Assembly (NCBI GenBank): GCA_036337435.1
Contig: JAYZEG010000095.1
Location: forward strand, 33,606 to 97,605
DNA length: 64,000 nucleotides
Direction of reading: 5' to 3'
Origin: Myxococcota bacterium
GTDB taxonomy: Bacteria > Myxococcota_A > Bradymonadia > UBA7976 > UBA1532
Part shown: piece after piece, positions 1-64,000 of the stretch
Position numbering within the stretch: the stretch's first letter is position 1
How the letters are laid out: every line of letters begins with the position of its first letter
The notes under the pieces: generated by a model
Databases searched by the model: none
What the model saw: only the letters and a program-made list of their open reading frames with translations
Told to the model about the DNA's origin: nothing
Translations under genes and position numbers: made by a program

Positions 1-523
1 CGGAACGCTCCCGTGCCTTAACGTTCCAGTCTAATGCATCTTCGATGCTCGACTCGCTAAACGGGGCTCGACGTCTGCGTTCAGCATCGGTCAACCCGTT
101 GAAGAGCCGTCTAAATATCCGTCTGAAATCATCGACGCCATACCAGGTCTGCCATCGAGGGACTTCTGGTATACCGCCCTCAATTTCTAATGGTCGGCCC
201 GGTTCGACCATTTCCAGTCCGAAGAGCGGAACATTTTCAAGAACACGCTCTGCAACGGCCCAGCCCAATTCCCGTCTCAGCTTCATGTCTCTCTGGAGTT
301 CCGATTCGAACGAACTGACGTTTGGGTCAGCGGGGTAGGGGTCTGCGAGGCCGACTAGAGCTCGACCAAAGACATCAACTTTGCCATTTTCAGGGCCGGG
401 GAAGGCGAGTTCATCAAGCGTCCGGCCATCGTCCGCCACAATTGGCGCATCACTGCATGCGATGGCCATCAGCATCAGAAGCCAAAGAACACGTCGTCGG
501 TATGGGTGAGGCACCCGCTTCAT
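1..523 (-). CDS. Lipoprotein of unknown function, truncated by window edge (absent from ORF track)
   Basis: Manual translation from ATG at 523: MKRVPHPYRRRVLWLLMLMAIAC-SDAP..., open to position 1. Lipobox-like AIAC; ATGA overlap with the stop of 520..3735. Confidence 0.8.
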   Translation of the reverse strand, partial: MKRVPHPYRRRVLWLLMLMAIACSDAPIVADDGRTLDELAFPGPENGKVDVFGRALVGLADPYPADPNVSSFESELQRDMKLRRELGWAVAERVLENVPLFGLEMVEPGRPLEIEGGIPEVPRWQTWYGVDDFRRIFRRLFNGLTDAERRRRAPFSESSIEDALDWNVKARERS

Positions 524-3500
524 TCAGCTTGTCCACCTGCTTCGGCCAATTGAATGGCCAAATCACTGGCGACAACGTACTCGTCCTGTCCGTCACGCAA
601 CAGAAAATACAACCAATTGTCGGAGCGAAAATGTGGAAACAAGGCTTTGGTGCCTTCCGGTACATCGGCGACAAGATGCTGTTCACCTGTCTTTAGGTCA
701 ACCATAATAATGACGCTCCTGTCTCCGGTGTATTGGTGGGTGGCGACGAAGCGCTCATCAAATGAAATGTTGGCTTTGGCACCAGGAATACATAAGCGTG
801 CGACCACCTGACCGATGTCGATGTCGTAGCTGTCTGCCGTTCGAGTCGTGACCACCTTTCGGATCACATACCCTAGGCTGTCACCGTCTTCACCCCCAGC
901 CAGTCGACTTACGACCAACTTACCCGACGGAGAGAGCACAGAGTCCCCCTCGAACGGAGAATCGACAATGACGCTTCTCAACTGTTCATACTGGCTGCCA
1001 TTGAAGATCATGGGCGAGAACTTCATCGTTGCGTTGGCACCGAAATGCGCAACCGGATTGTTTGTGGTTCGATTACGCCCAGAATCGCTGGTAAACTGAG
1101 AATTGATTACAAAATAATCGCCGCCGTTACTGCCGCGCGCAACATGTTGGTACAGGTTGATGTTGGTGCCGCGAATACAGCCCTCTTCTTCAAATGTGAT
1201 TTCTTCTGCCGTCTCTAAAATCGGCTGGGGGCAAATCCCTGTGCCTCCGCCCTGAAAGATGAAGCCGCTGTTGTCTGGGAAAAAGCTGGGGTCGTAACTG
1301 GCTTTTACTTTGATATCACGATTTCGAAGAAGGTCTGTCACCGTTGCGCCACCCTGAACACCGCCACCATTGGCAACGAAACGACCATCGGCAGAGCTCC
1401 TCGTCCAAAAACTAGTTTTGAATTGCAACTTGAGCACCTCTCTGAGCTGACCCTTGGCACTGCCCCAGTCAGACGAGCGGTCTAAATAGCCCGTTTGGAA
1501 ACAATTGCGCGCACGCCCACCTTCGCACCCAAACATCCGAATGCCATTTTCCTGATTTACTGCCCCCCAACCTTCGAAGGCCATCTCGGAAATATGAGCA
1601 TTCACTGCTGCACCATCGATAAAGGGCTCACACGTCGTCGGGGCAGGTGGATCCTGGATGACCGAATCCAGGTCGGGCAGCTTTTGTTCGAACCACTTCA
1701 AAACCACTGCATACTCGCGCTCATTGAGTGCCGAATAGGTTCCTTTTGGCATTCCAACTCGTCCTTTGAAAGAGACAAATTGCCTGAGCCACTCAGTCTC
1801 GCCATACGCTTTTTGAAAGAGCTTTCGAAAATAGCCATAGCGGGCGCCGGTGGTCAAAATGCCAATCTTGTCCGCTGCAAAAACCGATGCAGGGTCAGTA
1901 CTGCGAGCGCGCATGCAGTGAACGCTTTCGAGTGCTTGTTGTTGGCTCATGTCCTCGGGGTCAACTTTCAACTCGCAGCGGTCGAGTGCTGTCTGCGTGA
2001 GCTCGAGCCAGTGCCTCAGGCCGCCTTTCGACACAGAGTGACATTCTGCGCAGCGTCTGGTTGCGCAATCACCGTTCTCTCCATCGCATCGTTCATCACT
2101 TGTATCACTGACATTGGCGCCGAGAATCTTGAGAGCTTCTAGTGCCAGTTGGGGCCCTTCGAGCTCAACTTCTGGCAGCTCGCCGACGTCGATGACCTGC
2201 TCTGTTGGTAGTTCTTCGAACTTACAGTCGTAGATAGGCCCGCTATCACCCGTTGGGTTACTCGGACGCGCGCAGGCTTGGATGAAGTCGAGGGCTTTGC
2301 CATATTCAGACTCAGCCCAGGTGCTTTCATCGAGATGATGCATCTCGGGCGGCATCCAAAAGCGCTTTTCAAATTTCATCCCCTCGTCGGTTAATAGATT
2401 GTTCCAAAAAGTATCCGTCCCTTCTAGACGTCTGAGCCACGATTTTGCCCACCGGCCATCGGCCACGCGATGGCACTTGGTACATGCAGCAGTCTCGCTG
2501 CTGACCAAGTTCTTCGGCATTGTCCAGCCTTGTCCTTCGGCATCGACAATGCTGTAGGGGGCCTCATTAAATCCTAGAGTATATCCATCGTGCACGCCCA
2601 TCATCGGAATGACGGTATCCCCGTTTTCATCTTTTGCACCGTCGATCCACGGGGTATGGATGAAGGGGTCCGTCGAATGGCATTCGGCACATTGAATGCC
2701 GCTGCCTAAACCGCCGTGAATCCCGTTCCATAACGAATTGGATGTCTGAGGCGATGCGGTCGATTCGAGGTCATCTGCCGGGTGTGGAATGTGAACGCCA
2801 TCGGTTTTCGAATAGAGCGCGTTTTGGAAATAACAGGTTTTCCCCGTGTAGGGGTTATGTCCGATCATTGCCACATCATTGTATTGACCCTCTTCCGTCA
2901 ATGCTTTGCGACACAAAAGCACCCAGTATGTCCCCTGGTCATTGACGCGTCGTGCGACTCGCGGTCCATTGGTGCGGCCGTTGACTGCATTTGGTTCGCA
3001 TGAATTGTAGATAAACTGGGGGTCGTCACATTTAGACTGGGTCGTCTCAGGAAATGTTTTTGTGCCGTCTTCCAGGGTGACTGTCATGGGGATAGGCACG
3101 GAATCGAGGCAGTTGTAGGTCGCGTAATCGTTCTCTGCAATTTTTTCGAAAAATGGGATTTCACCCAAGTTGTTGACACACGCTTGACCGTACGCAACCG
3201 TACTTCGGATGGCCTCATTCGCATCACCATACCCGTCGAATTTGCCGCTGCCCCTCTTGTCCAAAGCGCGCCTGATATCGAGCTCCGCCTTGCGGACGAC
3301 TTGATCGCCGTTCATCAAGCAAAGGTCGATTGTATAGATGCCAGCCAACGCGATATTGATCATGTCCAGGGTCGGCTCTTCGGCTTCGACGAAAGCTGTG
3401 TTGTATTGGTCCAGAAACATGTCTGCTCTGGCAAATGGACCCAGGAAGGTATCCCCCGACTCGGAGGCGGTCGGTTGTTCATCGATGCGGGGAATCTCAG

Positions 3501-3735
3501 GGAGCATCTGCCCACATTCGAGAACGCCGCTGGCACCGTTACGAATCCGAGCGTGCAGGGTTTGCCCGGCCTTCAACGCTGGATAGACTGAGACTTTGAG
3601 TTGGTTCGTCATCTCGTCTAATTGTACTTCGAACAGCGGTGGCCCCTTATATTCGTCCATCGGTGCATCAGAACAGCCGACGAAAAGCAGCGTAAGAATG
3701 GCTATAGATCGCCCAAGTGGGCCAAATAAACGCAT
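520..3735 (-). CDS. Large lipoprotein with three c-type heme-binding motifs and a beta-rich C-terminal region
   Basis: 1071 aa; lipobox FVGC; CxxCH motifs CAECH (2677-2691), CTKCH (2470-2484), CAECH (2038-2052). Confidence 0.75.
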   Translation of the reverse strand: MRLFGPLGRSIAILTLLFVGCSDAPMDEYKGPPLFEVQLDEMTNQLKVSVYPALKAGQTLHARIRNGASGVLECGQMLPEIPRIDEQPTASESGDTFLGPFARADMFLDQYNTAFVEAEEPTLDMINIALAGIYTIDLCLMNGDQVVRKAELDIRRALDKRGSGKFDGYGDANEAIRSTVAYGQACVNNLGEIPFFEKIAENDYATYNCLDSVPIPMTVTLEDGTKTFPETTQSKCDDPQFIYNSCEPNAVNGRTNGPRVARRVNDQGTYWVLLCRKALTEEGQYNDVAMIGHNPYTGKTCYFQNALYSKTDGVHIPHPADDLESTASPQTSNSLWNGIHGGLGSGIQCAECHSTDPFIHTPWIDGAKDENGDTVIPMMGVHDGYTLGFNEAPYSIVDAEGQGWTMPKNLVSSETAACTKCHRVADGRWAKSWLRRLEGTDTFWNNLLTDEGMKFEKRFWMPPEMHHLDESTWAESEYGKALDFIQACARPSNPTGDSGPIYDCKFEELPTEQVIDVGELPEVELEGPQLALEALKILGANVSDTSDERCDGENGDCATRRCAECHSVSKGGLRHWLELTQTALDRCELKVDPEDMSQQQALESVHCMRARSTDPASVFAADKIGILTTGARYGYFRKLFQKAYGETEWLRQFVSFKGRVGMPKGTYSALNEREYAVVLKWFEQKLPDLDSVIQDPPAPTTCEPFIDGAAVNAHISEMAFEGWGAVNQENGIRMFGCEGGRARNCFQTGYLDRSSDWGSAKGQLREVLKLQFKTSFWTRSSADGRFVANGGGVQGGATVTDLLRNRDIKVKASYDPSFFPDNSGFIFQGGGTGICPQPILETAEEITFEEEGCIRGTNINLYQHVARGSNGGDYFVINSQFTSDSGRNRTTNNPVAHFGANATMKFSPMIFNGSQYEQLRSVIVDSPFEGDSVLSPSGKLVVSRLAGGEDGDSLGYVIRKVVTTRTADSYDIDIGQVVARLCIPGAKANISFDERFVATHQYTGDRSVIIMVDLKTGEQHLVADVPEGTKALFPHFRSDNWLYFLLRDGQDEYVVASDLAIQLAEAGGQAE

Positions 3736-3873
3736 GACTCATCCCCCCAATGTGAAGGTAACCCCGGTAATACGACCAGCATGTCTCGAGACACGTACCC
3801 CCGACCGCGCGCGAATGATACGGCAAAAGGTCTTTGAAATCAAGCCTTAGGAGACCGCCGGTTCTTCCATTAA

Positions 3874-4782
3874 CTAGGGTTCTGAGCAGGTCAAAGTCGT
3901 TCCGGGGTGGGCGGTTTGACTGCCTTCGCAGACAGCGTCCCCAGAACATCCGCAGAAGCCGTCGATACACACATCGACAGGCCCGGTGGTGCATTCGCCA
4001 TCGTTGCGGCAGCGGCAAAAGCCATCATCGCCACAGAGCGTGCCGTTGGTTTGGCATGAGTCAGCCGTACATTTACAGCGGCCCGACTCAACATCACAGC
4101 TCGGATAATCCCCGAGGCAGTGACTGTCGTTGCCGCATGGAACAGCACAGTTGCCTGCGCCATCGCATGCCGCTCGGTCTTGCACGCATACGCGAATGGC
4201 CCCAGTGCCGTCAGCGCGATTCAATTCCAATTCTGCCATTGTGAGGGTGTCACAACCGATAAAATCGTTCGGTATGATGGCGCAGGCGTTGAGTCCGTCG
4301 TAGTTGATGCACGCTTGGGTCCCATTCGTACCGCCAGGACAGTCGCTGTCTGTCTCACAGCTGTCTATCCAGGCCGAGAAAATGGCGATGCAATCTCGAT
4401 CCGTTCCGCAATTTTGCGTACAGACGCCGTCATTACAGGTGTGGCCGTCCAAACAATCATCATCGGCCTCGCATCGCTCCTGGCACAATTGGTAGTCATC
4501 GGGCAACACGAGACCGCCCCCGCCGCCAGTGCCGCCGGTCCCAGCAGAACCACCGGACCCGCCCGTGGTACCCATGTCGCCATTTTCAGCGGTCGTGTCA
4601 CCTGCATCAGACGATGCGTCGCCACCACCAGAGCCTCCGGTTCCACCAGAGCCTCCTTGCCCGGCATTACCGCCGGTTGCCATCATCGCTGGCCGATCGT
4701 CTGAACTGGAGTCACAGCCCCACACGGTGAGGGAGAGAGCACAAAAAAGCGCGAGATAGGTTTCGGAACGTTTAATCCCCAT
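3874..4782 (-). CDS. Cys-rich lipoprotein with Gly/Ser/Thr linker
   Basis: Lipobox VWGC; GGxGG low-complexity linker; repeated CxxDxxC units. Confidence 0.75.
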   Translation of the reverse strand: MGIKRSETYLALFCALSLTVWGCDSSSDDRPAMMATGGNAGQGGSGGTGGSGGGDASSDAGDTTAENGDMGTTGGSGGSAGTGGTGGGGGLVLPDDYQLCQERCEADDDCLDGHTCNDGVCTQNCGTDRDCIAIFSAWIDSCETDSDCPGGTNGTQACINYDGLNACAIIPNDFIGCDTLTMAELELNRADGTGAIRVCVQDRAACDGAGNCAVPCGNDSHCLGDYPSCDVESGRCKCTADSCQTNGTLCGDDGFCRCRNDGECTTGPVDVCIDGFCGCSGDAVCEGSQTAHPGTTLTCSEP

Positions 4783-4940
4783 AACAAGCTCCTAGAATGC
4801 GGGTTGAGTTGATCCGCCGACTAGCTAACACGGGTTTTGGCGATTTGCTAGGTTCATCATGGTGGTTTCCTGACTGTTGGAAAGGTTATTCTTGCTCTCG
4901 AAACAGTGCTACAGTCGGGGCCAGAGATCGGAGGTATGCA

Positions 4941-5924
4941 ATGAAACGCTTTGTTTGGATGAGTCTCTTTCTATTTTTTGGAGCGTGTGGTTCCGATGAA
5001 GCTGACCAAGTATCGGATGGGGTTGACGAACCTGCCGTTATACCCCTCGCTCCACCGCCAGAAGGGGCCGGTTATCAATTGAACTTTGAGGCCGTCGCCC
5101 CGCCATTCTCAGAAGTGTGGCTCTGCAAAGTCGGACCTATGCCAAATCTTGAGCTGGCCAATGTGAATCGAGTTCAGGCTCAGCAGAACCCAGGCACTCA
5201 CCACCTGACCTTGTCTACATTGGGCTTAGCCCCATCAACACCCGTTGAGCATGGCGTTTACAATTGCGACGACCTCTACGGTGATTCAAGTCTCATGCAG
5301 GATCAAATTATGTTCTATGGAAACCAAGGTGAGGCTGAACACGAATTGATCATGCCCGATGGCGTGGCTGCGGGCATTCCCCCTATGCTGGATGTCATTC
5401 ATGAGGTCCATTACGTCAATACGACAGATCAACCGGTGAATCTCTACTCAAGAATCAACGCTTGGACGATGCCTGCCGCGGATGTCGTCGAAGGCATTTG
5501 GGGGAGCCAAGTACGCGATGAAACCATCGAGATTCCCCCGCGTTCGACAAAAACGGAATGGAGCCGCTGCGTTTTCAACGAGGACGTAGAGATTATTTTT
5601 ATGGCGTCTCATACCCATAAACTCGGGAAAGAATTCACAATTGCGCCTTTTGATGGCCAGGAGACCGGAGAGATCATCTATCGAAATGATGATTGGCACA
5701 CGCCCAAGATCGTGCCCTACGATCCACCACTTGTGGTCAAGGCAGGCGAGGGTTTTGAATGGGCATGCACCTTCGATAATCCGACTGATGAGGCCGTAGG
5801 TTACGGGTCCAGTGCCGATGATGAGATGTGTAATCCGACCTTTGTACACACGCCATTTAGCCTGTCGGCACGGTGTGAGGTTGTAGAGACCAGCGACGGT
5901 GTCCTGTGGTCGCCAGACCAGTAA
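4941..5924 (+). CDS. Copper type II ascorbate-dependent monooxygenase-like (PHM/DBH family) lipoprotein
   Basis: ATG 4941 after GGAGG; lipobox FGAC; Cu ligands GTHHL, EVHYVN, SHTHK, DEMC. Confidence 0.8.
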   Translation: MKRFVWMSLFLFFGACGSDEADQVSDGVDEPAVIPLAPPPEGAGYQLNFEAVAPPFSEVWLCKVGPMPNLELANVNRVQAQQNPGTHHLTLSTLGLAPSTPVEHGVYNCDDLYGDSSLMQDQIMFYGNQGEAEHELIMPDGVAAGIPPMLDVIHEVHYVNTTDQPVNLYSRINAWTMPAADVVEGIWGSQVRDETIEIPPRSTKTEWSRCVFNEDVEIIFMASHTHKLGKEFTIAPFDGQETGEIIYRNDDWHTPKIVPYDPPLVVKAGEGFEWACTFDNPTDEAVGYGSSADDEMCNPTFVHTPFSLSARCEVVETSDGVLWSPDQ

Positions 5925-6007
5925 GGGCAGCGTCTTTCTTACCTCGCGAATCGCTGCAATGAGCTGAACGCAGCTGCTGTGAACAGACGCTCTGAGTTGG
6001 AGGCAAA

Positions 6008-6946
6008 ATGGCCATTAACTGGTTTCCAGGTCACATGCACAAAGCGCGTAAAGAAATCGCGCAAATCATGCCAAAGGTCGATTTATTGATCGAGGTCGTC
6101 GATGCCCGGATTCCGTACTCAAGTGCGAACCCCTTGGTGGATGAATGGCGTCGGGACAAGCCGATGCTTAAGATTCTCAATAAGATCGACCTCGCTGACC
6201 CATCGATGACTCAAGATTGGATCGATGATTTCGAGCAAGATTCTGATATCCGGGCACTGACCCTCGATGCGCGCAACGCGCAGCACTGTCGCGAGTTGCT
6301 CAATCGCGGCCGTAAGCTCGTCCACGCGCCGAGGTCGCCTGGTAAGCCGCTCACAGCTATGATTCTCGGCATCCCCAATGTGGGGAAGTCCACCTTGATC
6401 AACGGCATGGCGGGGCGCTTGATCGCGAAGACCGGAAATGTGCCCGCCGTCACAAAAAAACAACAACGGATCCCGCTTGCACAGGATTTTGTGCTCTTGG
6501 ATACACCGGGTTTTCTTTGGCCCAAGTTGTGGCCTGACGGCTGTGGCTACCGGTTGGCGATAACGGGCGCCATCAAAGATGCGGTTATCGATTACGACGA
6601 CATCGCTTATTTCGCCACCGACTTCTTCAGGCAACACTATCCGGATGCTCTTCTAGCCCGCTACCGTTTGGATTCGATCCCCGATACGACCATCGAACTG
6701 ATGGAGGCCATTGCAGCCCGGCGTGGCTGCATCGGAAAAGGAGGTCTCATCCGCTTATCTCAAGTCTCGGAGCTTTTGATCCGTGAATACCGACAAGGCA
6801 AACTCGGCCGTGTCAGCCTTGAAACGCCACAGTTGATCCGAGCTGAGTTACGGGTGGCCGAGCGTGAAAAAGCCGAAAAAGACGCGGCCAAGCAGGCACG
6901 CCTAGAGATGCGGCAGCAGAACAAAAAGAAGACCAAGAGGCGATAG
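6008..6946 (+). CDS. ylqF: Ribosome biogenesis GTPase YlqF/RbgA
   Basis: N-terminal INWFPGHM; circularly permuted NKID, GIPNVGKS, DTPG. Confidence 0.95.
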   Translation: MAINWFPGHMHKARKEIAQIMPKVDLLIEVVDARIPYSSANPLVDEWRRDKPMLKILNKIDLADPSMTQDWIDDFEQDSDIRALTLDARNAQHCRELLNRGRKLVHAPRSPGKPLTAMILGIPNVGKSTLINGMAGRLIAKTGNVPAVTKKQQRIPLAQDFVLLDTPGFLWPKLWPDGCGYRLAITGAIKDAVIDYDDIAYFATDFFRQHYPDALLARYRLDSIPDTTIELMEAIAARRGCIGKGGLIRLSQVSELLIREYRQGKLGRVSLETPQLIRAELRVAEREKAEKDAAKQARLEMRQQNKKKTKRR

Positions 6947-6950
6947 TGGT

Positions 6951-7430
6951 ATGGTGACGTACAATCTACGAGTCTGTCTCTTTTTGGCTGCTCTTTTTGG
7001 GTATGATTTAGGGCGTGCCCACGGTGAAACAAAGACGCTTGGCTTGGGTGTGCTACTTGGAGAACCGACGGGTCTAAGCGGCAAGCTATTCATGGATGAT
7101 GACCATGCAATCGCAGCGGGTCTTAGTTTCAGTTTTGTCGACGACAACTTGCACTTACATGCTGACTATTTGTTGCACTTCCGCGGTCGACTCAGTCAGC
7201 TAGAGGGGGGTAAATGGATTCCATACGTTGGAATCGGAGGTAAGTTTAGGGTCTGGGAAGACCAGGGAAGGGGCGATGATGGCCTCTCTGTTCGCGTTCC
7301 GGTCGGACTTGTTGTTCACCTCCATTCTACGCCACTCGATGTGTTTTTGGAATTCGTGCCCGGGATGAGAATTCTGCCTGCAACAGATGCTGATTTGGGG
7401 GCAGCTCTGGGCGTGAGATGGTATTTTTAA
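6951..7430 (+). CDS. Small secreted outer-membrane beta-barrel-like protein
   Basis: Signal peptide; [15 protein letters not shown]; amphipathic strands; C-terminal GVRWYF. Confidence 0.65.
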
Positions 7431-7566
7431 ACGCACCGTGCTCCAAATTCGCACCTTTCTTGGAACGGAGCTGTATCGCCTGACGGTTCTCGCGCATCTT
7501 GCAGGGCTCGCAGCGGTTTGTGCTGCGGTGCGGTTTTATGACAGACGGACAAGGAGTCAAGTGACC

Positions 7567-7962
7567 ATGAGTACCAAAACAGACGCCGAGTGGTTAGCTC
7601 TGCTGGGACCCGAAGCATTTAGAGTCGCGCGACAAGCCGGCACGGAACGCCCGTTCTCAGGACGATATAACGCCCATTACGATGTCGGCACTTACACGTG
7701 TATCTGTTGTGGTCTGCCTCTGTTTAAGAGTGACTCAAAATTTAATTCAGGCTGTGGTTGGCCCAGCTTTTTTGAACCATTGGATGCCGCTCATTTAGTT
7801 GAAGTCCGCGACACCAGTCACGGCATGGTTCGAACGGAAATCCGGTGCACGGGCTGCGACGCCCATCTCGGGCATGTTTTCAACGATGGTCCGCCCCCCA
7901 CCGGCATCCGTTATTGCATCAACTCAGTCTGCTTAGATTTCGATGAACAGGTCGCCAGCTGA
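7567..7962 (+). CDS. msrB: Peptide-methionine (R)-S-oxide reductase MsrB
   Basis: [30 protein letters not shown], two Zn CxxC; start moved to ATG 7567 after AAGGAG. Confidence 0.95.
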
Positions 7963-8080
7963 ACTCACCTGGCACCGGCCCTTCACCATGTCCATTGAAG
8001 TCGGCAACACGTCGCGCGCATTCCCGCCTTTGCACCACCCCACATCCGTGTCATAACGGCAGCGATTTATTTGATCTGAG

Positions 8081-9142
8081 ATGATGATGGCGTCGCGTGT
8101 TTTGATCGTAGGTTGCGGAGGGATTGGCGGTGTGTTGACTGCGTCAGCAGCGCGGGCCCCCTTTGACTCTTGGACCGTGTCCAGAAACGATGCGGTCCGT
8201 GACCGGATTGCCAAAAACGGCCTCATATGCATTCGAGGACGCACTCGCCAGCGGTCTAAGCCACGGGTCGTCGACACCGTTGAGTCCATGACTTTTGATT
8301 TGGTGGTCTTGGCGACTCAGCCGACCGATGTCGAATCCGCAGCTAGACAATACGGGCCGCATCTGTCCGATGATGGTGAGATGCTAGTGTTACAAAATGG
8401 CCTGTGTGAAGAGCGGGTCGCGCGGGTATTGGAATCACCTGAAAGGGTGGTCGGGGGCGTTGTTGCATGGGGGGCGAGAACCCATGGTGTGGGTGTGGTC
8501 GAGCAGACATCGGAAGGACACGTTATCATTGGAACGCTCACCGGCCGCCGCCCACGCCAAATGTCGCTCATAAACGAGCTCTTCAACCCGATAGCGACAG
8601 TTAAGTGGACAGACAATCTTTTGGGCAGTCGTTGGAGCAAGCTCATTTTAAATTGTATCGTGTCGTCACTCGGCACGCTGAATGGAACCCACTTGGGGGC
8701 GGTCGTTCGCGCACTCAACGGGCGTCGTTTGGGCCTCAAAATCTTAGCAGAGGGGGTTGCTGCGGCCGATGCTCTCGGCATTGTCTTGGAACCTGTATCA
8801 GGCACCATTGACCTGCGCCAGCTCAGTCTTGCTGGCTCTACACCGAGGGGCAGTCGATGGCGCGTCATTTACGCGCATGGGATTCTGCTGGTGGTTGGTT
8901 TTAAGTATCGGAAATTGTATAGCTCGTTGCTCCGGGCCATCGAAGCTGGTCGACCGCCGGCTGTCGATTTCTTAAATGGTGAGTTGGTTCGGGCTGGTCG
9001 ATCCGTTGGTCTACCTATGGTCGTCAACGCGGCGATTTGTGACAAAGTCCATGGGTTTGCCCGCGGGCAAATCGAACCCGGGCCACAGACCATCGACAGG
9101 TTGTTGGAGACTGTCAGCTCCGTCGATAACGAGGTGCCATGA
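8081..9142 (+). CDS. panE: Ketopantoate reductase (PanE/ApbA) family protein
   Basis: GCGGIGG Rossmann motif; LQNG; WSKLILN; DFLNGELV. Confidence 0.8.
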   Translation: MMMASRVLIVGCGGIGGVLTASAARAPFDSWTVSRNDAVRDRIAKNGLICIRGRTRQRSKPRVVDTVESMTFDLVVLATQPTDVESAARQYGPHLSDDGEMLVLQNGLCEERVARVLESPERVVGGVVAWGARTHGVGVVEQTSEGHVIIGTLTGRRPRQMSLINELFNPIATVKWTDNLLGSRWSKLILNCIVSSLGTLNGTHLGAVVRALNGRRLGLKILAEGVAAADALGIVLEPVSGTIDLRQLSLAGSTPRGSRWRVIYAHGILLVVGFKYRKLYSSLLRAIEAGRPPAVDFLNGELVRAGRSVGLPMVVNAAICDKVHGFARGQIEPGPQTIDRLLETVSSVDNEVP

Positions 9143-9189
9143 GTCCGCAGAGATAGGCTCGAATTTGCCAAAATAAGGATGTAGAACCG

Positions 9190-9999
9190 ATGGGAAAACT
9201 TGCCTGGTTGACCGACCCGCATTTTGACATGTTGAGTGACCACGAATTTACCGCATTGCTCGATACGTGGTCAAAAATCGAGGTTGACGGTCTAGTCATC
9301 ACCGGTGACATTGCCGATGGTGATACTTTATTCGCTGTTTTGACCGCTCTCGATGCCACTCTCCCATTCCCAATTTGGTTTGTTCTGGGCAACCACGACT
9401 ATTATGGCACAAGCATTGACGAACAACGTCTTGCTGTACGGCAATGGTGCCTCCAGGCGAAACGGACAACTTGGCTTGCTGATGTGAGGCATATCCATCT
9501 ATCCAACGAAACGGCATTACTTGGACACGGTGGCTGGGCGGATGGTGGCTATGGTGATTTTCATGCATCGAATATCGTGCTGAACGATTACCGCCTCATC
9601 TCAGAACTTACAGGTCACCCAAAGCGTGAACTCGCTCGGCGTTTGGCTCATCTCGGTCGGGACGCGGCTGCTGTCATCGAGCGCCAACTTGTCGACGCCT
9701 TTCGGACTCATAAGCATGTTATCCTCGCAACCCATGTTCCGCCCTTTGTCGAAGCGTGTTGGTATCAAGGGCAGGCGACTGTCAATGAATGGACACCCCA
9801 CTTTAGTTGTAAGGCGGTTGGAGATTGCCTACGAGACGTAGCAGCGACCTATCCTGAGCATACCATTCGAGTCTATTGCGGCCACACCCATTCGGGCGGC
9901 GTAGCGCAAATTGCCCCGAACCTACACGTCACAACCGGTGGGGCGACTTACGGGCAGCCAGGTCTTCAGGCCGGTATTCTCTGGAAAGACGAGGCCTAG
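9190..9999 (+). CDS. Calcineurin-like metallophosphoesterase (Icc/CpdA-like)
   Basis: TDPH, TGD, GNHD, THVPP, CGHTH motifs. Confidence 0.9.
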   Translation: MGKLAWLTDPHFDMLSDHEFTALLDTWSKIEVDGLVITGDIADGDTLFAVLTALDATLPFPIWFVLGNHDYYGTSIDEQRLAVRQWCLQAKRTTWLADVRHIHLSNETALLGHGGWADGGYGDFHASNIVLNDYRLISELTGHPKRELARRLAHLGRDAAAVIERQLVDAFRTHKHVILATHVPPFVEACWYQGQATVNEWTPHFSCKAVGDCLRDVAATYPEHTIRVYCGHTHSGGVAQIAPNLHVTTGGATYGQPGLQAGILWKDEA

Positions 10000-10535
10000 T
10001 CGTCCAGTTTTTCTACGACCGTTTGAAAGTTTTCCCCGTTACTTTCGATGAAGACCTCGCCATCAGTGCGGACAATAGACCATTCATTCGTCCTCTTAAT
10101 CGATGCGCCAAGCCGACTTAAAACGTCCGGATCCAACGTGAAACATTGGACATATTCTTTTCGGTCGTAATCGAGTTTTTGAACGGTATCCAAAAGTCGG
10201 TTGACGGCGCGATAGGCGTAAATCGTCACGTGTTTGGCTATTTTTGTCGCTTTGTTGAGCCGATCAAGACTCGGGCAACCGATGTCAAACCAGTGGACAA
10301 AATCACCATTTATTTTACGCACGAACAGCGGCGGTTCACTTGGGTCGCCAAGGCCTGCACGCGAGAAATTTAAATGATCTTGCTGGTGCAACGCGTAAAT
10401 GAGTATCCGAGTGGCCAAGAATGACTCGGTTTCCGATGGATGCTGTGCCAGTCTCAGCTCGACAGTATCGAAGTAATTTCGGTCGACGTCTGAGATGGAT
10501 ATATCGAACCGGCGCATGATTGATGGTCTGGCCAT
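9996..10535 (-). CDS. yaeQ: YaeQ family protein
   Basis: SDVDRNYF and AQHPSET motifs; probable start ATG 10535. Confidence 0.85.
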   Translation of the reverse strand: MARPSIMRRFDISISDVDRNYFDTVELRLAQHPSETESFLATRILIYALHQQDHLNFSRAGLGDPSEPPLFVRKINGDFVHWFDIGCPSLDRLNKATKIAKHVTIYAYRAVNRLLDTVQKLDYDRKEYVQCFTLDPDVLSRLGASIKRTNEWSIVRTDGEVFIESNGENFQTVVEKLDD

Positions 10536-10805
10536 AATGTCTGAGTCCTCATATTTGTCTGGCAACGCGCGCACCATCTGAGCTTGGCGAGAAAGGGTGG
10601 TCAAGTCCGAAATCAGCCCGCTATGAAAAATGGTCTTCTTCGGGACCGGAACACCTCATTTGCCATGCGTAATGGCCGAACAAACGAAACATAATCGGGC
10701 GTCGGTCTGGCTGTTGCCACCGATTTCTCAAGCAATAGTCTTGCGTTTAATTCAATGCTGGCACCTAATTAGACTGCTAGGACCAGATGGGACGCGTGTG
10801 TATTA

Positions 10806-12098
10806 ATGTCAGCAACCCCAAACGAGTTAATCAAATTTATCGACTCGAGCCCGAGTCCGTATCATTGCGTTCAATCGGTCGTCGAAAGACTCTCGAACGC
10901 CGGTTTTACGGAACTCAATTCCGAATTGATTTGGCCCAAATTGAGTGTCGGTGACGGCCATTTTATTCGTCGGAATGGCACATTGATCGCTTGGAGAAAC
11001 GGCACGGGTGCACCTGCTGGGTCAGGATTTCGTATCATTGGTGCACACACTGACAGTCCTAATCTCAGATTAAAGCCGACTCCGGAATATCTGAGTCATG
11101 GACTCACCCAGTGGGGCGTTCAAGTCTACGGGGGCGTTCTTCTCTACACGTGGTTTGACCGAGACCTCGGTCTCAGTGGTAGGGTCTTTACCAAAAGTGG
11201 GGATGGGCTCATTGAACACTTGGTCAATGTCAGTCGACCCATCGCACGAATTCCAAGCCTCGCAATTCATTTCAACCGGAGTGTTTCGGAGTCTGGATTC
11301 AAACCCAATAAGCAAGACCATCTGCCTCCGCTCGTTGCCTTGGACTGGGCTCATGAGCAGGGCGTGCTCGACCATCTGGTGTCCGAGTCAATCGGGCTCG
11401 AACCAGACCAGATCGTTGGCCATGACCTCATGCTTCATCCGCTCGCCCCCAGCGCCTTGGGTGGGGTGGACGAGGAATTTATTTTTGCACCACGCATAGA
11501 CAATCAAGCCTCGTGTTACACGGCGTTAGAAGGCTTGCTCGGCGCACCGCTTGGTGACCCCACCGCGCTGATTGCGCTTTTCGACCATGAAGAATGTGGC
11601 AGTGGCTCTGCCCATGGAGGCGATGGGGCCCTCATTGAGCATGTGCTTCGTCGTATTGTTGGTCGGCACGAAGTGCAAGCGGAAGGCGGCTTTGAAAGAG
11701 CTGCAGCCAATAGTTATATGATCAGTGCTGATATGGCCCATGGTGTTCACCCCAACTATTCTGCATACCATGACGGACATCACAAGCCGCTCCTCGGCGG
11801 GGGGCCGGTCATCAAGACTCATACAAATCAGCGCTATGCGACCGATGGCGAGACCGCTGCGCGTTTTAGATCGGCGTGTGCGGCCTTGGATATCCCAGTG
11901 CAGGAATTTGTGATTCGCACCGATTTGCGTTGCGGGTCGACGATCGGACCGATCACCTCATCCAACTTAGGGATAAGAACGGTCGATGTCGGTTGTTCGA
12001 TGCTGTCTATGCACAGCATTCGCGAGCAAGCTGCATCGGCGGATGTGTCGATGATGGCAGCTGTCAAAGCCCACGTACTTGGCGGTGCCAATTCGTGA
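10806..12098 (+). CDS. apeB: M18 family aspartyl aminopeptidase
   Basis: SPSPYH, GAHTDSP, RIDN, DHEE, SADMAHGVHPNY, CGSTIGP, SMHSIRE. Confidence 0.92.
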   Translation: MSATPNELIKFIDSSPSPYHCVQSVVERLSNAGFTELNSELIWPKLSVGDGHFIRRNGTLIAWRNGTGAPAGSGFRIIGAHTDSPNLRLKPTPEYLSHGLTQWGVQVYGGVLLYTWFDRDLGLSGRVFTKSGDGLIEHLVNVSRPIARIPSLAIHFNRSVSESGFKPNKQDHLPPLVALDWAHEQGVLDHLVSESIGLEPDQIVGHDLMLHPLAPSALGGVDEEFIFAPRIDNQASCYTALEGLLGAPLGDPTALIALFDHEECGSGSAHGGDGALIEHVLRRIVGRHEVQAEGGFERAAANSYMISADMAHGVHPNYSAYHDGHHKPLLGGGPVIKTHTNQRYATDGETAARFRSACAALDIPVQEFVIRTDLRCGSTIGPITSSNLGIRTVDVGCSMLSMHSIREQAASADVSMMAAVKAHVLGGANS

Positions 12099-12291
12099 GC
12101 AAGACAACGGACATCATCTGCAGACTGACGGGCATCGGTCTCAGGTTGTGATGGGCATTTGGGGCTGGCTGAGATCCATTTGAGCTGCCTGTTAATGGGA
12201 CCGTCTCTAGAATTTCACGCCAGAACTTGCGCTCTTCGCATCGGCCTCCGTATCCTGCGTCTAGATTGGTCATCAGCACTGAGCACTCAGC

Positions 12292-13632
12292 ATGGTTCGT
12301 AAAATTAAAAAACGCCGTAAACCTGGTCGAAAGGGGCAACGAAACGCAGTTGATACGCGGGCAAGTAACCGGCCGATCAAAACACCTCCCGTCATGTCTT
12401 CTTCGCCGTCCAAGCCTCAACTCCCTGATCGGCGTGACCAATTCTCAATTTCGCTTTGTATGATCGTCAAGAATGAATCTCGTCTGATCGCCGAATGCCT
12501 GCGCCGAGCGCGGTCCATTTGTCGCCAGATGGTCGTCGTTGATACAGGGTCTGAGGACAATACGGCCGACCTAGCTGAAGCGGAGGGTGCTGAGGTTTAT
12601 CATCATCCATGGCCGGGTCACTTCTCTGCGGCGCGTAATCTTTCATTAGAGTATGCAAAAGAAGAGTGGATTCTGATCTTGGATGGGGACGAGTTACTCG
12701 AGCCGGAATCCCTCGCTGCACTTACGCAAGCTGACCTGACAGGCTTGGCACAGGCGGCAGTTGAATTTGAAATCGTCAATTTCCTATCCGATGAAGCCCA
12801 GCCGTCCAATGCCCATTTCCAGAAGCAGATCCGACTGTTCAGACGGAGAGCAAATCACCGGTACGAGGGGTTGATCCACAACCAGCTTATCGATACGGAG
12901 ACAGGCGGTCCATTGAGCTCCGTTTTCAGGCGAATCCAAGTCCTTCACTATGGTTATACGCCCACAGTCTGGGACGCTCAGAACAAAGCCCAGCGACTCG
13001 GCATGCTGGAAAAGGCTCTGGTTGAGAATCCAGACTCACTCTTTTGTCATTACAACTTGGCCAACCATCTGAAAATTCTGGAACAGTTTGAGCGGGCAGT
13101 GTTTCACTATGAAAAGTGCTTTGAGGGAGATCTTGGACAAGAGTGGGTCAAAATAGCACACTTCAGTGCCGCCTTTTGTGCAAACCAGCTTGGGCGATTT
13201 GAGCGGTCCATCGAAATCTGTGAGCGTCTATTGGCTCGAGAACCCTACGTGGCTGACGCACTGTTGAGGTGGGCTGAAGCGCAATTGGGTTTGGGATTAC
13301 CTGAAAATGTAGTGGCGACCATCGCCCCCGTGATTAGCCATCCCTCTCTCATGGCCTACAAGCAACAGGCGCTCGAATTTGCGCTTCCCTACAGACTGGG
13401 TCGAGCTCATTTTGAATTGAATCAGCATCGGGACGCGTTACCTATTTTCGAGGGACTAGCCGAGTTTAGCCGCGACCCGACAGTATTTACTCATCTTTGT
13501 CTGTGCGCGCTGCATTGCGGCCAAGTTCAATTGGCAAGAAAGGCTTATTTGCGAGGGGTAGAGCTCGCACCCGATGACCCGGATTGGCCCGGGCTTAAAT
13601 CTGTTTTCGATGCCAACAATATTCCCATTTAG
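12292..13632 (+). CDS. Glycosyltransferase family 2 with C-terminal TPR repeats
   Basis: SLCMIVKNE, VDTGSED, FSAARN, LDGDE, HYGY followed by TPR-like helices. Confidence 0.88.
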   Translation: MVRKIKKRRKPGRKGQRNAVDTRASNRPIKTPPVMSSSPSKPQLPDRRDQFSISLCMIVKNESRLIAECLRRARSICRQMVVVDTGSEDNTADLAEAEGAEVYHHPWPGHFSAARNLSLEYAKEEWILILDGDELLEPESLAALTQADLTGLAQAAVEFEIVNFLSDEAQPSNAHFQKQIRLFRRRANHRYEGLIHNQLIDTETGGPLSSVFRRIQVLHYGYTPTVWDAQNKAQRLGMLEKALVENPDSLFCHYNLANHLKILEQFERAVFHYEKCFEGDLGQEWVKIAHFSAAFCANQLGRFERSIEICERLLAREPYVADALLRWAEAQLGLGLPENVVATIAPVISHPSLMAYKQQALEFALPYRLGRAHFELNQHRDALPIFEGLAEFSRDPTVFTHLCLCALHCGQVQLARKAYLRGVELAPDDPDWPGLKSVFDANNIPI

Positions 13633-13653
13633 CGACCCATCTGACGAGGCGTC

Positions 13654-14832
13654 TTAAAGGTCGACGATATCGATTTCAGCAATCGCAGCGTCGACCAGTG
13701 CGTCTATCTTGAGCGGGCTCTCCGCAGACTCTAGCACGGGCTGCTGACCGCGGGTTGCTGGGTGTTTTGGAACGAAGAGTGAGCAACAGTCATCATAGGG
13801 GAGGGTTGAGGTCTCTAAGGTATCGATTTTTCGGGCCAGTTTAACGATCTCTGCTTTGTCGTACGTCACCAGTGGCCTCAAGGTCATCATGTTCGTGGCC
13901 GAGTCGACCATGTGTAGATTTTCTAATGTTTGACTGGCGACTTGAGCAAGGCTCTCGCCTGTACACAGTGCATAACAATCAGCCTGCTTGGCCACTTTTG
14001 CTGCGATTCGGTACATGAACCGTCGGTAAAGGAGCACCGTCAGTTTTGGGTCGCATTCGTCTCGGATTGCCTTTTGGATCTGTGTAAACGGGACCACATG
14101 GAGACGCATGCCGCCCTGTCGCATGGCAAGACGGCGCGCGAGTTCTTCTACTTTCTCGCGGCTGGCCTCGCTGATGAATGGCGGTGAGTGAAAGTAAATT
14201 GCGTTTAGCCTACAGCCTCGTTTCTGCGCGAGAAAACCTGCGACAGGCGAATCGATTCCTCCGCTCAACAGCAGCATGACTTCGCCCGTTGCACCGATTG
14301 GCATCCCGCCCACGCCTTCAATGGACTCGATCCAGAGATGGGCGATATCCCGTTTGTAGGAGATATTCATCACCACTTGGGGGGCTTTCAAGTCAACTTT
14401 TAAGTCGAGCGCGTCTAGAATTCCTGCAGCGACGTGTTGATTCATCTCCGGTGATGTCATTATGCAGCGTTTATCGGCCCGTTTCGATTTCACAGCAAAG
14501 GTCAGTTGCTGCCCCTGCCAGGCTCTGACAGCGAGCTGGGTGGCTGTATCTCGAATCAGGTCGGGATCAGTGTTGACTCTGACCACTGGACTACAGCTGG
14601 TCAGCCCCGGCGTGCTGGCACAGATATCGAGCGCGGTCTCCAGTTGGTGACTTGATTCCAGATGAATGAAGAGTTGTCCTCGCGTTTCTGTGATTTTGCA
14701 CGGGCCAACGGCGTCGTGTAGGTTTGCTTTAAGATTGCTTCGAAGCTTTTTGACGAACCAACTCTGATTTTGCCCCTTGAGGAAGAGTTCTCCCATTCGT
14801 GCGAGAATCAGCTTACTTTCGAGAGCCATCAT
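13654..14832 (-). CDS. thiI: tRNA 4-thiouridine synthase ThiI (short form, no rhodanese domain)
   Basis: GELFLKG, THUMP-like region, LLSGGIDSPVA PP-loop, GESLAQVASQT, PYDDCC. Confidence 0.93.
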   Translation of the reverse strand: MMALESKLILARMGELFLKGQNQSWFVKKLRSNLKANLHDAVGPCKITETRGQLFIHLESSHQLETALDICASTPGLTSCSPVVRVNTDPDLIRDTATQLAVRAWQGQQLTFAVKSKRADKRCIMTSPEMNQHVAAGILDALDLKVDLKAPQVVMNISYKRDIAHLWIESIEGVGGMPIGATGEVMLLLSGGIDSPVAGFLAQKRGCRLNAIYFHSPPFISEASREKVEELARRLAMRQGGMRLHVVPFTQIQKAIRDECDPKLTVLLYRRFMYRIAAKVAKQADCYALCTGESLAQVASQTLENLHMVDSATNMMTLRPLVTYDKAEIVKLARKIDTLETSTLPYDDCCSLFVPKHPATRGQQPVLESAESPLKIDALVDAAIAEIDIVDL

Positions 14833-14854
14833 GCCGACAATTTTATCCTCTGGT

Positions 14855-15985
14855 TCATAGGTAGACAGAACGCAGCTCTTGGACTACGGCCGCTAATTTG
14901 TCAACGACGATGGGAATTTCCTCCCTTCGGTTGAAGCGTCCAAGGGTCAACCGCAAATACGCTCCGTCTTCGGGTCGTCGCCCAAGAGCGTGGAGTACGG
15001 CACTAAAGCGCCCAGAACTGCATGCGCTACCGCCACTCACGAAAACGCCAGCGGAACTCAACGCATTGATGACTGGCTCCGTGGGTAGGCCGGGAATGCA
15101 GATGTGAATATTGTTGTAGATTCGTGTTGGTCCGAAGGGGCATCCAGTCAAGGTGATGTCCGGGAGCGTCGCACTCAGTGACCGCCAGAGTTCATCTCGG
15201 AGGGCTTCGATCTTTGCAGCATCGTGCTTTTGACGTTCATGGGCCTCGGCCAGTGCCCACGCATGCGCGAGGGATGGCGTGCCCCCTCGACGTCCAAACT
15301 CTTGCCCACCGCCCTTTGCAATGGGTTGGAGCTCATGCCGGGACCAAAGTGCGCCACATCCCTTTGGCCCATGCAGCTTGTGCGCTGCGATGGCGACGCA
15401 ATCGGCACCAAGCTGCGCTGTTTTAAATGGAATTTTTCCAAAGCCTTGGACAGCATCAACCACCAATCTGGCCCTCGGCGCACAGCTCCGGACGACTCGG
15501 CTGATCGAGCTAATGTCATTGATGCTGCCGATCTCGTTGTTTACCATCATGGTTGCAACGATTCGTGTTTCCTCGTTTAAAGTGGCTCGCAAGGTGCTCT
15601 CGGTCACGAGTCCGTGACCGTCAACTGGTATTTCGTCAATGACCCAATTGAATTTTTCCTTTAGCCAGCGCGCTGACTCCTTGACCGCTGAATGCTCGAT
15701 CTGTGAATAGGCGATTCGACCCGGTCGGTCGCCAGCACTCCCGATAATGGCCAGTGTGATCGCCTCCGTCCCCCCGCCAGTGAATGTGACCTCGCGTGCT
15801 TTCGCGCCAAATGCTTGCGCCAATTTTTGTCGAGAACTCTCGAGCTTCTTACGGGCGTCTATGCCCAATTGATGAGCTGAGCTGGTGTTGCCATAGTACG
15901 CTGTCTGGAGAGCGACCATTCCACTCAATATCTCTGGGTCAGGTGGGGTCGTTGCGCCGTTATCGAGGTATATAGAATCAAGCAT
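14855..15985 (-). CDS. Cysteine desulfurase (IscS/NifS family)
   Basis: YLDNGATT, DAVQ, AHKLHGPKG (PLP Lys), SGGSACSS (catalytic Cys). Confidence 0.92.
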   Translation of the reverse strand: MLDSIYLDNGATTPPDPEILSGMVALQTAYYGNTSSAHQLGIDARKKLESSRQKLAQAFGAKAREVTFTGGGTEAITLAIIGSAGDRPGRIAYSQIEHSAVKESARWLKEKFNWVIDEIPVDGHGLVTESTLRATLNEETRIVATMMVNNEIGSINDISSISRVVRSCAPRARLVVDAVQGFGKIPFKTAQLGADCVAIAAHKLHGPKGCGALWSRHELQPIAKGGGQEFGRRGGTPSLAHAWALAEAHERQKHDAAKIEALRDELWRSLSATLPDITLTGCPFGPTRIYNNIHICIPGLPTEPVINALSSAGVFVSGGSACSSGRFSAVLHALGRRPEDGAYLRLTLGRFNRREEIPIVVDKLAAVVQELRSVYL

Positions 15986-16106
15986 TGTGTACTAAAATCA
16001 CCGTCATTGGTCGTTTTTCATCCAAATCGATTCTGTAATCCTACTATGTTATCGCCAGAAGGTCATCGCTTGTTGAGGCCCGTCAATCGATGGAGACCAT
16101 TTCGCC

Positions 16107-17237
16107 GTGTCATTTGGCATTTACGTCCATTATCCCTACTGCGCAAGGGTTTGTCCGTATTGTGACTTTAATGTGGTCGCCCGCCACAGCATCCCACACC
16201 AGCGTTACGCCGATGCGATATTGACGGAGCTCGATTCGAGAGCCCTCGAATTCACCGATCGAGGTGACGTGGTGTCCATCTATTTTGGCGGTGGAACACC
16301 CGGGTTATGGCCAGCGGATCAAATCGGACGAGTACTCGATGGCATACGCGTCCATTTCTCTCTCGCATCAGATGCTGAAATCACGATCGAGCTCAACCCA
16401 GAAGATGCAACCGAAGACGGTTTTCGAGACCTGTCTGAAATAGGTGTGAACCGAATGAGTCTAGGTGCCCAATCATTTCAGCCGGCGTTATTGCAAAAAC
16501 TGGGTCGGCAACATACTCAAGACGACATTGTAAATGCCATTCGATGGGCTCGACTCGCGTCGATCAACAACATCAGTGTTGACCTTCTTTATGGCCATAT
16601 AGGCCATGGGCTGGAGAGCTCTCTGGAGGATGTCAAACGTGCCGTCGGGCTGGGAGCGAAACACATCAGCACCTACCAGCTCACCATCGAAGACAAAACG
16701 CTCTTTGGTCGGGAATTTGAGATGGGGATCAATCGTCTTGAACCTGAATCTCATCTCCTCGACATGTTTCGCTCGATTCGTCGTTTCCTCGTCGATGCGG
16801 GTTATTCGACCTATGAAATTAGCTCTGCCGCTCGGCCGGGTTATCGGTCTCAGCATAATCTCGTCTACTGGACGGGCCGTGATTATTTGGCACTGGGTGC
16901 TGGGGCACATGGGTTCTACCGAACGGATTCTGGTGAGGGGATTCGTTGGGGCAATATTTGTTCGCCTGAGCGATACATGGATGCGGTTGAAGCCGGTCGT
17001 CCGACGGAGCAATTCAAGCAGACGTCGACTGGGCAAGACCTGCAAGAAGAACTGCTCATGATGGGATTGAGAATGGAGGAAGGGCTCTTGGTCACCGAGC
17101 CCATGAAAGCCTATTTCGCCGACAACGCTGATCGTTGCGCGCGACTCGGACTCATCGTGATAGAAGGGGGTCGGTGGCGCGTGAGCGCGCGGGGCCAAGA
17201 AATTCTTGACGCTGTTACATTGGAGATGATCAGCTGA
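16107..17237 (+). CDS. hemW: Radical SAM heme chaperone HemW
   Basis: YVHYPYCARVCPYCDF, YFGGGTP, YEISS, HNLVYW; position upstream of grpE. Confidence 0.9.
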   Translation: MSFGIYVHYPYCARVCPYCDFNVVARHSIPHQRYADAILTELDSRALEFTDRGDVVSIYFGGGTPGLWPADQIGRVLDGIRVHFSLASDAEITIELNPEDATEDGFRDLSEIGVNRMSLGAQSFQPALLQKLGRQHTQDDIVNAIRWARLASINNISVDLLYGHIGHGLESSLEDVKRAVGLGAKHISTYQLTIEDKTLFGREFEMGINRLEPESHLLDMFRSIRRFLVDAGYSTYEISSAARPGYRSQHNLVYWTGRDYLALGAGAHGFYRTDSGEGIRWGNICSPERYMDAVEAGRPTEQFKQTSTGQDLQEELLMMGLRMEEGLLVTEPMKAYFADNADRCARLGLIVIEGGRWRVSARGQEILDAVTLEMIS

Positions 17238-17525
17238 TGCCCTCCGCTGTTTATGGGGAATTCGGCACCTTTCCAGGAACGGCTGAACCATGGCGGGACC
17301 GATGGGCTTATGGATTGGTCAATGGATGGGTCTCAATCTGGTCGCCGAGACAGATTAAAAAAATCCTCGTTCGGGTTGTCATAGTCAAAACCGTGTACAT
17401 TATTGCCGAGCAAGGTCAGCGCGGGCGTTTTTTTCGTTCAGAAGCCATCGGATCGGTGACTATCGGTTGACCGCAGCGTCGATTTGTAGAAGAGAAGTAC
17501 AAAACAACGACAGCAGAGAACGACT

Positions 17526-18185
17526 ATGTCAGAGAACGAAGTATCAAATGTCGAGGATGAGGTGTCCACTGAGGAGGCCAATGAAGACGCCGATGCAGCC
17601 GTAGACGCGACTGCAGCCGATGAGATTAATCTAAACGAAGTGACGACCGATGATCCGAAAACCGAACGGATCAACGAACTCGAACTGGCTGTCGAAGACT
17701 GGCGGACTCGTGCCTATCGGTCTGCAGCCGACTTAGAGAATCTTCGCAAACGCTTCAACAGAGAGCGCGATGAACTCAAAAAATTCGGCGTTGAAGGCTT
17801 ACTTAAGGACATTTTAGGTGCCATCGACAATCTTGAACGAGCGCTTGGACATGCCGAGCCAGACAACAGCCTCGCCGAGGGCGTTCAGATGGTTCTGCGT
17901 CAGTTTGTCCAAATGGCAGCCAAATATGGCGCCGAGCCATTTGAAGCGGCTGGACAGCCATTCGACCCACAAATTCACGAAGCGATGACCCAGATCCCCA
18001 CCAACGAAGCGGAGCCTGGAACGGTGATGGATGTTTTCCAACGAGGGTGGACGTTGCATGGGCGATTGGTCCGACCTGCAATGGTTACCGTCGCAGCCGC
18101 AATGCCGCAATCAGCCGTTCAAGAATCGGACGCTGCTGGAAATCCTGAGCAAGAAGCGTCGAATGATGTAGACGCGGAGGGCTAG
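17526..18185 (+). CDS. grpE: Nucleotide exchange factor GrpE
   Basis: ADLENLRKR, DNLERAL, FDPQIHEA, RLVRPAMV. Confidence 0.95.
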   Translation: MSENEVSNVEDEVSTEEANEDADAAVDATAADEINLNEVTTDDPKTERINELELAVEDWRTRAYRSAADLENLRKRFNRERDELKKFGVEGLLKDILGAIDNLERALGHAEPDNSLAEGVQMVLRQFVQMAAKYGAEPFEAAGQPFDPQIHEAMTQIPTNEAEPGTVMDVFQRGWTLHGRLVRPAMVTVAAAMPQSAVQESDAAGNPEQEASNDVDAEG

Positions 18186-18286
18186 GCTGGAGACAATAGG
18201 AACAGTAACGTCTAACATACGGGCTCTGTCGTCGTTTGAATACGTTCAGAATGCCCTTAGAACGGCGCTTTGGGGGACAATAGGCA

Positions 18287-20128
18287 ATGATCATTGGTAT
18301 CGATTTAGGCACAACCAACTCCTGCGTATCATACATCGAGGGGGGGGATCCGGTTGTTATTCCGAATGCGGAAGGCAGTAGAACGACGCCCTCTATGGTT
18401 GCGATCACTGAAAGTGGCGAACGTCTCGTAGGACAGATCGCGAAGCGCCAAGCCATCACGAATCCCGAACACACAGTCTTTGCGTCCAAACGCTTGATCG
18501 GCCGTAAGGTAGAGAGTCCGGAACTCGCCGACCAAATCGACCGTTTCCCCTATGAAATCGTCAAGGCAGACAACGGCGATGCGTGGGTCAAATTGCGAGA
18601 CCAGGGGTATAGCCCCGCAGAGATCGCGAGTTTCATACTCACCAAAATGAAGCAAACGGCAGAAGACTATCTTGGGCAAGAGGTGACTGAGGCGGTCGTG
18701 ACCGTCCCAGCATACTTCAATGATGCACAGCGGCAGGCCACCAAAGATGCCGGTAAAATCGCCGGCTTAGAGGTGAGACGGATCATCAACGAGCCGACTG
18801 CGGCCGCTCTCGCCTATGGACTCGAGCGTGAGGCGGGTCAGCGAGTGGCTGTCTACGACCTCGGCGGGGGCACCTTCGATATCTCTGTACTCGAATTATC
18901 CGATGGTGTCTTTGAGGTCTGTTCGACCAGTGGTGACACCTATTTGGGCGGTGAAGACTTCGACTTTCGCCTGGTAGAGTACTTGCTCGAGGAGTTCGAG
19001 AAATCCGATGGCATTGATCTCAAAGGCGACAAAATGGCGTTGCAGCGTCTGAAGGAAGCCGCCGAAAAGGCAAAGCATGAGCTGAGTTCAGCACTTGAGA
19101 CGGATGTGAATTTACCATTTATCACTGCAGACGCCAGTGGACCCAAACATCTCAACTTAAAAATTACTCGGACTCGGTTTGAATCGATGGTAAGCGATCT
19201 GATCGAGCGAACCTTGGAACCATGCCGGATCGCGTTGGAAGATGCATCTGTTACCAACGACGAAATTGACACGGTTCTTCTCGTTGGCGGAATGACTCGG
19301 ATGCCGCTCATTCAGCAACGGGTTGGAGAATTCTTTGGCAAGACGCCGAGTAAGGGCTTAAATCCAGACGAGGTTGTCGCGGTCGGTGCCGCCATCCAAG
19401 GCGGCGTCCTGACCGGTGAGGTTGAGGACGTCATTCTCCTTGATGTTACGCCACTGTCTCTGGGTGTTGAAACACAGGGCGGCGTTTTTACGCGCATCAT
19501 AGAGAAGAACACAACAATTCCGTATAGCCGAGCTCAAGTCTTTAGCACGGCAGTCGATAATCAGCCCATGGTATCGGTCCACGTACTTCAAGGTGAACGT
19601 GAACTGGCAAAAGACAATCGGTCCTTAGCCCGATTTGACTTGGTGGGTTTGCCACCGGCACCCCGTGGTGTGCCCCAGATCGAAGTATCTTTCGAGATTG
19701 ATGCTGATGGCATCTTGCATGTCAATGCAAAGGACCTTGGAACGGGTCGGGGCCAGCAGGTTGAAGTTCGTCCATCCAGTGGGCTCTCCGAAAACGAGAT
19801 CGATCGGATGGTCACCGAGGCTGAGAGGCATAGGGAAGTTGATGAAGAACGCCGAATGCTCATCGAGTTGCGAAATTCAGCTGAGGGCTTAGTCCTCACC
19901 ACCGAACGTTCTCTGCATGAGTACGGAGACCTGTTGACCCCGCTGGATATTGAAGACATTCGCACTGATATCCAGACACTGAACGACACACTCGACACCG
20001 TTGACCCTGAGGAGTTGCGCCTCGCGATTCAAAATCTCGAGCAGTCTGCTTATCGGATCGCGGACGCCATGTACGATGATGCAACCGGCGATGAACCGGA
20101 TGAGGATGAGGTTGACCCGGAGGAATAA
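18287..20128 (+). CDS. dnaK: Chaperone DnaK (Hsp70)
   Basis: [39 protein letters not shown]. Confidence 0.97.
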
Positions 20129-20203
20129 GTGGCGCGTGCGCCGATGTTGAGCGCGTGTTGGACGGCACACTGGCCCGTCCGCTGATATGATGTGAGCTAG
20201 ACC

Positions 20204-21322
20204 GTGTCCACCAAAAGAGATTATTACGAGATCCTCTCCGTTCCACGTGATATCGATGCTGCGGGTCTAAAGCAGGCCTTTCGTAAGCTGGCCCTCAAAT
20301 ACCATCCAGACCGCAATTCGGACCCAGATGCAGATCGTCTCTTCAAGGAAGTCAATGAGGCGTATGCCGTTCTCTCTGATACCGAACGGCGAGCCAATTA
20401 CGATCGATTTGGGCATGCGGCCGAAAATGGAATGGGCGACCCATTTTCTGGTGGTTTTCGCCAGGATGATTTTCGGGATATTTTCGGAGGTGATGTCTTC
20501 GAGCAGCTCTTTGGGCAATTCTTTCGGCGTAGTGGGACTCAACACGGGCGCGATCTGCAAATCACCCTTGGCATTTCACTCGAGACGGTGGCCTTTGGCG
20601 ATGATTATCAGCTGTCCTATCGACGAAATGCACCCTGTGAGACCTGCAATGGGTCTGGATGTCGTCCTGGAACACAACCCGTTCGCTGTGAAACCTGTAA
20701 CGGGATGGGTCAGGTTCGCGTTTCACGTGGTTTTTTCGCATTAGCCCAATCGTGCCAAGCATGTTCGGGGACAGGCTTGACGATTCCGAATCCATGTCCG
20801 GCATGTTCGGGTCAAGGCGTGGCATCGCAAGAAGTGACTATTGAAGTCCCGGTGCCCAGCGGTATCTCGACCGGTCAAAAATTAAGACTCGATGGTGAGG
20901 GCCATCACGGCATGCAAGGCGGTGAACCCGGAGACCTTTACGTCCTCATCAACGTAGAAGACCATCCATTTTTTCATCGTGATGGTGACAATTTGATTTG
21001 TGAGGTGCCCATTTCATTTGCCCAAGCGGCATTGGGAACCACAATCGATGTTCCAACCCTAAAAGGACGCGCTAAGGTAAAGGTGCCGGCGGGGACGCAG
21101 TCAGGTAAAGCGCTTCGTTTGAGGGGAAAGGGCTTGCCCAACATTGGTCGGGCGGGTTTTGGCGACCAGCACATTCGACTCCAAGTTGAAACACCCACAA
21201 AATTGAATCATGAGCAGCGCGCCTATCTTGACCAATTTGAGTCAATTTTTGGTACGGCCACGGGCAGTGCTGAACCCAGGCGCAGTTCATTTTTGCAAAA
21301 GTTGAAAGAGTTCTTTGATTGA
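20204..21322 (+). CDS. dnaJ: Chaperone DnaJ
   Basis: J domain with HPD, G/F region, four CxxCxGxG repeats. Confidence 0.97.
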   Translation: MSTKRDYYEILSVPRDIDAAGLKQAFRKLALKYHPDRNSDPDADRLFKEVNEAYAVLSDTERRANYDRFGHAAENGMGDPFSGGFRQDDFRDIFGGDVFEQLFGQFFRRSGTQHGRDLQITLGISLETVAFGDDYQLSYRRNAPCETCNGSGCRPGTQPVRCETCNGMGQVRVSRGFFALAQSCQACSGTGLTIPNPCPACSGQGVASQEVTIEVPVPSGISTGQKLRLDGEGHHGMQGGEPGDLYVLINVEDHPFFHRDGDNLICEVPISFAQAALGTTIDVPTLKGRAKVKVPAGTQSGKALRLRGKGLPNIGRAGFGDQHIRLQVETPTKLNHEQRAYLDQFESIFGTATGSAEPRRSSFLQKLKEFFD

Positions 21323-22122
21323 GTCGTTTGATTTTACCCCAGGCCGTTAGGGGGTTTATTGCTTGCGTGGGTGGGCGAGGGTTTGATGAAAAAAAAAACG
21401 TGGCCGATCCCGTTCTTCGTTGTTTTCAAGCCGCTTATCCTGATGCGCTGACATACTTCGCGGCGACACGCGTCGATGGAGACCAGACTGAAGAGCCAAG
21501 TCTGGTCATTGATGATGGGCTTGTGAAGTCCAGGGAACAGCTTTTTGAGACGCCAGATTTACAAGACACCTTGCATTGGGCATACCCGATTAAAAAAAGC
21601 ATTGCACCGCCTCCGGATGGGGCCGATCCTGGACGCATTCGCCATATGGGTTTACTGAAATTTTTGTATGGTGCCGACAGGAAGGCCGTTCGTAAACATC
21701 TCGTCGACGTGCGGTGGCTGCCCGGCTTGTCTCAGCGGGTCATCAAATTTAACGGACGCCATGGGGCGGCTGCTGCCCTGCAGAGCGTCAGTGACGAACT
21801 TGCACAGTTACCGCGCAAATTCCATAAGTACATATTGAAAACCAACGGCACATTTAACTGGAGATATATCAAGGGAACCACGCGTCTGAGTGCCCATGCC
21901 TTTGCAATCGCTATCGATCTCGATATCCGTCATACGGATTATTGGCGTTGGGCCAGGGACAAGCAGGGGCGATTTAAGTTTAGGAATCGGATCCCAATTG
22001 AAATCGTCGAGGTTTTCGAAAAAAACGGTTTCATATGGGGCGGACGCTGGTGGCATTTCGATACGATGCATTTTGAGTATCGTCCCGAATTTTTCGAATC
22101 TGAATGCATGGCAAAGCGTTGA
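21319..22122 (+). CDS. M15 family peptidoglycan metallopeptidase (start uncertain)
   Basis: AYPD, DPGR, FNWR, SAHAFAIAID, WGGRW, DTMHFEYRPE. Confidence 0.85.
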   Translation: MSRLILPQAVRGFIACVGGRGFDEKKNVADPVLRCFQAAYPDALTYFAATRVDGDQTEEPSLVIDDGLVKSREQLFETPDLQDTLHWAYPIKKSIAPPPDGADPGRIRHMGLLKFLYGADRKAVRKHLVDVRWLPGLSQRVIKFNGRHGAAAALQSVSDELAQLPRKFHKYILKTNGTFNWRYIKGTTRLSAHAFAIAIDLDIRHTDYWRWARDKQGRFKFRNRIPIEIVEVFEKNGFIWGGRWWHFDTMHFEYRPEFFESECMAKR

Positions 22123-22123
22123 C

Positions 22124-23548
22124 CTAGGAAGGTGACTTCGCCGCGCCATTTGCGTCTCCGCTCAGTCCGGTCATGTTCCAACGATTGAGATAATACAAAA
22201 GAATCATACCGGGACCAGCGACCAGCGTTGTCGCTCCGAAATAAAATGCCCATCCAATGGCTGTTGGAGTGCCGATGGACTCGAGTGGTAACGCTGCGGC
22301 CAGCGCTTTGAAGTATTCGACCGCGTGACCCGCAAATGCCGCTAAACCAACCTTAACGAGACCTGAAGCGGACATCAGCATAGCGTAGTGCGTGGCTCCG
22401 TAGGACCTCGAACACAGCGCACTGAGATAGGCAACGAAGGCAGCAGCGGCGATACCAACCGTAAATTTTTCAAGGAAGATTGTCACGATCAGGGCCCATA
22501 TATTATCGCCGATCAGTGCTTGAGCGGAGAACGCCAGATTGAGAAACATTTGCCCCAATCCACCAAGCCATAGCGCCCGAATAACGCCTAGGCTCTTGAC
22601 CATAGAGCCACCGACAAAAATGCCCGCAATGGTCGCTGCGATCCCAAAACTTTTGACGACATTCGCGATCTCAAGTTTGCTAAACCCAATCTCGCGCATG
22701 AACGGATTTGTCATGGTGCTCAGTAGGGCTTCGCCGAGTGTAAAAAGCATAATAAATGTGATGAAAAGAAATGAGCCATGGCGACGGAGCATTTCAACGT
22801 AGGGTAGAATTGCGCCTTCGACGAAGCTGCGCCACAGAAAACCTGGAATGGCCTCGTCTGCTCTCTTTCGCAGGTGTTCACCGGACCCTTCAGGCTCTTC
22901 GGCGTATAAACTAGCCGCGAGGCTTGGCAGTAGAAATACACCCATAACAAGATAAGCGGCATTCCAACCAAATGGACTCGTATAGTCCGCTGCTTGAGTA
23001 CAAAAGCCGCCAACGGAGCCGAAATAATGCGCAAAGTAGAGCGCACCAGCCCCTGAGACGATCATCCCCATTCGATAACCAAGGACGGCCACAGCTGAGC
23101 CTGCACCCTGTTCATTTGGGTCTAAGAGTTCGACACGATAGCCATCTACGATGATGTCGTGGGTCGCTGAGACGACGGCGAGAGCGGTGGCCCAAGCGAT
23201 GCATTGCCATAAGTCATTTTGGGGGTCTGTCATGCCCAGAGCGAGGATGGTTCCGAGCAAGGCCAATTGTGTGAGAATGAGCCAGCCCCGACGAAGACCA
23301 AAGACGGGTATGGGTAACCGGTCGACAAGCGGTGCCCAGAGAAATTTGAGCTTGTAGGGTAATAGAACTGTTGATGCAACGCCTATGGTTTTCAGGCTAA
23401 TACCCAGCTCGAGCATCCACAGTGATAGTGTGGAGAAGACAAGCATAATCGGTAGACCGCTGGAGAAGCCCAAACCCAGTAGGATGAGCATACGGCGATC
23501 CTTGTAGACGGCTAGGGACCTCTGCATGTATTGGATAAGTGGGGTCAC
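22124..23548 (-). CDS. ampG: AmpG family muropeptide MFS permease
   Basis: LGFSSGLP, KFLWAPLVD, SATHDIIVDGYR, ATHYAML; many TM helices. Confidence 0.9.
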   Translation of the reverse strand: MTPLIQYMQRSLAVYKDRRMLILLGLGFSSGLPIMLVFSTLSLWMLELGISLKTIGVASTVLLPYKLKFLWAPLVDRLPIPVFGLRRGWLILTQLALLGTILALGMTDPQNDLWQCIAWATALAVVSATHDIIVDGYRVELLDPNEQGAGSAVAVLGYRMGMIVSGAGALYFAHYFGSVGGFCTQAADYTSPFGWNAAYLVMGVFLLPSLAASLYAEEPEGSGEHLRKRADEAIPGFLWRSFVEGAILPYVEMLRRHGSFLFITFIMLFTLGEALLSTMTNPFMREIGFSKLEIANVVKSFGIAATIAGIFVGGSMVKSLGVIRALWLGGLGQMFLNLAFSAQALIGDNIWALIVTIFLEKFTVGIAAAAFVAYLSALCSRSYGATHYAMLMSASGLVKVGLAAFAGHAVEYFKALAAALPLESIGTPTAIGWAFYFGATTLVAGPGMILLYYLNRWNMTGLSGDANGAAKSPS

Positions 23549-23718
23549 ATTTTTCTCTTACACTATGCGACTTAAACCTACACATTAATGGGGGCTTGCG
23601 ACACTGAAATCGAAACTATTTTAGGGACTGCTGTACCTGGCGGTCGGTCGAAGAAGGAGGGAAACAAAGGCGTGCGGGCCGTCTCGCAATCCTCAAATTT
23701 GAGTGGTTTAGGGTGGGT

Positions 23719-24699
23719 TTAAAGCGGTGTTTCCACCATGTTAACCACATCACGAATAATCCGCTCACTTTCATCGGTGCTGCCCAGGGCACCTGTGACC
23801 TGATTGCATTTGATCCGGTGTGCCAGAGTTGGGACTGCGAGTTGTTTGACATCATCAGGAATCACATAATCACGCCCTTGAACCAAAGCATACGCTCTGG
23901 CCGCTCGTTGAAATGCCACGGCAGCGCGGGTGCTGATGCCAAGTCGTAATTCGGGATGATGCCGAGTCGCGGTTACGAGCTTGACGATATAATGGCGCAG
24001 CGGGTCGCTCACCTTGACTTGGTCAACCAACTGGCAAGCGCTCAATACGAAAGTGTCATCGGACACGGGGCGCAAGTCTGTAATTTGGTCAGCCTGGCCG
24101 TCAGATTTGAGAATGGCGTATTCGGTTTCCGGGTCTGGGTACCCCACTTTCAATCGAAACATGAAGCGGTCCAACTGGCTCTCAGGCAGTGGGTAGGTTC
24201 CTTGAAAATCAGTCGGATTTTGAGTTGCAATCACCGTAAAGGGATTCGGCAACTCATGGGTTTCCCGATAAACCGAGACCGTTTTCTCGTTCATCGCTTC
24301 GAGTAAGCTTGACTGAGTTTTCGGTGTCGTCCGATTGATCTCATCGGCGAGAACGAGTTGCGCAAAAATTGGGCCTTGCTCAAAGGAGAAGGCCTCCGAT
24401 GAACGGCGGTATACTTGCACGCCAACAATGTCGCTGGGTAGCAGGTCACTGGTAAATTGAATCCGGCTGAAACTCAGATTGAGAACCCGGGCTAATGTTT
24501 TTGCCAACGTGGTTTTTCCCACCCCCGGTACGTCTTCGAGCAGTACATGCCCGCCAGCGAAGATAGCCGTCAGAATTTTTTTGATAACCGAGTCTTTTCC
24601 CTGAATGACTTGGCTAACCTGTGCCGAAATTTGTGTGATGTTAGCCTGGACTTCGGCGAATTTTTCGTGAGTTGGGTCTTTTTCTAGGTCGGATTTCAT
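23719..24699 (-). CDS. MoxR family AAA+ ATPase
   Basis: EDVPGVGKT, RIQFTSDLLPSD, LADEINRTTPKTQS, ATQNP, LPESQLDRF. Confidence 0.93.
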   Translation of the reverse strand: MKSDLEKDPTHEKFAEVQANITQISAQVSQVIQGKDSVIKKILTAIFAGGHVLLEDVPGVGKTTLAKTLARVLNLSFSRIQFTSDLLPSDIVGVQVYRRSSEAFSFEQGPIFAQLVLADEINRTTPKTQSSLLEAMNEKTVSVYRETHELPNPFTVIATQNPTDFQGTYPLPESQLDRFMFRLKVGYPDPETEYAILKSDGQADQITDLRPVSDDTFVLSACQLVDQVKVSDPLRHYIVKLVTATRHHPELRLGISTRAAVAFQRAARAYALVQGRDYVIPDDVKQLAVPTLAHRIKCNQVTGALGSTDESERIIRDVVNMVETPL

Positions 24700-24889
24700 A
24701 TCAATTTTCCGAGTGATATTGAGTCAAACGTTGTTTCGTTTGTAACCAAGTTTAAGCGTCTTTCGTCTGACCGATACAAACCAGAATGGCCGCGCCCCTA
24801 CAAATAAAAATGACTAGGGGGCTTGATCCCGTGGCATTTAGTGTTAAGTCTTCAGGCGCGAAAAGCCAGCAATTTGATTGGAGCGACAA

Positions 24890-27490
24890 ATGACAGAGAG
24901 TTCTGCGGCCGCCACGAACGCACTTGTCATTGTGGAATCACCCACAAAGGCCAAGACCATCCGACGATACCTAGGCGATGGGTTTACCGTTGAAGCTTCC
25001 ATGGGGCACGTCCGTGATTTACCGTCATCTGCAGCAGACTTGCCTGCCGCAGCGCGAGGCCAACCTTGGGCCCGCTTGGCTGTCGATGTCGCCAACGGCT
25101 TTCAGCCACTGTACGTGGTACCAAGTGATAAGAAAAAAATCGTGTCCGAGCTCAGAAAAGCTCTCAAAGGCAAGGATGTTCTCTACCTCGCAACCGATGA
25201 AGACCGCGAAGGCGAAGCCATTGGCTGGCATCTTGTTCAGTTGCTTAAGCCCAAAGTTCCCACCCATCGACTCGTTTTCCATGAGATCACCAAAGACGCC
25301 ATCAAAAGAGCCATCGACACACCGCGTGAGCTCAACGAGCATGTTGTGCAAGCCCAGGAAGCACGCCGTGTCCTCGACCGACTGGTCGGTTATGAAATTT
25401 CACCACTTCTGTGGAAAAAAGTCGCACCGGGCTTGTCAGCAGGACGTGTCCAAAGCGTAGCGGTCCGTCTCCTGGTGCTCCGAGAACGTGAACGTCAGCG
25501 GTTCGTGACCAGCACGTGGTGGGATCTTCGAGCGAAGTTTGCCGCCGATAACAAGGTCTTTGATAGCAACCTGGTCGCGGTCAACGACCTTCCGATCGCC
25601 ACCGGTCGGTCCTTCGATGAGACGACAGGCGAACTGAAGACTGGTCTCAATGTGCGGTTGTTGGCAGAGTCCGACGCGCAAGCACTCAAGGCGCGCATCT
25701 TGAAGCAACCCTTCGCCGTGAGCGATATTGAGCGCAAAGTACAGGCGCGACGCCCGTATCCACCGTTTACAACGTCGACGCTACAGCAAGAGGCCAATCG
25801 GAAGCTTGGATTTGGTGCAAAACGAACGATGCAAGTTGCACAGCGCCTTTATGAAAATGGACATATCACGTACATGCGAACCGACTCCGTGAACTTGTCG
25901 GAAGAGGCGATTAGCGCCGTGAGAAGCATGGTGAGTCGCCGCTACGGTGATGAACTCCTTTCGCCAAAGCCAAGACGCTTCACGACCAAAGCGAAGGGAG
26001 CCCAAGAAGCGCATGAGGCTATCCGGCCGGCGGGTACATCGATGGCGACCTCGAAAGAGCTTCAGCTGGCCAGCGATGAGGGCAAGCTGTACGACCTGAT
26101 TTGGAAGCGCACTGTATCGACGCAAATGGCCGATGCGAAGATCGCATTGACCACCGCAAAAATCAGCGTGACTGACCCCGAAACCAAGCAGCAATTGACG
26201 TTCAGGGCATCAGGCCGTGAGGTTGTCTTCCCGGGTTTCTTCAGAGCCTACGTTGAAGGGTCGGACGATCCAGATGCAGTGTTGGAAGATAAAGACCAGC
26301 CACTGCCAACACTGACTGTCGGACAGGGGTTAGATTGCCGCGACCTCGATGCCCATGGGCATGAAACCCGTCCTCCGTCGCGATACTCTGTCGCATCTCT
26401 TGTCAAGGCACTGGAGACCCAAGGGATCGGGCGTCCGAGCACCTACGCCAGTATCATTGAGACCATTCAAAAACGTGGATATGTTCGGGATGAACGAAAG
26501 CAATTAATCCCCACGTTCACGGCGATTGCCGTCACCCAATTACTCGAGGAAACACTCGGCCAGGTCATTGATGTCGAATTCACAGCGTCAATGGAGGCGT
26601 GGCTTGATGAGGTAGCCATTGGCAAAGACGCGCAGGAGTATTTAGGGGCCTTCTACCATGAACAGCTGCTCAATTGCATTGAACAGGGCAAAGAGATTGA
26701 CCCGCGTTCTGTATGCACACTTCGAAATGAGCGGATACAGCCCTATCGAATTCGGGTTGGTAAGTTTGGCCCATTCATCGAGTACGATGTTGAGGGAGAA
26801 GAGAAGGCGCGCATTGTCAATCTACCTGATGACGCGGCCCCAGCCGATGTGAATTTGGAGTTCATCGAACAACTTCGAGCGGATGCTTTGAAGGCTGAGC
26901 AGCCCATCGGTATCGATCCCGAAACCGGACTCAATGTGTATGTTCGCAAAGGTCGCTTTGGGCCCTATGTGCAACTGGGTGAACAGGGCGAAGGCAAGGA
27001 AAAGCCGCGTCGAGCCAGTTTATTGCCCGGGCTGACACCTGCCGATATCGACCTGGAATTGGGTCTGAAGCTGCTTACGCTCCCGCGCGAGGTTGGGCGC
27101 CATCCCGATGATAACGAGCCCATTATGGCCAACGTCGGCCGATATGGACCCTACGTGCAACACTTGCGGACATTTGCGTCTGTCAAAGCGCCGGAGTCGA
27201 TTCTCGAGATTGGCTTGGATAGGGCACTGGTGCTTTTAGCCGAACGGGCCAAACAGACCAAAAAAGCAGAGCCCCTGCGCACCCTAGGCGTCCATCCCGA
27301 TGATGAAACACCAGTTGTGGTGATGGATGGTCGATATGGACCTTACGTCAAACACAAACGAACCAATGCTACACTGCCCGACGGGGTTGGTATCGATGCG
27401 GTGACCTTAGAACAGGCCCTTGAGCTTCTTGCCGCGAAGGCTAAAAAAGGCCGCTCAAAGGGCGGCCGTCGTCGCGCAAAAAAATCGTAG
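24890..27490 (+). CDS. topA: DNA topoisomerase I with C-terminal GR(F/Y)GPY repeats
   Basis: IVESPTKA, ATDEDREGE, SAGRVQS, ITYMRTD catalytic Tyr; ATG 24890 after GGAG. Confidence 0.97.
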   Translation: MTESSAAATNALVIVESPTKAKTIRRYLGDGFTVEASMGHVRDLPSSAADLPAAARGQPWARLAVDVANGFQPLYVVPSDKKKIVSELRKALKGKDVLYLATDEDREGEAIGWHLVQLLKPKVPTHRLVFHEITKDAIKRAIDTPRELNEHVVQAQEARRVLDRLVGYEISPLLWKKVAPGLSAGRVQSVAVRLLVLRERERQRFVTSTWWDLRAKFAADNKVFDSNLVAVNDLPIATGRSFDETTGELKTGLNVRLLAESDAQALKARILKQPFAVSDIERKVQARRPYPPFTTSTLQQEANRKLGFGAKRTMQVAQRLYENGHITYMRTDSVNLSEEAISAVRSMVSRRYGDELLSPKPRRFTTKAKGAQEAHEAIRPAGTSMATSKELQLASDEGKLYDLIWKRTVSTQMADAKIALTTAKISVTDPETKQQLTFRASGREVVFPGFFRAYVEGSDDPDAVLEDKDQPLPTLTVGQGLDCRDLDAHGHETRPPSRYSVASLVKALETQGIGRPSTYASIIETIQKRGYVRDERKQLIPTFTAIAVTQLLEETLGQVIDVEFTASMEAWLDEVAIGKDAQEYLGAFYHEQLLNCIEQGKEIDPRSVCTLRNERIQPYRIRVGKFGPFIEYDVEGEEKARIVNLPDDAAPADVNLEFIEQLRADALKAEQPIGIDPETGLNVYVRKGRFGPYVQLGEQGEGKEKPRRASLLPGLTPADIDLELGLKLLTLPREVGRHPDDNEPIMANVGRYGPYVQHLRTFASVKAPESILEIGLDRALVLLAERAKQTKKAEPLRTLGVHPDDETPVVVMDGRYGPYVKHKRTNATLPDGVGIDAVTLEQALELLAAKAKKGRSKGGRRRAKKS

Positions 27491-29161
27491 GCTCACTGAC
27501 TCCGAGGTCCCGCTCACTTGAACTCGGCTGTCTTGGAGCGGACAGAGAACGCTGAGCAGTCGAAAGGGCAGCGTGATGAAGTGGGACCCATCGTCACTCT
27601 GCACGTCGTCTTGCCAATAAGTCCTGACAGAGGCCAGCGCGTCTTTGTCTACAGTTGGGCCCGATATGGTCAGACGAATTTCAGTTTCATCCGGTTCATC
27701 AATCACCTTGATCTGCACTGTTCCGCCCGTGAGACAGTCTCTGAGTACACCCATGCATAACGCGAGTGCTCTCGCGGTTTGCGTAGCGTCGATGGTGAGC
27801 CGATTTGCATCCGGGTCACCCGTTGCATCCTGGGTGTTAATCACGACGCTGATTCGACCGAGGGGATCGTCTCTATATTGCTCCTTAAGCATGCTGAGGA
27901 CAGCATTGACAGAGCACGCTCTGATCCGTAGAGCAGCCACATCTGAATGAACGGCCAAATCCTTACGAGTTCCGTCCAATTTAGATAGGTCAAGAAGGGC
28001 CAGTATAAACCTGAGAAGCGTGTCGCCCCGATGCCAAATTTCAAGAATTTCTTTGCGTTGAGTTTCATTTATTGGGCCTTCAATTTCGTTCACCAACAAC
28101 TCAGAGAATCCTAGGATGCTGTTCAGGGGGCTTTTCAGTTCGTGGCTGATATGCGCTAAAAATCGGTTTTTTTGAGTCTCAGCTTCCCGGCGTTTTTTCG
28201 CTGCGCTTGCGATCTGGTTTTGCTGCCGTCTAAAGCCATCGGCCGCCCTCTCAAAATCAGAAAAGATCTCTGCACATTCTTTGAGACCTACGGAGGTTTT
28301 CCGAGCATCAACCGGGGCGGGCTGCTCCACTCTCGCCAAAGCTGCTGTGATGGCTTTCAAGTCAGTGGCGACATCGTCCGCGATGGCTCGGCATGTGCGG
28401 TATGAGAAGAAGAGAATGCCGAGCACCAACAAGAACGCTGTCGAGTCGAAAGATGACGACTCCAAACCGCTGACCAATGGCACGGACTGTTGAGGCATTT
28501 GGATTCGGACATTGGCAGCCAGTTCTTTTTCCGCGCGTCGCGCAACGGTTGCATGCATTGTCCTAAACGTTGTTTCTATCTCTTCGACACTGTTGGTGTC
28601 GCTCAAATGCTGAACGAGAACCATGCCGAGCCCACACATGACGACGGGCAGCTGTATCACAAAGACCATGCGCATTCGAATGGTCTGCCGCACCCCACCC
28701 AGTGTACGTGTTCCAGGTTGGCCCTGTGTCATGGGACGCAATAGTCGTCGGAGCCAAAGGTAGAGCAACAGATTGGGTAAGGTTGTGATGAGGTAGGTGA
28801 GGACACCCGTTGCGATTGCCTCACCAAGGTCTCTTGACCTCATGGATTGAAGCACGGTGATGAGAATTGCCGCGACCAAGGCACCAACGAAACAGAAACG
28901 CATCACGCTGAACGGATAAGAATACGCGGCGGCGCGGCTGGCATTGGAGTCTGCCCCTGACTCGAGACCCGTTTTTTGGGGAGTGGTCCAGACGATGAGA
29001 AGTAGTGCCGCGAAAAAACCAAAGCCGCACAACGCAAATTGTGTTGTCGCGTCGAATTGGTCTCCTGGTACGACATAACCCAAAATCATGGAGGTCAGGG
29101 TGACGGAGACGGAGATCCAGGTGAAAATCCATAATCGCAATGTGGTCATGGACCGATTCAT
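27455..29161 (-). CDS. Membrane sensor-kinase-like protein with intact H-box and degenerate ATPase domain
   Basis: Multiple TM helices; FLAHISHELKSPLNSILGFSELL; no N-box, DxGxG or GxGLGL downstream. Confidence 0.8.
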   Translation of the reverse strand: MNRSMTTLRLWIFTWISVSVTLTSMILGYVVPGDQFDATTQFALCGFGFFAALLLIVWTTPQKTGLESGADSNASRAAAYSYPFSVMRFCFVGALVAAILITVLQSMRSRDLGEAIATGVLTYLITTLPNLLLYLWLRRLLRPMTQGQPGTRTLGGVRQTIRMRMVFVIQLPVVMCGLGMVLVQHLSDTNSVEEIETTFRTMHATVARRAEKELAANVRIQMPQQSVPLVSGLESSSFDSTAFLLVLGILFFSYRTCRAIADDVATDLKAITAALARVEQPAPVDARKTSVGLKECAEIFSDFERAADGFRRQQNQIASAAKKRREAETQKNRFLAHISHELKSPLNSILGFSELLVNEIEGPINETQRKEILEIWHRGDTLLRFILALLDLSKLDGTRKDLAVHSDVAALRIRACSVNAVLSMLKEQYRDDPLGRISVVINTQDATGDPDANRLTIDATQTARALALCMGVLRDCLTGGTVQIKVIDEPDETEIRLTISGPTVDKDALASVRTYWQDDVQSDDGSHFITLPFRLLSVLCPLQDSRVQVSGTSESVSLRFFCATTAAL

Positions 29162-31047
29162 GCCGTGCCTCCCGAACCGGGTTCGAGCGGTAAAAGTAGA
29201 TGAAAATTACTGCCTTCCCCCTCAACGGAGACGACCCATAATTTGCCATCGTGGCGATCCACTAAGCGCTTAGCAATTGCCAATCCTAACCCCGTGCCAG
29301 GTCGATCTCTTTGCTCGCTCACGCGATAGAATTCGTCGAAGATTGTTTCCTGTTCGGCCGAGGGGATACCCGGTCCGCTATCCCAAACCGAAACATGGAC
29401 GGCCGCACGCCCATCGTCGAAATGATCTCTAATGGTGGTGACTCGAACGTATCCGGAATCTGTATACTTGAAGGCATTTTCAATGAGGTTACTCAAGACT
29501 TGAGTAATTCGTTTTCGATCTGCATGGACCAATGGAACATCATCTGCCGCTGCGATTTCGGCCTTGATTGTTGGCTTTGCGCGGTCTGCCAAGCGGGTCA
29601 TCACCTCTGTTGCTAATTCATTCATGTCAAAGGCATTGATATCCAATGGGATATCCTGCCAGTGATCGAGTTCCGATAGCATGAGAATGTCTCGGACGTG
29701 ATCGTTTAATTGTTCAGCCGCTTGGTCTATGACCGCCAAATCGTTTAGTTGATCTTGATTGAGGGTTTGAGCCGCGAGCTCCGTGCAGCTCTGCCGAATC
29801 GACCGGAGTGGTTCTTGTAATTCATCGCTTGCCGAGCGCAGAAAAATATTTTGAGCTTCATTGCTCTGAGCGGCCAAGTTTAATTCTCTGAGCAGGGCGC
29901 GTTGAACCGTTGTGTGGACCTGCATTCTATCGTTTAGATGCGTGGCGAGGTCGCCGGCCTCATCGTTTCCGGGTATCGGAATTCCACCCATGCTGCCTCC
30001 GTATCGCACGGGTGTGCCCGACGACGCCGGCACCGAGACATTACCTAGACGCTTAAGACCATCTGAGATCGACCGAAGTGTGTTGCGGATTTCAAGGGCT
30101 GCAAGCCAAGCCGCGAGCGGTGAGCCGAAGAGCAGGGCTATCAAAAACACCAGCGAGAATGCAAACTCTGGTGCTGTCGCCGGTGGTGACAGCGTGCCGG
30201 AGACGCCAAGCCAAAGAACCGCATCTTGATAGGGTCTTGTGACAATATGCCATCGACTCCCATCAGGGCTTAGTGCATAAAAGCCATAGGCGGTTGGCTC
30301 CATTCTATCGCTGGCACCGAGCCAACTCGGGACGTCGTTATTTTTGACCAGTTCGGGAAAGATGAATTCTGTTCGGCGCCAGATGGAGAGAATCCTGTTC
30401 CGTTTTTGCTCATCTTTGGCCAGAGCCAGTTCTGCCCCGATCCGCTCGGCTATATCGATGAGCGCATTTCCTTTTAAATTGCTCAAACGCCCTGCTGAAC
30501 GCGCCGTAAGCCCGACGCCTAGCAGGCAGGCTAATATGACACAAATCACAGTTGCATTCAGGGTGGTGATGGTATTGAGAGCAGGTAAGTGTTTTGACCC
30601 GACCTCCCGGCGCGCTCGTCTCAGACTCCGACGCCCTTCGAAGTAGGTTGTCACAGCGATGATAAACCCGGTCCCAATTTGGCAGCTTAGAATCGCGAAA
30701 TTTTCAAAGTTAGGAAGTCGGATATCACCAAGCCCTGATAACCATCGGGCCAGCGCAGTAGCCAAAACAAACGCGATGAGATCCCGCGCGGCACGGTACG
30801 GAAACCCTCCGTCTAATTGCTGTCTCAACCGAAATATCGAGACGCTACACCAGGCTGCGGCTGTAACCAACCCAGCGACTATGCTCGCGAGCCTGACCGA
30901 CCCGGTTGAGATGGGGTCTAATGCGAGGAACCAGGGAACAAGATAGCCCCATATTAAGGGGAGACTCGCCATCAGTCCCAGCATTGGTGCCCAAGGGATA
31001 CGCGTCGTTGCCCGAGGCATTAGCCGTTCGGGATCATTGGTCGTCAT
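29158..31047 (-). CDS. Membrane sensor-kinase-like protein with intact HATPase and His-to-Asp at the H-box
   Basis: TM helices; FLRSASDELQEPL; QVLSNLIENAFKYT, DSGPGIP, FDEFY, GTGLGLAI; start 31047 or 31020. Confidence 0.85.
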   Translation of the reverse strand: MTTNDPERLMPRATTRIPWAPMLGLMASLPLIWGYLVPWFLALDPISTGSVRLASIVAGLVTAAAWCSVSIFRLRQQLDGGFPYRAARDLIAFVLATALARWLSGLGDIRLPNFENFAILSCQIGTGFIIAVTTYFEGRRSLRRARREVGSKHLPALNTITTLNATVICVILACLLGVGLTARSAGRLSNLKGNALIDIAERIGAELALAKDEQKRNRILSIWRRTEFIFPELVKNNDVPSWLGASDRMEPTAYGFYALSPDGSRWHIVTRPYQDAVLWLGVSGTLSPPATAPEFAFSLVFLIALLFGSPLAAWLAALEIRNTLRSISDGLKRLGNVSVPASSGTPVRYGGSMGGIPIPGNDEAGDLATHLNDRMQVHTTVQRALLRELNLAAQSNEAQNIFLRSASDELQEPLRSIRQSCTELAAQTLNQDQLNDLAVIDQAAEQLNDHVRDILMLSELDHWQDIPLDINAFDMNELATEVMTRLADRAKPTIKAEIAAADDVPLVHADRKRITQVLSNLIENAFKYTDSGYVRVTTIRDHFDDGRAAVHVSVWDSGPGIPSAEQETIFDEFYRVSEQRDRPGTGLGLAIAKRLVDRHDGKLWVVSVEGEGSNFHLLLPLEPGSGGTA

Positions 31048-32293
31048 CGTTGGTTTCCAAGTAGACTTCCTGAATGGCTCGAGCACTGGCGCGTCTGACC
31101 GTGAGAGTATGGCCACTCTCCAGAACGACGGTCTCTCCAACCCTTGGTATTCGTCGAAGTGTTTCGAGGATAAAACCGGCGACCGTCTCGTATTCGGTTG
31201 ACTCAGGTATGCCAGCGTTCAGTTCTTGATTCACCAATTCAACTGTTGCTCGTGCATCGATTGCAATGCCGTACTGAAGTTGGCGCCACAGGCCCGTACG
31301 TGAATCGTGTTCATCGTGTATCTCACCTACGATCTCTTCGATGATGTCTTCGAGTGTCAGCAACCCAACCGTTCCGCCAAACTCATCGACGACGATTGCG
31401 GCTGACGCAGCCTCCCGTTGAAGAACAACCATCACCTCATCGACATCTTGTGTCTCTGGCACAAAGTGCGCAGGACGCATCAGTTTGGCGACGTTGATGT
31501 CATCGCCGGTCGCGGTAAACAGATCGAGATGATGAAGAATGCCGACAATGTTGTCGATTCGCTCGTCATAAACGGGCAGGCGGGAATAGCCAGCCCGCGC
31601 GATCAGCTCGACCGCATCACGGACGGTGCTCGTGTGGCTGATGGCAACCATTTCGGCCAGCGGCACCATGCTGTCGCGTGCACGCAATTGATTGAAGGCA
31701 AAGATGCGGGAAATCATTTCCCGCTCGTCTTCTTCGATCTCACCTGGGTCATCGCTGACCTCCATGAGAAGGACAAGTTCTTCGCGGGAGACCATGGTCT
31801 CATCGGAAATCTCTTCGAGTCCCAGTAACCTGTACAAGAGCCGGGTGTAGCTTCGAACCAGCACAATAAATGGCGTAAATAGTCTGTTGACTATGTAGAG
31901 CGGCGTTGCGAGTACACCAGCGAGCGAATCGGCTCGGCTCTGCCCGATGCTTTTGGGAATAATTTCAGCCCCGATCAGAACCAGTGGTGACATTAAAAGC
32001 ATCGCCCACCACCCTCCATTGGCGGGATCAATTTTAATCAGGGTCAGCGATGCAACGGTCGACCCCGTGACCGTTGAGAAATTAGTGCCAAGTAGGGTGG
32101 TGCCAAACAGACGGTCTGGCCGTTCTCGAAACCAAAGGACACGTTGAGCCGAGCTGCTGCCCTTGCGCACCGCTTCTTCGAGACGAATTCGGTTAGCGGA
32201 TACGATGGACAACTCGGACATCGCAAAAAAAGCTTCTGCAAGAATACAAAAACCAACGGTGATCCAAGGTAGAAGGGAGACGAAGATGTCCAC
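31034..32293 (-). CDS. CNNM/CorB hemolysin-family protein (DUF21 + 2 CBS + CorC_HlyC)
   Basis: FFAMSE, AEIIPK, YSRLPVY, VDEFGGTVGLLTLEDIIEEIVGEI, YETVAG. Confidence 0.9.
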   Translation of the reverse strand: MDIFVSLLPWITVGFCILAEAFFAMSELSIVSANRIRLEEAVRKGSSSAQRVLWFRERPDRLFGTTLLGTNFSTVTGSTVASLTLIKIDPANGGWWAMLLMSPLVLIGAEIIPKSIGQSRADSLAGVLATPLYIVNRLFTPFIVLVRSYTRLLYRLLGLEEISDETMVSREELVLLMEVSDDPGEIEEDEREMISRIFAFNQLRARDSMVPLAEMVAISHTSTVRDAVELIARAGYSRLPVYDERIDNIVGILHHLDLFTATGDDINVAKLMRPAHFVPETQDVDEVMVVLQREAASAAIVVDEFGGTVGLLTLEDIIEEIVGEIHDEHDSRTGLWRQLQYGIAIDARATVELVNQELNAGIPESTEYETVAGFILETLRRIPRVGETVVLESGHTLTVRRASARAIQEVYLETNDDDQ

Positions 32294-33324
32294 TAGCGTC
32301 CCCCCCTTTCGTCCGGGTCATTAAGGCCGGGATGAGCATCTGTGATGGGCCCAAAGAGCTCCTCCAAAAGGTCTTCCATCGTACAGAGACCAATGGCCTG
32401 GCCCGATCGATTGATGACGATGGCCATATGGGTGCGGGATGCACGAAATTCTTCAAGCAACTCTGCTGCCGGCCGCCGAGCAAAAGTAAAAAGGGGGTCT
32501 CTTCTGAGATGATTGAGTGCACGTTTAGGTCGAAGTCCCCAGCGGATTGCAAGAAGGTCCTTGGCCATGAGCAGACCGACCACATTTCTCGGGTGCCGTC
32601 GCCAAATTGGAATTCGGCTGTGAGGTTCTCCTGAGACAAGCTCAATGGCTTTCTCAATAGGCGTTTTGTCCTCGAGGGAAAAAACACGGTCCCAAGGCCG
32701 CATAACATCGCCTACCGACAGGTCACCAAAGTCCAGCACATTTTTAATCAGTTGGTGCTCTTGCGCCTCAAGAACGCCCTCTTGTTCGCCCACTTCAATG
32801 AGTGTTCTAAATTCACTCTCATCAATGGTTGTGTCCGCTTGTTCGCCGACCGGCTTACTCAAATTTCGATCGATTGCAAAATCTGTCAATGCCCTTAGAA
32901 AGCCGATAATTGGTCTTGTCGCCTTGATGAAAATCATGATTGGGCGTGCCACCAGCGCCGCGATTAACTCGGGTTTTTTAGACGCGACGGTTTTCGGGGT
33001 AATCTCACCAAGAATGAGCAGTATGGGAATCACCATTGCGGCCGATAACAGTGCCTGTTTAGTCAGAGAATAATCACTGAGCCACTGGCTTGTAATACTG
33101 GCACCAACAATAGACAGTGCAACGTTTGTCAACTCGTTACCCAACAAGACACCGACCAATAGGTCTTTGGGTTTCTCAAGCAGTGAGCTGATCACACGCT
33201 CTATTTTTCGCTCCGATTGCTGCAATCTGGCATGGGCGACCTTGCCAATGCTAAATAACGCTGTCTCCGACCCCGAAAAGAAACCGGACATAAACAGTAA
33301 AACGCCAAATATTAGGTATTCCAC
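32293..33324 (-). CDS. CNNM/CorB family protein (DUF21 + 2 CBS, no CorC_HlyC domain)
   Basis: SGFFSGSETALFS, GEITPK, HSRIP, TMEDLLEELFGPI. Confidence 0.88.
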   Translation of the reverse strand: MEYLIFGVLLFMSGFFSGSETALFSIGKVAHARLQQSERKIERVISSLLEKPKDLLVGVLLGNELTNVALSIVGASITSQWLSDYSLTKQALLSAAMVIPILLILGEITPKTVASKKPELIAALVARPIMIFIKATRPIIGFLRALTDFAIDRNLSKPVGEQADTTIDESEFRTLIEVGEQEGVLEAQEHQLIKNVLDFGDLSVGDVMRPWDRVFSLEDKTPIEKAIELVSGEPHSRIPIWRRHPRNVVGLLMAKDLLAIRWGLRPKRALNHLRRDPLFTFARRPAAELLEEFRASRTHMAIVINRSGQAIGLCTMEDLLEELFGPITDAHPGLNDPDERGGR

Positions 33325-33326
33325 GT

Positions 33327-34244
33327 TTAGTTCGTTCCTCGTAAAAAATGGTCATAGCCTTGGCCATCGACAGGATGTCCATCGAGATAAACGCCGTGTC
33401 CGGGCACACATGAACCAATCCGCAATGCCCAATCGGGTAATGGGGTTTGTGCAGACGCTGTAAAGAGCAGAACGTAGTCCTCACCGCCTGTAATCGCCGT
33501 CGACAGATCGCCGATGACTGGAATTAAGCTCGACTGAAGTTTAATTTTAACACCACTTGCAGCAGCCATACGAGACGCATCCAATAGGAGACCATCTGAA
33601 ATGTCCATACATGCATGAACGCCATCGGTTTTGGCGAGAATTGCCGCCTCCGCAAGGTGTGGTCGCCATTGATGACGCGCTGTCCGAAAAGCGTCAGTGG
33701 GGGATAGGTATCCTCTTGTCGCACGACCGAGGCACCCTGAGATGAGGACGTCATCCCCAGGCACAGCTGCTGTTCTGAGAAGTGGTTTTTCACCGATCAG
33801 ATAGCCGGCCGCCGTGACTGAGATCACACTGGGGCCGGGTTTCAGCGCCAGGTTACCGGTAATCAGCTGGGTCTGATGAAGTCTCAATTCCGAAGCCATG
33901 CCCTGGGTCAGTTCATAGACATCGTCCAGACTCCACTGTCGGTTTAGATTTAAGGTCCAGCTCACCCAAGCAGGTGCTGCACCACTGGCCGCGAGATCGC
34001 TTAAATTGACGACGGCTGCTTGTCGACCGATGTCGTATGGGCGATCGAATTTACGATTGAAATGTGCATCTTCTACCAATGAGTCGGTGGTCACGATCTC
34101 TGTCGACCGCGGTGCCAAGCCACAATCATCAGTGGTGTCGATGTGAAGTCCGCTTTCGTTGAGTGCCCTCTTAATGACCCGTACAAAATCCGCTTCATTG
34201 AGTACTCTGTCGGCGTTTTCCTTCTCTTGCTGCGGACCAGTCAA
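33327..34244 (-). CDS. thiL: Thiamine-monophosphate kinase
   Basis: DDC, TTDSLVE, NLSDLAASGA, DISDGL, GGEDYVLLFT. Confidence 0.88.
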   Translation of the reverse strand: MTGPQQEKENADRVLNEADFVRVIKRALNESGLHIDTTDDCGLAPRSTEIVTTDSLVEDAHFNRKFDRPYDIGRQAAVVNLSDLAASGAAPAWVSWTLNLNRQWSLDDVYELTQGMASELRLHQTQLITGNLALKPGPSVISVTAAGYLIGEKPLLRTAAVPGDDVLISGCLGRATRGYLSPTDAFRTARHQWRPHLAEAAILAKTDGVHACMDISDGLLLDASRMAAASGVKIKLQSSLIPVIGDLSTAITGGEDYVLLFTASAQTPLPDWALRIGSCVPGHGVYLDGHPVDGQGYDHFLRGTN

Positions 34245-34249
34245 TTGCC

Positions 34250-35524
34250 CTACACCTGTGTCAACGGTATCGCAAACGAGAAGGTCGAGCCTTGCCCCAT
34301 GCGACTAAAAACTTCTATCCGTCCGCCGTGAGCTTCGACAAAATTTTTTGCAATCGACAGCCCAAGACCTGCTCCACCGTACTCCCGGGTCACGCTGTTG
34401 TCCACTTGGTAGAAGGCATCAAAGATTCGGATGAGGTGTTGCCGTTCAATCCCTTTACCTGTGTCCTGAACAGACACCTTTATCCCGTATTTTGGCGAGC
34501 GGCGCGTGCCTTGCTGGTCGCCTGTTGGTAGTCGCGTTCGCGAAAGCGCGACGGTGACCTGTCCGGCCGCCCCAGTAAACTTTACGGCATTGCCGATGAG
34601 GTTTAGCAGGACTTGGCGGATTTTTTGAACGTCAATCTGGATCTCTGGCAGGTCTGGCTCAATGGATTGATTGAGGTGGATATCGCGTTTCAGAGCTGTT
34701 GGGCGAAGGGTTGCTAAGGCATCCTCGACGAGTGTGTCTAGCGCACACTGTTCGAGGTCAATGGATGCTCCGCCCCGTTGTATGACCGAAATTTTAAGTA
34801 AATTGTCGATCATTTCTAACAGCGTCTGTCCACGTTCTCGGATGATTTGGACATACTCGGCTTGCTCCACATTGAGCTCGCCACCATAGCCGTCGAGCAA
34901 CATGTCAGAATAGCCCATCACAGAGGTGAGTGGGGTCCTCAATTCATGGCTGACGGTGGCCAGAAATTGGCTCTTTAAATCATCGAGTTCGCGCAGCCGA
35001 TTCAGATTTGCTGCGAGTGCTGCGTTCCGAGTTTCCAAGGCTTCATTGGCGACTTGAAGTTCTTGGGTTAAGACCTGTGCGGCGATGGCGTTTTGCTCTC
35101 GCTCTCTGAAGCCCCTAGCTGCAGATCGATAAGCCAAAATCAGGCTGGATGTAAGAGACGTTGCCATCTCTACGGTATGACGTGATGCCGAACGGCCTTG
35201 GATGGTACCGGTCGAGGCACTCTGATGGCTGTGACCGCCTCCATGAACTTGACCGTCCAATTCACTGACGCAGAGATTGGCTAGGTGTCGACTCTGATCG
35301 ATGACAGCGAACTCGGTTTGAGCACTGGGGGCTTTGATACTCAAGTCCAGATTTCGGGACCGATCTGTTTTGGGAACACAATCGACGATCATCTCTCCGC
35401 TGACTGCACTCAGTTGGATGCGGACGGAAAAACAATCTGCAAATACCTGACACATGTCCGTCAAGGGCTCAAGGCCGATGATCTCATCGATGGGGATCGA
35501 TGAAACTTCGTCCGTGATTGTCAT
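34250..35524 (-). CDS. Soluble sensor histidine kinase (canonical HisKA + HATPase; N-terminus weakly PocR-like)
   Basis: FLATVSHELRTPL, QVLLNLIGNAVKFT, DTGKGI, GAGLGL; no obvious TM helix. Confidence 0.92.
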   Translation of the reverse strand: MTITDEVSSIPIDEIIGLEPLTDMCQVFADCFSVRIQLSAVSGEMIVDCVPKTDRSRNLDLSIKAPSAQTEFAVIDQSRHLANLCVSELDGQVHGGGHSHQSASTGTIQGRSASRHTVEMATSLTSSLILAYRSAARGFREREQNAIAAQVLTQELQVANEALETRNAALAANLNRLRELDDLKSQFLATVSHELRTPLTSVMGYSDMLLDGYGGELNVEQAEYVQIIRERGQTLLEMIDNLLKISVIQRGGASIDLEQCALDTLVEDALATLRPTALKRDIHLNQSIEPDLPEIQIDVQKIRQVLLNLIGNAVKFTGAAGQVTVALSRTRLPTGDQQGTRRSPKYGIKVSVQDTGKGIERQHLIRIFDAFYQVDNSVTREYGGAGLGLSIAKNFVEAHGGRIEVFSRMGQGSTFSFAIPLTQV

Positions 35525-36243
35525 CGGTCAAACTGCCAAGCCGTCTGAGATTGTGTGATAAAATAATAGGCTAATGCGAACAGCAGCAGTAGCAACCCGC
35601 CGGTGAGAATGGTCGCAAGACCACGCTTGCTTCCAGCAGCCACTCGAGAGATCTTTTGATCCATATGGCCTGCTTCTACCAATGCGGCCTGAATGACCTT
35701 CTGGCGGTATTCCGACGCCTTCTCGTTCTCTGGATCGGCATCTAAGGCCTCTCGGTAGCAGGATCCAGCATAGGTCAGCAAACGCTGACTCGCACAAAGA
35801 GCAATGAATTGTTTGTGCCCGTCTTCATCGTCCCAATTTGCCTCGAGTGACGCCCATAGGGCCGGTAGCTTTTCCTCGAGCGGATGTCCACTCAGGGGAT
35901 TCTTCCATTTTTCGAGTTGCCTTGGATTGGCAGATTTTGGCACCAACCCACAGCGTGGACAGGCCTCATTTTCAGTCTCTTTAGGCCAACTACATTTTGG
36001 GCATGAGATGATGAGGGCGGGTGCAGTCCGAGGGGCGGGCGGGGTTGCACTCTCCACTTGGCTCGTGCCTGTTGCCGTTGTTGAATCCTTGGCGTCTGTA
36101 GATGTTGAGCCGCGATACTTTGGAACCGGACCGATCGACGTTTTGTGTCCACAACTCTCGCAGACGAGTACAAAAAAACCCTCTAGGGCTTGGCATTGAC
36201 TGATGAGATGGCTTTGGCCACACGCTTCGCATTGAATATCCAC
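35521..36243 (-). CDS. Zinc-ribbon protein with C-terminal TM anchor
   Basis: Four CxxC pairs (CEAC, CESC, CPKC, CPRC); C-terminal hydrophobic helix; overlaps start of the kinase gene. Confidence 0.75.
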   Translation of the reverse strand: MDIQCEACGQSHLISQCQALEGFFVLVCESCGHKTSIGPVPKYRGSTSTDAKDSTTATGTSQVESATPPAPRTAPALIISCPKCSWPKETENEACPRCGLVPKSANPRQLEKWKNPLSGHPLEEKLPALWASLEANWDDEDGHKQFIALCASQRLLTYAGSCYREALDADPENEKASEYRQKVIQAALVEAGHMDQKISRVAAGSKRGLATILTGGLLLLLFALAYYFITQSQTAWQFDR

Positions 36244-36395
36244 GCCCCTATTGTGCTAAAAGACAGCCTTGGGTCAAGGCTTCATCGACGTGTTGTCGAA
36301 GTAAAAAGTGATCGCCCATGCATGACTGCGTTGCACGCGGGCCATGTCCGGCATACATTCGAGAAGCTAGGCTCGACATTTTGGGAGTGAAGACA

Positions 36396-36749
36396 GTGAA
36401 AATATCACGAAATGCCCTCTGCCCATGCGGCAGCGGTAAAAAATATAAGCACTGCTGTCTAAAAAACGGTGTGTACGACTTCGGACAAGGCGCGGTGGGT
36501 GAAGCTGGAGGCGTAGTCAGTTCCCGCAAGAAAACCGGTCAAGTCGCGAAAATTCTTGCGGTGACCGGGTTGTTGGCGGCCATTGGTGTCGGGATTTGGC
36601 AGGACGACGCCTTTACGGGCATTGGGATCGCTGCCGCTTGGACCTTGGCCAGTGTCGCTTATTTGAGTTTTCGCGACCCTCCACCTCCAAATGAGAATGC
36701 GGGTGACCCAGCAGCACTCAATTTCGGACGGCCAGCCGATCGAAAATAA
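36396..36749 (+). CDS. SEC-C motif membrane protein
   Basis: [17 protein letters not shown] plus two TM helices; GTG 36396 after GGGAG. Confidence 0.78.
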
Positions 36750-38060
36750 GTGCTGTATTCGCTCATCTCAGGTCTTTTCTGTCTGGCACTCAGGCTCTTC
36801 TATCGATGTCAATATATCGGGGTTGAGCTCCCGTCGGATGGGCCAGTTTTGCTGGTCGCTAATCACCCTAATGGGCTCATCGACCCGGTCATGCTGATGG
36901 ATCGAGCTCATCGCCCTGTGCGCTTTCTTGGTAAAGCGCCGCTCTTCGAGATGCCCGTTATCGGTTGGCTCATGACCCAGCTTAAATGCCTCCCCGTCTA
37001 TCGTTCGCAGGATGGACAGGGGACAGGGGGTAACCAGAGTACTTTTGCTGCCGTCAGCGCGGCGTTAAATAAAGGGGAAGTGGTCTGCCTTTTCCCTGAG
37101 GGCATAAGTCACGATGAACCTCAACTACAGCCTTTGAAAACGGGAGCTGCTCGCATGGCCTTCGACGCTTTATTCGCGGCACCGGAGACCGAACCGATTC
37201 AAATTGTTCCAGTTGGGTTGCACTATTCGGACAAGTCTATTTTCCGGACGCAAGCAACGGCCCTTGTGGGACACAGCTTTTCCATCGACGATGACTTGGC
37301 AGGCTTGTTCGCGGAAGACCCGCGCGGTGCAGTTCTTGAATTGACGGGGCGGATCGATGCAGCGATACGCGATGTCACCCTTAACCTTGACGATTGGACC
37401 CAGTTGGCTGCGCTCGAAATCGCACGACAACTGGACCCGGGCGATGCTGAGGTTGTGAGCTTATTAAATTTGGCACAGGCGGAACGAGTTTTGGCTCATG
37501 CACAGCCCGTTCGACTCAAGCAGCTCAAAAATCAATTGGTTGAGTTTAAAGCAGATATTGACTGGTTGGGTCTGAGCATGGCTGATGTCCGGTCAGAGTC
37601 CTCTACGGTCAGTCCGCCAGCGATGGCCATTTCAGCGGCCGGTCGACTTTTTGCTTTAGCGCTTGTCGCTCTGGTCGGGATTATCGCCTACGCGATACCC
37701 TACTTCTCCGTCCGTTTAGTCGAGCGGCTTAAGCCCGTTGACCGAGACGTTGTCGCGACGGTGAAATTGCTGTCTGGCATGTTGTTCTTTACATGCTGGC
37801 AGGTTTTTCTTGGCATTGTTTGCGCATGGACTGGCGGCACAACCGGGCTGATCTTCAGCCTAACCCTTCCGTTTTTTGGCTATTTGGCTCTCCTTTGGAT
37901 CGAACGTAAAGACGCGTATTGGAGGCGCTGTTTATATGCCCTATTGGCCTTACACAGTCCCAAGTTACTCGCGCGTTTACACGCGCGGCGCAGACAAATC
38001 GAAACGGAGCTAGACGCACTGGCACTTTATCTACAAAATTCGTCTGAACAGCGTCGATAG
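36750..38060 (+). CDS. Lysophospholipid/glycerol-3-phosphate acyltransferase family protein
   Basis: NHPNGLID (HX4D), PVYR, FPEG, KTGAAR; C-terminal TM helices. Confidence 0.88.
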   Translation: MLYSLISGLFCLALRLFYRCQYIGVELPSDGPVLLVANHPNGLIDPVMLMDRAHRPVRFLGKAPLFEMPVIGWLMTQLKCLPVYRSQDGQGTGGNQSTFAAVSAALNKGEVVCLFPEGISHDEPQLQPLKTGAARMAFDALFAAPETEPIQIVPVGLHYSDKSIFRTQATALVGHSFSIDDDLAGLFAEDPRGAVLELTGRIDAAIRDVTLNLDDWTQLAALEIARQLDPGDAEVVSLLNLAQAERVLAHAQPVRLKQLKNQLVEFKADIDWLGLSMADVRSESSTVSPPAMAISAAGRLFALALVALVGIIAYAIPYFSVRLVERLKPVDRDVVATVKLLSGMLFFTCWQVFLGIVCAWTGGTTGLIFSLTLPFFGYLALLWIERKDAYWRRCLYALLALHSPKLLARLHARRRQIETELDALALYLQNSSEQRR

Positions 38061-38136
38061 ACCCGTGTACAAAACCCGTCGTAAAAGCCTTTGGGCGACC
38101 GGCGGACACCAGCAGCCCTCAACATCGTCACGGATC

Positions 38137-38568
38137 TCAGTCGTCACGGTTCGGGTTTCGTCTCAGCGACTTTTTCGCACTGTGCTTTTTCTTGCTGTTC
38201 AAGCGGCGTTCCTTCGAGCCTTTGGTGGGTTTCGTGGCTCGGCGCGAGCGGCGAACTACAAGTGCGTTCCTGATCAATTCCGCCAAGCGGTGTCGAGCGT
38301 CTAGCTTATTTTTCAGCTGGCTTCGACTGACGTCGGAATGAAGTTGTAAATAGCCGTTCTGATCAAGTCGGCTCGCTAAGTTCGCGCGCAATCGATTGCG
38401 TGTGGTTTCATTGAGGGCCTCGCTGTCAATTAGGTTCCATTTCAATGTGACTCGAGAGCTGGTCTTATTGGTCGCCTGGCCTCCTGGTCCCGATGTTCGA
38501 TTGGCGGAATATTCCAATTCATGGCCTGGAATGATCAGACGGCCGGTCACGTGCAATGGGTCCTTCAT
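38137..38568 (-). CDS. arfB: Alternative ribosome rescue factor ArfB (YaeJ)
   Basis: SGPGGQATNK, RSQLKN, basic tail RRATKPTKGSKERRL; start ATG 38568. Confidence 0.9.
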   Translation of the reverse strand: MKDPLHVTGRLIIPGHELEYSANRTSGPGGQATNKTSSRVTLKWNLIDSEALNETTRNRLRANLASRLDQNGYLQLHSDVSRSQLKNKLDARHRLAELIRNALVVRRSRRATKPTKGSKERRLNSKKKHSAKKSLRRNPNRDD

Positions 38569-38837
38569 CGGACACGGCTCTTCTGGAGTCGAGGCGCCAT
38601 CTCGGTAATGGCGAGGTAGATGGCTAGGCCTGAAATGGCCAGCCAGCACTCTATGGCATAAAGACGTCGCCGGGTCATGAGATCAAGGTCAATGGTTTTT
38701 GCTTGTTCCATCAGCGGACCACCGATCTCTGCGGGTTTAAGAACGCTGAAAATAATGTAGCTGGCGTAGATGATTTCCACTAAGAAATTAAGAATAATGA
38801 ACCAGTGGAGCCCTAACAATCCATATCGTTTAAGCAT
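38565..38837 (-). CDS. Small two-TM membrane protein of unknown function
   Basis: ATG 38837 after GGAGG; two hydrophobic helices; ATGA overlap with arfB. Confidence 0.7.
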   Translation of the reverse strand: MLKRYGLLGLHWFIILNFLVEIIYASYIIFSVLKPAEIGGPLMEQAKTIDLDLMTRRRLYAIECWLAISGLAIYLAITEMAPRLQKSRVR

Positions 38838-38936
38838 AGTTGAACCCTCCAAATTTGATCCTCCCATGCTCCCCGGTGATGAGCAAGTGACACGACCCGA
38901 TTGACCTAAACGCTTACTTAGTGAGACTCATGGGGC

Positions 38937-39548
38937 ATGGCGTTGATAAAAAGTGAAGACTGGGCAGCTTTTCGCGTGCTCCTCAGACGAGTGGGTTTTT
39001 GGTCTGCCGTTCGGATGGCTTGGCAAATCGAGATGCGCAAAAAGCGGGGCCAGCCTTTCCATGATTTAGAGCCAGCAACGGACGATAAGGAACGGGCAAG
39101 TCGCGAGCAAATTGGGTCTGCAATCCTACTTTATCAAGCCCTAAAGAACTCTAAGTTTGCGGCCGCCGCCCGAGAGATCACGGCCGATGTCATCGAGGCG
39201 TCAGCTCATGTTTTTCTTAAAAACTTGATCGGGCCCCTCGCACGGGACGAACTCATCCAATTGGATGAACCCGAGAAACGAAACTTTCTCTCATCGCGCT
39301 TGGATAAAATTCCAAATGCAGTCACTCAAATCGATCAAGTGGGTGAGGAGACGGTTCAATTTACCGTCAACCGATGTCATTTTGTCGGCTTGTGTGCTCG
39401 AACAGGAGTGCCGGAGTTATCGACGCTCTTCTGTGCTGTTGACGAGTCATATTTTGGGCATGTCGAGCCAGGTGCCAAGCTTGAGCGCCCGTCGACCATC
39501 GCATCTGGAGACGATCGCTGTGTCTTCATCCTCGACTTCACTGAGTGA
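38937..39548 (+). CDS. L-2-amino-thiazoline-4-carboxylate hydrolase-like protein
   Basis: FTVNRCHF...ELSTLFCAVD...RPSTIASGDDRCVF three-Cys pattern. Confidence 0.7.
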   Translation: MALIKSEDWAAFRVLLRRVGFWSAVRMAWQIEMRKKRGQPFHDLEPATDDKERASREQIGSAILLYQALKNSKFAAAAREITADVIEASAHVFLKNLIGPLARDELIQLDEPEKRNFLSSRLDKIPNAVTQIDQVGEETVQFTVNRCHFVGLCARTGVPELSTLFCAVDESYFGHVEPGAKLERPSTIASGDDRCVFILDFTE

Positions 39549-39554
39549 GGCGGG

Positions 39555-40106
39555 TTAGGACAAGCAGGCGTTGCGGAGTTTTTGAACAGCCGTCCGCCCG
39601 AGTGCCCTAAAATGTTCAATGTTTCTCCTTGGAATCTGCGCCACATCGGGATGGTCGAGGTTTGCCGACGCCACATCGGCGGTTCTCAAGAAATGAAACA
39701 TGGGCCATGGTGAGCGATTGGTCCAGTTGGCTGGGTCATCCACGTCAGAGTCTGCGAATTGATACTGTGGATGAAAGGTTGCGATTTGAATCTCGTCGGC
39801 AGCCCCGATTTGGTCAAGAACTGAATTGGCTAATTCAGCCAGATCAAGATACTCCTCAAAGTCTCGTCCGAGATTTTTTAGGATCAGGATTGATGTCGGA
39901 CGCTCATCGACACTTTGCTCCATTAAGCCAAGAACATGGGCCAACACTGCGTCCAGGAATGAATCATCGCTCAACTCGGCACAGACCGTCAAAGTCAGTC
40001 GTTCGAAAACCGGTCGGGCAAACGGACAGAGGTTCTCTCCGATAACAACTCGCTCGATCCATTTGAGGGTAACAGCTTCGGGCGACAATCCATCATGGGT
40101 ATTCAT
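39555..40106 (-). CDS. DUF1415 family protein
   Basis: VIGENLCPFA, QIATFHPQYQF, NRSPWPMFHFLR, IPRRNI. Confidence 0.85.
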   Translation of the reverse strand: MNTHDGLSPEAVTLKWIERVVIGENLCPFARPVFERLTLTVCAELSDDSFLDAVLAHVLGLMEQSVDERPTSILILKNLGRDFEEYLDLAELANSVLDQIGAADEIQIATFHPQYQFADSDVDDPANWTNRSPWPMFHFLRTADVASANLDHPDVAQIPRRNIEHFRALGRTAVQKLRNACLS

Positions 40107-40447
40107 GGAGAGACTTTAGCTGAGATGCGCTGCAAGAACCACCAGCCATTGGTTCGTTTTGTGGGGACCGATGACCTGTCGCAATCCACTCGCCGGTTTT
40201 ATTTGACGACCTTTCGTGTCGTCAGAGACCATGGGGTGGGCGTGTTTCAGCGTCAGATGCAGGTTGGGCGAGAGACATTGGAGTCGTGTTCGCGCCGGCC
40301 CATAAACTAAGTCCAGCAGGTTTGTACATTTGAGCACAGGCCGGTAAATAACGCCCACCTCGAATCGGGTACGCCGTTTGCCTACGGGATACATGGGAGC
40401 CAAGGCACCTAAGAGAGATCGTTTTATAACGCAGAAAGCGAGGGGGC

Positions 40448-41845
40448 ATGCGTGGCGCGGGCGGTAAATTAGAAGTCGCAATACTGGCCTGGCCGCTCGC
40501 CGTTGGCTTGTTGTCATTTACGCTCATGGGCGTCACTGATACGATCTTGATGGGTCATGTTGGAACCGAGGCCCAAGCCGGAGTTGGCTTGGGGGCGACC
40601 ATGATTTTCTTCTTGGTCGCGTTTTTTCGGGGGCTGACGTCTGGTGCTCAGAGTTTGATCTCGGCAGCCGATGGTGCGGGTCAGCGCAAGCGGATTCTAC
40701 AAGCGGCCGGTGGCGGCCTTTTAATTGGCCTCCTGTGCGGTTTGGTGGCCATGGCTTTAACCATGGGCTTCATCACCTGGTTCATGCCCTCACTCAGCGA
40801 GAGCGCGGCTGTCATTGACAATGCGTCCGGTTATATGTTGGTCCGGGCTTGGGTGCTGCCAATTTCGTTAATCTCTTTTGCCCTGATGTCGATCCTCCAA
40901 GGTCTCGGGGATACCAAGATCCGGATGTGGGCCAGCATTTGCGGTAACGCCGTCAACATCATTCTCGATTTTATTTTCATTTTTGGCTGGGGACCGATTC
41001 CAGCCATGGGGGCGGAGGGCGCTGCTCTTGCCACAGCGGCTGGTTCCGTGACCATGTGCGCTTTTTATGCATGGCGTTTCTACGGAGTCGTAGGCCGCGC
41101 TCGGAGACCCAGCTTGGAGGTGTTGAGGAGTTGCATTGCTATTGGTCTCCCGGCTGGTGCACAGGCGGGTCTGGGTGCCTTGGCCTTTGCAACCATGACA
41201 GCGGTCCTAGCCCGCGTCGGACCAGCCCATCTTGCGGCAAGCCAAATTGCCTTGAACATCATCAGCGTCTCATTTCTACCGGGGTATGGTTTGGGTGAGG
41301 CTGCCGGTGTTTTAGCTGGACGATACCTAGGGGCAGGCAAGCCGCGAACCGCCGCACGAACCATCAGATCGGCGCGGGAGATGGCCCTTTACATCATGGG
41401 GCTGTGTGGTCTTCTTTTTCTGTTTGTTGGTTCTCCGATCGTCGGTTTTTTTACGCAGGACGCAGACGTCCAAAGAATCGCAGAAACCTGTCTTCTCAGT
41501 GCAGCTGTATTTCAACTGCTCGATGCGATTGTTTTGGTCAATCTCTGCGCCTTGCGGTCCCTCGGGGATACACGCTTCACGTTCGCGGCGACATCGTTCG
41601 CTGCGTGGGTCATCATGCTGCCTTTAACCTATGTGCTCGCCCTATCATGGAGTCTTGGTGCTGTCGGAGCATGGTTTGCTATGATCATGGAATTCGCGGT
41701 GCTCGCCGTGTTGACGACGTGGCGTGTTTCCGGTGTCCGCCATGGGACCGTTGGTCGGGTTGACCTATTACTCGGATCATCGGTCCCACGACATTACGAA
41801 CAAAGCCCGCCTACAGCACGGCGTCCCACCAATAGGTCAGCTTGA
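40448..41845 (+). CDS. MATE family efflux transporter
   Basis: About 12 TM helices; DTILMGHVG, GLGDTK, NIILD, MGAEGAALAT, GDTR. Confidence 0.9.
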   Translation: MRGAGGKLEVAILAWPLAVGLLSFTLMGVTDTILMGHVGTEAQAGVGLGATMIFFLVAFFRGLTSGAQSLISAADGAGQRKRILQAAGGGLLIGLLCGLVAMALTMGFITWFMPSLSESAAVIDNASGYMLVRAWVLPISLISFALMSILQGLGDTKIRMWASICGNAVNIILDFIFIFGWGPIPAMGAEGAALATAAGSVTMCAFYAWRFYGVVGRARRPSLEVLRSCIAIGLPAGAQAGLGALAFATMTAVLARVGPAHLAASQIALNIISVSFLPGYGLGEAAGVLAGRYLGAGKPRTAARTIRSAREMALYIMGLCGLLFLFVGSPIVGFFTQDADVQRIAETCLLSAAVFQLLDAIVLVNLCALRSLGDTRFTFAATSFAAWVIMLPLTYVLALSWSLGAVGAWFAMIMEFAVLAVLTTWRVSGVRHGTVGRVDLLLGSSVPRHYEQSPPTARRPTNRSA

Positions 41846-44018
41846 AGACGAATCGTCGGTCTTGAGATTCGAAAGAATCCGTATGCTTAATGTCTTCCTG
41901 GTACACAAGAAACAGGTCGCTTCCCGGTAAATAACGCCACCGTATTCGTGACAAGATACGGCCTGATTCATCAACGCTGACCCCTTGCAGGTTATTCTCC
42001 CAGAAAAGCGTAGAAGAAAACGCTGTCGTGAGACCACAGTTCACGGTCATGGTTTCTGATTGGTCAAACTGAGGGAGCTTGAACAGGGTCGCGTAAATGG
42101 ATGTCGTGAAGCGAAAGTGCGGTCCGAGATTGAGACCACTACCCAGTCTGATTCCGTGCTTATATCCACCGTAGAACCCATTGGTCCAATCATAGCTAAC
42201 CGACACATTGGGGTTGCGGATCCATGGTGTTCGCAGTCGCATGAAGGCGCTTAATCCCGAGTACGAACCGGCGTCTACAATCTCGCCCGTCGGCAAGTCG
42301 AATTCGTCATCAACGATATCCTCTTCATGACTGAGACCGCTCACCAATGACCATCCAGTTCGGGTACGAAACCCAGTCACGAGACCCGATGACCGTCCAA
42401 GATAATCCGCCAGCCCTTCATCAGTGACGGTATTATTATAAGCCTCTATTTGTATCCGACTCAGGAGACCCGTTGTATAGCGAGCGGTCCATTGGCTGAC
42501 CGCTTCAATGTCCACGATATCACGCCTACGAACGAAGCCCAGTGCGGGCTCATAATTTTCGTCAACGCGGGTCACGAAGAGACTGGGTTGCCAAATACGG
42601 CCTCGATAATCAATGCCGAGCTGCGAGGCATTGCCGATGGATTGCTCATCATCTGGATGTATTGAAAGATCGATAAAAGTCGACACTTCAAGCCGATTTT
42701 CTATCAAGCTGAGGCTGCCGTCGATGCCGACGGAGTGACGACCGGATGAGCCACCATCTCCACCGAGTTCATTGCTCGAGGTTGCTATGACACCCGCCGT
42801 GTTGCCGCCGTCAAAAACGTGCCGAAGTCGAGCGACAGAATGATTTTGCGTCGACTGTTCTGCGTTGGCGGCCGTTGTGACGTTGAGAAGGCCAACACCC
42901 AACTGGTCGACTCGGCCATACAGCTTCGCTCCAGCCCAGATCGGGATAGTCTCCGTATTGCTATCAAGCCCGATCCGTCTAGAAAAGAAGGGCTGAGCCC
43001 GGCCTCGCGCGCCGAATTCGAAAATACTGAGGCCCGATAAAAAGAAAGGCCTTTTCTCCGGTAGAAAGAGTGGGAACCGGCTTAGGTTGACCAAGGGGTC
43101 ATCGAGGTCGACCTCGGCAAAGTCGGTTAATGCCGTCAACTCCATCCAAAGGTCATTGTGAAGGCGTGTTTTCGCATCCAAGCCGACCCGTATATCCCCA
43201 TCGTGGCCACTCCAATTGTCCTGTCCAGGTGCACGCATCAAAAGGTAGGGAGCGATTCGCACAGGTTGTCCCTTTATCCCCACGTTTTTCAGCCCGACAA
43301 TGTCGCCGTATTCGCTTGCAGCCGATGGTCCATATTCAGGGGCGATGAGTGTCCAATCATAGGTTGCATTGCGCGAATTATGGTCCCGGGATACATTGAA
43401 CCCAATGATTCGGTCCATCTCGTCGCTGGCGGTCAGCCCCAATGCTACGTAAGGAATCGCATACTCGACGGTCCATCGGTTCTCCCCGATGTATGAAGCG
43501 GATTGCCAGACCGCATCGAACTCTTTTCTGAATTGGCGACCATTGTTGAGGGCGATGCCGTCTACCTGTGCATCCGCTGCGTTGACCCCAAAGTTGATGG
43601 ACGTTCTTTTATCGTGGGTGACATCGAACTTTAATGTGATGGCGTCGTCAGCCCAGATTCGACCGCTATCCCGCCTCAGTTCGAGAATACGGGGTTGCTC
43701 GCCCGGTGTCATTGCACAGTCGACGGCCACGTAGATACGGTGGTCGTCGAACAAAACACGAACGTCTGTTGTGACCGGAGGCTGGTCTCCTGGGTTCGGG
43801 ACGCGCTCGACAAAATTGCTGCTGACCTGGGCTCCAGACCACTCTGATTCCAAAAGTTTGCCATCCAGCTGGATTTTATGGTTGTCGATCCGGCTGGCGA
43901 TAATCCTCTTTGAGGGCTCATTGGTTTGACCCGTGTCTGCGTACGAGGAGCTCAGATTTAAAAAAATAAGACCAAGGATTGGTAGATACCATTGACCGCA
44001 GCCGCTTACCGTGATCAT
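41811..44018 (-). CDS. Outer-membrane protein with CBM9-like N-terminus and DUF5916-like barrel
   Basis: LDGKLLESEW, WTVEYAIP, DFAEVDLD, NLSRFPLFLPEKRPFF, FFSRRIG, RWRYLPGSDLFLVY. Confidence 0.8.
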   Translation of the reverse strand: MITVSGCGQWYLPILGLIFLNLSSSYADTGQTNEPSKRIIASRIDNHKIQLDGKLLESEWSGAQVSSNFVERVPNPGDQPPVTTDVRVLFDDHRIYVAVDCAMTPGEQPRILELRRDSGRIWADDAITLKFDVTHDKRTSINFGVNAADAQVDGIALNNGRQFRKEFDAVWQSASYIGENRWTVEYAIPYVALGLTASDEMDRIIGFNVSRDHNSRNATYDWTLIAPEYGPSAASEYGDIVGLKNVGIKGQPVRIAPYLLMRAPGQDNWSGHDGDIRVGLDAKTRLHNDLWMELTALTDFAEVDLDDPLVNLSRFPLFLPEKRPFFLSGLSIFEFGARGRAQPFFSRRIGLDSNTETIPIWAGAKLYGRVDQLGVGLLNVTTAANAEQSTQNHSVARLRHVFDGGNTAGVIATSSNELGGDGGSSGRHSVGIDGSLSLIENRLEVSTFIDLSIHPDDEQSIGNASQLGIDYRGRIWQPSLFVTRVDENYEPALGFVRRRDIVDIEAVSQWTARYTTGLLSRIQIEAYNNTVTDEGLADYLGRSSGLVTGFRTRTGWSLVSGLSHEEDIVDDEFDLPTGEIVDAGSYSGLSAFMRLRTPWIRNPNVSVSYDWTNGFYGGYKHGIRLGSGLNLGPHFRFTTSIYATLFKLPQFDQSETMTVNCGLTTAFSSTLFWENNLQGVSVDESGRILSRIRWRYLPGSDLFLVYQEDIKHTDSFESQDRRFVFKLTYWWDAVL

Positions 44019-44054
44019 CTTTCTCTATCTCCTGCTCGTGACGCGAAAGGCTTT

Positions 44055-45233
44055 ATGGACTGGCAAACAGCCCTCTCTAATCATCCAGATTTGGCTCATG
44101 CTCTGGATTCATGTATTGAGACCTTGGATATGTCACTCGATGATGTCCCAGACATCGTTTTTGTCTTTGTTTCGATACATCATCAAGCAAGCTGGTCACT
44201 GATCGGACCGGTCTTACTCAAAAGATTCCAGGGCTGTCAAGTCATCGGCTGTTGTGGAGCAGGAATCATTGGAGGCGGTCATGAGGTCGAGACTGGGCCT
44301 GCACTGACCTTGGCTGGCGCAGTGCTCCCTGGCGTTGATTTAAAGACCTTTCATTTTAATGACTCAGATGATGGCCAGGACCGCAATGCCGAACGACAAA
44401 TGTTGGTTGAGCTGGCAGACGGTGAATTGCCGCAGGCACTGATGCTCTTGCCAGATCCGTTTTCATGAAACGTAAAATCATTTCTTCGAATCGCCGATGA
44501 TGTGTATCCAACGACCGCCATTTTTGGCGGCCTCGCTTCAGGTGGTCGTGAGCCCGGTCAGCATGCACTGTTCCATAATGAAAAAATCTATAAGTCGGGC
44601 TGTGTTGGTTTAACCTTTACTGGAAATGTGACGGTTGAAAGCGTGATCTCACAGGGGTGTCGCCCTATCGGTCCTCCATTGTTTGTGACCCGATCCACAG
44701 ACCATACGATTCACGAGTTGGACGGAATGCCAGCACTGGATGCGGTTGAAAAAGTTTGCAAGGCACTTCCTCCGGATGAACTCGCCCTCGCGCGCAAAGC
44801 CCTTTATCTCGGGCTCGCGATGCAGCCGCTTTCGGAGACCTACGGGCCGGGTGATTTTCTCGTTCGAGATCTGGTCGGTGCCATGCCCGAAGGTCGGGCG
44901 CTGTTGGTGGCCGCACGGGTTGAGGATCAATCCGTTGTCCAATTTCACGTTCGGGATGCGCGTTCAGCATGGTCAGAACTCGACAAACTGTTGACGGCAT
45001 CAGCGAAAGGCGAGCGTCAGCCCGAGGGCGCTCTCATGTTTTCCTGTGTTGGGCGTGGCCAGCGATTGTACGGCGAAACGGGCCACGACAGTCGAGTGCT
45101 CCGGCAGCATTTTGAGTCGCTCGCGCTCACCGGCTTCTTCGGGAACGGTGAAATTGGACAGGTCGGTGGACGAACTTGGATCCACGGCTATACCACTGCA
45201 CTCATCTTGTTCAGAACGGGGACTGACGCGTAA
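44055..45233 (+). CDS. FIST signal-transduction protein interrupted by one in-frame TGA at 44466-44468 (recoded, pseudogene or sequencing error)
   Basis: ORFs 43992..44468 and 44502..45233 are in the same frame: LPDPFS*NVKSFLRIADDVYPTTAIFGGLASGG; SQGCRPIG, FSCVGRG, GFFGNGEIG, HGYT. Confidence 0.85.
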
Positions 45234-45354
45234 CCTCGCTGCTGCAAGCAGCATCTTGCAACAGCCCCAGATTTTCAATTCGGGTTGAATCTCTTAATCT
45301 GGTGGCGCGGTCAAGCGTACTGATTCACGCTGGCACATTTTGTTGGGAGGACAA

Positions 45355-45939
45355 ATGAAGGCATCGTTCATCCGAGGGTTGCGCGGGTTGGCCGTCAGTC
45401 TGTTTTTTTGGACTGGCACGGCTCAATCCACCGTAGTCGAACCACTGTCCATCGGGCAACTCGCGGCGGAATCGCACCGGGTTGTCAGGGGGTATGTCGA
45501 CTCTGTCTACGTGGTCCCCGAACGAGGTGAGCGAGGCGAAATTTATACGCGTGTTGAACTCACGGTGGACGAGTACATTATCGGGGATGGCCCAGACCAT
45601 CTGACTGTTCAGCAGTTGGGTGGTCAACTCGGTGAGTGGCAGATGTATCTCTCCGGGAATGCCGAATTTATCCCCGGCACTGAAGTCATTGTTTTTCTCG
45701 ATTACGAGCCGGCCAAGAACCTGCACTACGTTGTCGGCCTTGCCCAGGGCCTCTTTATCATCGACCGCACAGGCGACGTCCCATCCCTCAGCCGAGACCT
45801 CGACGGGCTCAGTTTTTATTTAGCCGAGCCCGTTCCGTTCAAGCCAGGCTATGTCGAAGATGACCTTGAGACCCTGTTGACCGCCCTCTCACCACAGGGG
45901 CCTGCAGCCGAGCCTGTAAACCGGGGAGTCATCCAATGA
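45355..45939 (+). CDS. Secreted protein resembling the N-terminal domain fused to some bacterial matrixins
   Basis: ATG 45355 after GGGAGG; signal peptide; VVRGYV, IYT, LGGQ, GNAEF, EVIVFL, GLAQGLF; ATGA overlap with the protease gene. Confidence 0.7.
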   Translation: MKASFIRGLRGLAVSLFFWTGTAQSTVVEPLSIGQLAAESHRVVRGYVDSVYVVPERGERGEIYTRVELTVDEYIIGDGPDHLTVQQLGGQLGEWQMYLSGNAEFIPGTEVIVFLDYEPAKNLHYVVGLAQGLFIIDRTGDVPSLSRDLDGLSFYLAEPVPFKPGYVEDDLETLLTALSPQGPAAEPVNRGVIQ

Positions 45940-47483
45940 ATCCCAAAGGTCTTCACGTACTGGCGGCCGCGATTTTCGGCAGTTTTATTTTGTCGGCGGC
46001 CTATGCCTTTGTGCCAACAGGCTTTCGTTGGCGTTTGCCTGTTCGATATGAAGTGAACACGAACTCGTCTCAGGAGCTCGGGCAACAGAGCACGCTCCAG
46101 GTGGTTCAAACCAGCTACACGAATTGGGCTCAACCTGCATGCAGCGGGTACTCCTATCAGTTCGAAGGAGAGACGAATAGCTCGTGGAATTCGAATGATG
46201 GCATGAACACCCTGGTATGGTTTTACAATGCTCAGCAGCGTCCTCGCGAGCTTGGTGGCCGTGCAACCATCGGGGTCACCCTCAGTGTGTTTCGTGGAAA
46301 TACGGCCTTTGATGGTGACATCCTATTCAATGGTATCGACCATTCATGGACGACCAACGCTGTCCGAAATGGTCAAGTTGACGCAGTTTCGATCATCACC
46401 CACGAGGTCGGTCATCAGCTTGGATTGAACCATTCGCCTTTTCAAAATGCGACAATGTATGCCGCGTATCTTGGCGGGAATGGGGCGGCTAGCTTGGCAG
46501 AAGATGACATCAATGGCGTCTGTGATTTGTACCCCTCGGGGGCCGAACCTGACTGTCAGGTCGACGCTGACTGTCCAAACGGACAGCAATGTCTTGGCGG
46601 CAGTTGTGTCGAAGAGCAAGCTGGAGGGGGTGCCATAGGCGATCCGTGCAATGGACAACAAGGGTCGTGTCAGCAGGGCCTTTTTTGCGTCTCCGGCGGC
46701 AGTGGTAGTCCTTTCTGTACCCGATCGTGCAACGGAGAATGTCCCGATGGATGGGATTGCACGGCTGTTAACTTCAACGGCCGCCGATCCCAAATTTGCT
46801 TGCCGGGGAACGGCGGAGGAGCAGGTGGGATGGCCGGTTTCGGCGAAGCCTGTCAGTCCAATAATGACTGCCGCGTCGGCTTCTGCATAAGCGATGGTCA
46901 GCGCGCCTTTTGTTCGCAGGCGTGCAATAATAACCAGGACTGCCCAGATGGTGGCCAATGTGCTGCCGTGCAAGGCGGTGGTGGTGCCTGTATACCGGGT
47001 ACCCCGGGTGCAGGCATGGCCGATTTTGGTGACCCCTGTCAGCAAAGCACCGATTGCAGAAGCAACCTGTGCCTGAACGATGGGCAGAATTTGTTCTGCT
47101 CAGAACAGTGCGGCGGCGATGCTGACTGTCCGCCGGGCGGTCAGTGCGTTCAGCTCCAAGGCGGCGGCGGTGCATGTATTCCAGGTGCGGTGCCGGTCGC
47201 GGATCAGGGCGTTAGACCAAATATGCGACCAGACCAGGGAAGTGGTCCACTGGTTGGCGATAGAGATGCGGACATTGTCCAAAACCCTGGGTCCGGACCG
47301 GGTGCATCAGACCCCAGTGTGGGGTCTGATGGTGGCACCAATGGAAATCCGGGGGGGCCCAACATCAGGGTCGTTGAGGTGCCAGCTCAGTCAGGTTGCA
47401 ACTGCTCCACCGCTGCGCATACGCCGAGCCCACTCTGGTTACTCGGGGCGTTAGGTCTACTCGGCTGGCGGCGTCGCTGGTGA
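45936..47483 (+). CDS. Matrixin (M10) metalloprotease with Cys-rich repeats and MYXO-CTERM-like anchor
   Basis: HEVGHQLGLNH, Met-turn ATMY, C-terminal SGCNC...LWLLGALGLLGWRRRW. Confidence 0.88.
   Translation: MNPKGLHVLAAAIFGSFILSAAYAFVPTGFRWRLPVRYEVNTNSSQELGQQSTLQVVQTSYTNWAQPACSGYSYQFEGETNSSWNSNDGMNTLVWFYNAQQRPRELGGRATIGVTLSVFRGNTAFDGDILFNGIDHSWTTNAVRNGQVDAVSIITHEVGHQLGLNHSPFQNATMYAAYLGGNGAASLAEDDINGVCDLYPSGAEPDCQVDADCPNGQQCLGGSCVEEQAGGGAIGDPCNGQQGSCQQGLFCVSGGSGSPFCTRSCNGECPDGWDCTAVNFNGRRSQICLPGNGGGAGGMAGFGEACQSNNDCRVGFCISDGQRAFCSQACNNNQDCPDGGQCAAVQGGGGACIPGTPGAGMADFGDPCQQSTDCRSNLCLNDGQNLFCSEQCGGDADCPPGGQCVQLQGGGGACIPGAVPVADQGVRPNMRPDQGSGPLVGDRDADIVQNPGSGPGASDPSVGSDGGTNGNPGGPNIRVVEVPAQSGCNCSTAAHTPSPLWLLGALGLLGWRRRW
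46827..47186 (+). repeat. Intragenic tandem duplication with 186-nt period (62-aa Cys-rich module)
   Basis: GMAGFGEAC...QGGGGACIPG followed by GMADFGDPC...QGGGGACIPG. Confidence 0.8.
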
Positions 47484-48266
47484 GCATCGGCCATCGCGGT
47501 CGATGATTCGACAAACGGACTCTTCTCCGAAGGTGTCTCGACAGTACGTATCGCCTTGTTCGCTGGGCAAACAGCATTCGGCCCGCTCACATCCGCTGGA
47601 CGGATTACAAATGCCTTGGAGTCCACAAAACCAGTCGGCACCGAATTCATCGCGACAGCAAGAGTGGCCGGTCGGCTCGGGCATACATCCAGCGCACGGG
47701 GGCGGTGCTGACATGACACATTGGCCCCCATTGTTCAGCTGTGTACAGTTGCTGCTCTCCCCAAAAATGCGTGCACACTTGGCATCTCCACCGGGGCCAG
47801 GGACGCAGCAATCGTCTTGTTCGCAATTCATGACTTCCTGGCATCGGCCGCCTTCACCACAGAACCAACTTGCGCCTAGGGCGTCGTAGCAGCATGTATG
47901 ACCGTCTCCGTCAGGTTGACAGGCAGCACAGGCCCGTTCACTACAGCGTCCGACGTCGCCATCGAGTTCGCATCGGCTTCCCGGCCCATTGAGCTCAAGG
48001 CAGTAAGTATCGCCCATTTCGCCAGGGGCACAGCATGTCTCCTCTTCACATGAACCCAACTCTTGGCATGCACCATCCGCATTACAAAACGAGCGTTCGC
48101 CATAGCGCTGTACGCAGAGCGCGTTTCCATCTGGTCCAGCTACACATTCGGGACCGATGTCAACCATCGCGTCAACGACAGGTCTCGAACTCTCTTCCGA
48201 GCAGGCGAAAAGACAGCTGCTCAGCAACATGAGGTTTAGGGCAAAACGGCGGAACCAACCGGTCAT
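47457..48266 (-). CDS. Cys-rich repeat lipoprotein (six modules)
   Basis: ATG 48266 after GGAG; lipobox LFAC; repeated C-x5-G[DHN]xxC-x4-G-x4-C...GxC. Confidence 0.78.
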   Translation of the reverse strand: MTGWFRRFALNLMLLSSCLFACSEESSRPVVDAMVDIGPECVAGPDGNALCVQRYGERSFCNADGACQELGSCEEETCCAPGEMGDTYCLELNGPGSRCELDGDVGRCSERACAACQPDGDGHTCCYDALGASWFCGEGGRCQEVMNCEQDDCCVPGPGGDAKCARIFGESSNCTQLNNGGQCVMSAPPPCAGCMPEPTGHSCCRDEFGADWFCGLQGICNPSSGCERAECCLPSEQGDTYCRDTFGEESVCRIIDRDGRCSPATPPAE

Positions 48267-48534
48267 AGGTGCTCTCCAGTAGAGAAAAACGTGTGCCAGT
48301 CTAACCATGATGCAGCAGTCCTGTAAAATCTGCGTCCGAAGCCATTGATCAACTTCAATCCAAACACCCGGTGCAGTGGGCAAAAACAAGGTACATTCGA
48401 TCGAAAGCAAAACGAGGCGGCATGGGCCGATTAAACAGACGGTCTAGCTGCCATTGTAGTCGGACGTGCCAGAGTGAAGCGTACGTTCTATTCGTTGACG
48501 CTGCGGTCTTTTATGACAAATTCCGGCGAGTGTT

Positions 48535-49437
48535 CTAGTTTGCTTTTGACTTGGCTTTGAAACGCTCAACGGCGGTCTTCCAATGTCTAATCGCATCGGC
48601 TCGAGCGGTCTTTTTCTGCACTGGTTTCGGTCCGAGTCTCAGCTTGCCGGATTCAATTCGCCGCTTGACTTCCGCTAACTTCATGCGGGTTCTACACTTG
48701 GTCGATTTGCGCTTAATACTCGCTCCGTAGCGCTTCCTAATTTGACGTTTCACGGACCGGATCCGTTTGCTCGTGGCCGGGTGAGATGACAGGAATTCCG
48801 GTGCTGAGGCACCCTTTTCAGCCTTGAGCAAAATCCGAAAGAAATCAGCAAGTCCATCGGGATTGTAGCCAGCACCATAGGTGATTTGTAAACCGACCGT
48901 ATCCGCCTCGTTTTCATCATCTCGACTGAACGTAGTCGATGACAAGAACTGCCAAATGAGAACGGCCGACCCCGCCGCGAGTCCATCTGATAAGAAAAAC
49001 GAAACGATCTGTTCCACAGCAAACGAACTTTCGATGGATTTTGCACCGTGTCGCTGCGTGACATGGGCGAGTTCATGACCCATCACGCCTGCAATTTCCG
49101 CACAGGTCTTACTTTGTAGGATCAAACCGGTCGACAAATAGGTGTATCCGCCAGGAGCCGCGAAGGCATTAACCAGCTCATTGTCGGCAATGACAGCGAC
49201 TTTATAGCCGCCGACCTCCTTGGGGTCTCGGAAACGTACAGACGCCCGTTCTAGCGGAGCGACGAGTTCTTTTGCCCATTTGGCAACGGGATCTTTCGAA
49301 TGGACCAGGCGGTATTCCTTCCGAAGTTGCTTATCGACACCAGCACCGATTTCTCGTTCTTGCTGGTTGCTGATCAATGCGCCGCCACACCCTTGTAATA
49401 CAACCAGGCCGACCAACCATAAAGTGATGTCTCTCAT
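48535..49437 (-). CDS. M48 family metalloprotease lipoprotein
   Basis: Lipobox LQGC; VNAFAAPGG, HELAH, FSRDDENEAD, LSSHP; start ATG 49437. Confidence 0.9.
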   Translation of the reverse strand: MRDITLWLVGLVVLQGCGGALISNQQEREIGAGVDKQLRKEYRLVHSKDPVAKWAKELVAPLERASVRFRDPKEVGGYKVAVIADNELVNAFAAPGGYTYLSTGLILQSKTCAEIAGVMGHELAHVTQRHGAKSIESSFAVEQIVSFFLSDGLAAGSAVLIWQFLSSTTFSRDDENEADTVGLQITYGAGYNPDGLADFFRILLKAEKGASAPEFLSSHPATSKRIRSVKRQIRKRYGASIKRKSTKCRTRMKLAEVKRRIESGKLRLGPKPVQKKTARADAIRHWKTAVERFKAKSKAN

Positions 49438-49634
49438 GTGAAATTCCAATTTAGTCCCGGTAATCGTGTTGATTGAGGCTACAGCGGCCCAGCCGTCACG
49501 CCACTTAGAATTCAGCGACTGCCTGAGCACTTGCCAATCCGTTTCAATAGTGCATCTAATAACATTTCTGAGAAGTGGTTAATATGTTTGTTCAAAGATT
49601 TTCGCCTGTTATTTGGAAAAGGGGATAATTCGAA

Positions 49635-50075
49635 ATGAGTGACCAATCGGATGTGCAGATTATTGTCAGTAAGCTCTACGGGCCAAATGGGGACAACCTC
49701 GTTGGGCTGTCTGACGTCACTTTTGATGGGTTTCCTGCAATCACGTTGTCTGTTGAGACACCCGACGGTAGATGTGGCGATGTTCACCTGAGTCCAATCC
49801 ACGGTGATGCGCGTAAGGAAGGGTATACCAACATACCCGTAGGCACGCGGTGTCGCCTAAGCTGCCCCGTCTCAAAGCAGCCGTTAAAGAAGGTCGAAGA
49901 AATTGATGACGCTTTCGGAGCCGGTTATTTTGCGCTCTATCGAACCGCTGATTTAAGTGAAGCATCGGTGGTCATGATCTCTGACGTATGGGGTCACTAC
50001 CATTCTCGTGTCGTCGATAACTTTGAGCTCATATCAGCCTGGGGCGAGTTACATAAAGACCTGTCAAGCGAGTAA
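49635..50075 (+). CDS. Hypothetical protein
   Basis: 146-aa ORF in gene-free space with upstream AAGGGGA and globular composition. Confidence 0.7.
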   Translation: MSDQSDVQIIVSKLYGPNGDNLVGLSDVTFDGFPAITLSVETPDGRCGDVHLSPIHGDARKEGYTNIPVGTRCRLSCPVSKQPLKKVEEIDDAFGAGYFALYRTADLSEASVVMISDVWGHYHSRVVDNFELISAWGELHKDLSSE

Positions 50076-50360
50076 GGCAAAACCAAAAAAACGTCTGATT
50101 TGGACCTAATTCGTGGTCACCGTCAACGAGGGCGAGGTTCTGATGAGCAAAGTGAGAACCAGCTGGCACGAACGCCCAACCGGCCGTTGTCTGGTGGTGT
50201 CGTTTGCTGCCCACTCCATCTGTAGTCACCGCGAACAGAATGGCGGGTATGCGCCAGGGCAAGGGATGGTGAGCCTTTCTTTTGACGGCGAAGCCGACTG
50301 AAACAGAAACGCCGGTGAGCATCATGGGAACCGGTCGTTTTTTCGGAATGGGATGGAACG

Positions 50361-51920
50361 ATGTCTGAACCAACGGCTTATAGTCAGAAAAACGGTGTGA
50401 CCCGGCTGTTCCATCGGATTACTCAATCACTACAGGCTCACCACGACGATGTTTCCACTGCGCTCAATGAAAGCATCGGACATTTGGCCGCATACGGTTT
50501 CATTAGACCGACAGTCGGCATCCTTGACTCAATTCGAGATGAAATCCGCATTGAGTTTGCCCATGGCTTGACAGAAAAAGAAAAACGTCGAGCTCGTTTT
50601 CGTCGTGGTGATGGCATCGAGGGCTCGGTGCTCGCTCACGGTGAATCGGTCCTCGTCCCACGGATGTCTGAGCATCCGCACTTTGTCGACAAGTTTGGTG
50701 TTCGACATGCTGACCTTCAACAAGAGACAGCGTTCGCATGCATACCAATCTACGCTCTCAATCATGAGGTCATCGGCATTCTGACAAGCGACTTACCCGC
50801 CCTCAGTCCGAGACGTCTCAAGTGGGAAAGCCGGGTTTTGGAGACGGCAGCTCAGGTCATGAGCAGCGTCATCCGAATTTGGCGCGACCGTCTAGAAGAA
50901 GAGACAGCCTTCGATGACATGTCCCGTCGATTAAAGGTCAGACGGGTTTTACGACCTCGTAACCTAGTTGGTCGCAGCCGATTAATCGAGGAAACATTTC
51001 AGTTACTCGATCAGGTTGCTCCCTCCGAGTTACCCGTGTTGATTCGCGGAGAGAACGGAACGGGGAAGGAGGTTATCGCCAGTGCCATTCATGAAGCGGG
51101 CAGCCGGTCCAGAGAGGCGTTCATCAGCGTAAGTTGTGGTGCCTTGTCGGAAACCAGAATTGAAAGCGAGCTATTTGGCCACGCTCGCGGTGCGCTACCC
51201 GGTGCTCTACAAGACCGAAAAGGTCGTTTTGAAATGGCCAACGCTGGCACACTGTTCTTGGATGGGATCGGCGATTTACCGCCATCCATTCAAATGAAAA
51301 TTTTGCGTGTGGTCCAGGATGGTGAGCTCAATAGACTTGGTGAAGAACGCATTCGTCACGTCGATGTTCGTTTGATCGTCGCCACCAACGATGACCTGGC
51401 TGCGCGCGTATCTCGTGGGCAGTTTAGAGAGGATCTTTACTACAGACTAAACGTATTCCCTATTCACGTGCCTCCGTTACGTGAGCGGAAAACAGACATC
51501 ACACTCCTCGCTGACCATTTCGTCGAAAAACACGCTCGTCAGCAAGGAAAAGATGTGACCCGTATCAGTACACCGGCCATTGATTTGATGTGTGCCTACC
51601 ATTGGCCAGGCAATGTCCGAGAACTTGAAAACTGTATCGAGAGGGCGGTCTTGTTGGCACACGATGGCGTGATTCGGGGTCATCATCTACCCCCCACATT
51701 GCAGACAGGCTTGTCCTCTGGAACCACCAAGCAGGGGTCTTTAGACACCGTCGTACACGCCTTTGAACGAGAGGTTCTGATCGAAGCAATGAAGAACGCC
51801 CATGGAAACATGGCTGCTGCCGCAAGAGCTTTGGAAACAACGCCTCGGATTCTCGCATACAAACTCAAGAAACATCACCTTCATGAACGCCTCGCCTTGA
51901 GGCGAAGGCGGCCAGAATGA
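50361..51920 (+). CDS. NifA-like GAF-AAA+-HTH enhancer-binding protein with degenerate motifs
   Basis: GAF-like N-terminus, GENGTGKE, ESELFGH, GALPGA, LFLDG, FREDLYYRLNV, WPGNVREL, C-terminal HTH. Confidence 0.9.
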   Translation: MSEPTAYSQKNGVTRLFHRITQSLQAHHDDVSTALNESIGHLAAYGFIRPTVGILDSIRDEIRIEFAHGLTEKEKRRARFRRGDGIEGSVLAHGESVLVPRMSEHPHFVDKFGVRHADLQQETAFACIPIYALNHEVIGILTSDLPALSPRRLKWESRVLETAAQVMSSVIRIWRDRLEEETAFDDMSRRLKVRRVLRPRNLVGRSRLIEETFQLLDQVAPSELPVLIRGENGTGKEVIASAIHEAGSRSREAFISVSCGALSETRIESELFGHARGALPGALQDRKGRFEMANAGTLFLDGIGDLPPSIQMKILRVVQDGELNRLGEERIRHVDVRLIVATNDDLAARVSRGQFREDLYYRLNVFPIHVPPLRERKTDITLLADHFVEKHARQQGKDVTRISTPAIDLMCAYHWPGNVRELENCIERAVLLAHDGVIRGHHLPPTLQTGLSSGTTKQGSLDTVVHAFEREVLIEAMKNAHGNMAAAARALETTPRILAYKLKKHHLHERLALRRRRPE

Positions 51921-52321
51921 ATGGTGCCAGCCTCCTGAAAAACGGTCTCTTCTCGGCCTCCGTGCTGGCACTCATTGCGCTCCCAATTTGCGCACTCCTA
52001 TTCGGGTGTGGTTGTCGGCACCTGTTTGCCGGTGGCATACACCATTGCGAACTTTTACCGGGCACCGTAGCGGGAAAGCATACTTGCCCCTGGTGCGCCT
52101 TGACACGTCTGAGTCTCATCGGTGTGTTTGCGCCGACAGTGCTTGTGTCAACCATTTTTGGCGTATGGATGCGTTCGCGAATGGGCTTCGCTGCTGGTTA
52201 TTTTACCAGCGCGACCGCGTGCCTGGTCCTTCTGCTGGGAACAGGCCTTGTTATGGGCCGACTGTCGGGGTTTGAACCCCGACAGGACCGATTCTCACTC
52301 TGTGGCTGGGTCAGCGAATGA
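51917..52321 (+). CDS. Small membrane protein with Cys/His cluster
   Basis: Three hydrophobic segments; CALLFGCGCRH...HHC...HTCPWC; ATGA overlaps on both sides. Confidence 0.7.
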   Translation: MNGASLLKNGLFSASVLALIALPICALLFGCGCRHLFAGGIHHCELLPGTVAGKHTCPWCALTRLSLIGVFAPTVLVSTIFGVWMRSRMGFAAGYFTSATACLVLLLGTGLVMGRLSGFEPRQDRFSLCGWVSE

Positions 52322-53007
52322 ACTCTGTCACGAAGAAAACCATGGGTGTCGTGACCGGTCTCATTTTGCTTGCATTCGCAGCGAATTTAGTCCCTTTCGT
52401 CGACTGGATGATGACGTTGGTCAATTGGGTTCGAGCCTTGGGGACTCCAGGACTACTGATCTTTGCATTCATTTATTTTTTCGCTGGCCTATGTATGCTG
52501 CCAATGCTGCCCATCGGGATTTTAGCCGGGCTCAGCTTCGGCTTTTGGACATCATATGCGACATTGCTACCAGCTGCAGCGGCATCCGCCGTTGTAGCGA
52601 CGTTTTTAGGGCGGCACATTTTCAAACAAACGGTTTTAAACTTTGTGGAGACCAAACCCGCTTGGCGTGCGGTGAGGTCGTCGTTGGCCGGCCAAGGCAT
52701 CCGGGCTGTGGTCTTAAATCGTCTCGCACCGGTGATGCCCTTCGGTTTGCAAAACTATGCGTTAGGTGCCATTGGGATCGGGCTTAAAGAGCAATTTCTG
52801 GGCACAGTTTTGGGCATGCAGCCCGCATTGTGTGTGGCCTTATACATCGGGGCTGCCACGCAGACTCTCGCTGAAGCCAAGACGGTGCTCGGTCAGAGTA
52901 TGTTTGAGGGACCTCGCCTCTATTTGCTCTGTGCGGCGGGTCTTGCGCTCGTTGCTTTGACCATTTGGATCGGACGAATCGCCCGGCGGGCGTTGAAACA
53001 AGCGTAA
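52318..53007 (+). CDS. TVP38/TMEM64 (DedA/VTT) family membrane protein
   Basis: AGLSFG, FLGR, RLAPVMPFGLQNYALG, GMQP. Confidence 0.88.
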   Translation: MNSVTKKTMGVVTGLILLAFAANLVPFVDWMMTLVNWVRALGTPGLLIFAFIYFFAGLCMLPMLPIGILAGLSFGFWTSYATLLPAAAASAVVATFLGRHIFKQTVLNFVETKPAWRAVRSSLAGQGIRAVVLNRLAPVMPFGLQNYALGAIGIGLKEQFLGTVLGMQPALCVALYIGAATQTLAEAKTVLGQSMFEGPRLYLLCAAGLALVALTIWIGRIARRALKQA

Positions 53008-53035
53008 CCCATGGAGAGCAAAACGACTCTCTATC

Positions 53036-53917
53036 GTGCCCTCAGCGGTCGTCCGCTTGACGTATTTGTGCTCGGCACTGAAATGGACACCTGCCGTGTT
53101 CGGTAATCGAATTTTAGAAATGTATGCCGGTCTGATGTTGTGTTTTGCTGCGGTCGGCTGTTCCGATGCCGTCGATGGAGAGGTCGTCGAACTGGGTCCG
53201 GTGGTCGAGAGTGGTGGTCGCGGACCGTCTGCGACGCAACTCGGTGGAGACAGCGAGACCGTGGACCAGCCGGACTCCGTGCCCGCATTCGGCGACCCGG
53301 ATATTGCCGTCGAGGTTGACCTTGCTTTTGAAGACGTCGACAGTGGTGGACTCGATGTGCCGACTGACTCGAGTATCGGTTCATCCAAGGCCTGTCGCGA
53401 CACTGTTGACGCCGACGGGCTGTACAGCTTTCGTGCCCGGAGTCTGACCAGCGGCATGGACGTCTCCATGTGCGACTATTCGGGCGACGCCTTGCTGATT
53501 GTAAATACGGCTGCCAATTGTGGTTTTACGCCTCAGTACGTCGGGTTGGAGGGGTTGCATCGGCAGTATATCCACCGCCCACTCACCGTGCTTGGGTTTT
53601 TGAGTAATGACTTCGGCAATCAAGGGGGCAGTTTAGCTGAGGTTGAGGCGTGCACAGACCAATATATGGTCACCTTTGAGCAATTCCATCATGTCGGTGT
53701 CACATCGACATCACGGGATGGTCAGCACCCACTCTTTCAATGGCTAACGACGCAACCGGAACACGCAGGCGAAATTCCGTGGAATTTTACCAAGTTTCTC
53801 GTCAGTCATGATGGCCGTTTGCTCGGTCGATGGGATAATTTGACCACACCTGATGACCGAGCGTTTCAATCGGCTGTTGAATCGGCGGTGAGCCGTGCGG
53901 AACTTTGGCAGCGGTAG
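53036..53917 (+). CDS. Glutathione peroxidase family lipoprotein with acidic N-terminal linker (start possibly GTG 53096)
   Basis: Lipobox AVGC; VNTAANCGFTPQY, SNDFGNQ, WNFTKFL. Confidence 0.85.
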   Translation: MPSAVVRLTYLCSALKWTPAVFGNRILEMYAGLMLCFAAVGCSDAVDGEVVELGPVVESGGRGPSATQLGGDSETVDQPDSVPAFGDPDIAVEVDLAFEDVDSGGLDVPTDSSIGSSKACRDTVDADGLYSFRARSLTSGMDVSMCDYSGDALLIVNTAANCGFTPQYVGLEGLHRQYIHRPLTVLGFLSNDFGNQGGSLAEVEACTDQYMVTFEQFHHVGVTSTSRDGQHPLFQWLTTQPEHAGEIPWNFTKFLVSHDGRLLGRWDNLTTPDDRAFQSAVESAVSRAELWQR

Positions 53918-53967
53918 ACGATCCACAACATCGCAAATCGGCAAGCCATGCTGTAGACTGAAAGGCA

Positions 53968-55221
53968 ATGGCGACTCGGTGGAAAAATAGTGTAACAAGT
54001 TTGTCTTGGTCTTGGTTGGCAATGACGTGTTTTGTCTCCCTGGTGTCCGGAGGCTTTGGGGTCGTTTTTGCCGAACGACCCATGGTCTTCGTGACGACGA
54101 CGGCTGGCGCTGGAGACGGGATCAACGGTCTGGTCTGGCACCTCCGCGAGCAAGTCCACCAGTCAAACCAATTGGCCAGTCGCGATCCGGCGGGCCTTCT
54201 TGACGGTGCCGCCGACCAAAGTCTGACGTCGGCGACTCGTCTACTTCGCCGCGGCATTGCCGCTTTTTCGGCTTTTGAACTCGATGAGGCGGCCAGCAAG
54301 CTCGAGCAAGCGAGCTTGGTCTTGGCTGGCTGGAAGAGCCACCATGAGCAAGCGGTGCAAGCCTTGTCTCTCCTCGGTCAAACGTACGCGGCATTGGGTG
54401 AAACAGCCAGAAGAGATCGGGTTTGGCGAAGCTTGCTGACGCTGCGTCCTGATTATCGTATTCGGGACTCCAGTGTGTCGCCATCAACTCGGAAAAGTCT
54501 GAAACAGGCCCATCTTGATGTAAGGCGAGCGGCACGTAATGGACGGATTCAGGTTAGGCGCACGAGGAGAATGCCAACAGCCGTTTTTCTTAATGGCCGG
54601 TTTATGGGTATGGCCCCCCTCAAGTTGGAGGGACTCAGTCGGGTCACCCACCATGTTCGATTATCGAGTGACGGGTTTAAGCACGAAAATGCATTTATTG
54701 ATTTAAGTCATCGACGACGTGCCAAACTGACCTACACCGGAGCTTCAACGGCTCGCAGACAGCTGTACGCTCAGATACATCGGCAATTGCCGCGCCGTGT
54801 TTTTGGTGCCGAGTTTGAGGGCTTCTTAAGAGAATTGAAAGCACTCGTGGTCAGTGACCAGGCCATTCTTGTTAATCGGCATGACGGCCATTATGAGGCT
54901 GCTCTTTTCGATTTAAATCGTGAGCGTCGGGCGAGCCATATTCGGATTCCCATCGGAACCACCACCGCTCGAGCCGCGGCCATCTCGGTCTTTCGAGGTT
55001 TGTATGATCGCATTGACCTAGTCGCGCCAACAGCACCCCGTGCTCAGACAGTTTTACCTCAGCGCGACGCAGCCGATGGCACCGACACCAATTGGTGGCT
55101 CTGGGGTGGACTGACAGCTGGACTGGTCGCAGCCATCGTGATTCCAATCGCTGTCTGGCCGGATTCTAGTTCGGGCTTGGACCGAAAATCAGGTACCGGC
55201 GCCATCATTTTTCGCTATTGA
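53968..55221 (+). CDS. PEGA-domain secreted or membrane-anchored protein
   Basis: Signal peptide; TPR-like helices; VFLNGRFMGMAPL PEGA-like segment; WWLWGG hydrophobic tail. Confidence 0.72.
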   Translation: MATRWKNSVTSLSWSWLAMTCFVSLVSGGFGVVFAERPMVFVTTTAGAGDGINGLVWHLREQVHQSNQLASRDPAGLLDGAADQSLTSATRLLRRGIAAFSAFELDEAASKLEQASLVLAGWKSHHEQAVQALSLLGQTYAALGETARRDRVWRSLLTLRPDYRIRDSSVSPSTRKSLKQAHLDVRRAARNGRIQVRRTRRMPTAVFLNGRFMGMAPLKLEGLSRVTHHVRLSSDGFKHENAFIDLSHRRRAKLTYTGASTARRQLYAQIHRQLPRRVFGAEFEGFLRELKALVVSDQAILVNRHDGHYEAALFDLNRERRASHIRIPIGTTTARAAAISVFRGLYDRIDLVAPTAPRAQTVLPQRDAADGTDTNWWLWGGLTAGLVAAIVIPIAVWPDSSSGLDRKSGTGAIIFRY

Positions 55222-57613
55222 AACGCGCTTTTCTGTAAATACAGACGAGTTCCTTGCCGGTTGCGACATGGACGTTGAAAGACCCTTTGAAAACCGGGGG
55301 CGTTTGGCGTTCCAATAGGACTGAGTGGTAACCGGGAGCGACGCGCTTTTTGACGATTGGTGCCCAGCCCAATTCAGCACCATCAATAAATACTCGAGAT
55401 TTTGGTCTCGAATCTACGCTCAAAGCCGTCAAAGAGCTATCACGAACTCGACAGAAGGATGGGTTTCTGTAGGTCGTTTTTCGGTTTTTCGAGTCTTGAG
55501 CCGATGCTTTAGCTCCATGGCTTTTTGAACGCGTCTGCCCTCGACCCGATGGCCAATTTTTTTGAGAACGAGGCTTGGGCTTTACTTCGAGTGCGACAAT
55601 TTCTTCATGACGTAGGGTGAAAACCTTTGGTTGTAACCGTTCCAGGGTTTGATACCCAGGAGCCGACACGCGAATGCTGAGTTGACCTGTGTTCGGGATA
55701 CCCGGGACCGTTTGGGGCGATTGACCCAGAGTCCGCCATGGTTCATTGGCATTTTTGACTGCAATCGTTGCTTCGGATGGTTCAGCGACGAAGATCAGCG
55801 TGACCGTCTCGGGGTAGAGTCGAATGGGGTCGATCCGAGCCGATGTTCCTTCCGCAATATTGATGGACCCCTGATACGGGCTGTAGCCGCTTTTCTCTAG
55901 CCGCAATTGACGCTTGCCCGGGGTAATGTCGGGTATTTTTGCTGGTGTCTCATCGATTTTCTGCCCATCGATGTAGACCATCGCACCAGCGGGGAGCGTT
56001 GTCAGCGTTAAGCTGGTTTTCGGTCTATCTGATTCTAAAGACAAGCGAATGGGTTTTTGTACGCCGGGTTCAATGACGACACTTTTGCTTACACCCAGAA
56101 AACCTTTGGCTTGAATCGATAGCGCGTGCCGACCAGGTGTAAGTTTGTCGATGACAATGGGAACCTGACCTTCGTGCCTGAGTCGCCCATTGATATAGAG
56201 CTGGACTGAATTGGTATTGGTCTCTAAGCGGAGGGAGCCTGGTGTGAGCTCATCGATTTCTCGCATCACCGTGAGCAGGCCAGCGACGATAGCCAAGACG
56301 GTCACGATGAGCAGCCATGCCAGCCGTCGACCTGTGTCAACTTTGACCGGTTTTCGTTTTGGACGGAGCTCGACGTCGGATGACAGCGGCTCTACATTCC
56401 TCGGGATCGTTGCAGCATCGCTCGGGTAGCCGCCGGAGTCAGTATCTGGCGGGAGCCGCTTGAGTCTGGGTTGGCTTTGTTCGGTCGTTCTGTCTAGGAG
56501 CGATATATCTCGGTCTGTGTCCGTATCTGAATCGGAGAGAACTAACTCGGACACGTCGAGTTCGACTGAATCGACCAGCGAGTCCATCGACAGGTCTTCT
56601 TCCGGAATGGTTCCATCTCGTGTGGCCGCGATGATGTTTTCCTTCGCATAGCGTCGAAAACTTGCCATGTCTTCATTTTCAGCATTGAGTTCGCGCGCGA
56701 ACGTTTCCTTCATGAACTGGGATAGGTCTTTTCGAGAATAAAACGACCCGGATTGGTAGAGATACTTCTGAAGGGCATCTTGGAACTCTGCGGCAGATTG
56801 AAACCGGTCCGTCGGATTTCGAGTCAGACCACGATAAATAATTCGCTCTAGTTCTGGTGGAATCGCACGATTGAGCAATGTGGGTCTTTTGAAGTCGACC
56901 TTTCGTACTTTTTCAAGTGTGGAGAAATCGTCCACCCCTTGGAAACATCGTTCCAAGGTCAGAAGTTCGTAGAGCACGGTTGCAAGACTAAACAAATCGG
57001 AACGCCCATCGATCGGCTTACCCCGCACTTGTTCAGGACTCATATAGCCGAACTTACCTTTGAGGATTCCCGACTGAGTCTTATTTGCCTTTCCTGCGGC
57101 TTTGGCGATCCCAAAGTCGATCAGCTTCACTTCGCCTTCATAGCTTATGAGAATGTTCTGGGGCGAGACATCGCGATGGATAAGGTTGAGAGGGTCGCCA
57201 ACCTCGTTCCGCTTATTGTGGGCATATTCCAGTGCCTCGCATACTTCCTTGACGATATGACAACACATGGAGATATCGAGTCTCTCACCGCGGGATCGCA
57301 TCCGATCAAACACCGCACGTGAATCTTTTCCAGACACGAACTCCATTGCGATGAAGTAGGAGTCTTCCGCATTACCCAGTTCAAAGACTTGACCAATGTT
57401 TGCATGAGATAGTTGAACCGCGATTTTTGCTTCATCGATGAACATATCGATGAACTCTTGGTCTTCGGCGATTTGGGGCAAGACGCGCTTGACTGCAAAA
57501 ACACGCTCGAAGGCCTCGACACCGTAGGAGGCCGCCCTGAAAACCTCAGCCATACCACCGACAGCAATTCGCTGAAAAAGGTAGTAATCACCGAATTTAA
57601 CCGGTCGCTTCAA
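55205..57613 (-). CDS. Hanks-type Ser/Thr protein kinase with TM helix and extracytoplasmic PEGA repeats
   Basis: GGMAEV, AVKR, HRDVSPQN, DFG, YMSPEQ; TM helix; YIDGQ/FIDG PEGA units; probable TTG start 57613 after GGAG. Confidence 0.93.
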   Translation of the reverse strand: MKRPVKFGDYYLFQRIAVGGMAEVFRAASYGVEAFERVFAVKRVLPQIAEDQEFIDMFIDEAKIAVQLSHANIGQVFELGNAEDSYFIAMEFVSGKDSRAVFDRMRSRGERLDISMCCHIVKEVCEALEYAHNKRNEVGDPLNLIHRDVSPQNILISYEGEVKLIDFGIAKAAGKANKTQSGILKGKFGYMSPEQVRGKPIDGRSDLFSLATVLYELLTLERCFQGVDDFSTLEKVRKVDFKRPTLLNRAIPPELERIIYRGLTRNPTDRFQSAAEFQDALQKYLYQSGSFYSRKDLSQFMKETFARELNAENEDMASFRRYAKENIIAATRDGTIPEEDLSMDSLVDSVELDVSELVLSDSDTDTDRDISLLDRTTEQSQPRLKRLPPDTDSGGYPSDAATIPRNVEPLSSDVELRPKRKPVKVDTGRRLAWLLIVTVLAIVAGLLTVMREIDELTPGSLRLETNTNSVQLYINGRLRHEGQVPIVIDKLTPGRHALSIQAKGFLGVSKSVVIEPGVQKPIRLSLESDRPKTSLTLTTLPAGAMVYIDGQKIDETPAKIPDITPGKRQLRLEKSGYSPYQGSINIAEGTSARIDPIRLYPETVTLIFVAEPSEATIAVKNANEPWRTLGQSPQTVPGIPNTGQLSIRVSAPGYQTLERLQPKVFTLRHEEIVALEVKPKPRSQKNWPSGRGQTRSKSHGAKASAQDSKNRKTTYRNPSFCRVRDSSLTALSVDSRPKSRVFIDGAELGWAPIVKKRVAPGYHSVLLERQTPPVFKGSFNVHVATGKELVCIYRKARFNSEK

Positions 57614-57755
57614 GTACGTTGTCTCCACCAATTGGCAAAGCGGTCTGGCTTTAATCTACACAAGAATGAAACGAATCGCGCTGCTGAAATAGCCTAAGTC
57701 AAGGCCAGTTGTGAGTCAAACTGGGGACGATTAATTATCGGAAAATGGCCATTGT

Positions 57756-59357
57756 CTATTCTGTCAGTGCCGCGGCGGGTTCTTGTCTTGCAGCTGTGTT
57801 CGCTGGGAAAAAAGCACCGATTAGGCAAAAGCAAATCGCAATGCCGATAGCGGTTGGCCACACCCAGGGTGGGAATGAGAAGAATGTATCTGGTTTGTAT
57901 GGAAACTCAGGTGCTTGCTTCGCCAGAAAGTCGACCAATCGCGATGCACCGTAGCCAACGCCTGCTCCGAGCACGCCACCGAGTGCACCAATGGTACCCG
58001 CTTCCCCAAGTATGATTAGCCTAACATCCCTTTTACTCCCGCCCAATGCTCGAAATAGGCCTAGTTCCCGCTTTCGTTGATAGATAAGCATAAAGAACAT
58101 CTGACTGATGTTGACTGCGGCAATCCCAACAATCACCAGGCTGATGAGTGCAAATACGCTCTCAACTGTCCTGAGAATATTGGATGCTTGCTCAGCTCGA
58201 GTCGTGCTTTCGGCCAACGAAAAACCCTTTTTCTCTACGGCTTTTACGATGGCAGGTACGCGGGTTTGGTCAGAGACTTTCAGGATCATTGAATGGTAAG
58301 TCAAAGCAGCTTCTTGACCACTGAATCGGGCGTTTAATCGTTTGACATAATCGATGGGGATCGTAATGCCCAGGGTGATGGCTTTTTTGCTAAACCCTGA
58401 CAATTTGATGCGGCGTGTGATCGGCTTTGCCCGCCGTGTTGTAAACCGTCGGCCTAACATGGACTTGCCAAAGGTTACATTGAGTTGAAAACCCCGGACC
58501 ATAGACTTGGAGAGTGTTGGCATTTTCGCCGAGGTTCCGCCCTGGCCACCGAGAGCCGTCGCAAGACTTCCGTTATACAACTCGAGTAGATGGTGGCTGA
58601 CGACAAATGGGATGGGCATTTCACAGAGTTGGGTATCCTCAGTACAGTAGCTCTCCCCAGCACAAGACGAGAGACGAGTCGCCTCGCTGTACTCACAGCG
58701 ATCTCGCCTGCAGATGCCTTGGTCGCAGGAACGACCAGACTGACAGTCTGCCGCCTCTGTGCACGCAAAAACACACGCCCCCTCCACACAACTCAGTCCA
58801 TCGCTGCATTGTGTATTGTCCGCACAGCGAGGCCGACATCGGCCGAATTGGCATGTGCCAGTACGGCATTGGTTATCGTCTCGACAGCTCGCCCGCACGT
58901 CACTCAAATCACCATCGTGATCAACGAACCCATCTTGTGAGTCTGATGCATCCGAGCGAACTAAACTGGCGTCAATGCCGTCGGCAATAATTTCCGCGTA
59001 TAGATTTTTTTTGAAAAGCGATTTTCCGCCGTAGCCGCGGGTCGGAAAGGTGAATTTCATTTTTGGGTACACAGCCTCGATGGATTCCATTTTACGAAAT
59101 TCATCGGCGACTGAATCATCAAGTGGTCGTCCCCCACCGAATTGTCCGAAGCCTGTATCGAACGTTTTCGGAACCAGTTCCACTTGGTCGATGATGAAAA
59201 CTTCACCCAAGATGACGTTCTTGACCCCTTCCGCAAGCCCGATGAAAAAGACGAAGGTGGATATGCCGACGATGATACCGAAGCAACTCATCACGAGGTT
59301 TTTTTTAGACCGGCTGACGTTTTGTCTGACGAGCGAGATGAGTGCGGGCAGTTTCAT
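57756..59357 (-). CDS. MacB/FtsX-type ABC permease with Cys-rich periplasmic insertion
   Basis: GIIVGI TM1, RKRELGLFRALG, FFPANTAARQEPAAAL; 16 Cys at 58623-58886. Confidence 0.87.
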   Translation of the reverse strand: MKLPALISLVRQNVSRSKKNLVMSCFGIIVGISTFVFFIGLAEGVKNVILGEVFIIDQVELVPKTFDTGFGQFGGGRPLDDSVADEFRKMESIEAVYPKMKFTFPTRGYGGKSLFKKNLYAEIIADGIDASLVRSDASDSQDGFVDHDGDLSDVRASCRDDNQCRTGTCQFGRCRPRCADNTQCSDGLSCVEGACVFACTEAADCQSGRSCDQGICRRDRCEYSEATRLSSCAGESYCTEDTQLCEMPIPFVVSHHLLELYNGSLATALGGQGGTSAKMPTLSKSMVRGFQLNVTFGKSMLGRRFTTRRAKPITRRIKLSGFSKKAITLGITIPIDYVKRLNARFSGQEAALTYHSMILKVSDQTRVPAIVKAVEKKGFSLAESTTRAEQASNILRTVESVFALISLVIVGIAAVNISQMFFMLIYQRKRELGLFRALGGSKRDVRLIILGEAGTIGALGGVLGAGVGYGASRLVDFLAKQAPEFPYKPDTFFSFPPWVWPTAIGIAICFCLIGAFFPANTAARQEPAAALTE

Positions 59358-60040
59358 GTTGTCACGGCTCCGGAATCAACAAGACGTCCATCCTCGATTT
59401 GAATCACTCGCTTGGCTGCATCTGACACACGCCGCTCGTGAGTAATGATGATGATGGTATATCCCTCATGATTTAGCCGCTCAAACGTTTCAATAATTTG
59501 GTGGCCTGTCTTCGTATCAAGACTCCCTGTTGGTTCGTCACAGAGAAGGATTTTTGGTTGGAAAAACAGAGCTCTCGCGATGGCGACACGCTGCTTTTGA
59601 CCACCGCTTAGATTGTTTGGGTTTTCCCCTGTTTTTGACTCCAACCCCAGAGTTTTGAGCGCGTCCTTTGCGGTCTCAAGTGGATTCGATTTCCGGTCTT
59701 TTGGAGGGGCAAATGCATTTGGTAAAGCCACATTTTCTGCGGCGGTCAGGTGGTCCAGTAAATTAAAATGCTGGAAGACGAAACCGATGGACTGGTTCCG
59801 AAATCGAGCGAGCTCTTGATCAGATAAATCACCCAGATTCTTGCCGTCGACCAGAACTGAGCCCGAGTAGTCGCGGTCCAAACCGCCCATGATGTTCAAC
59901 AGCGTGGTCTTACCGGACCCGCTCGTGCCGACAATGGCGACAAACTCACCCGCCTCGATTGTCAAATCAACCTCGCGCAGGGCAAACTCATCTTGAGTCG
60001 ACTGCTGGTATTTTTTACTGACTTGAGTAAGCGTAATCAT
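59354..60040 (-). CDS. ABC ATP-binding protein (LolD/MacB-like)
   Basis: GTSGSGKT, IGFVFQ, LSGGQKQR, CDEPTG, ITH. Confidence 0.93.
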   Translation of the reverse strand: MITLTQVSKKYQQSTQDEFALREVDLTIEAGEFVAIVGTSGSGKTTLLNIMGGLDRDYSGSVLVDGKNLGDLSDQELARFRNQSIGFVFQHFNLLDHLTAAENVALPNAFAPPKDRKSNPLETAKDALKTLGLESKTGENPNNLSGGQKQRVAIARALFFQPKILLCDEPTGSLDTKTGHQIIETFERLNHEGYTIIIITHERRVSDAAKRVIQIEDGRLVDSGAVTT

Positions 60041-60158
60041 GGAAGGCTATTTAGTACGGACTCACGGTTCTGTAAACGATCCTGCTGTTTCCCATTGAAT
60101 GGGTGCGACTTGTCTCCCAGCTTGCTAGAGTGGGTACTGGGTAAGTTGAGGACGATTC

Positions 60159-60683
60159 ATGATGTGGTATTCAGAACAAATCAGGCGGTCATTCGGTCTC
60201 GGGAGACTCGTGTTTTTTCTGGCTTTAAGCTGTCAATTAATGGCCCTGTCACCGGCAAGAGCACAATTTGAGCAAGGCGATGTGCAAATTTCTGCGGGTG
60301 GTGGTGGAAGTTCTTTAGGATTTGGGCTGAGTGGAACCATCGGCTACTACGTTCTCGATGGTGTTGAAACATCCCTAGGGCTTGGCTATTGGTCTCTTGA
60401 CGACACAAGCCTAGTTCAAGTCACACCCGGCGTTCGTTATGTCATCGATGCCGACTCGTTTAGACCTTACGTTGGCACATTTTATCGTCGTTGGTTTTTT
60501 ACCAACGATGTATATGAGGATACTGAGAGTGTCGGAGTGCGCGCTGGCACATTTATATTCGCAGGCAGACGGACGATGCTAGGGTTAGGTGTGATCAGTG
60601 AAAAACTACTGGATTGCCCATTCACGGACGAGGACGACTGTACGTCCGTCTATCCAGAGTTTTCGCTGGCGTTGAGCTTCTGA
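60159..60683 (+). CDS. Small outer-membrane beta-barrel-like protein
   Basis: Signal peptide ending ARA; alternating strands; C-terminal Phe. Confidence 0.65.
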   Translation: MMWYSEQIRRSFGLGRLVFFLALSCQLMALSPARAQFEQGDVQISAGGGGSSLGFGLSGTIGYYVLDGVETSLGLGYWSLDDTSLVQVTPGVRYVIDADSFRPYVGTFYRRWFFTNDVYEDTESVGVRAGTFIFAGRRTMLGLGVISEKLLDCPFTDEDDCTSVYPEFSLALSF

Positions 60684-60695
60684 AACATTAGGACT

Positions 60696-61724
60696 ATGCC
60701 AATGGTAGTTTGTGATTTGCGTTCGGACACGGTCACTCAACCAACGATTGCGATGCGACAAGCCATGTTTGATGCAGCGGTCGGTGACGATGTCTTCGAT
60801 GAAGACCCAAGCATTCATCGATTGCAAGATCGTGTTGCAGCGTTGGCGAAGATGGATGCAGGGCTTTATGTTCCTTCGGGAACGATGGCCAATCAAATTG
60901 CTCTGCTCCTACATTGTCGAGCTGGTGATGACGTGCTGTTGGGAGAGAACTCGCATATTTACCTGTATGAGAGCGGAGCAGGGGCAGCCATCGCCGGCGT
61001 CCAATTTACGTCCGTCGGTCGGGGCGGTCACTTCACCGCCTCCGAGCTGAGGGGGGCCATCAAGACCACGGATGCTGCAGGCCATGTGCCGCCGTCGACA
61101 TTGGTCAGCGTTGAGAATACCCATAATCGAGGCGGGGGCTTGGTGATGCCCGTTGAGCAATTTGCGGAGATCATTGACGTTGCACGAGAGTTTCGCTTGG
61201 GCGTTCACATCGATGGTGCGCGAATTTTTAATGCCGCTGCGGCCCTGGGTTGCGGCATTCATGAATGGACCGAACGAGCCGATACGGTGTCCATTTGTTT
61301 GTCTAAAGGACTGGGAGCCCCCGTTGGCTCCGTACTCTGCGGGTCCGCACAGTTGATGAGTCGAGCTAAGCGATACCGGAAGATGCTTGGCGGAGGTATG
61401 CGGCAGGCGGGTCTGATCGCGGCAGCAGGGCTGCATGCGATTGAAAACCACATCCCGGGTCTGAAGGACGACAATCGACGAGCCTTCGAATTCGCGTGTG
61501 CCCTCGATTCAATGCCAAGAGCGCAAATTAAACCTGATTCCGTCAAGTCCAACATTGTGATTTTCACTGTTGATGGGTCGGCGCAGGCGGTCTGCGACGC
61601 AGTCGCAGGCTCTGTTCGCGTCTTGCCCATCAGCGACACTCAGATCAGGGCTGTTTTTCATCACGAAGTCGATGACAAAGCATTGGCCCAGACTATCGAC
61701 GCCTTTCGACGTGTTTTGAGCTGA
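60696..61724 (+). CDS. ltaE: Low-specificity L-threonine aldolase
   Basis: DLRSDTVT, VGDDV, SGTMANQ, ENTHN, HIDGARIFNA, SKGLGAPVGS, GGGMRQ. Confidence 0.93.
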   Translation: MPMVVCDLRSDTVTQPTIAMRQAMFDAAVGDDVFDEDPSIHRLQDRVAALAKMDAGLYVPSGTMANQIALLLHCRAGDDVLLGENSHIYLYESGAGAAIAGVQFTSVGRGGHFTASELRGAIKTTDAAGHVPPSTLVSVENTHNRGGGLVMPVEQFAEIIDVAREFRLGVHIDGARIFNAAAALGCGIHEWTERADTVSICLSKGLGAPVGSVLCGSAQLMSRAKRYRKMLGGGMRQAGLIAAAGLHAIENHIPGLKDDNRRAFEFACALDSMPRAQIKPDSVKSNIVIFTVDGSAQAVCDAVAGSVRVLPISDTQIRAVFHHEVDDKALAQTIDAFRRVLS

Positions 61725-61725
61725 C

Positions 61726-62622
61726 TTGTACAGCGTCCTCAGATCCTCTGTATTCCTTTGCCTGGCCAGCATGGCTCTGGCTTGCGGCGGTCATGGACCT
61801 CGCGTCGCGGCAGATGAAGACATGGCGCGTACTCTCTTGCGACTGGCGCGCGAAACTCACGAAGAACACCCTTCAGCGAGAGTAAAAGCGTTGTACGAGG
61901 TTGCAAAAGCTTATCCAAGCAGTCAATCTGCGCCGATCGCTTTGCAGCAGGCCACCCGCATAGCCATCAACGCCGGTCATACAGAGACGCAAACGTGGCT
62001 TGCATCAAAGTTGACGAAGTTATCTGAACCGCCAGGCAGTCTGAGTGCGGAGTGCCTTTGGTTAAATGCACGATTGATGATCGAAGGACTTGGCGATTAC
62101 CCAGCGGCCAGGCAGCTTTTACGTCGTTTGTACACCCAACATGCAATCAGTCCGAGAGCGGACAATGCGCTTTGGACACTCGCTGACCTCTACCGCGCGG
62201 TGGGTGCATGGAAGCACGCCCACAAAACCTACCGTATCCTTGCGCAGCATCGTCTCGACCGGGGCTGGTTGATCGGCAGCTTACGGAGTCCATACACAGC
62301 TCAAGCCGCGTTGTTGAAGGCGGATATCGAAGCTTACATTTTCGACGACTTTCCCGCAGCGGTGGGGTCTTATCGGTCATTTTTGACTCATTTTAATGAC
62401 AGTCTGTTCATGGACGATGCATTGCTATCGCTTGCATATTGCTACCTTAGAACCCACGAAAAAAACGCTGCAGAAGACGTACTGGCTCAACTAGACAAGC
62501 GCGCATTAAGTACCAGACAATCCGAAATTTTACGTGCGCTGCGAAAGGTGCCGGACGCTCAAATCCCCATCCCAAAACGGCTTTATTCAACAGTCTCACC
62601 TCACCCGAAGAGGCTCCGATGA
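61726..62622 (+). CDS. TPR lipoprotein (BamD/CpoB-like helical repeats)
   Basis: Lipobox ALAC; YPSS, SPRADNAL, DDAL TPR-like units. Confidence 0.7.
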   Translation: MYSVLRSSVFLCLASMALACGGHGPRVAADEDMARTLLRLARETHEEHPSARVKALYEVAKAYPSSQSAPIALQQATRIAINAGHTETQTWLASKLTKLSEPPGSLSAECLWLNARLMIEGLGDYPAARQLLRRLYTQHAISPRADNALWTLADLYRAVGAWKHAHKTYRILAQHRLDRGWLIGSLRSPYTAQAALLKADIEAYIFDDFPAAVGSYRSFLTHFNDSLFMDDALLSLAYCYLRTHEKNAAEDVLAQLDKRALSTRQSEILRALRKVPDAQIPIPKRLYSTVSPHPKRLR

Positions 62623-63344
62623 TTCAGTTTGAAAAAGTATCCATCGGGTTTGATAAAGCCGTACTTAAAGATGTCACATTTAAGCTACCCAGTGGTTCAA
62701 TGCTTGGGCTGATCGGCCCAGGGGGTGTCGGCAAAAGCGTGCTCCTGAAATTATGTTGTGGCTTGCTGGAACCAGAGTCCGGACGAATCAGTCTTGGTGA
62801 TGTGGAATTGACGGGCCAAAGCGAGCAAAAATTGGCGCAAGTGCGACAAGGGGTCGGCATGGCGTTCCAAAATACAGCCTTGTTTGATTTCATGACCGTT
62901 GGAGAGAACATTGCGTTTCCCCTTCGTCAGCAAGGCGGGCTCGCTGACGGAGAGATTGAAACCCGCGTGGCTGATTCTTTAACTAAAGTCAGCTTGCCTT
63001 CCATCGCGAACCTGAGTCCGTCCGCGTTATCGGGTGGTATGAAAAAACGGGTGGCATTGGCTAGAGCGATGATTCATCGACCGCCGTACGTGTTTTGCGA
63101 TGACCCAACGGCAGGCCTGGATCCAGTCACCTCGAGTCGGATCTTTAGAATGATCGACGACATCCGTCGGCAATATGGGTCAACATGCGTTGTGGTGAGC
63201 CACGATACGGAGGGTTTGTTCAAACGATGTGATTTCGTCGGTTTCCTCTGCGACGGATCGATGGCTTATTTTGGGCCGACTCAAGATGCGATGACGCATA
63301 AAGCGGTCGCGGAATTCATCCTTGGAAAGGCGGCTAAACTATGA
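62619..63344 (+). CDS. mlaF: MlaF-like ABC ATP-binding protein
   Basis: GPGGVGKS, FQNTALFD, LSGGMKKRVALAR, DDPTAGLDP; adjacent to mlaE. Confidence 0.85.
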   Translation: MIQFEKVSIGFDKAVLKDVTFKLPSGSMLGLIGPGGVGKSVLLKLCCGLLEPESGRISLGDVELTGQSEQKLAQVRQGVGMAFQNTALFDFMTVGENIAFPLRQQGGLADGEIETRVADSLTKVSLPSIANLSPSALSGGMKKRVALARAMIHRPPYVFCDDPTAGLDPVTSSRIFRMIDDIRRQYGSTCVVVSHDTEGLFKRCDFVGFLCDGSMAYFGPTQDAMTHKAVAEFILGKAAKL

Positions 63345-64000
63345 GTTTTGGGTCTTTCATGCGTTCAGCCAGTGAGATGGTCACCCTGCTGCTGGTTTTG
63401 TCTAAGGGGGCTTTGGGACGACGCTTCGACGCGCGTGAGACTTGGCAGCAGCTCTATCTCGTTGGGGTTCGTTCATTGCCAATCGTGATTGTAACAGCCA
63501 TTTTCGCAGGCGGGATTTCTGCGATTCAAGTCAGTGCCCATGTGGTCCGATTTCAAGCGTATGATGCGGTGGGGTGGGGCTTTGGCTTCGTTGTTTTTAG
63601 AGAACTCGGGCCATTACTCATTGGCCTCATGTTTAGTGGACGAGTGGGTGCTTTTAATGCCGCTGAGCTCGGGACGATGAAGGTAACAGAGCAGCTCGAT
63701 GCTCTGAGGGTTCTCGCCATCAATCCGTTGGATTACTTGGTGGGTCCAAGGATTGTGGCAATGGTTGTCATGATGACAGCCCTGGTCATGGTTGGAAATG
63801 TGTTTGCATTGCTGGGCGGGATGCTGACAGCTCAATTACTTGTCGATGTCGACCCAATGGTTTTTTGGATATCGCTGACTGACTATGTCCGTCCAGTTGA
63901 TTTGTTCAACGGACTCGCGAAAGCCAGCCTCTTCGGTCTTGTCATCGGTCTGGTCAGTTGTCGGTATGGCTTGTCTGTACATGGGGGCGCACCTGGTGTC
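63341..64000 (+). CDS. mlaE: MlaE family ABC permease, truncated by window edge (absent from ORF track)
   Basis: Manual translation from ATG 63341: ...RELGPLLIGLMFSGRVGAFNAAELGTMKVTEQLDALRVLAINPLDYLVGPR. Confidence 0.92.
   Translation, partial: MSFGSFMRSASEMVTLLLVLSKGALGRRFDARETWQQLYLVGVRSLPIVIVTAIFAGGISAIQVSAHVVRFQAYDAVGWGFGFVVFRELGPLLIGLMFSGRVGAFNAAELGTMKVTEQLDALRVLAINPLDYLVGPRIVAMVVMMTALVMVGNVFALLGGMLTAQLLVDVDPMVFWISLTDYVRPVDLFNGLAKASLFGLVIGLVSCRYGLSVHGGAPGV

Follow-up and report, generated by a model that had tools for sequence, protein, structure and literature searches.

In an uncultured marine myxobacterium, two adjoining genes, hkA and hkB, were found to encode kinase-like membrane proteins with complementary defects: HkA has lost the phospho-accepting histidine and kept an intact ATP-binding site, and HkB has kept an invariant H-box and lost the ATP-binding site. 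Because of these defects the two proteins likely act only as a pair, and our prediction is that together they make up a single hetero-oligomeric sensor kinase. We consider it probable, though with clear reserve, that the catalytic domain of HkA phosphorylates the histidine of HkB in such a hetero-oligomer. The DNA analysed, hereafter the window, is a stretch of 64,000 nucleotides from a draft metagenome-assembled genome (87% complete, 95 contigs), and its relevant features are collected in Table 1.

Table 1. Positions in the window of hkA, hkB, their domains and motifs, and the genes upstream
Feature	Position	Strand	Description	Basis
hkA	29158-31047	minus	six-TM sensor, HAMP-like linker, DHp without phospho-His, intact CA domain	ORF, Pfam
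HkA DHp domain	29638-29862	minus	residues 396-470	alignments, dN/dS
HkA Asp408 codon	29824-29826	minus	GAT at the phospho-acceptor His position	script check, alignments
HkA ATP-binding motifs	29281-29490	minus	whole span	script check
HkA N box	29461-29490	minus	NLIENAFKYT	script check
HkA G1 box	29368-29382	minus	DSGPG	script check
HkA G2 box	29281-29298	minus	GTGLGL	script check
hkA stop/hkB start	29158-29161	minus	ATGA overlap	script check of sequence
hkB	27455-29161	minus	568 aa; six-TM sensor, linker, DHp with invariant H-box, degenerate CA-like domain	ORF, Pfam
HkB DHp domain	27962-28186	minus	residues 326-400	identity, dN/dS
HkB His340 codon	28142-28144	minus	CAC, predicted phospho-acceptor, within SHELKSPLN	script check
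HkB pseudo-CA domain	27458-27961	minus	residues 401-568, kinase fold without N, G1 and G2 boxes	profile-profile alignment, AlphaFold, Foldseek
HkB would-be N box	27749-27778	minus	TARALALCMG	script check
Overlap upstream of hkA	31034-31047	minus	14 nt, end of CNNM/CBS/CorC gene with hkA start codon	sequence, ORFs
Upstream genes	31034-36243	minus	part of a tightly packed gene string	Pfam
HkC	34250-35524	minus	canonical cytoplasmic kinase	Pfam

Two coupled genes with complementary defects

A preliminary description of this DNA had reported two adjoining multi-TM kinase-like genes coupled by an ATGA, and every coordinate that it gives was reproduced by script, which also located the motifs. The junction reads ATGA, indicating translational coupling of hkA and hkB. 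HkA counts 629 amino acids from the ATG at 31047, with an upstream TTG at 31140 as alternative start. A hydropathy scan found five strong hydrophobic segments in HkA and six in HkB, and Pfam matched HisKA in both proteins (30.9 bits in HkA, 49.6 bits in HkB) and HATPase_c in HkA (99.5 bits), with no HATPase_c match in HkB. Over their whole length the two proteins align with each other (hhalign probability 99.9, E 1.7e-33, 537 columns), which indicates that they are full-length paralogues. The two sensor domains, which the proposal had called different, are homologous six-TM modules rather than unrelated ones.

As described earlier, HkA has complete N, G1 and G2 boxes, and the codon at its phospho-acceptor position, inside FLRSASDELQEPL, specifies Asp; in the alignments the H+4 Thr of this H-box is also gone in the window's clade. 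The 12 ATP-motif residues checked (N520, N524, K527, D556, G558, G560 and the six of the G2 box, 584-589) are intact in all 38 non-redundant family sequences. His is absent from 12 of these 38 (D, D, S, Q, Q, Q, E, Y, Y, Q, Q, K), including all seven sequences of the window's clade (D, D, S, Q, Q, Q, E), a further three have lost the acidic residue after it, and a canonical His-Glu/Asp H-box is retained in 23. The His-less clade is deep, with 44-52% identity between its members, and CA is the best-conserved part of its HkA proteins (pairwise identity 0.70 versus 0.52 for the whole protein). Within the window's genus helix alpha-1 has drifted to an identity of 0.48, compared with 0.71 among genomes whose HkA is canonical.

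Only one base separates GAT from CAT and the source genome is a metagenome-assembled draft, which would fit a sequencing or assembly error, or a pseudogene at one of the two loci. To this explanation we attach next to no probability. The codon is unchanged in contigs of seawater metagenome runs X2 and X4, from two different studies (two of the four runs compared cover these positions, and the sample from which the window came may itself be among the runs), and the 83%-identical HkA orthologue of G002 carries Asp too. Sequencing error and pseudogene formation were ruled out by these contigs, by the clade-wide loss of His with varied residues in its place, and by dN/dS values well below 1 in every segment of two open reading frames.

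In HkB, the good H-box that had been claimed was recovered, with His340 inside FLAHISHELKSPLN; SHELKSPLN shows no variation in the 22 copies examined, DHp helix alpha-1 has a mean pairwise identity of 0.90-0.92 (0.92 in genomes of the His-less HkA clade), and dN/dS of the DHp domain is 0.00-0.13 in five pairs. The reported lack of ATP-binding motifs, with TARALALCMG at the N-box position, was likewise borne out: neither a D.G.G nor a G.G.G pattern occurs in the HkB sequence, the N, G1 and G2 boxes are absent from all 22 copies examined, and Pfam matched HATPase_c in one of 19 HkB members (E 2.8e-4). In profile-profile alignment this C-terminal domain aligns onto the CA domain of HkA, and the AlphaFold model of the cytoplasmic part (pLDDT 86.2, pTM 0.82) consists of a DHp and a CA-like sandwich, which Foldseek matched to the kinase cores of GacS, ZraS, RetS and DivL, GacS being the nearest solved structure (E 8.3e-12; sequence profile E 8.4e-21). 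Its dN/dS of 0.15-0.47 (five close pairs) indicates that the domain is not evolving neutrally. HkB also retains an HE..S motif, which would be compatible with phosphatase activity.

Conservation of the pair and probable order of the losses

Of 28 species genomes in one Myxococcota family, 23 carry the pair, and with these queries neither orthologue was found in the remaining five. Full-length HkA orthologues occur in 22 other family genomes; in each of these an hkB orthologue adjoins hkA, hkA is always upstream, and 21 of them share an NTGA overlap of 4 nt that keeps the frame of hkB. Estimated by segment in five close pairs of genomes, dN/dS of HkA is 0.02-0.35 for the CA domain and 0.04-0.15 for the DHp domain (0.053 for G000 versus G002, a pair for which the estimate is imprecise because dS is saturated), and together with the HkB values this indicates that no part of either protein is decaying.

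A single branch with 100% support sets HkA apart from HkB in the tree, pointing to one ancient duplication. Within HkA the His state changed at least four times, and H-box degeneracy has at least three origins, with the CA motifs kept in every one. With His lost in 12 of 38 HkA sequences and the ATP site dead in all 22 HkB copies examined, the reciprocal defect is derived and not ancestral, and the 23 canonical H-boxes place the obligate form as a later development of the window's clade, which is of genus level, and of a small number of lineages elsewhere. Most likely, a single duplication came first, HkB then lost ATP binding before the family radiated, and HkA afterwards lost its His repeatedly, this residue having presumably become dispensable once HkB could not bind ATP.

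Conservation of the CA motifs through these H-box decays is what one would expect of a CA domain whose substrate is not the His of HkA itself. Against this, the canonical H-box in most HkA sequences implies that HkA's own His is under selection in most lineages, and HkA may simply work as a homodimeric kinase of the usual kind, modulated by HkB. Moreover, pseudokinases can keep nucleotide-binding domains for non-catalytic roles, so that the intact HkA motifs are no proof of catalysis.

Neighbouring genes and alternative roles of the pair

The gene string upstream of hkA encodes a 240-aa zinc-ribbon-like protein, HkC, a ThiL-like AIRS protein and two CNNM/CBS transporter-like proteins, an order confirmed by Pfam in five relatives' loci. 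In 19 of 22 relatives' loci a match resembling HkC is found upstream of hkA (identity from 37% in G007 to 69% in G002); there was none in G003, G008 and G012, where the stretches examined end short of that place. No response regulator gene lies beside hkA-hkB, which counts against the proposed kinase unit; the only receiver gene of the conserved operon stands alone, after HkC, in six of the 22 loci.

The pair might instead modulate a pathway rather than generate a phosphoryl signal, as RetS and DivL do, which we hold to be unlikely while giving it real weight. In that case HkB, blind to ATP but dependent on its His, would serve as a phosphatase or phosphate sink for a regulator or for another kinase such as HkC, and HkA of the window's genus would be a non-phosphorylatable scaffold or an ATP sensor. 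DivL of Caulobacter crescentus (PDB 4q20) has a histidine kinase fold with Tyr for the phospho-His and signals without autophosphorylation, and Tyr likewise occupies this position in the HkA of genus g16. The kinase that DivL regulates, CckA, is a separate protein, controlled by way of a response-regulator sensor function, and DivL is not known to have an ATP-blind paralogue as partner. Both RetS (E 6e-16) and DivL (E 1e-12) are among the best solved relatives of the HkB profile, and RetS, like HkB, has kept its His and does not bind ATP according to PMC8498467; that a relative of this kind inhibits another kinase may count against trans-phosphorylation by HkA. The HE..S motif of HkB and the canonical HkC as conserved operon neighbour, followed in some loci by the receiver gene, are also consistent with a modulating role. 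What such a role leaves unexplained is that 12 ATP-motif residues stayed intact in every sequence through the independent H-box decays, that six different residues rather than one specific residue replace His, and that hkA-hkB and not hkC-hkB are coupled by an overlap in 21 of 22 relatives; in addition, Pfam found no RetS-type receiver domains in HkB.

Alternatively, the two proteins could act independently, the His of HkB being charged by HkC or an orphan kinase, the CA domain of HkA serving another acceptor (an alternative HkA residue or another protein), and the adjacency being a legacy of duplication. Other kinases abound in the genome, the HkA kinase core having 15 matches in G000, the HkA of G001 has a His one residue past the canonical position, and helix alpha-2 of HkA contains a nearly invariant His, H450. 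Independence is nonetheless quite improbable: the shifted His occurs in just one of the 12 His-less sequences, H450 is equally conserved where the canonical His is kept and is hence not a replacement, co-occurrence is perfect (23 genomes with both genes, five showing neither), and the fixed gene order and 4-nt overlap persist across a deep family.

Comparison with known systems and the proposed unit

Intermolecular complementation of kinase mutants has reportedly been engineered in EnvZ and NtrB. GacS of Pseudomonas aeruginosa autophosphorylates in trans, and its mutants H293A (His-minus) and G472A/G474A (G2/ATP-site-minus) complement each other in vitro, a mixed dimer that resembles the complementarity of HkA and HkB (PMC8498467). 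Whereas engineered complementation concerns laboratory mutants of a single gene, the hkA/hkB configuration is natural, spread over two genes and maintained by selection. RetS and GacS (PDB 7n0e, 6dk7, 7z8n), both among the nearest solved relatives of HkB, are described as different kinases that pair through a DHp-DHp interface mimicking that of the homodimer; unlike HkA and HkB, they are hybrid kinases with receiver domains and non-adjacent genes, and RetS inhibits GacS, which is fully functional alone, rather than completing it (PMC8498467).

Kinase module and phospho-acceptor also lie on separate polypeptides in CheA3 and CheA4 of Rhodobacter sphaeroides, neither of which autophosphorylates alone while the mixture does; the same report predicts split HisKA kinases, with 3.66% of HisKA proteins lacking HATPase and 1.7% also having a phosphatase motif (PMC3591291). 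CheA3 and CheA4 are, however, CheA-class proteins (P1-P5 architecture) missing whole domains (PMC3591291), whereas HkA and HkB are paralogues of the HisKA class, located in the membrane, in which every domain persists as a fold and only the key residues have gone.

The closest precedent is FasB/FasC of the three-component system FasBCA of group A Streptococcus (PMC12675982, Mol Microbiol 2025). These adjacent, co-transcribed genes encode sensor-kinase-like proteins that both combine six predicted TM segments with a DHp and an HATPase domain and that show hetero- but not homo-interaction in two-hybrid assays; the required kinase domain comes from the upstream protein and the required His (H246) from the downstream one, whose own kinase domain is dispensable, and the authors model trans-phosphorylation of this His (PMC12675982). 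That dispensability is known by deletion and FasB keeps candidate histidines (PMC12675982), whereas both defects of hkA/hkB are written in the sequence; moreover, the regulator FasA lies inside the Fas operon, and Fas is backed by genetic and two-hybrid data (PMC12675982), hkA/hkB being known here from sequence. The Fas system belongs to another phylum and is likened by architecture.

In the proposed unit, the DHp domains of HkA and HkB would pair, most simply in a heterodimeric four-helix bundle as in RetS-GacS, and the CA domain of HkA would transfer a phosphoryl group in trans to His340 of HkB. HkB would pass it on to a response regulator encoded elsewhere and, via its HE..S motif, may also dephosphorylate the same regulator. 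With one homologous six-TM sensor per subunit, the unit could combine two inputs. The core idea of the preliminary description, two complementary proteins, fits the comparative data with three corrections, concerning ancestry, the homology of the sensors, and heterodimerisation with trans-phosphorylation, both of which we infer. Given the order in which the HkB ATP site and then the HkA His were lost, the partnership would be obligate in the window's genus, and if the pair acts in this way, it would be one of the rare examples in nature of a single signalling enzyme divided between two proteins.

The hkA and hkB genes of the window

Histidine kinases are regarded as homodimers by default, and to our knowledge heteromeric cases are few (the inhibitory RetS-GacS pair, CheA3/CheA4 and, since 2025, FasB/FasC). 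Two neighbouring genes of the window, hkA (upstream) and hkB (downstream), had been put forward in a preliminary description as reciprocally defective kinases and as such as a candidate obligate heterodimer. Both are long open reading frames arranged head to tail on the same strand, and the positions reported for the Asp codon, the His codon, the ATGA overlap and the motifs were all confirmed by script. In canonical kinases, the phospho-acceptor His lies in helix alpha-1 of the helical DHp domain and the N, G1 and G2 boxes are present. HkA possesses all three boxes and matches both HisKA (30.9 bits) and HATPase_c (99.5 bits) in Pfam, and Pfam together with profile alignment to kinase cores recovers its DHp hairpin and the alpha/beta fold of the catalytic ATP-binding (CA) domain. 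Its HATPase domain is complete, as had been claimed, and the codon at the phospho-His position indeed specifies Asp (Asp408). HkB retains the His (His340) within a good H-box and has none of the boxes; it matches HisKA only (49.6 bits), without HATPase_c, and a pattern script found neither D.G.G nor G.G.G anywhere in the protein, in agreement with the reported absence of ATP-binding motifs. A hydropathy scan detected six strong hydrophobic segments in HkB and five in HkA, where the alignment of the two implies a weaker sixth; the loop preceding the last segment measures about 115 residues in HkA and about 60 in HkB.

Asp408 is real, since the GAT codon recurs unchanged in contigs of two seawater metagenome runs, each from another study, and, more tellingly, since His is missing at this position from all members of the HkA clade to which the window belongs. 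Contigs of two further metagenome runs compared with the window do not extend to the codon; one of the runs may be the source sample.

Features of the hkA-hkB locus (window coordinates)
Feature	Position	Strand	Remarks
hkA ORF	29158-31047	minus	629 aa counted from ATG; alternative start TTG at 31140
hkB ORF	27455-29161	minus	568 aa
HkA Asp408 codon GAT	29824-29826	minus	within FLRSASDELQEPL; script-checked
HkB His340 codon CAC	28142-28144	minus	within FLAHISHELKSPLN; script-checked
ATGA, hkA stop and hkB start	29158-29161	minus	script-checked
HkA N box	29461-29490	minus	script-checked
HkA G1 box	29368-29382	minus	script-checked
HkA G2 box	29281-29298	minus	script-checked
HkB TARALALCMG, at the N-box place	27749-27778	minus	script-checked
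Tightly packed gene string ending in hkA-hkB, upstream part	31034-36243	minus	also at relatives' loci L032, L034, L035, L047 and L049
HkC gene	34250-35524	minus	canonical cytoplasmic kinase
topA, convergent to hkB	24878-27490	plus	3' ends of topA and hkB overlap by 36 nt (27455-27490)

Common origin, conservation and neighbourhood of the pair

Profile-profile comparison aligned the HkA and HkB families over 537 columns, from the first transmembrane (TM) segment to the C-terminus (probability 99.9, E 1.7e-33). Because they align end to end, their sensors are homologous six-TM modules rather than unrelated domains. No named sensor family was matched by the sensor halves in Pfam or the ESM Atlas, and in the latter the HkA half met generic periplasmic-sensor clusters only, with scores of at most 0.90. 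A single branch with 100% support splits the two groups in a joint tree of 35 HkA and 21 HkB sequences, and the comparison indicates one duplication predating the diversification of the family.

The family was sampled with 28 species genomes, the window's own being a draft (87% complete, 95 contigs). Full-length, single-copy HkA orthologues were found in 23 of the 28, and in these same 23 an HkB orthologue lies directly downstream on the same strand; none of the 28 was seen to hold hkA alone or hkB alone. For the five others (G004, G005, G013, G017 and G019; 70-99% complete), the HkA search found no orthologue and the HkB search returned generic H-box matches only (best E 1.5e-14 to 2.3e-7), and 16 order- and class-level genomes outside the family gave only kinase-core matches to the two proteins. 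When 1.84 billion representative proteins were searched exhaustively with a profile, true HkA orthologues made up about 19 clusters among the best 150 matches, the remainder of these being multi-domain hybrid kinases; by this search the HkA family is small. A word-indexed search with whole HkA, swamped by generic kinases, yielded 4 matches among 8000 scored candidates, and about 7 of the 80 loci retained with an HkB profile in genome contigs cover most of HkB, the rest roughly the H-box region.

In 21 of the 22 relatives, the hkB start codon, in frame, overlaps the hkA stop by 4 nt (ATGA or GTGA); in G008, hkB starts 22 nt past the hkA stop. The hkB frame of G021 (L037, G021:C9) is open for 271 codons from its GTGA overlap start and the rest lies in another frame, by either a frameshift or an error in the MAG assembly; the copy of its sister genome G043 is intact.

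The order of the gene string, Pfam-confirmed at five relatives' loci, is conserved: a protein of about 230-240 aa with a weak zinc-ribbon match, HkC, a ThiL-like AIRS protein, a CNNM/CBS protein, a CNNM/CBS/CorC protein, HkA and HkB. The CNNM/CBS/CorC gene and hkA share 14 nt (31034-31047), the start codon of hkA being located within the 3' end of the former, so that hkA too is coupled by overlap to the gene before it. Upstream of hkA, an HkC-like match was obtained for 19 of 22 relatives; the sequence compared for G003, G008 and G012 ends short of that place. HkC of G011 carries a PocR-like sensory domain. The divalent-cation transporter-like neighbours may hint at the signal. One metatranscriptome contig (run X19) covers 29088-29324 and crosses the hkA/hkB junction, and another (run X20) falls inside hkA; they hint at most weakly at expression of the locus in seawater communities, given that RNA-library contigs can include DNA and are no proof that one transcript spans both genes.

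Constraint on the acceptor helix and the ATP site

The motif SHELKSPLN is unvaried in all 22 HkB sequences, and mean pairwise identity amounts to 0.90-0.92 in helix alpha-1 compared to 0.36-0.44 over the whole protein. The last 170 residues match the HkA CA domain column for column in the profile alignment; the N, G1 and G2 boxes are absent from every copy examined (22/22), and Pfam HATPase_c matched one of 19 members, at E 2.8e-4 only. An AlphaFold model of the cytoplasmic half of HkB, built from a 19-sequence alignment, consists of a DHp hairpin and an alpha/beta sandwich (pLDDT 86.2, pTM 0.82). Its nearest solved structures according to Foldseek are GacS (E 8.3e-12), ZraS, RetS and DivL, the HK853 core being matched as well, and the same four proteins headed a sequence-profile search with HkB. 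Within the degenerate CA-like domain (pseudo-CA), D432, P433, R464, G471, L473, D475 and G480 are unvaried, and dN/dS is 0.15, 0.20, 0.47, 0.17 and 0.41 in five close species pairs. By these estimates the pseudo-CA is held less tightly than any other part of HkB, yet clearly under purifying selection, so that the fold itself is not dispensable; the HkB C-terminus is thus not evolving neutrally, a possibility that the preliminary description had raised against its own proposal. Searching with the pseudo-CA alone retrieved HkB itself and one relative only.

HkA was compared over 38 sequences, taken from 23 genomes and metagenomic proteins after removal of near-duplicates (at least 95% identity). 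N520, N524, K527, D556, G558, G560 and six G2 residues are present in all 38, and the sole variation in the ATP motifs is GSGIGL for GTGLGL, once. The H-box is canonical, with Glu or Asp next to the His, in 23 of the 38; three others have kept the His and lost the next acidic residue (Ala, Ala, Met), and 12 are without the His. These 12 carry D, D, S, Q, Q, Q and E in the window's clade and, elsewhere, Y and Y in genus g16, Q and Q in genus g10 and K in P0013; replacement by six different residues argues against a specific new role for the position. On the maximum-likelihood HkA tree, well-supported branches force at least four changes between His and no His and at least three between canonical and degenerate H-boxes; a tree with fewer rows required at least two changes. 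By this distribution, the reciprocal defect is a derived state of the window's clade and not an ancestral design. Gene adjacency and the HkB ATP-motif loss, two traits of the pair as first described, are thus conserved among the orthologues, and the third, the HkA His loss, is confined to 12 of 38.

In the window's genus, mean identity of HkA helix alpha-1 has dropped to 0.48, compared to 0.71 where HkA is canonical, the phosphatase motif has lost its H+4 Thr as well, and the CA domain is the best-conserved part (0.70, versus 0.52 for the whole protein). The HkA DHp is still constrained, with dN/dS of 0.053 between the window's genome and G002 and of 0.145 for the Tyr-bearing pair G018-G042. 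In the latter two (L039 and L131; genus g16), the H-box reads SYELRTPL, with Tyr for the phospho-His and the other H-box residues intact; Tyr at this position is the defining substitution of DivL of Caulobacter. HkA of G001 (L032, G001:C47) reads SSHLQRPL, with Ser in place of the His and a His at the next residue. Such a displaced His was found in just one of the 12 His-less sequences, and a register-shifted acceptor in G001 is unlikely. A His in helix alpha-2 was likewise rejected as replacement acceptor, being equally conserved where the canonical His remains. Taken across both families, selection is complementary: it holds the HkA ATP site and the HkB acceptor helix, and it has released the HkA acceptor and, long ago, the HkB ATP site.

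A candidate split kinase and its precedents

This complementary conservation fits the proposed pairing; what did not stand is the reciprocal defect as an original feature. The complementary-pair idea, compatible with all comparative evidence, is as such partly supported. We give about an even chance to a natural, obligately heteromeric HisKA kinase that arose via an evolutionary ratchet and combines two sensors, one output and a built-in two-input gate. After the duplication, one copy (HkB) would have lost ATP binding, a single time, before the family radiated; its unvaried His would then have depended on the catalytic domain of the neighbouring HkA, because the His of an ATP-blind HkB needs a foreign catalytic domain; and the HkA His, now expendable, would have vanished on at least three or four separate occasions. 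In the simplest mechanism, the overlap-coupled HkA and HkB would assemble via their DHp domains and the HkA catalytic domain would phosphorylate His340 of HkB in trans. What we infer are the binding of HkA to HkB, the phosphotransfer, a regulator downstream and the integration of two inputs.

Against pairing speaks that most lineages retain a canonical HkA H-box, which implies that HkA's own phosphorylation matters there, and in the ancestral system HkA may have been an ordinary kinase, with HkB serving as phosphatase or as modulator in the manner of RetS. Nucleotide pockets of pseudokinases can also be conserved for non-catalytic reasons. HkB resembles RetS in having retained its His and lost the ATP-binding motifs, but unlike RetS it has no C-terminal receiver domains (Pfam) for draining phosphate. 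A stand-alone receiver gene immediately follows HkC at 6 of 22 loci (G011, G014, G020, G041, G006 and G015) and is absent from the window's genus; the ORFs of 180 aa or more that were scanned from 18 to 44 kb of the window contain no receiver domain, and a search of the window's genome for an operon-type receiver gave ten ordinary receiver domains, none near hkA-hkB. With a receiver after HkC and none beside hkA-hkB, we keep a RetS/DivL-style pseudokinase function of the pair as a rather improbable reading. Independent functioning of HkA and HkB, kept in mind on the same ground, is very unlikely.

For the heteromeric kinase, the closest precedent is FasB/FasC of group A Streptococcus, described as adjacent six-TM kinase-like proteins that form hetero- but not homo-interactions; the His of the downstream protein is reported to be needed and its kinase domain to be dispensable, and in the authors' model it is the upstream protein that phosphorylates in trans (PMC12675982). 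Similarly, hkA and hkB are adjacent on the same strand, each encoding a multi-TM sensor, a DHp and a CA fold, in the 22 relatives too, but unlike in such a pair no response regulator was found in their operon among the scanned ORFs. CheA3/CheA4 of Rhodobacter sphaeroides is described as a biochemically proven split kinase, of which neither protein autophosphorylates by itself whereas the two mixed do, in an account that also foresaw a possible split for a few percent of HisKA proteins (PMC3591291). The hkA-hkB pair, which in the window's genus has the CA domain on HkA and the phospho-acceptor on HkB, may work like a split kinase; without P1-P5 architecture, Hpt or CheW-like domains (Pfam), it is not a CheA relative. 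The RetS-GacS account describes an inhibitory DHp heterodimer of two different kinases, and His-minus and ATP-site-minus mutants of GacS that complement each other in the laboratory (PMC8498467). In the proposed mechanism, hkA-hkB would be the natural counterpart of this complementation, GacS being the nearest structural relative of HkB.

We found no paper on such Myxococcota pairs in the literature on heterodimeric, split and pseudo-histidine kinases. New here, as far as the comparison goes, is that both defects are fixed in the sequence, that the pair is kept family-wide and that the second defect recurred independently; if the mechanism is true, the repeated HkA His losses are natural replicates of complementation between His-minus and ATP-minus kinases. 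For annotation, neighbouring 'degenerate' kinases should be read as pairs. In these uncultured marine Myxococcota, the division of labour is legible in the proteins and traceable through the evolution of the family, and if biochemically confirmed it would provide a clean model for trans-phosphorylation between different gene products, for how paralogous sensors grow mutually dependent and for one kinase core integrating two inputs.
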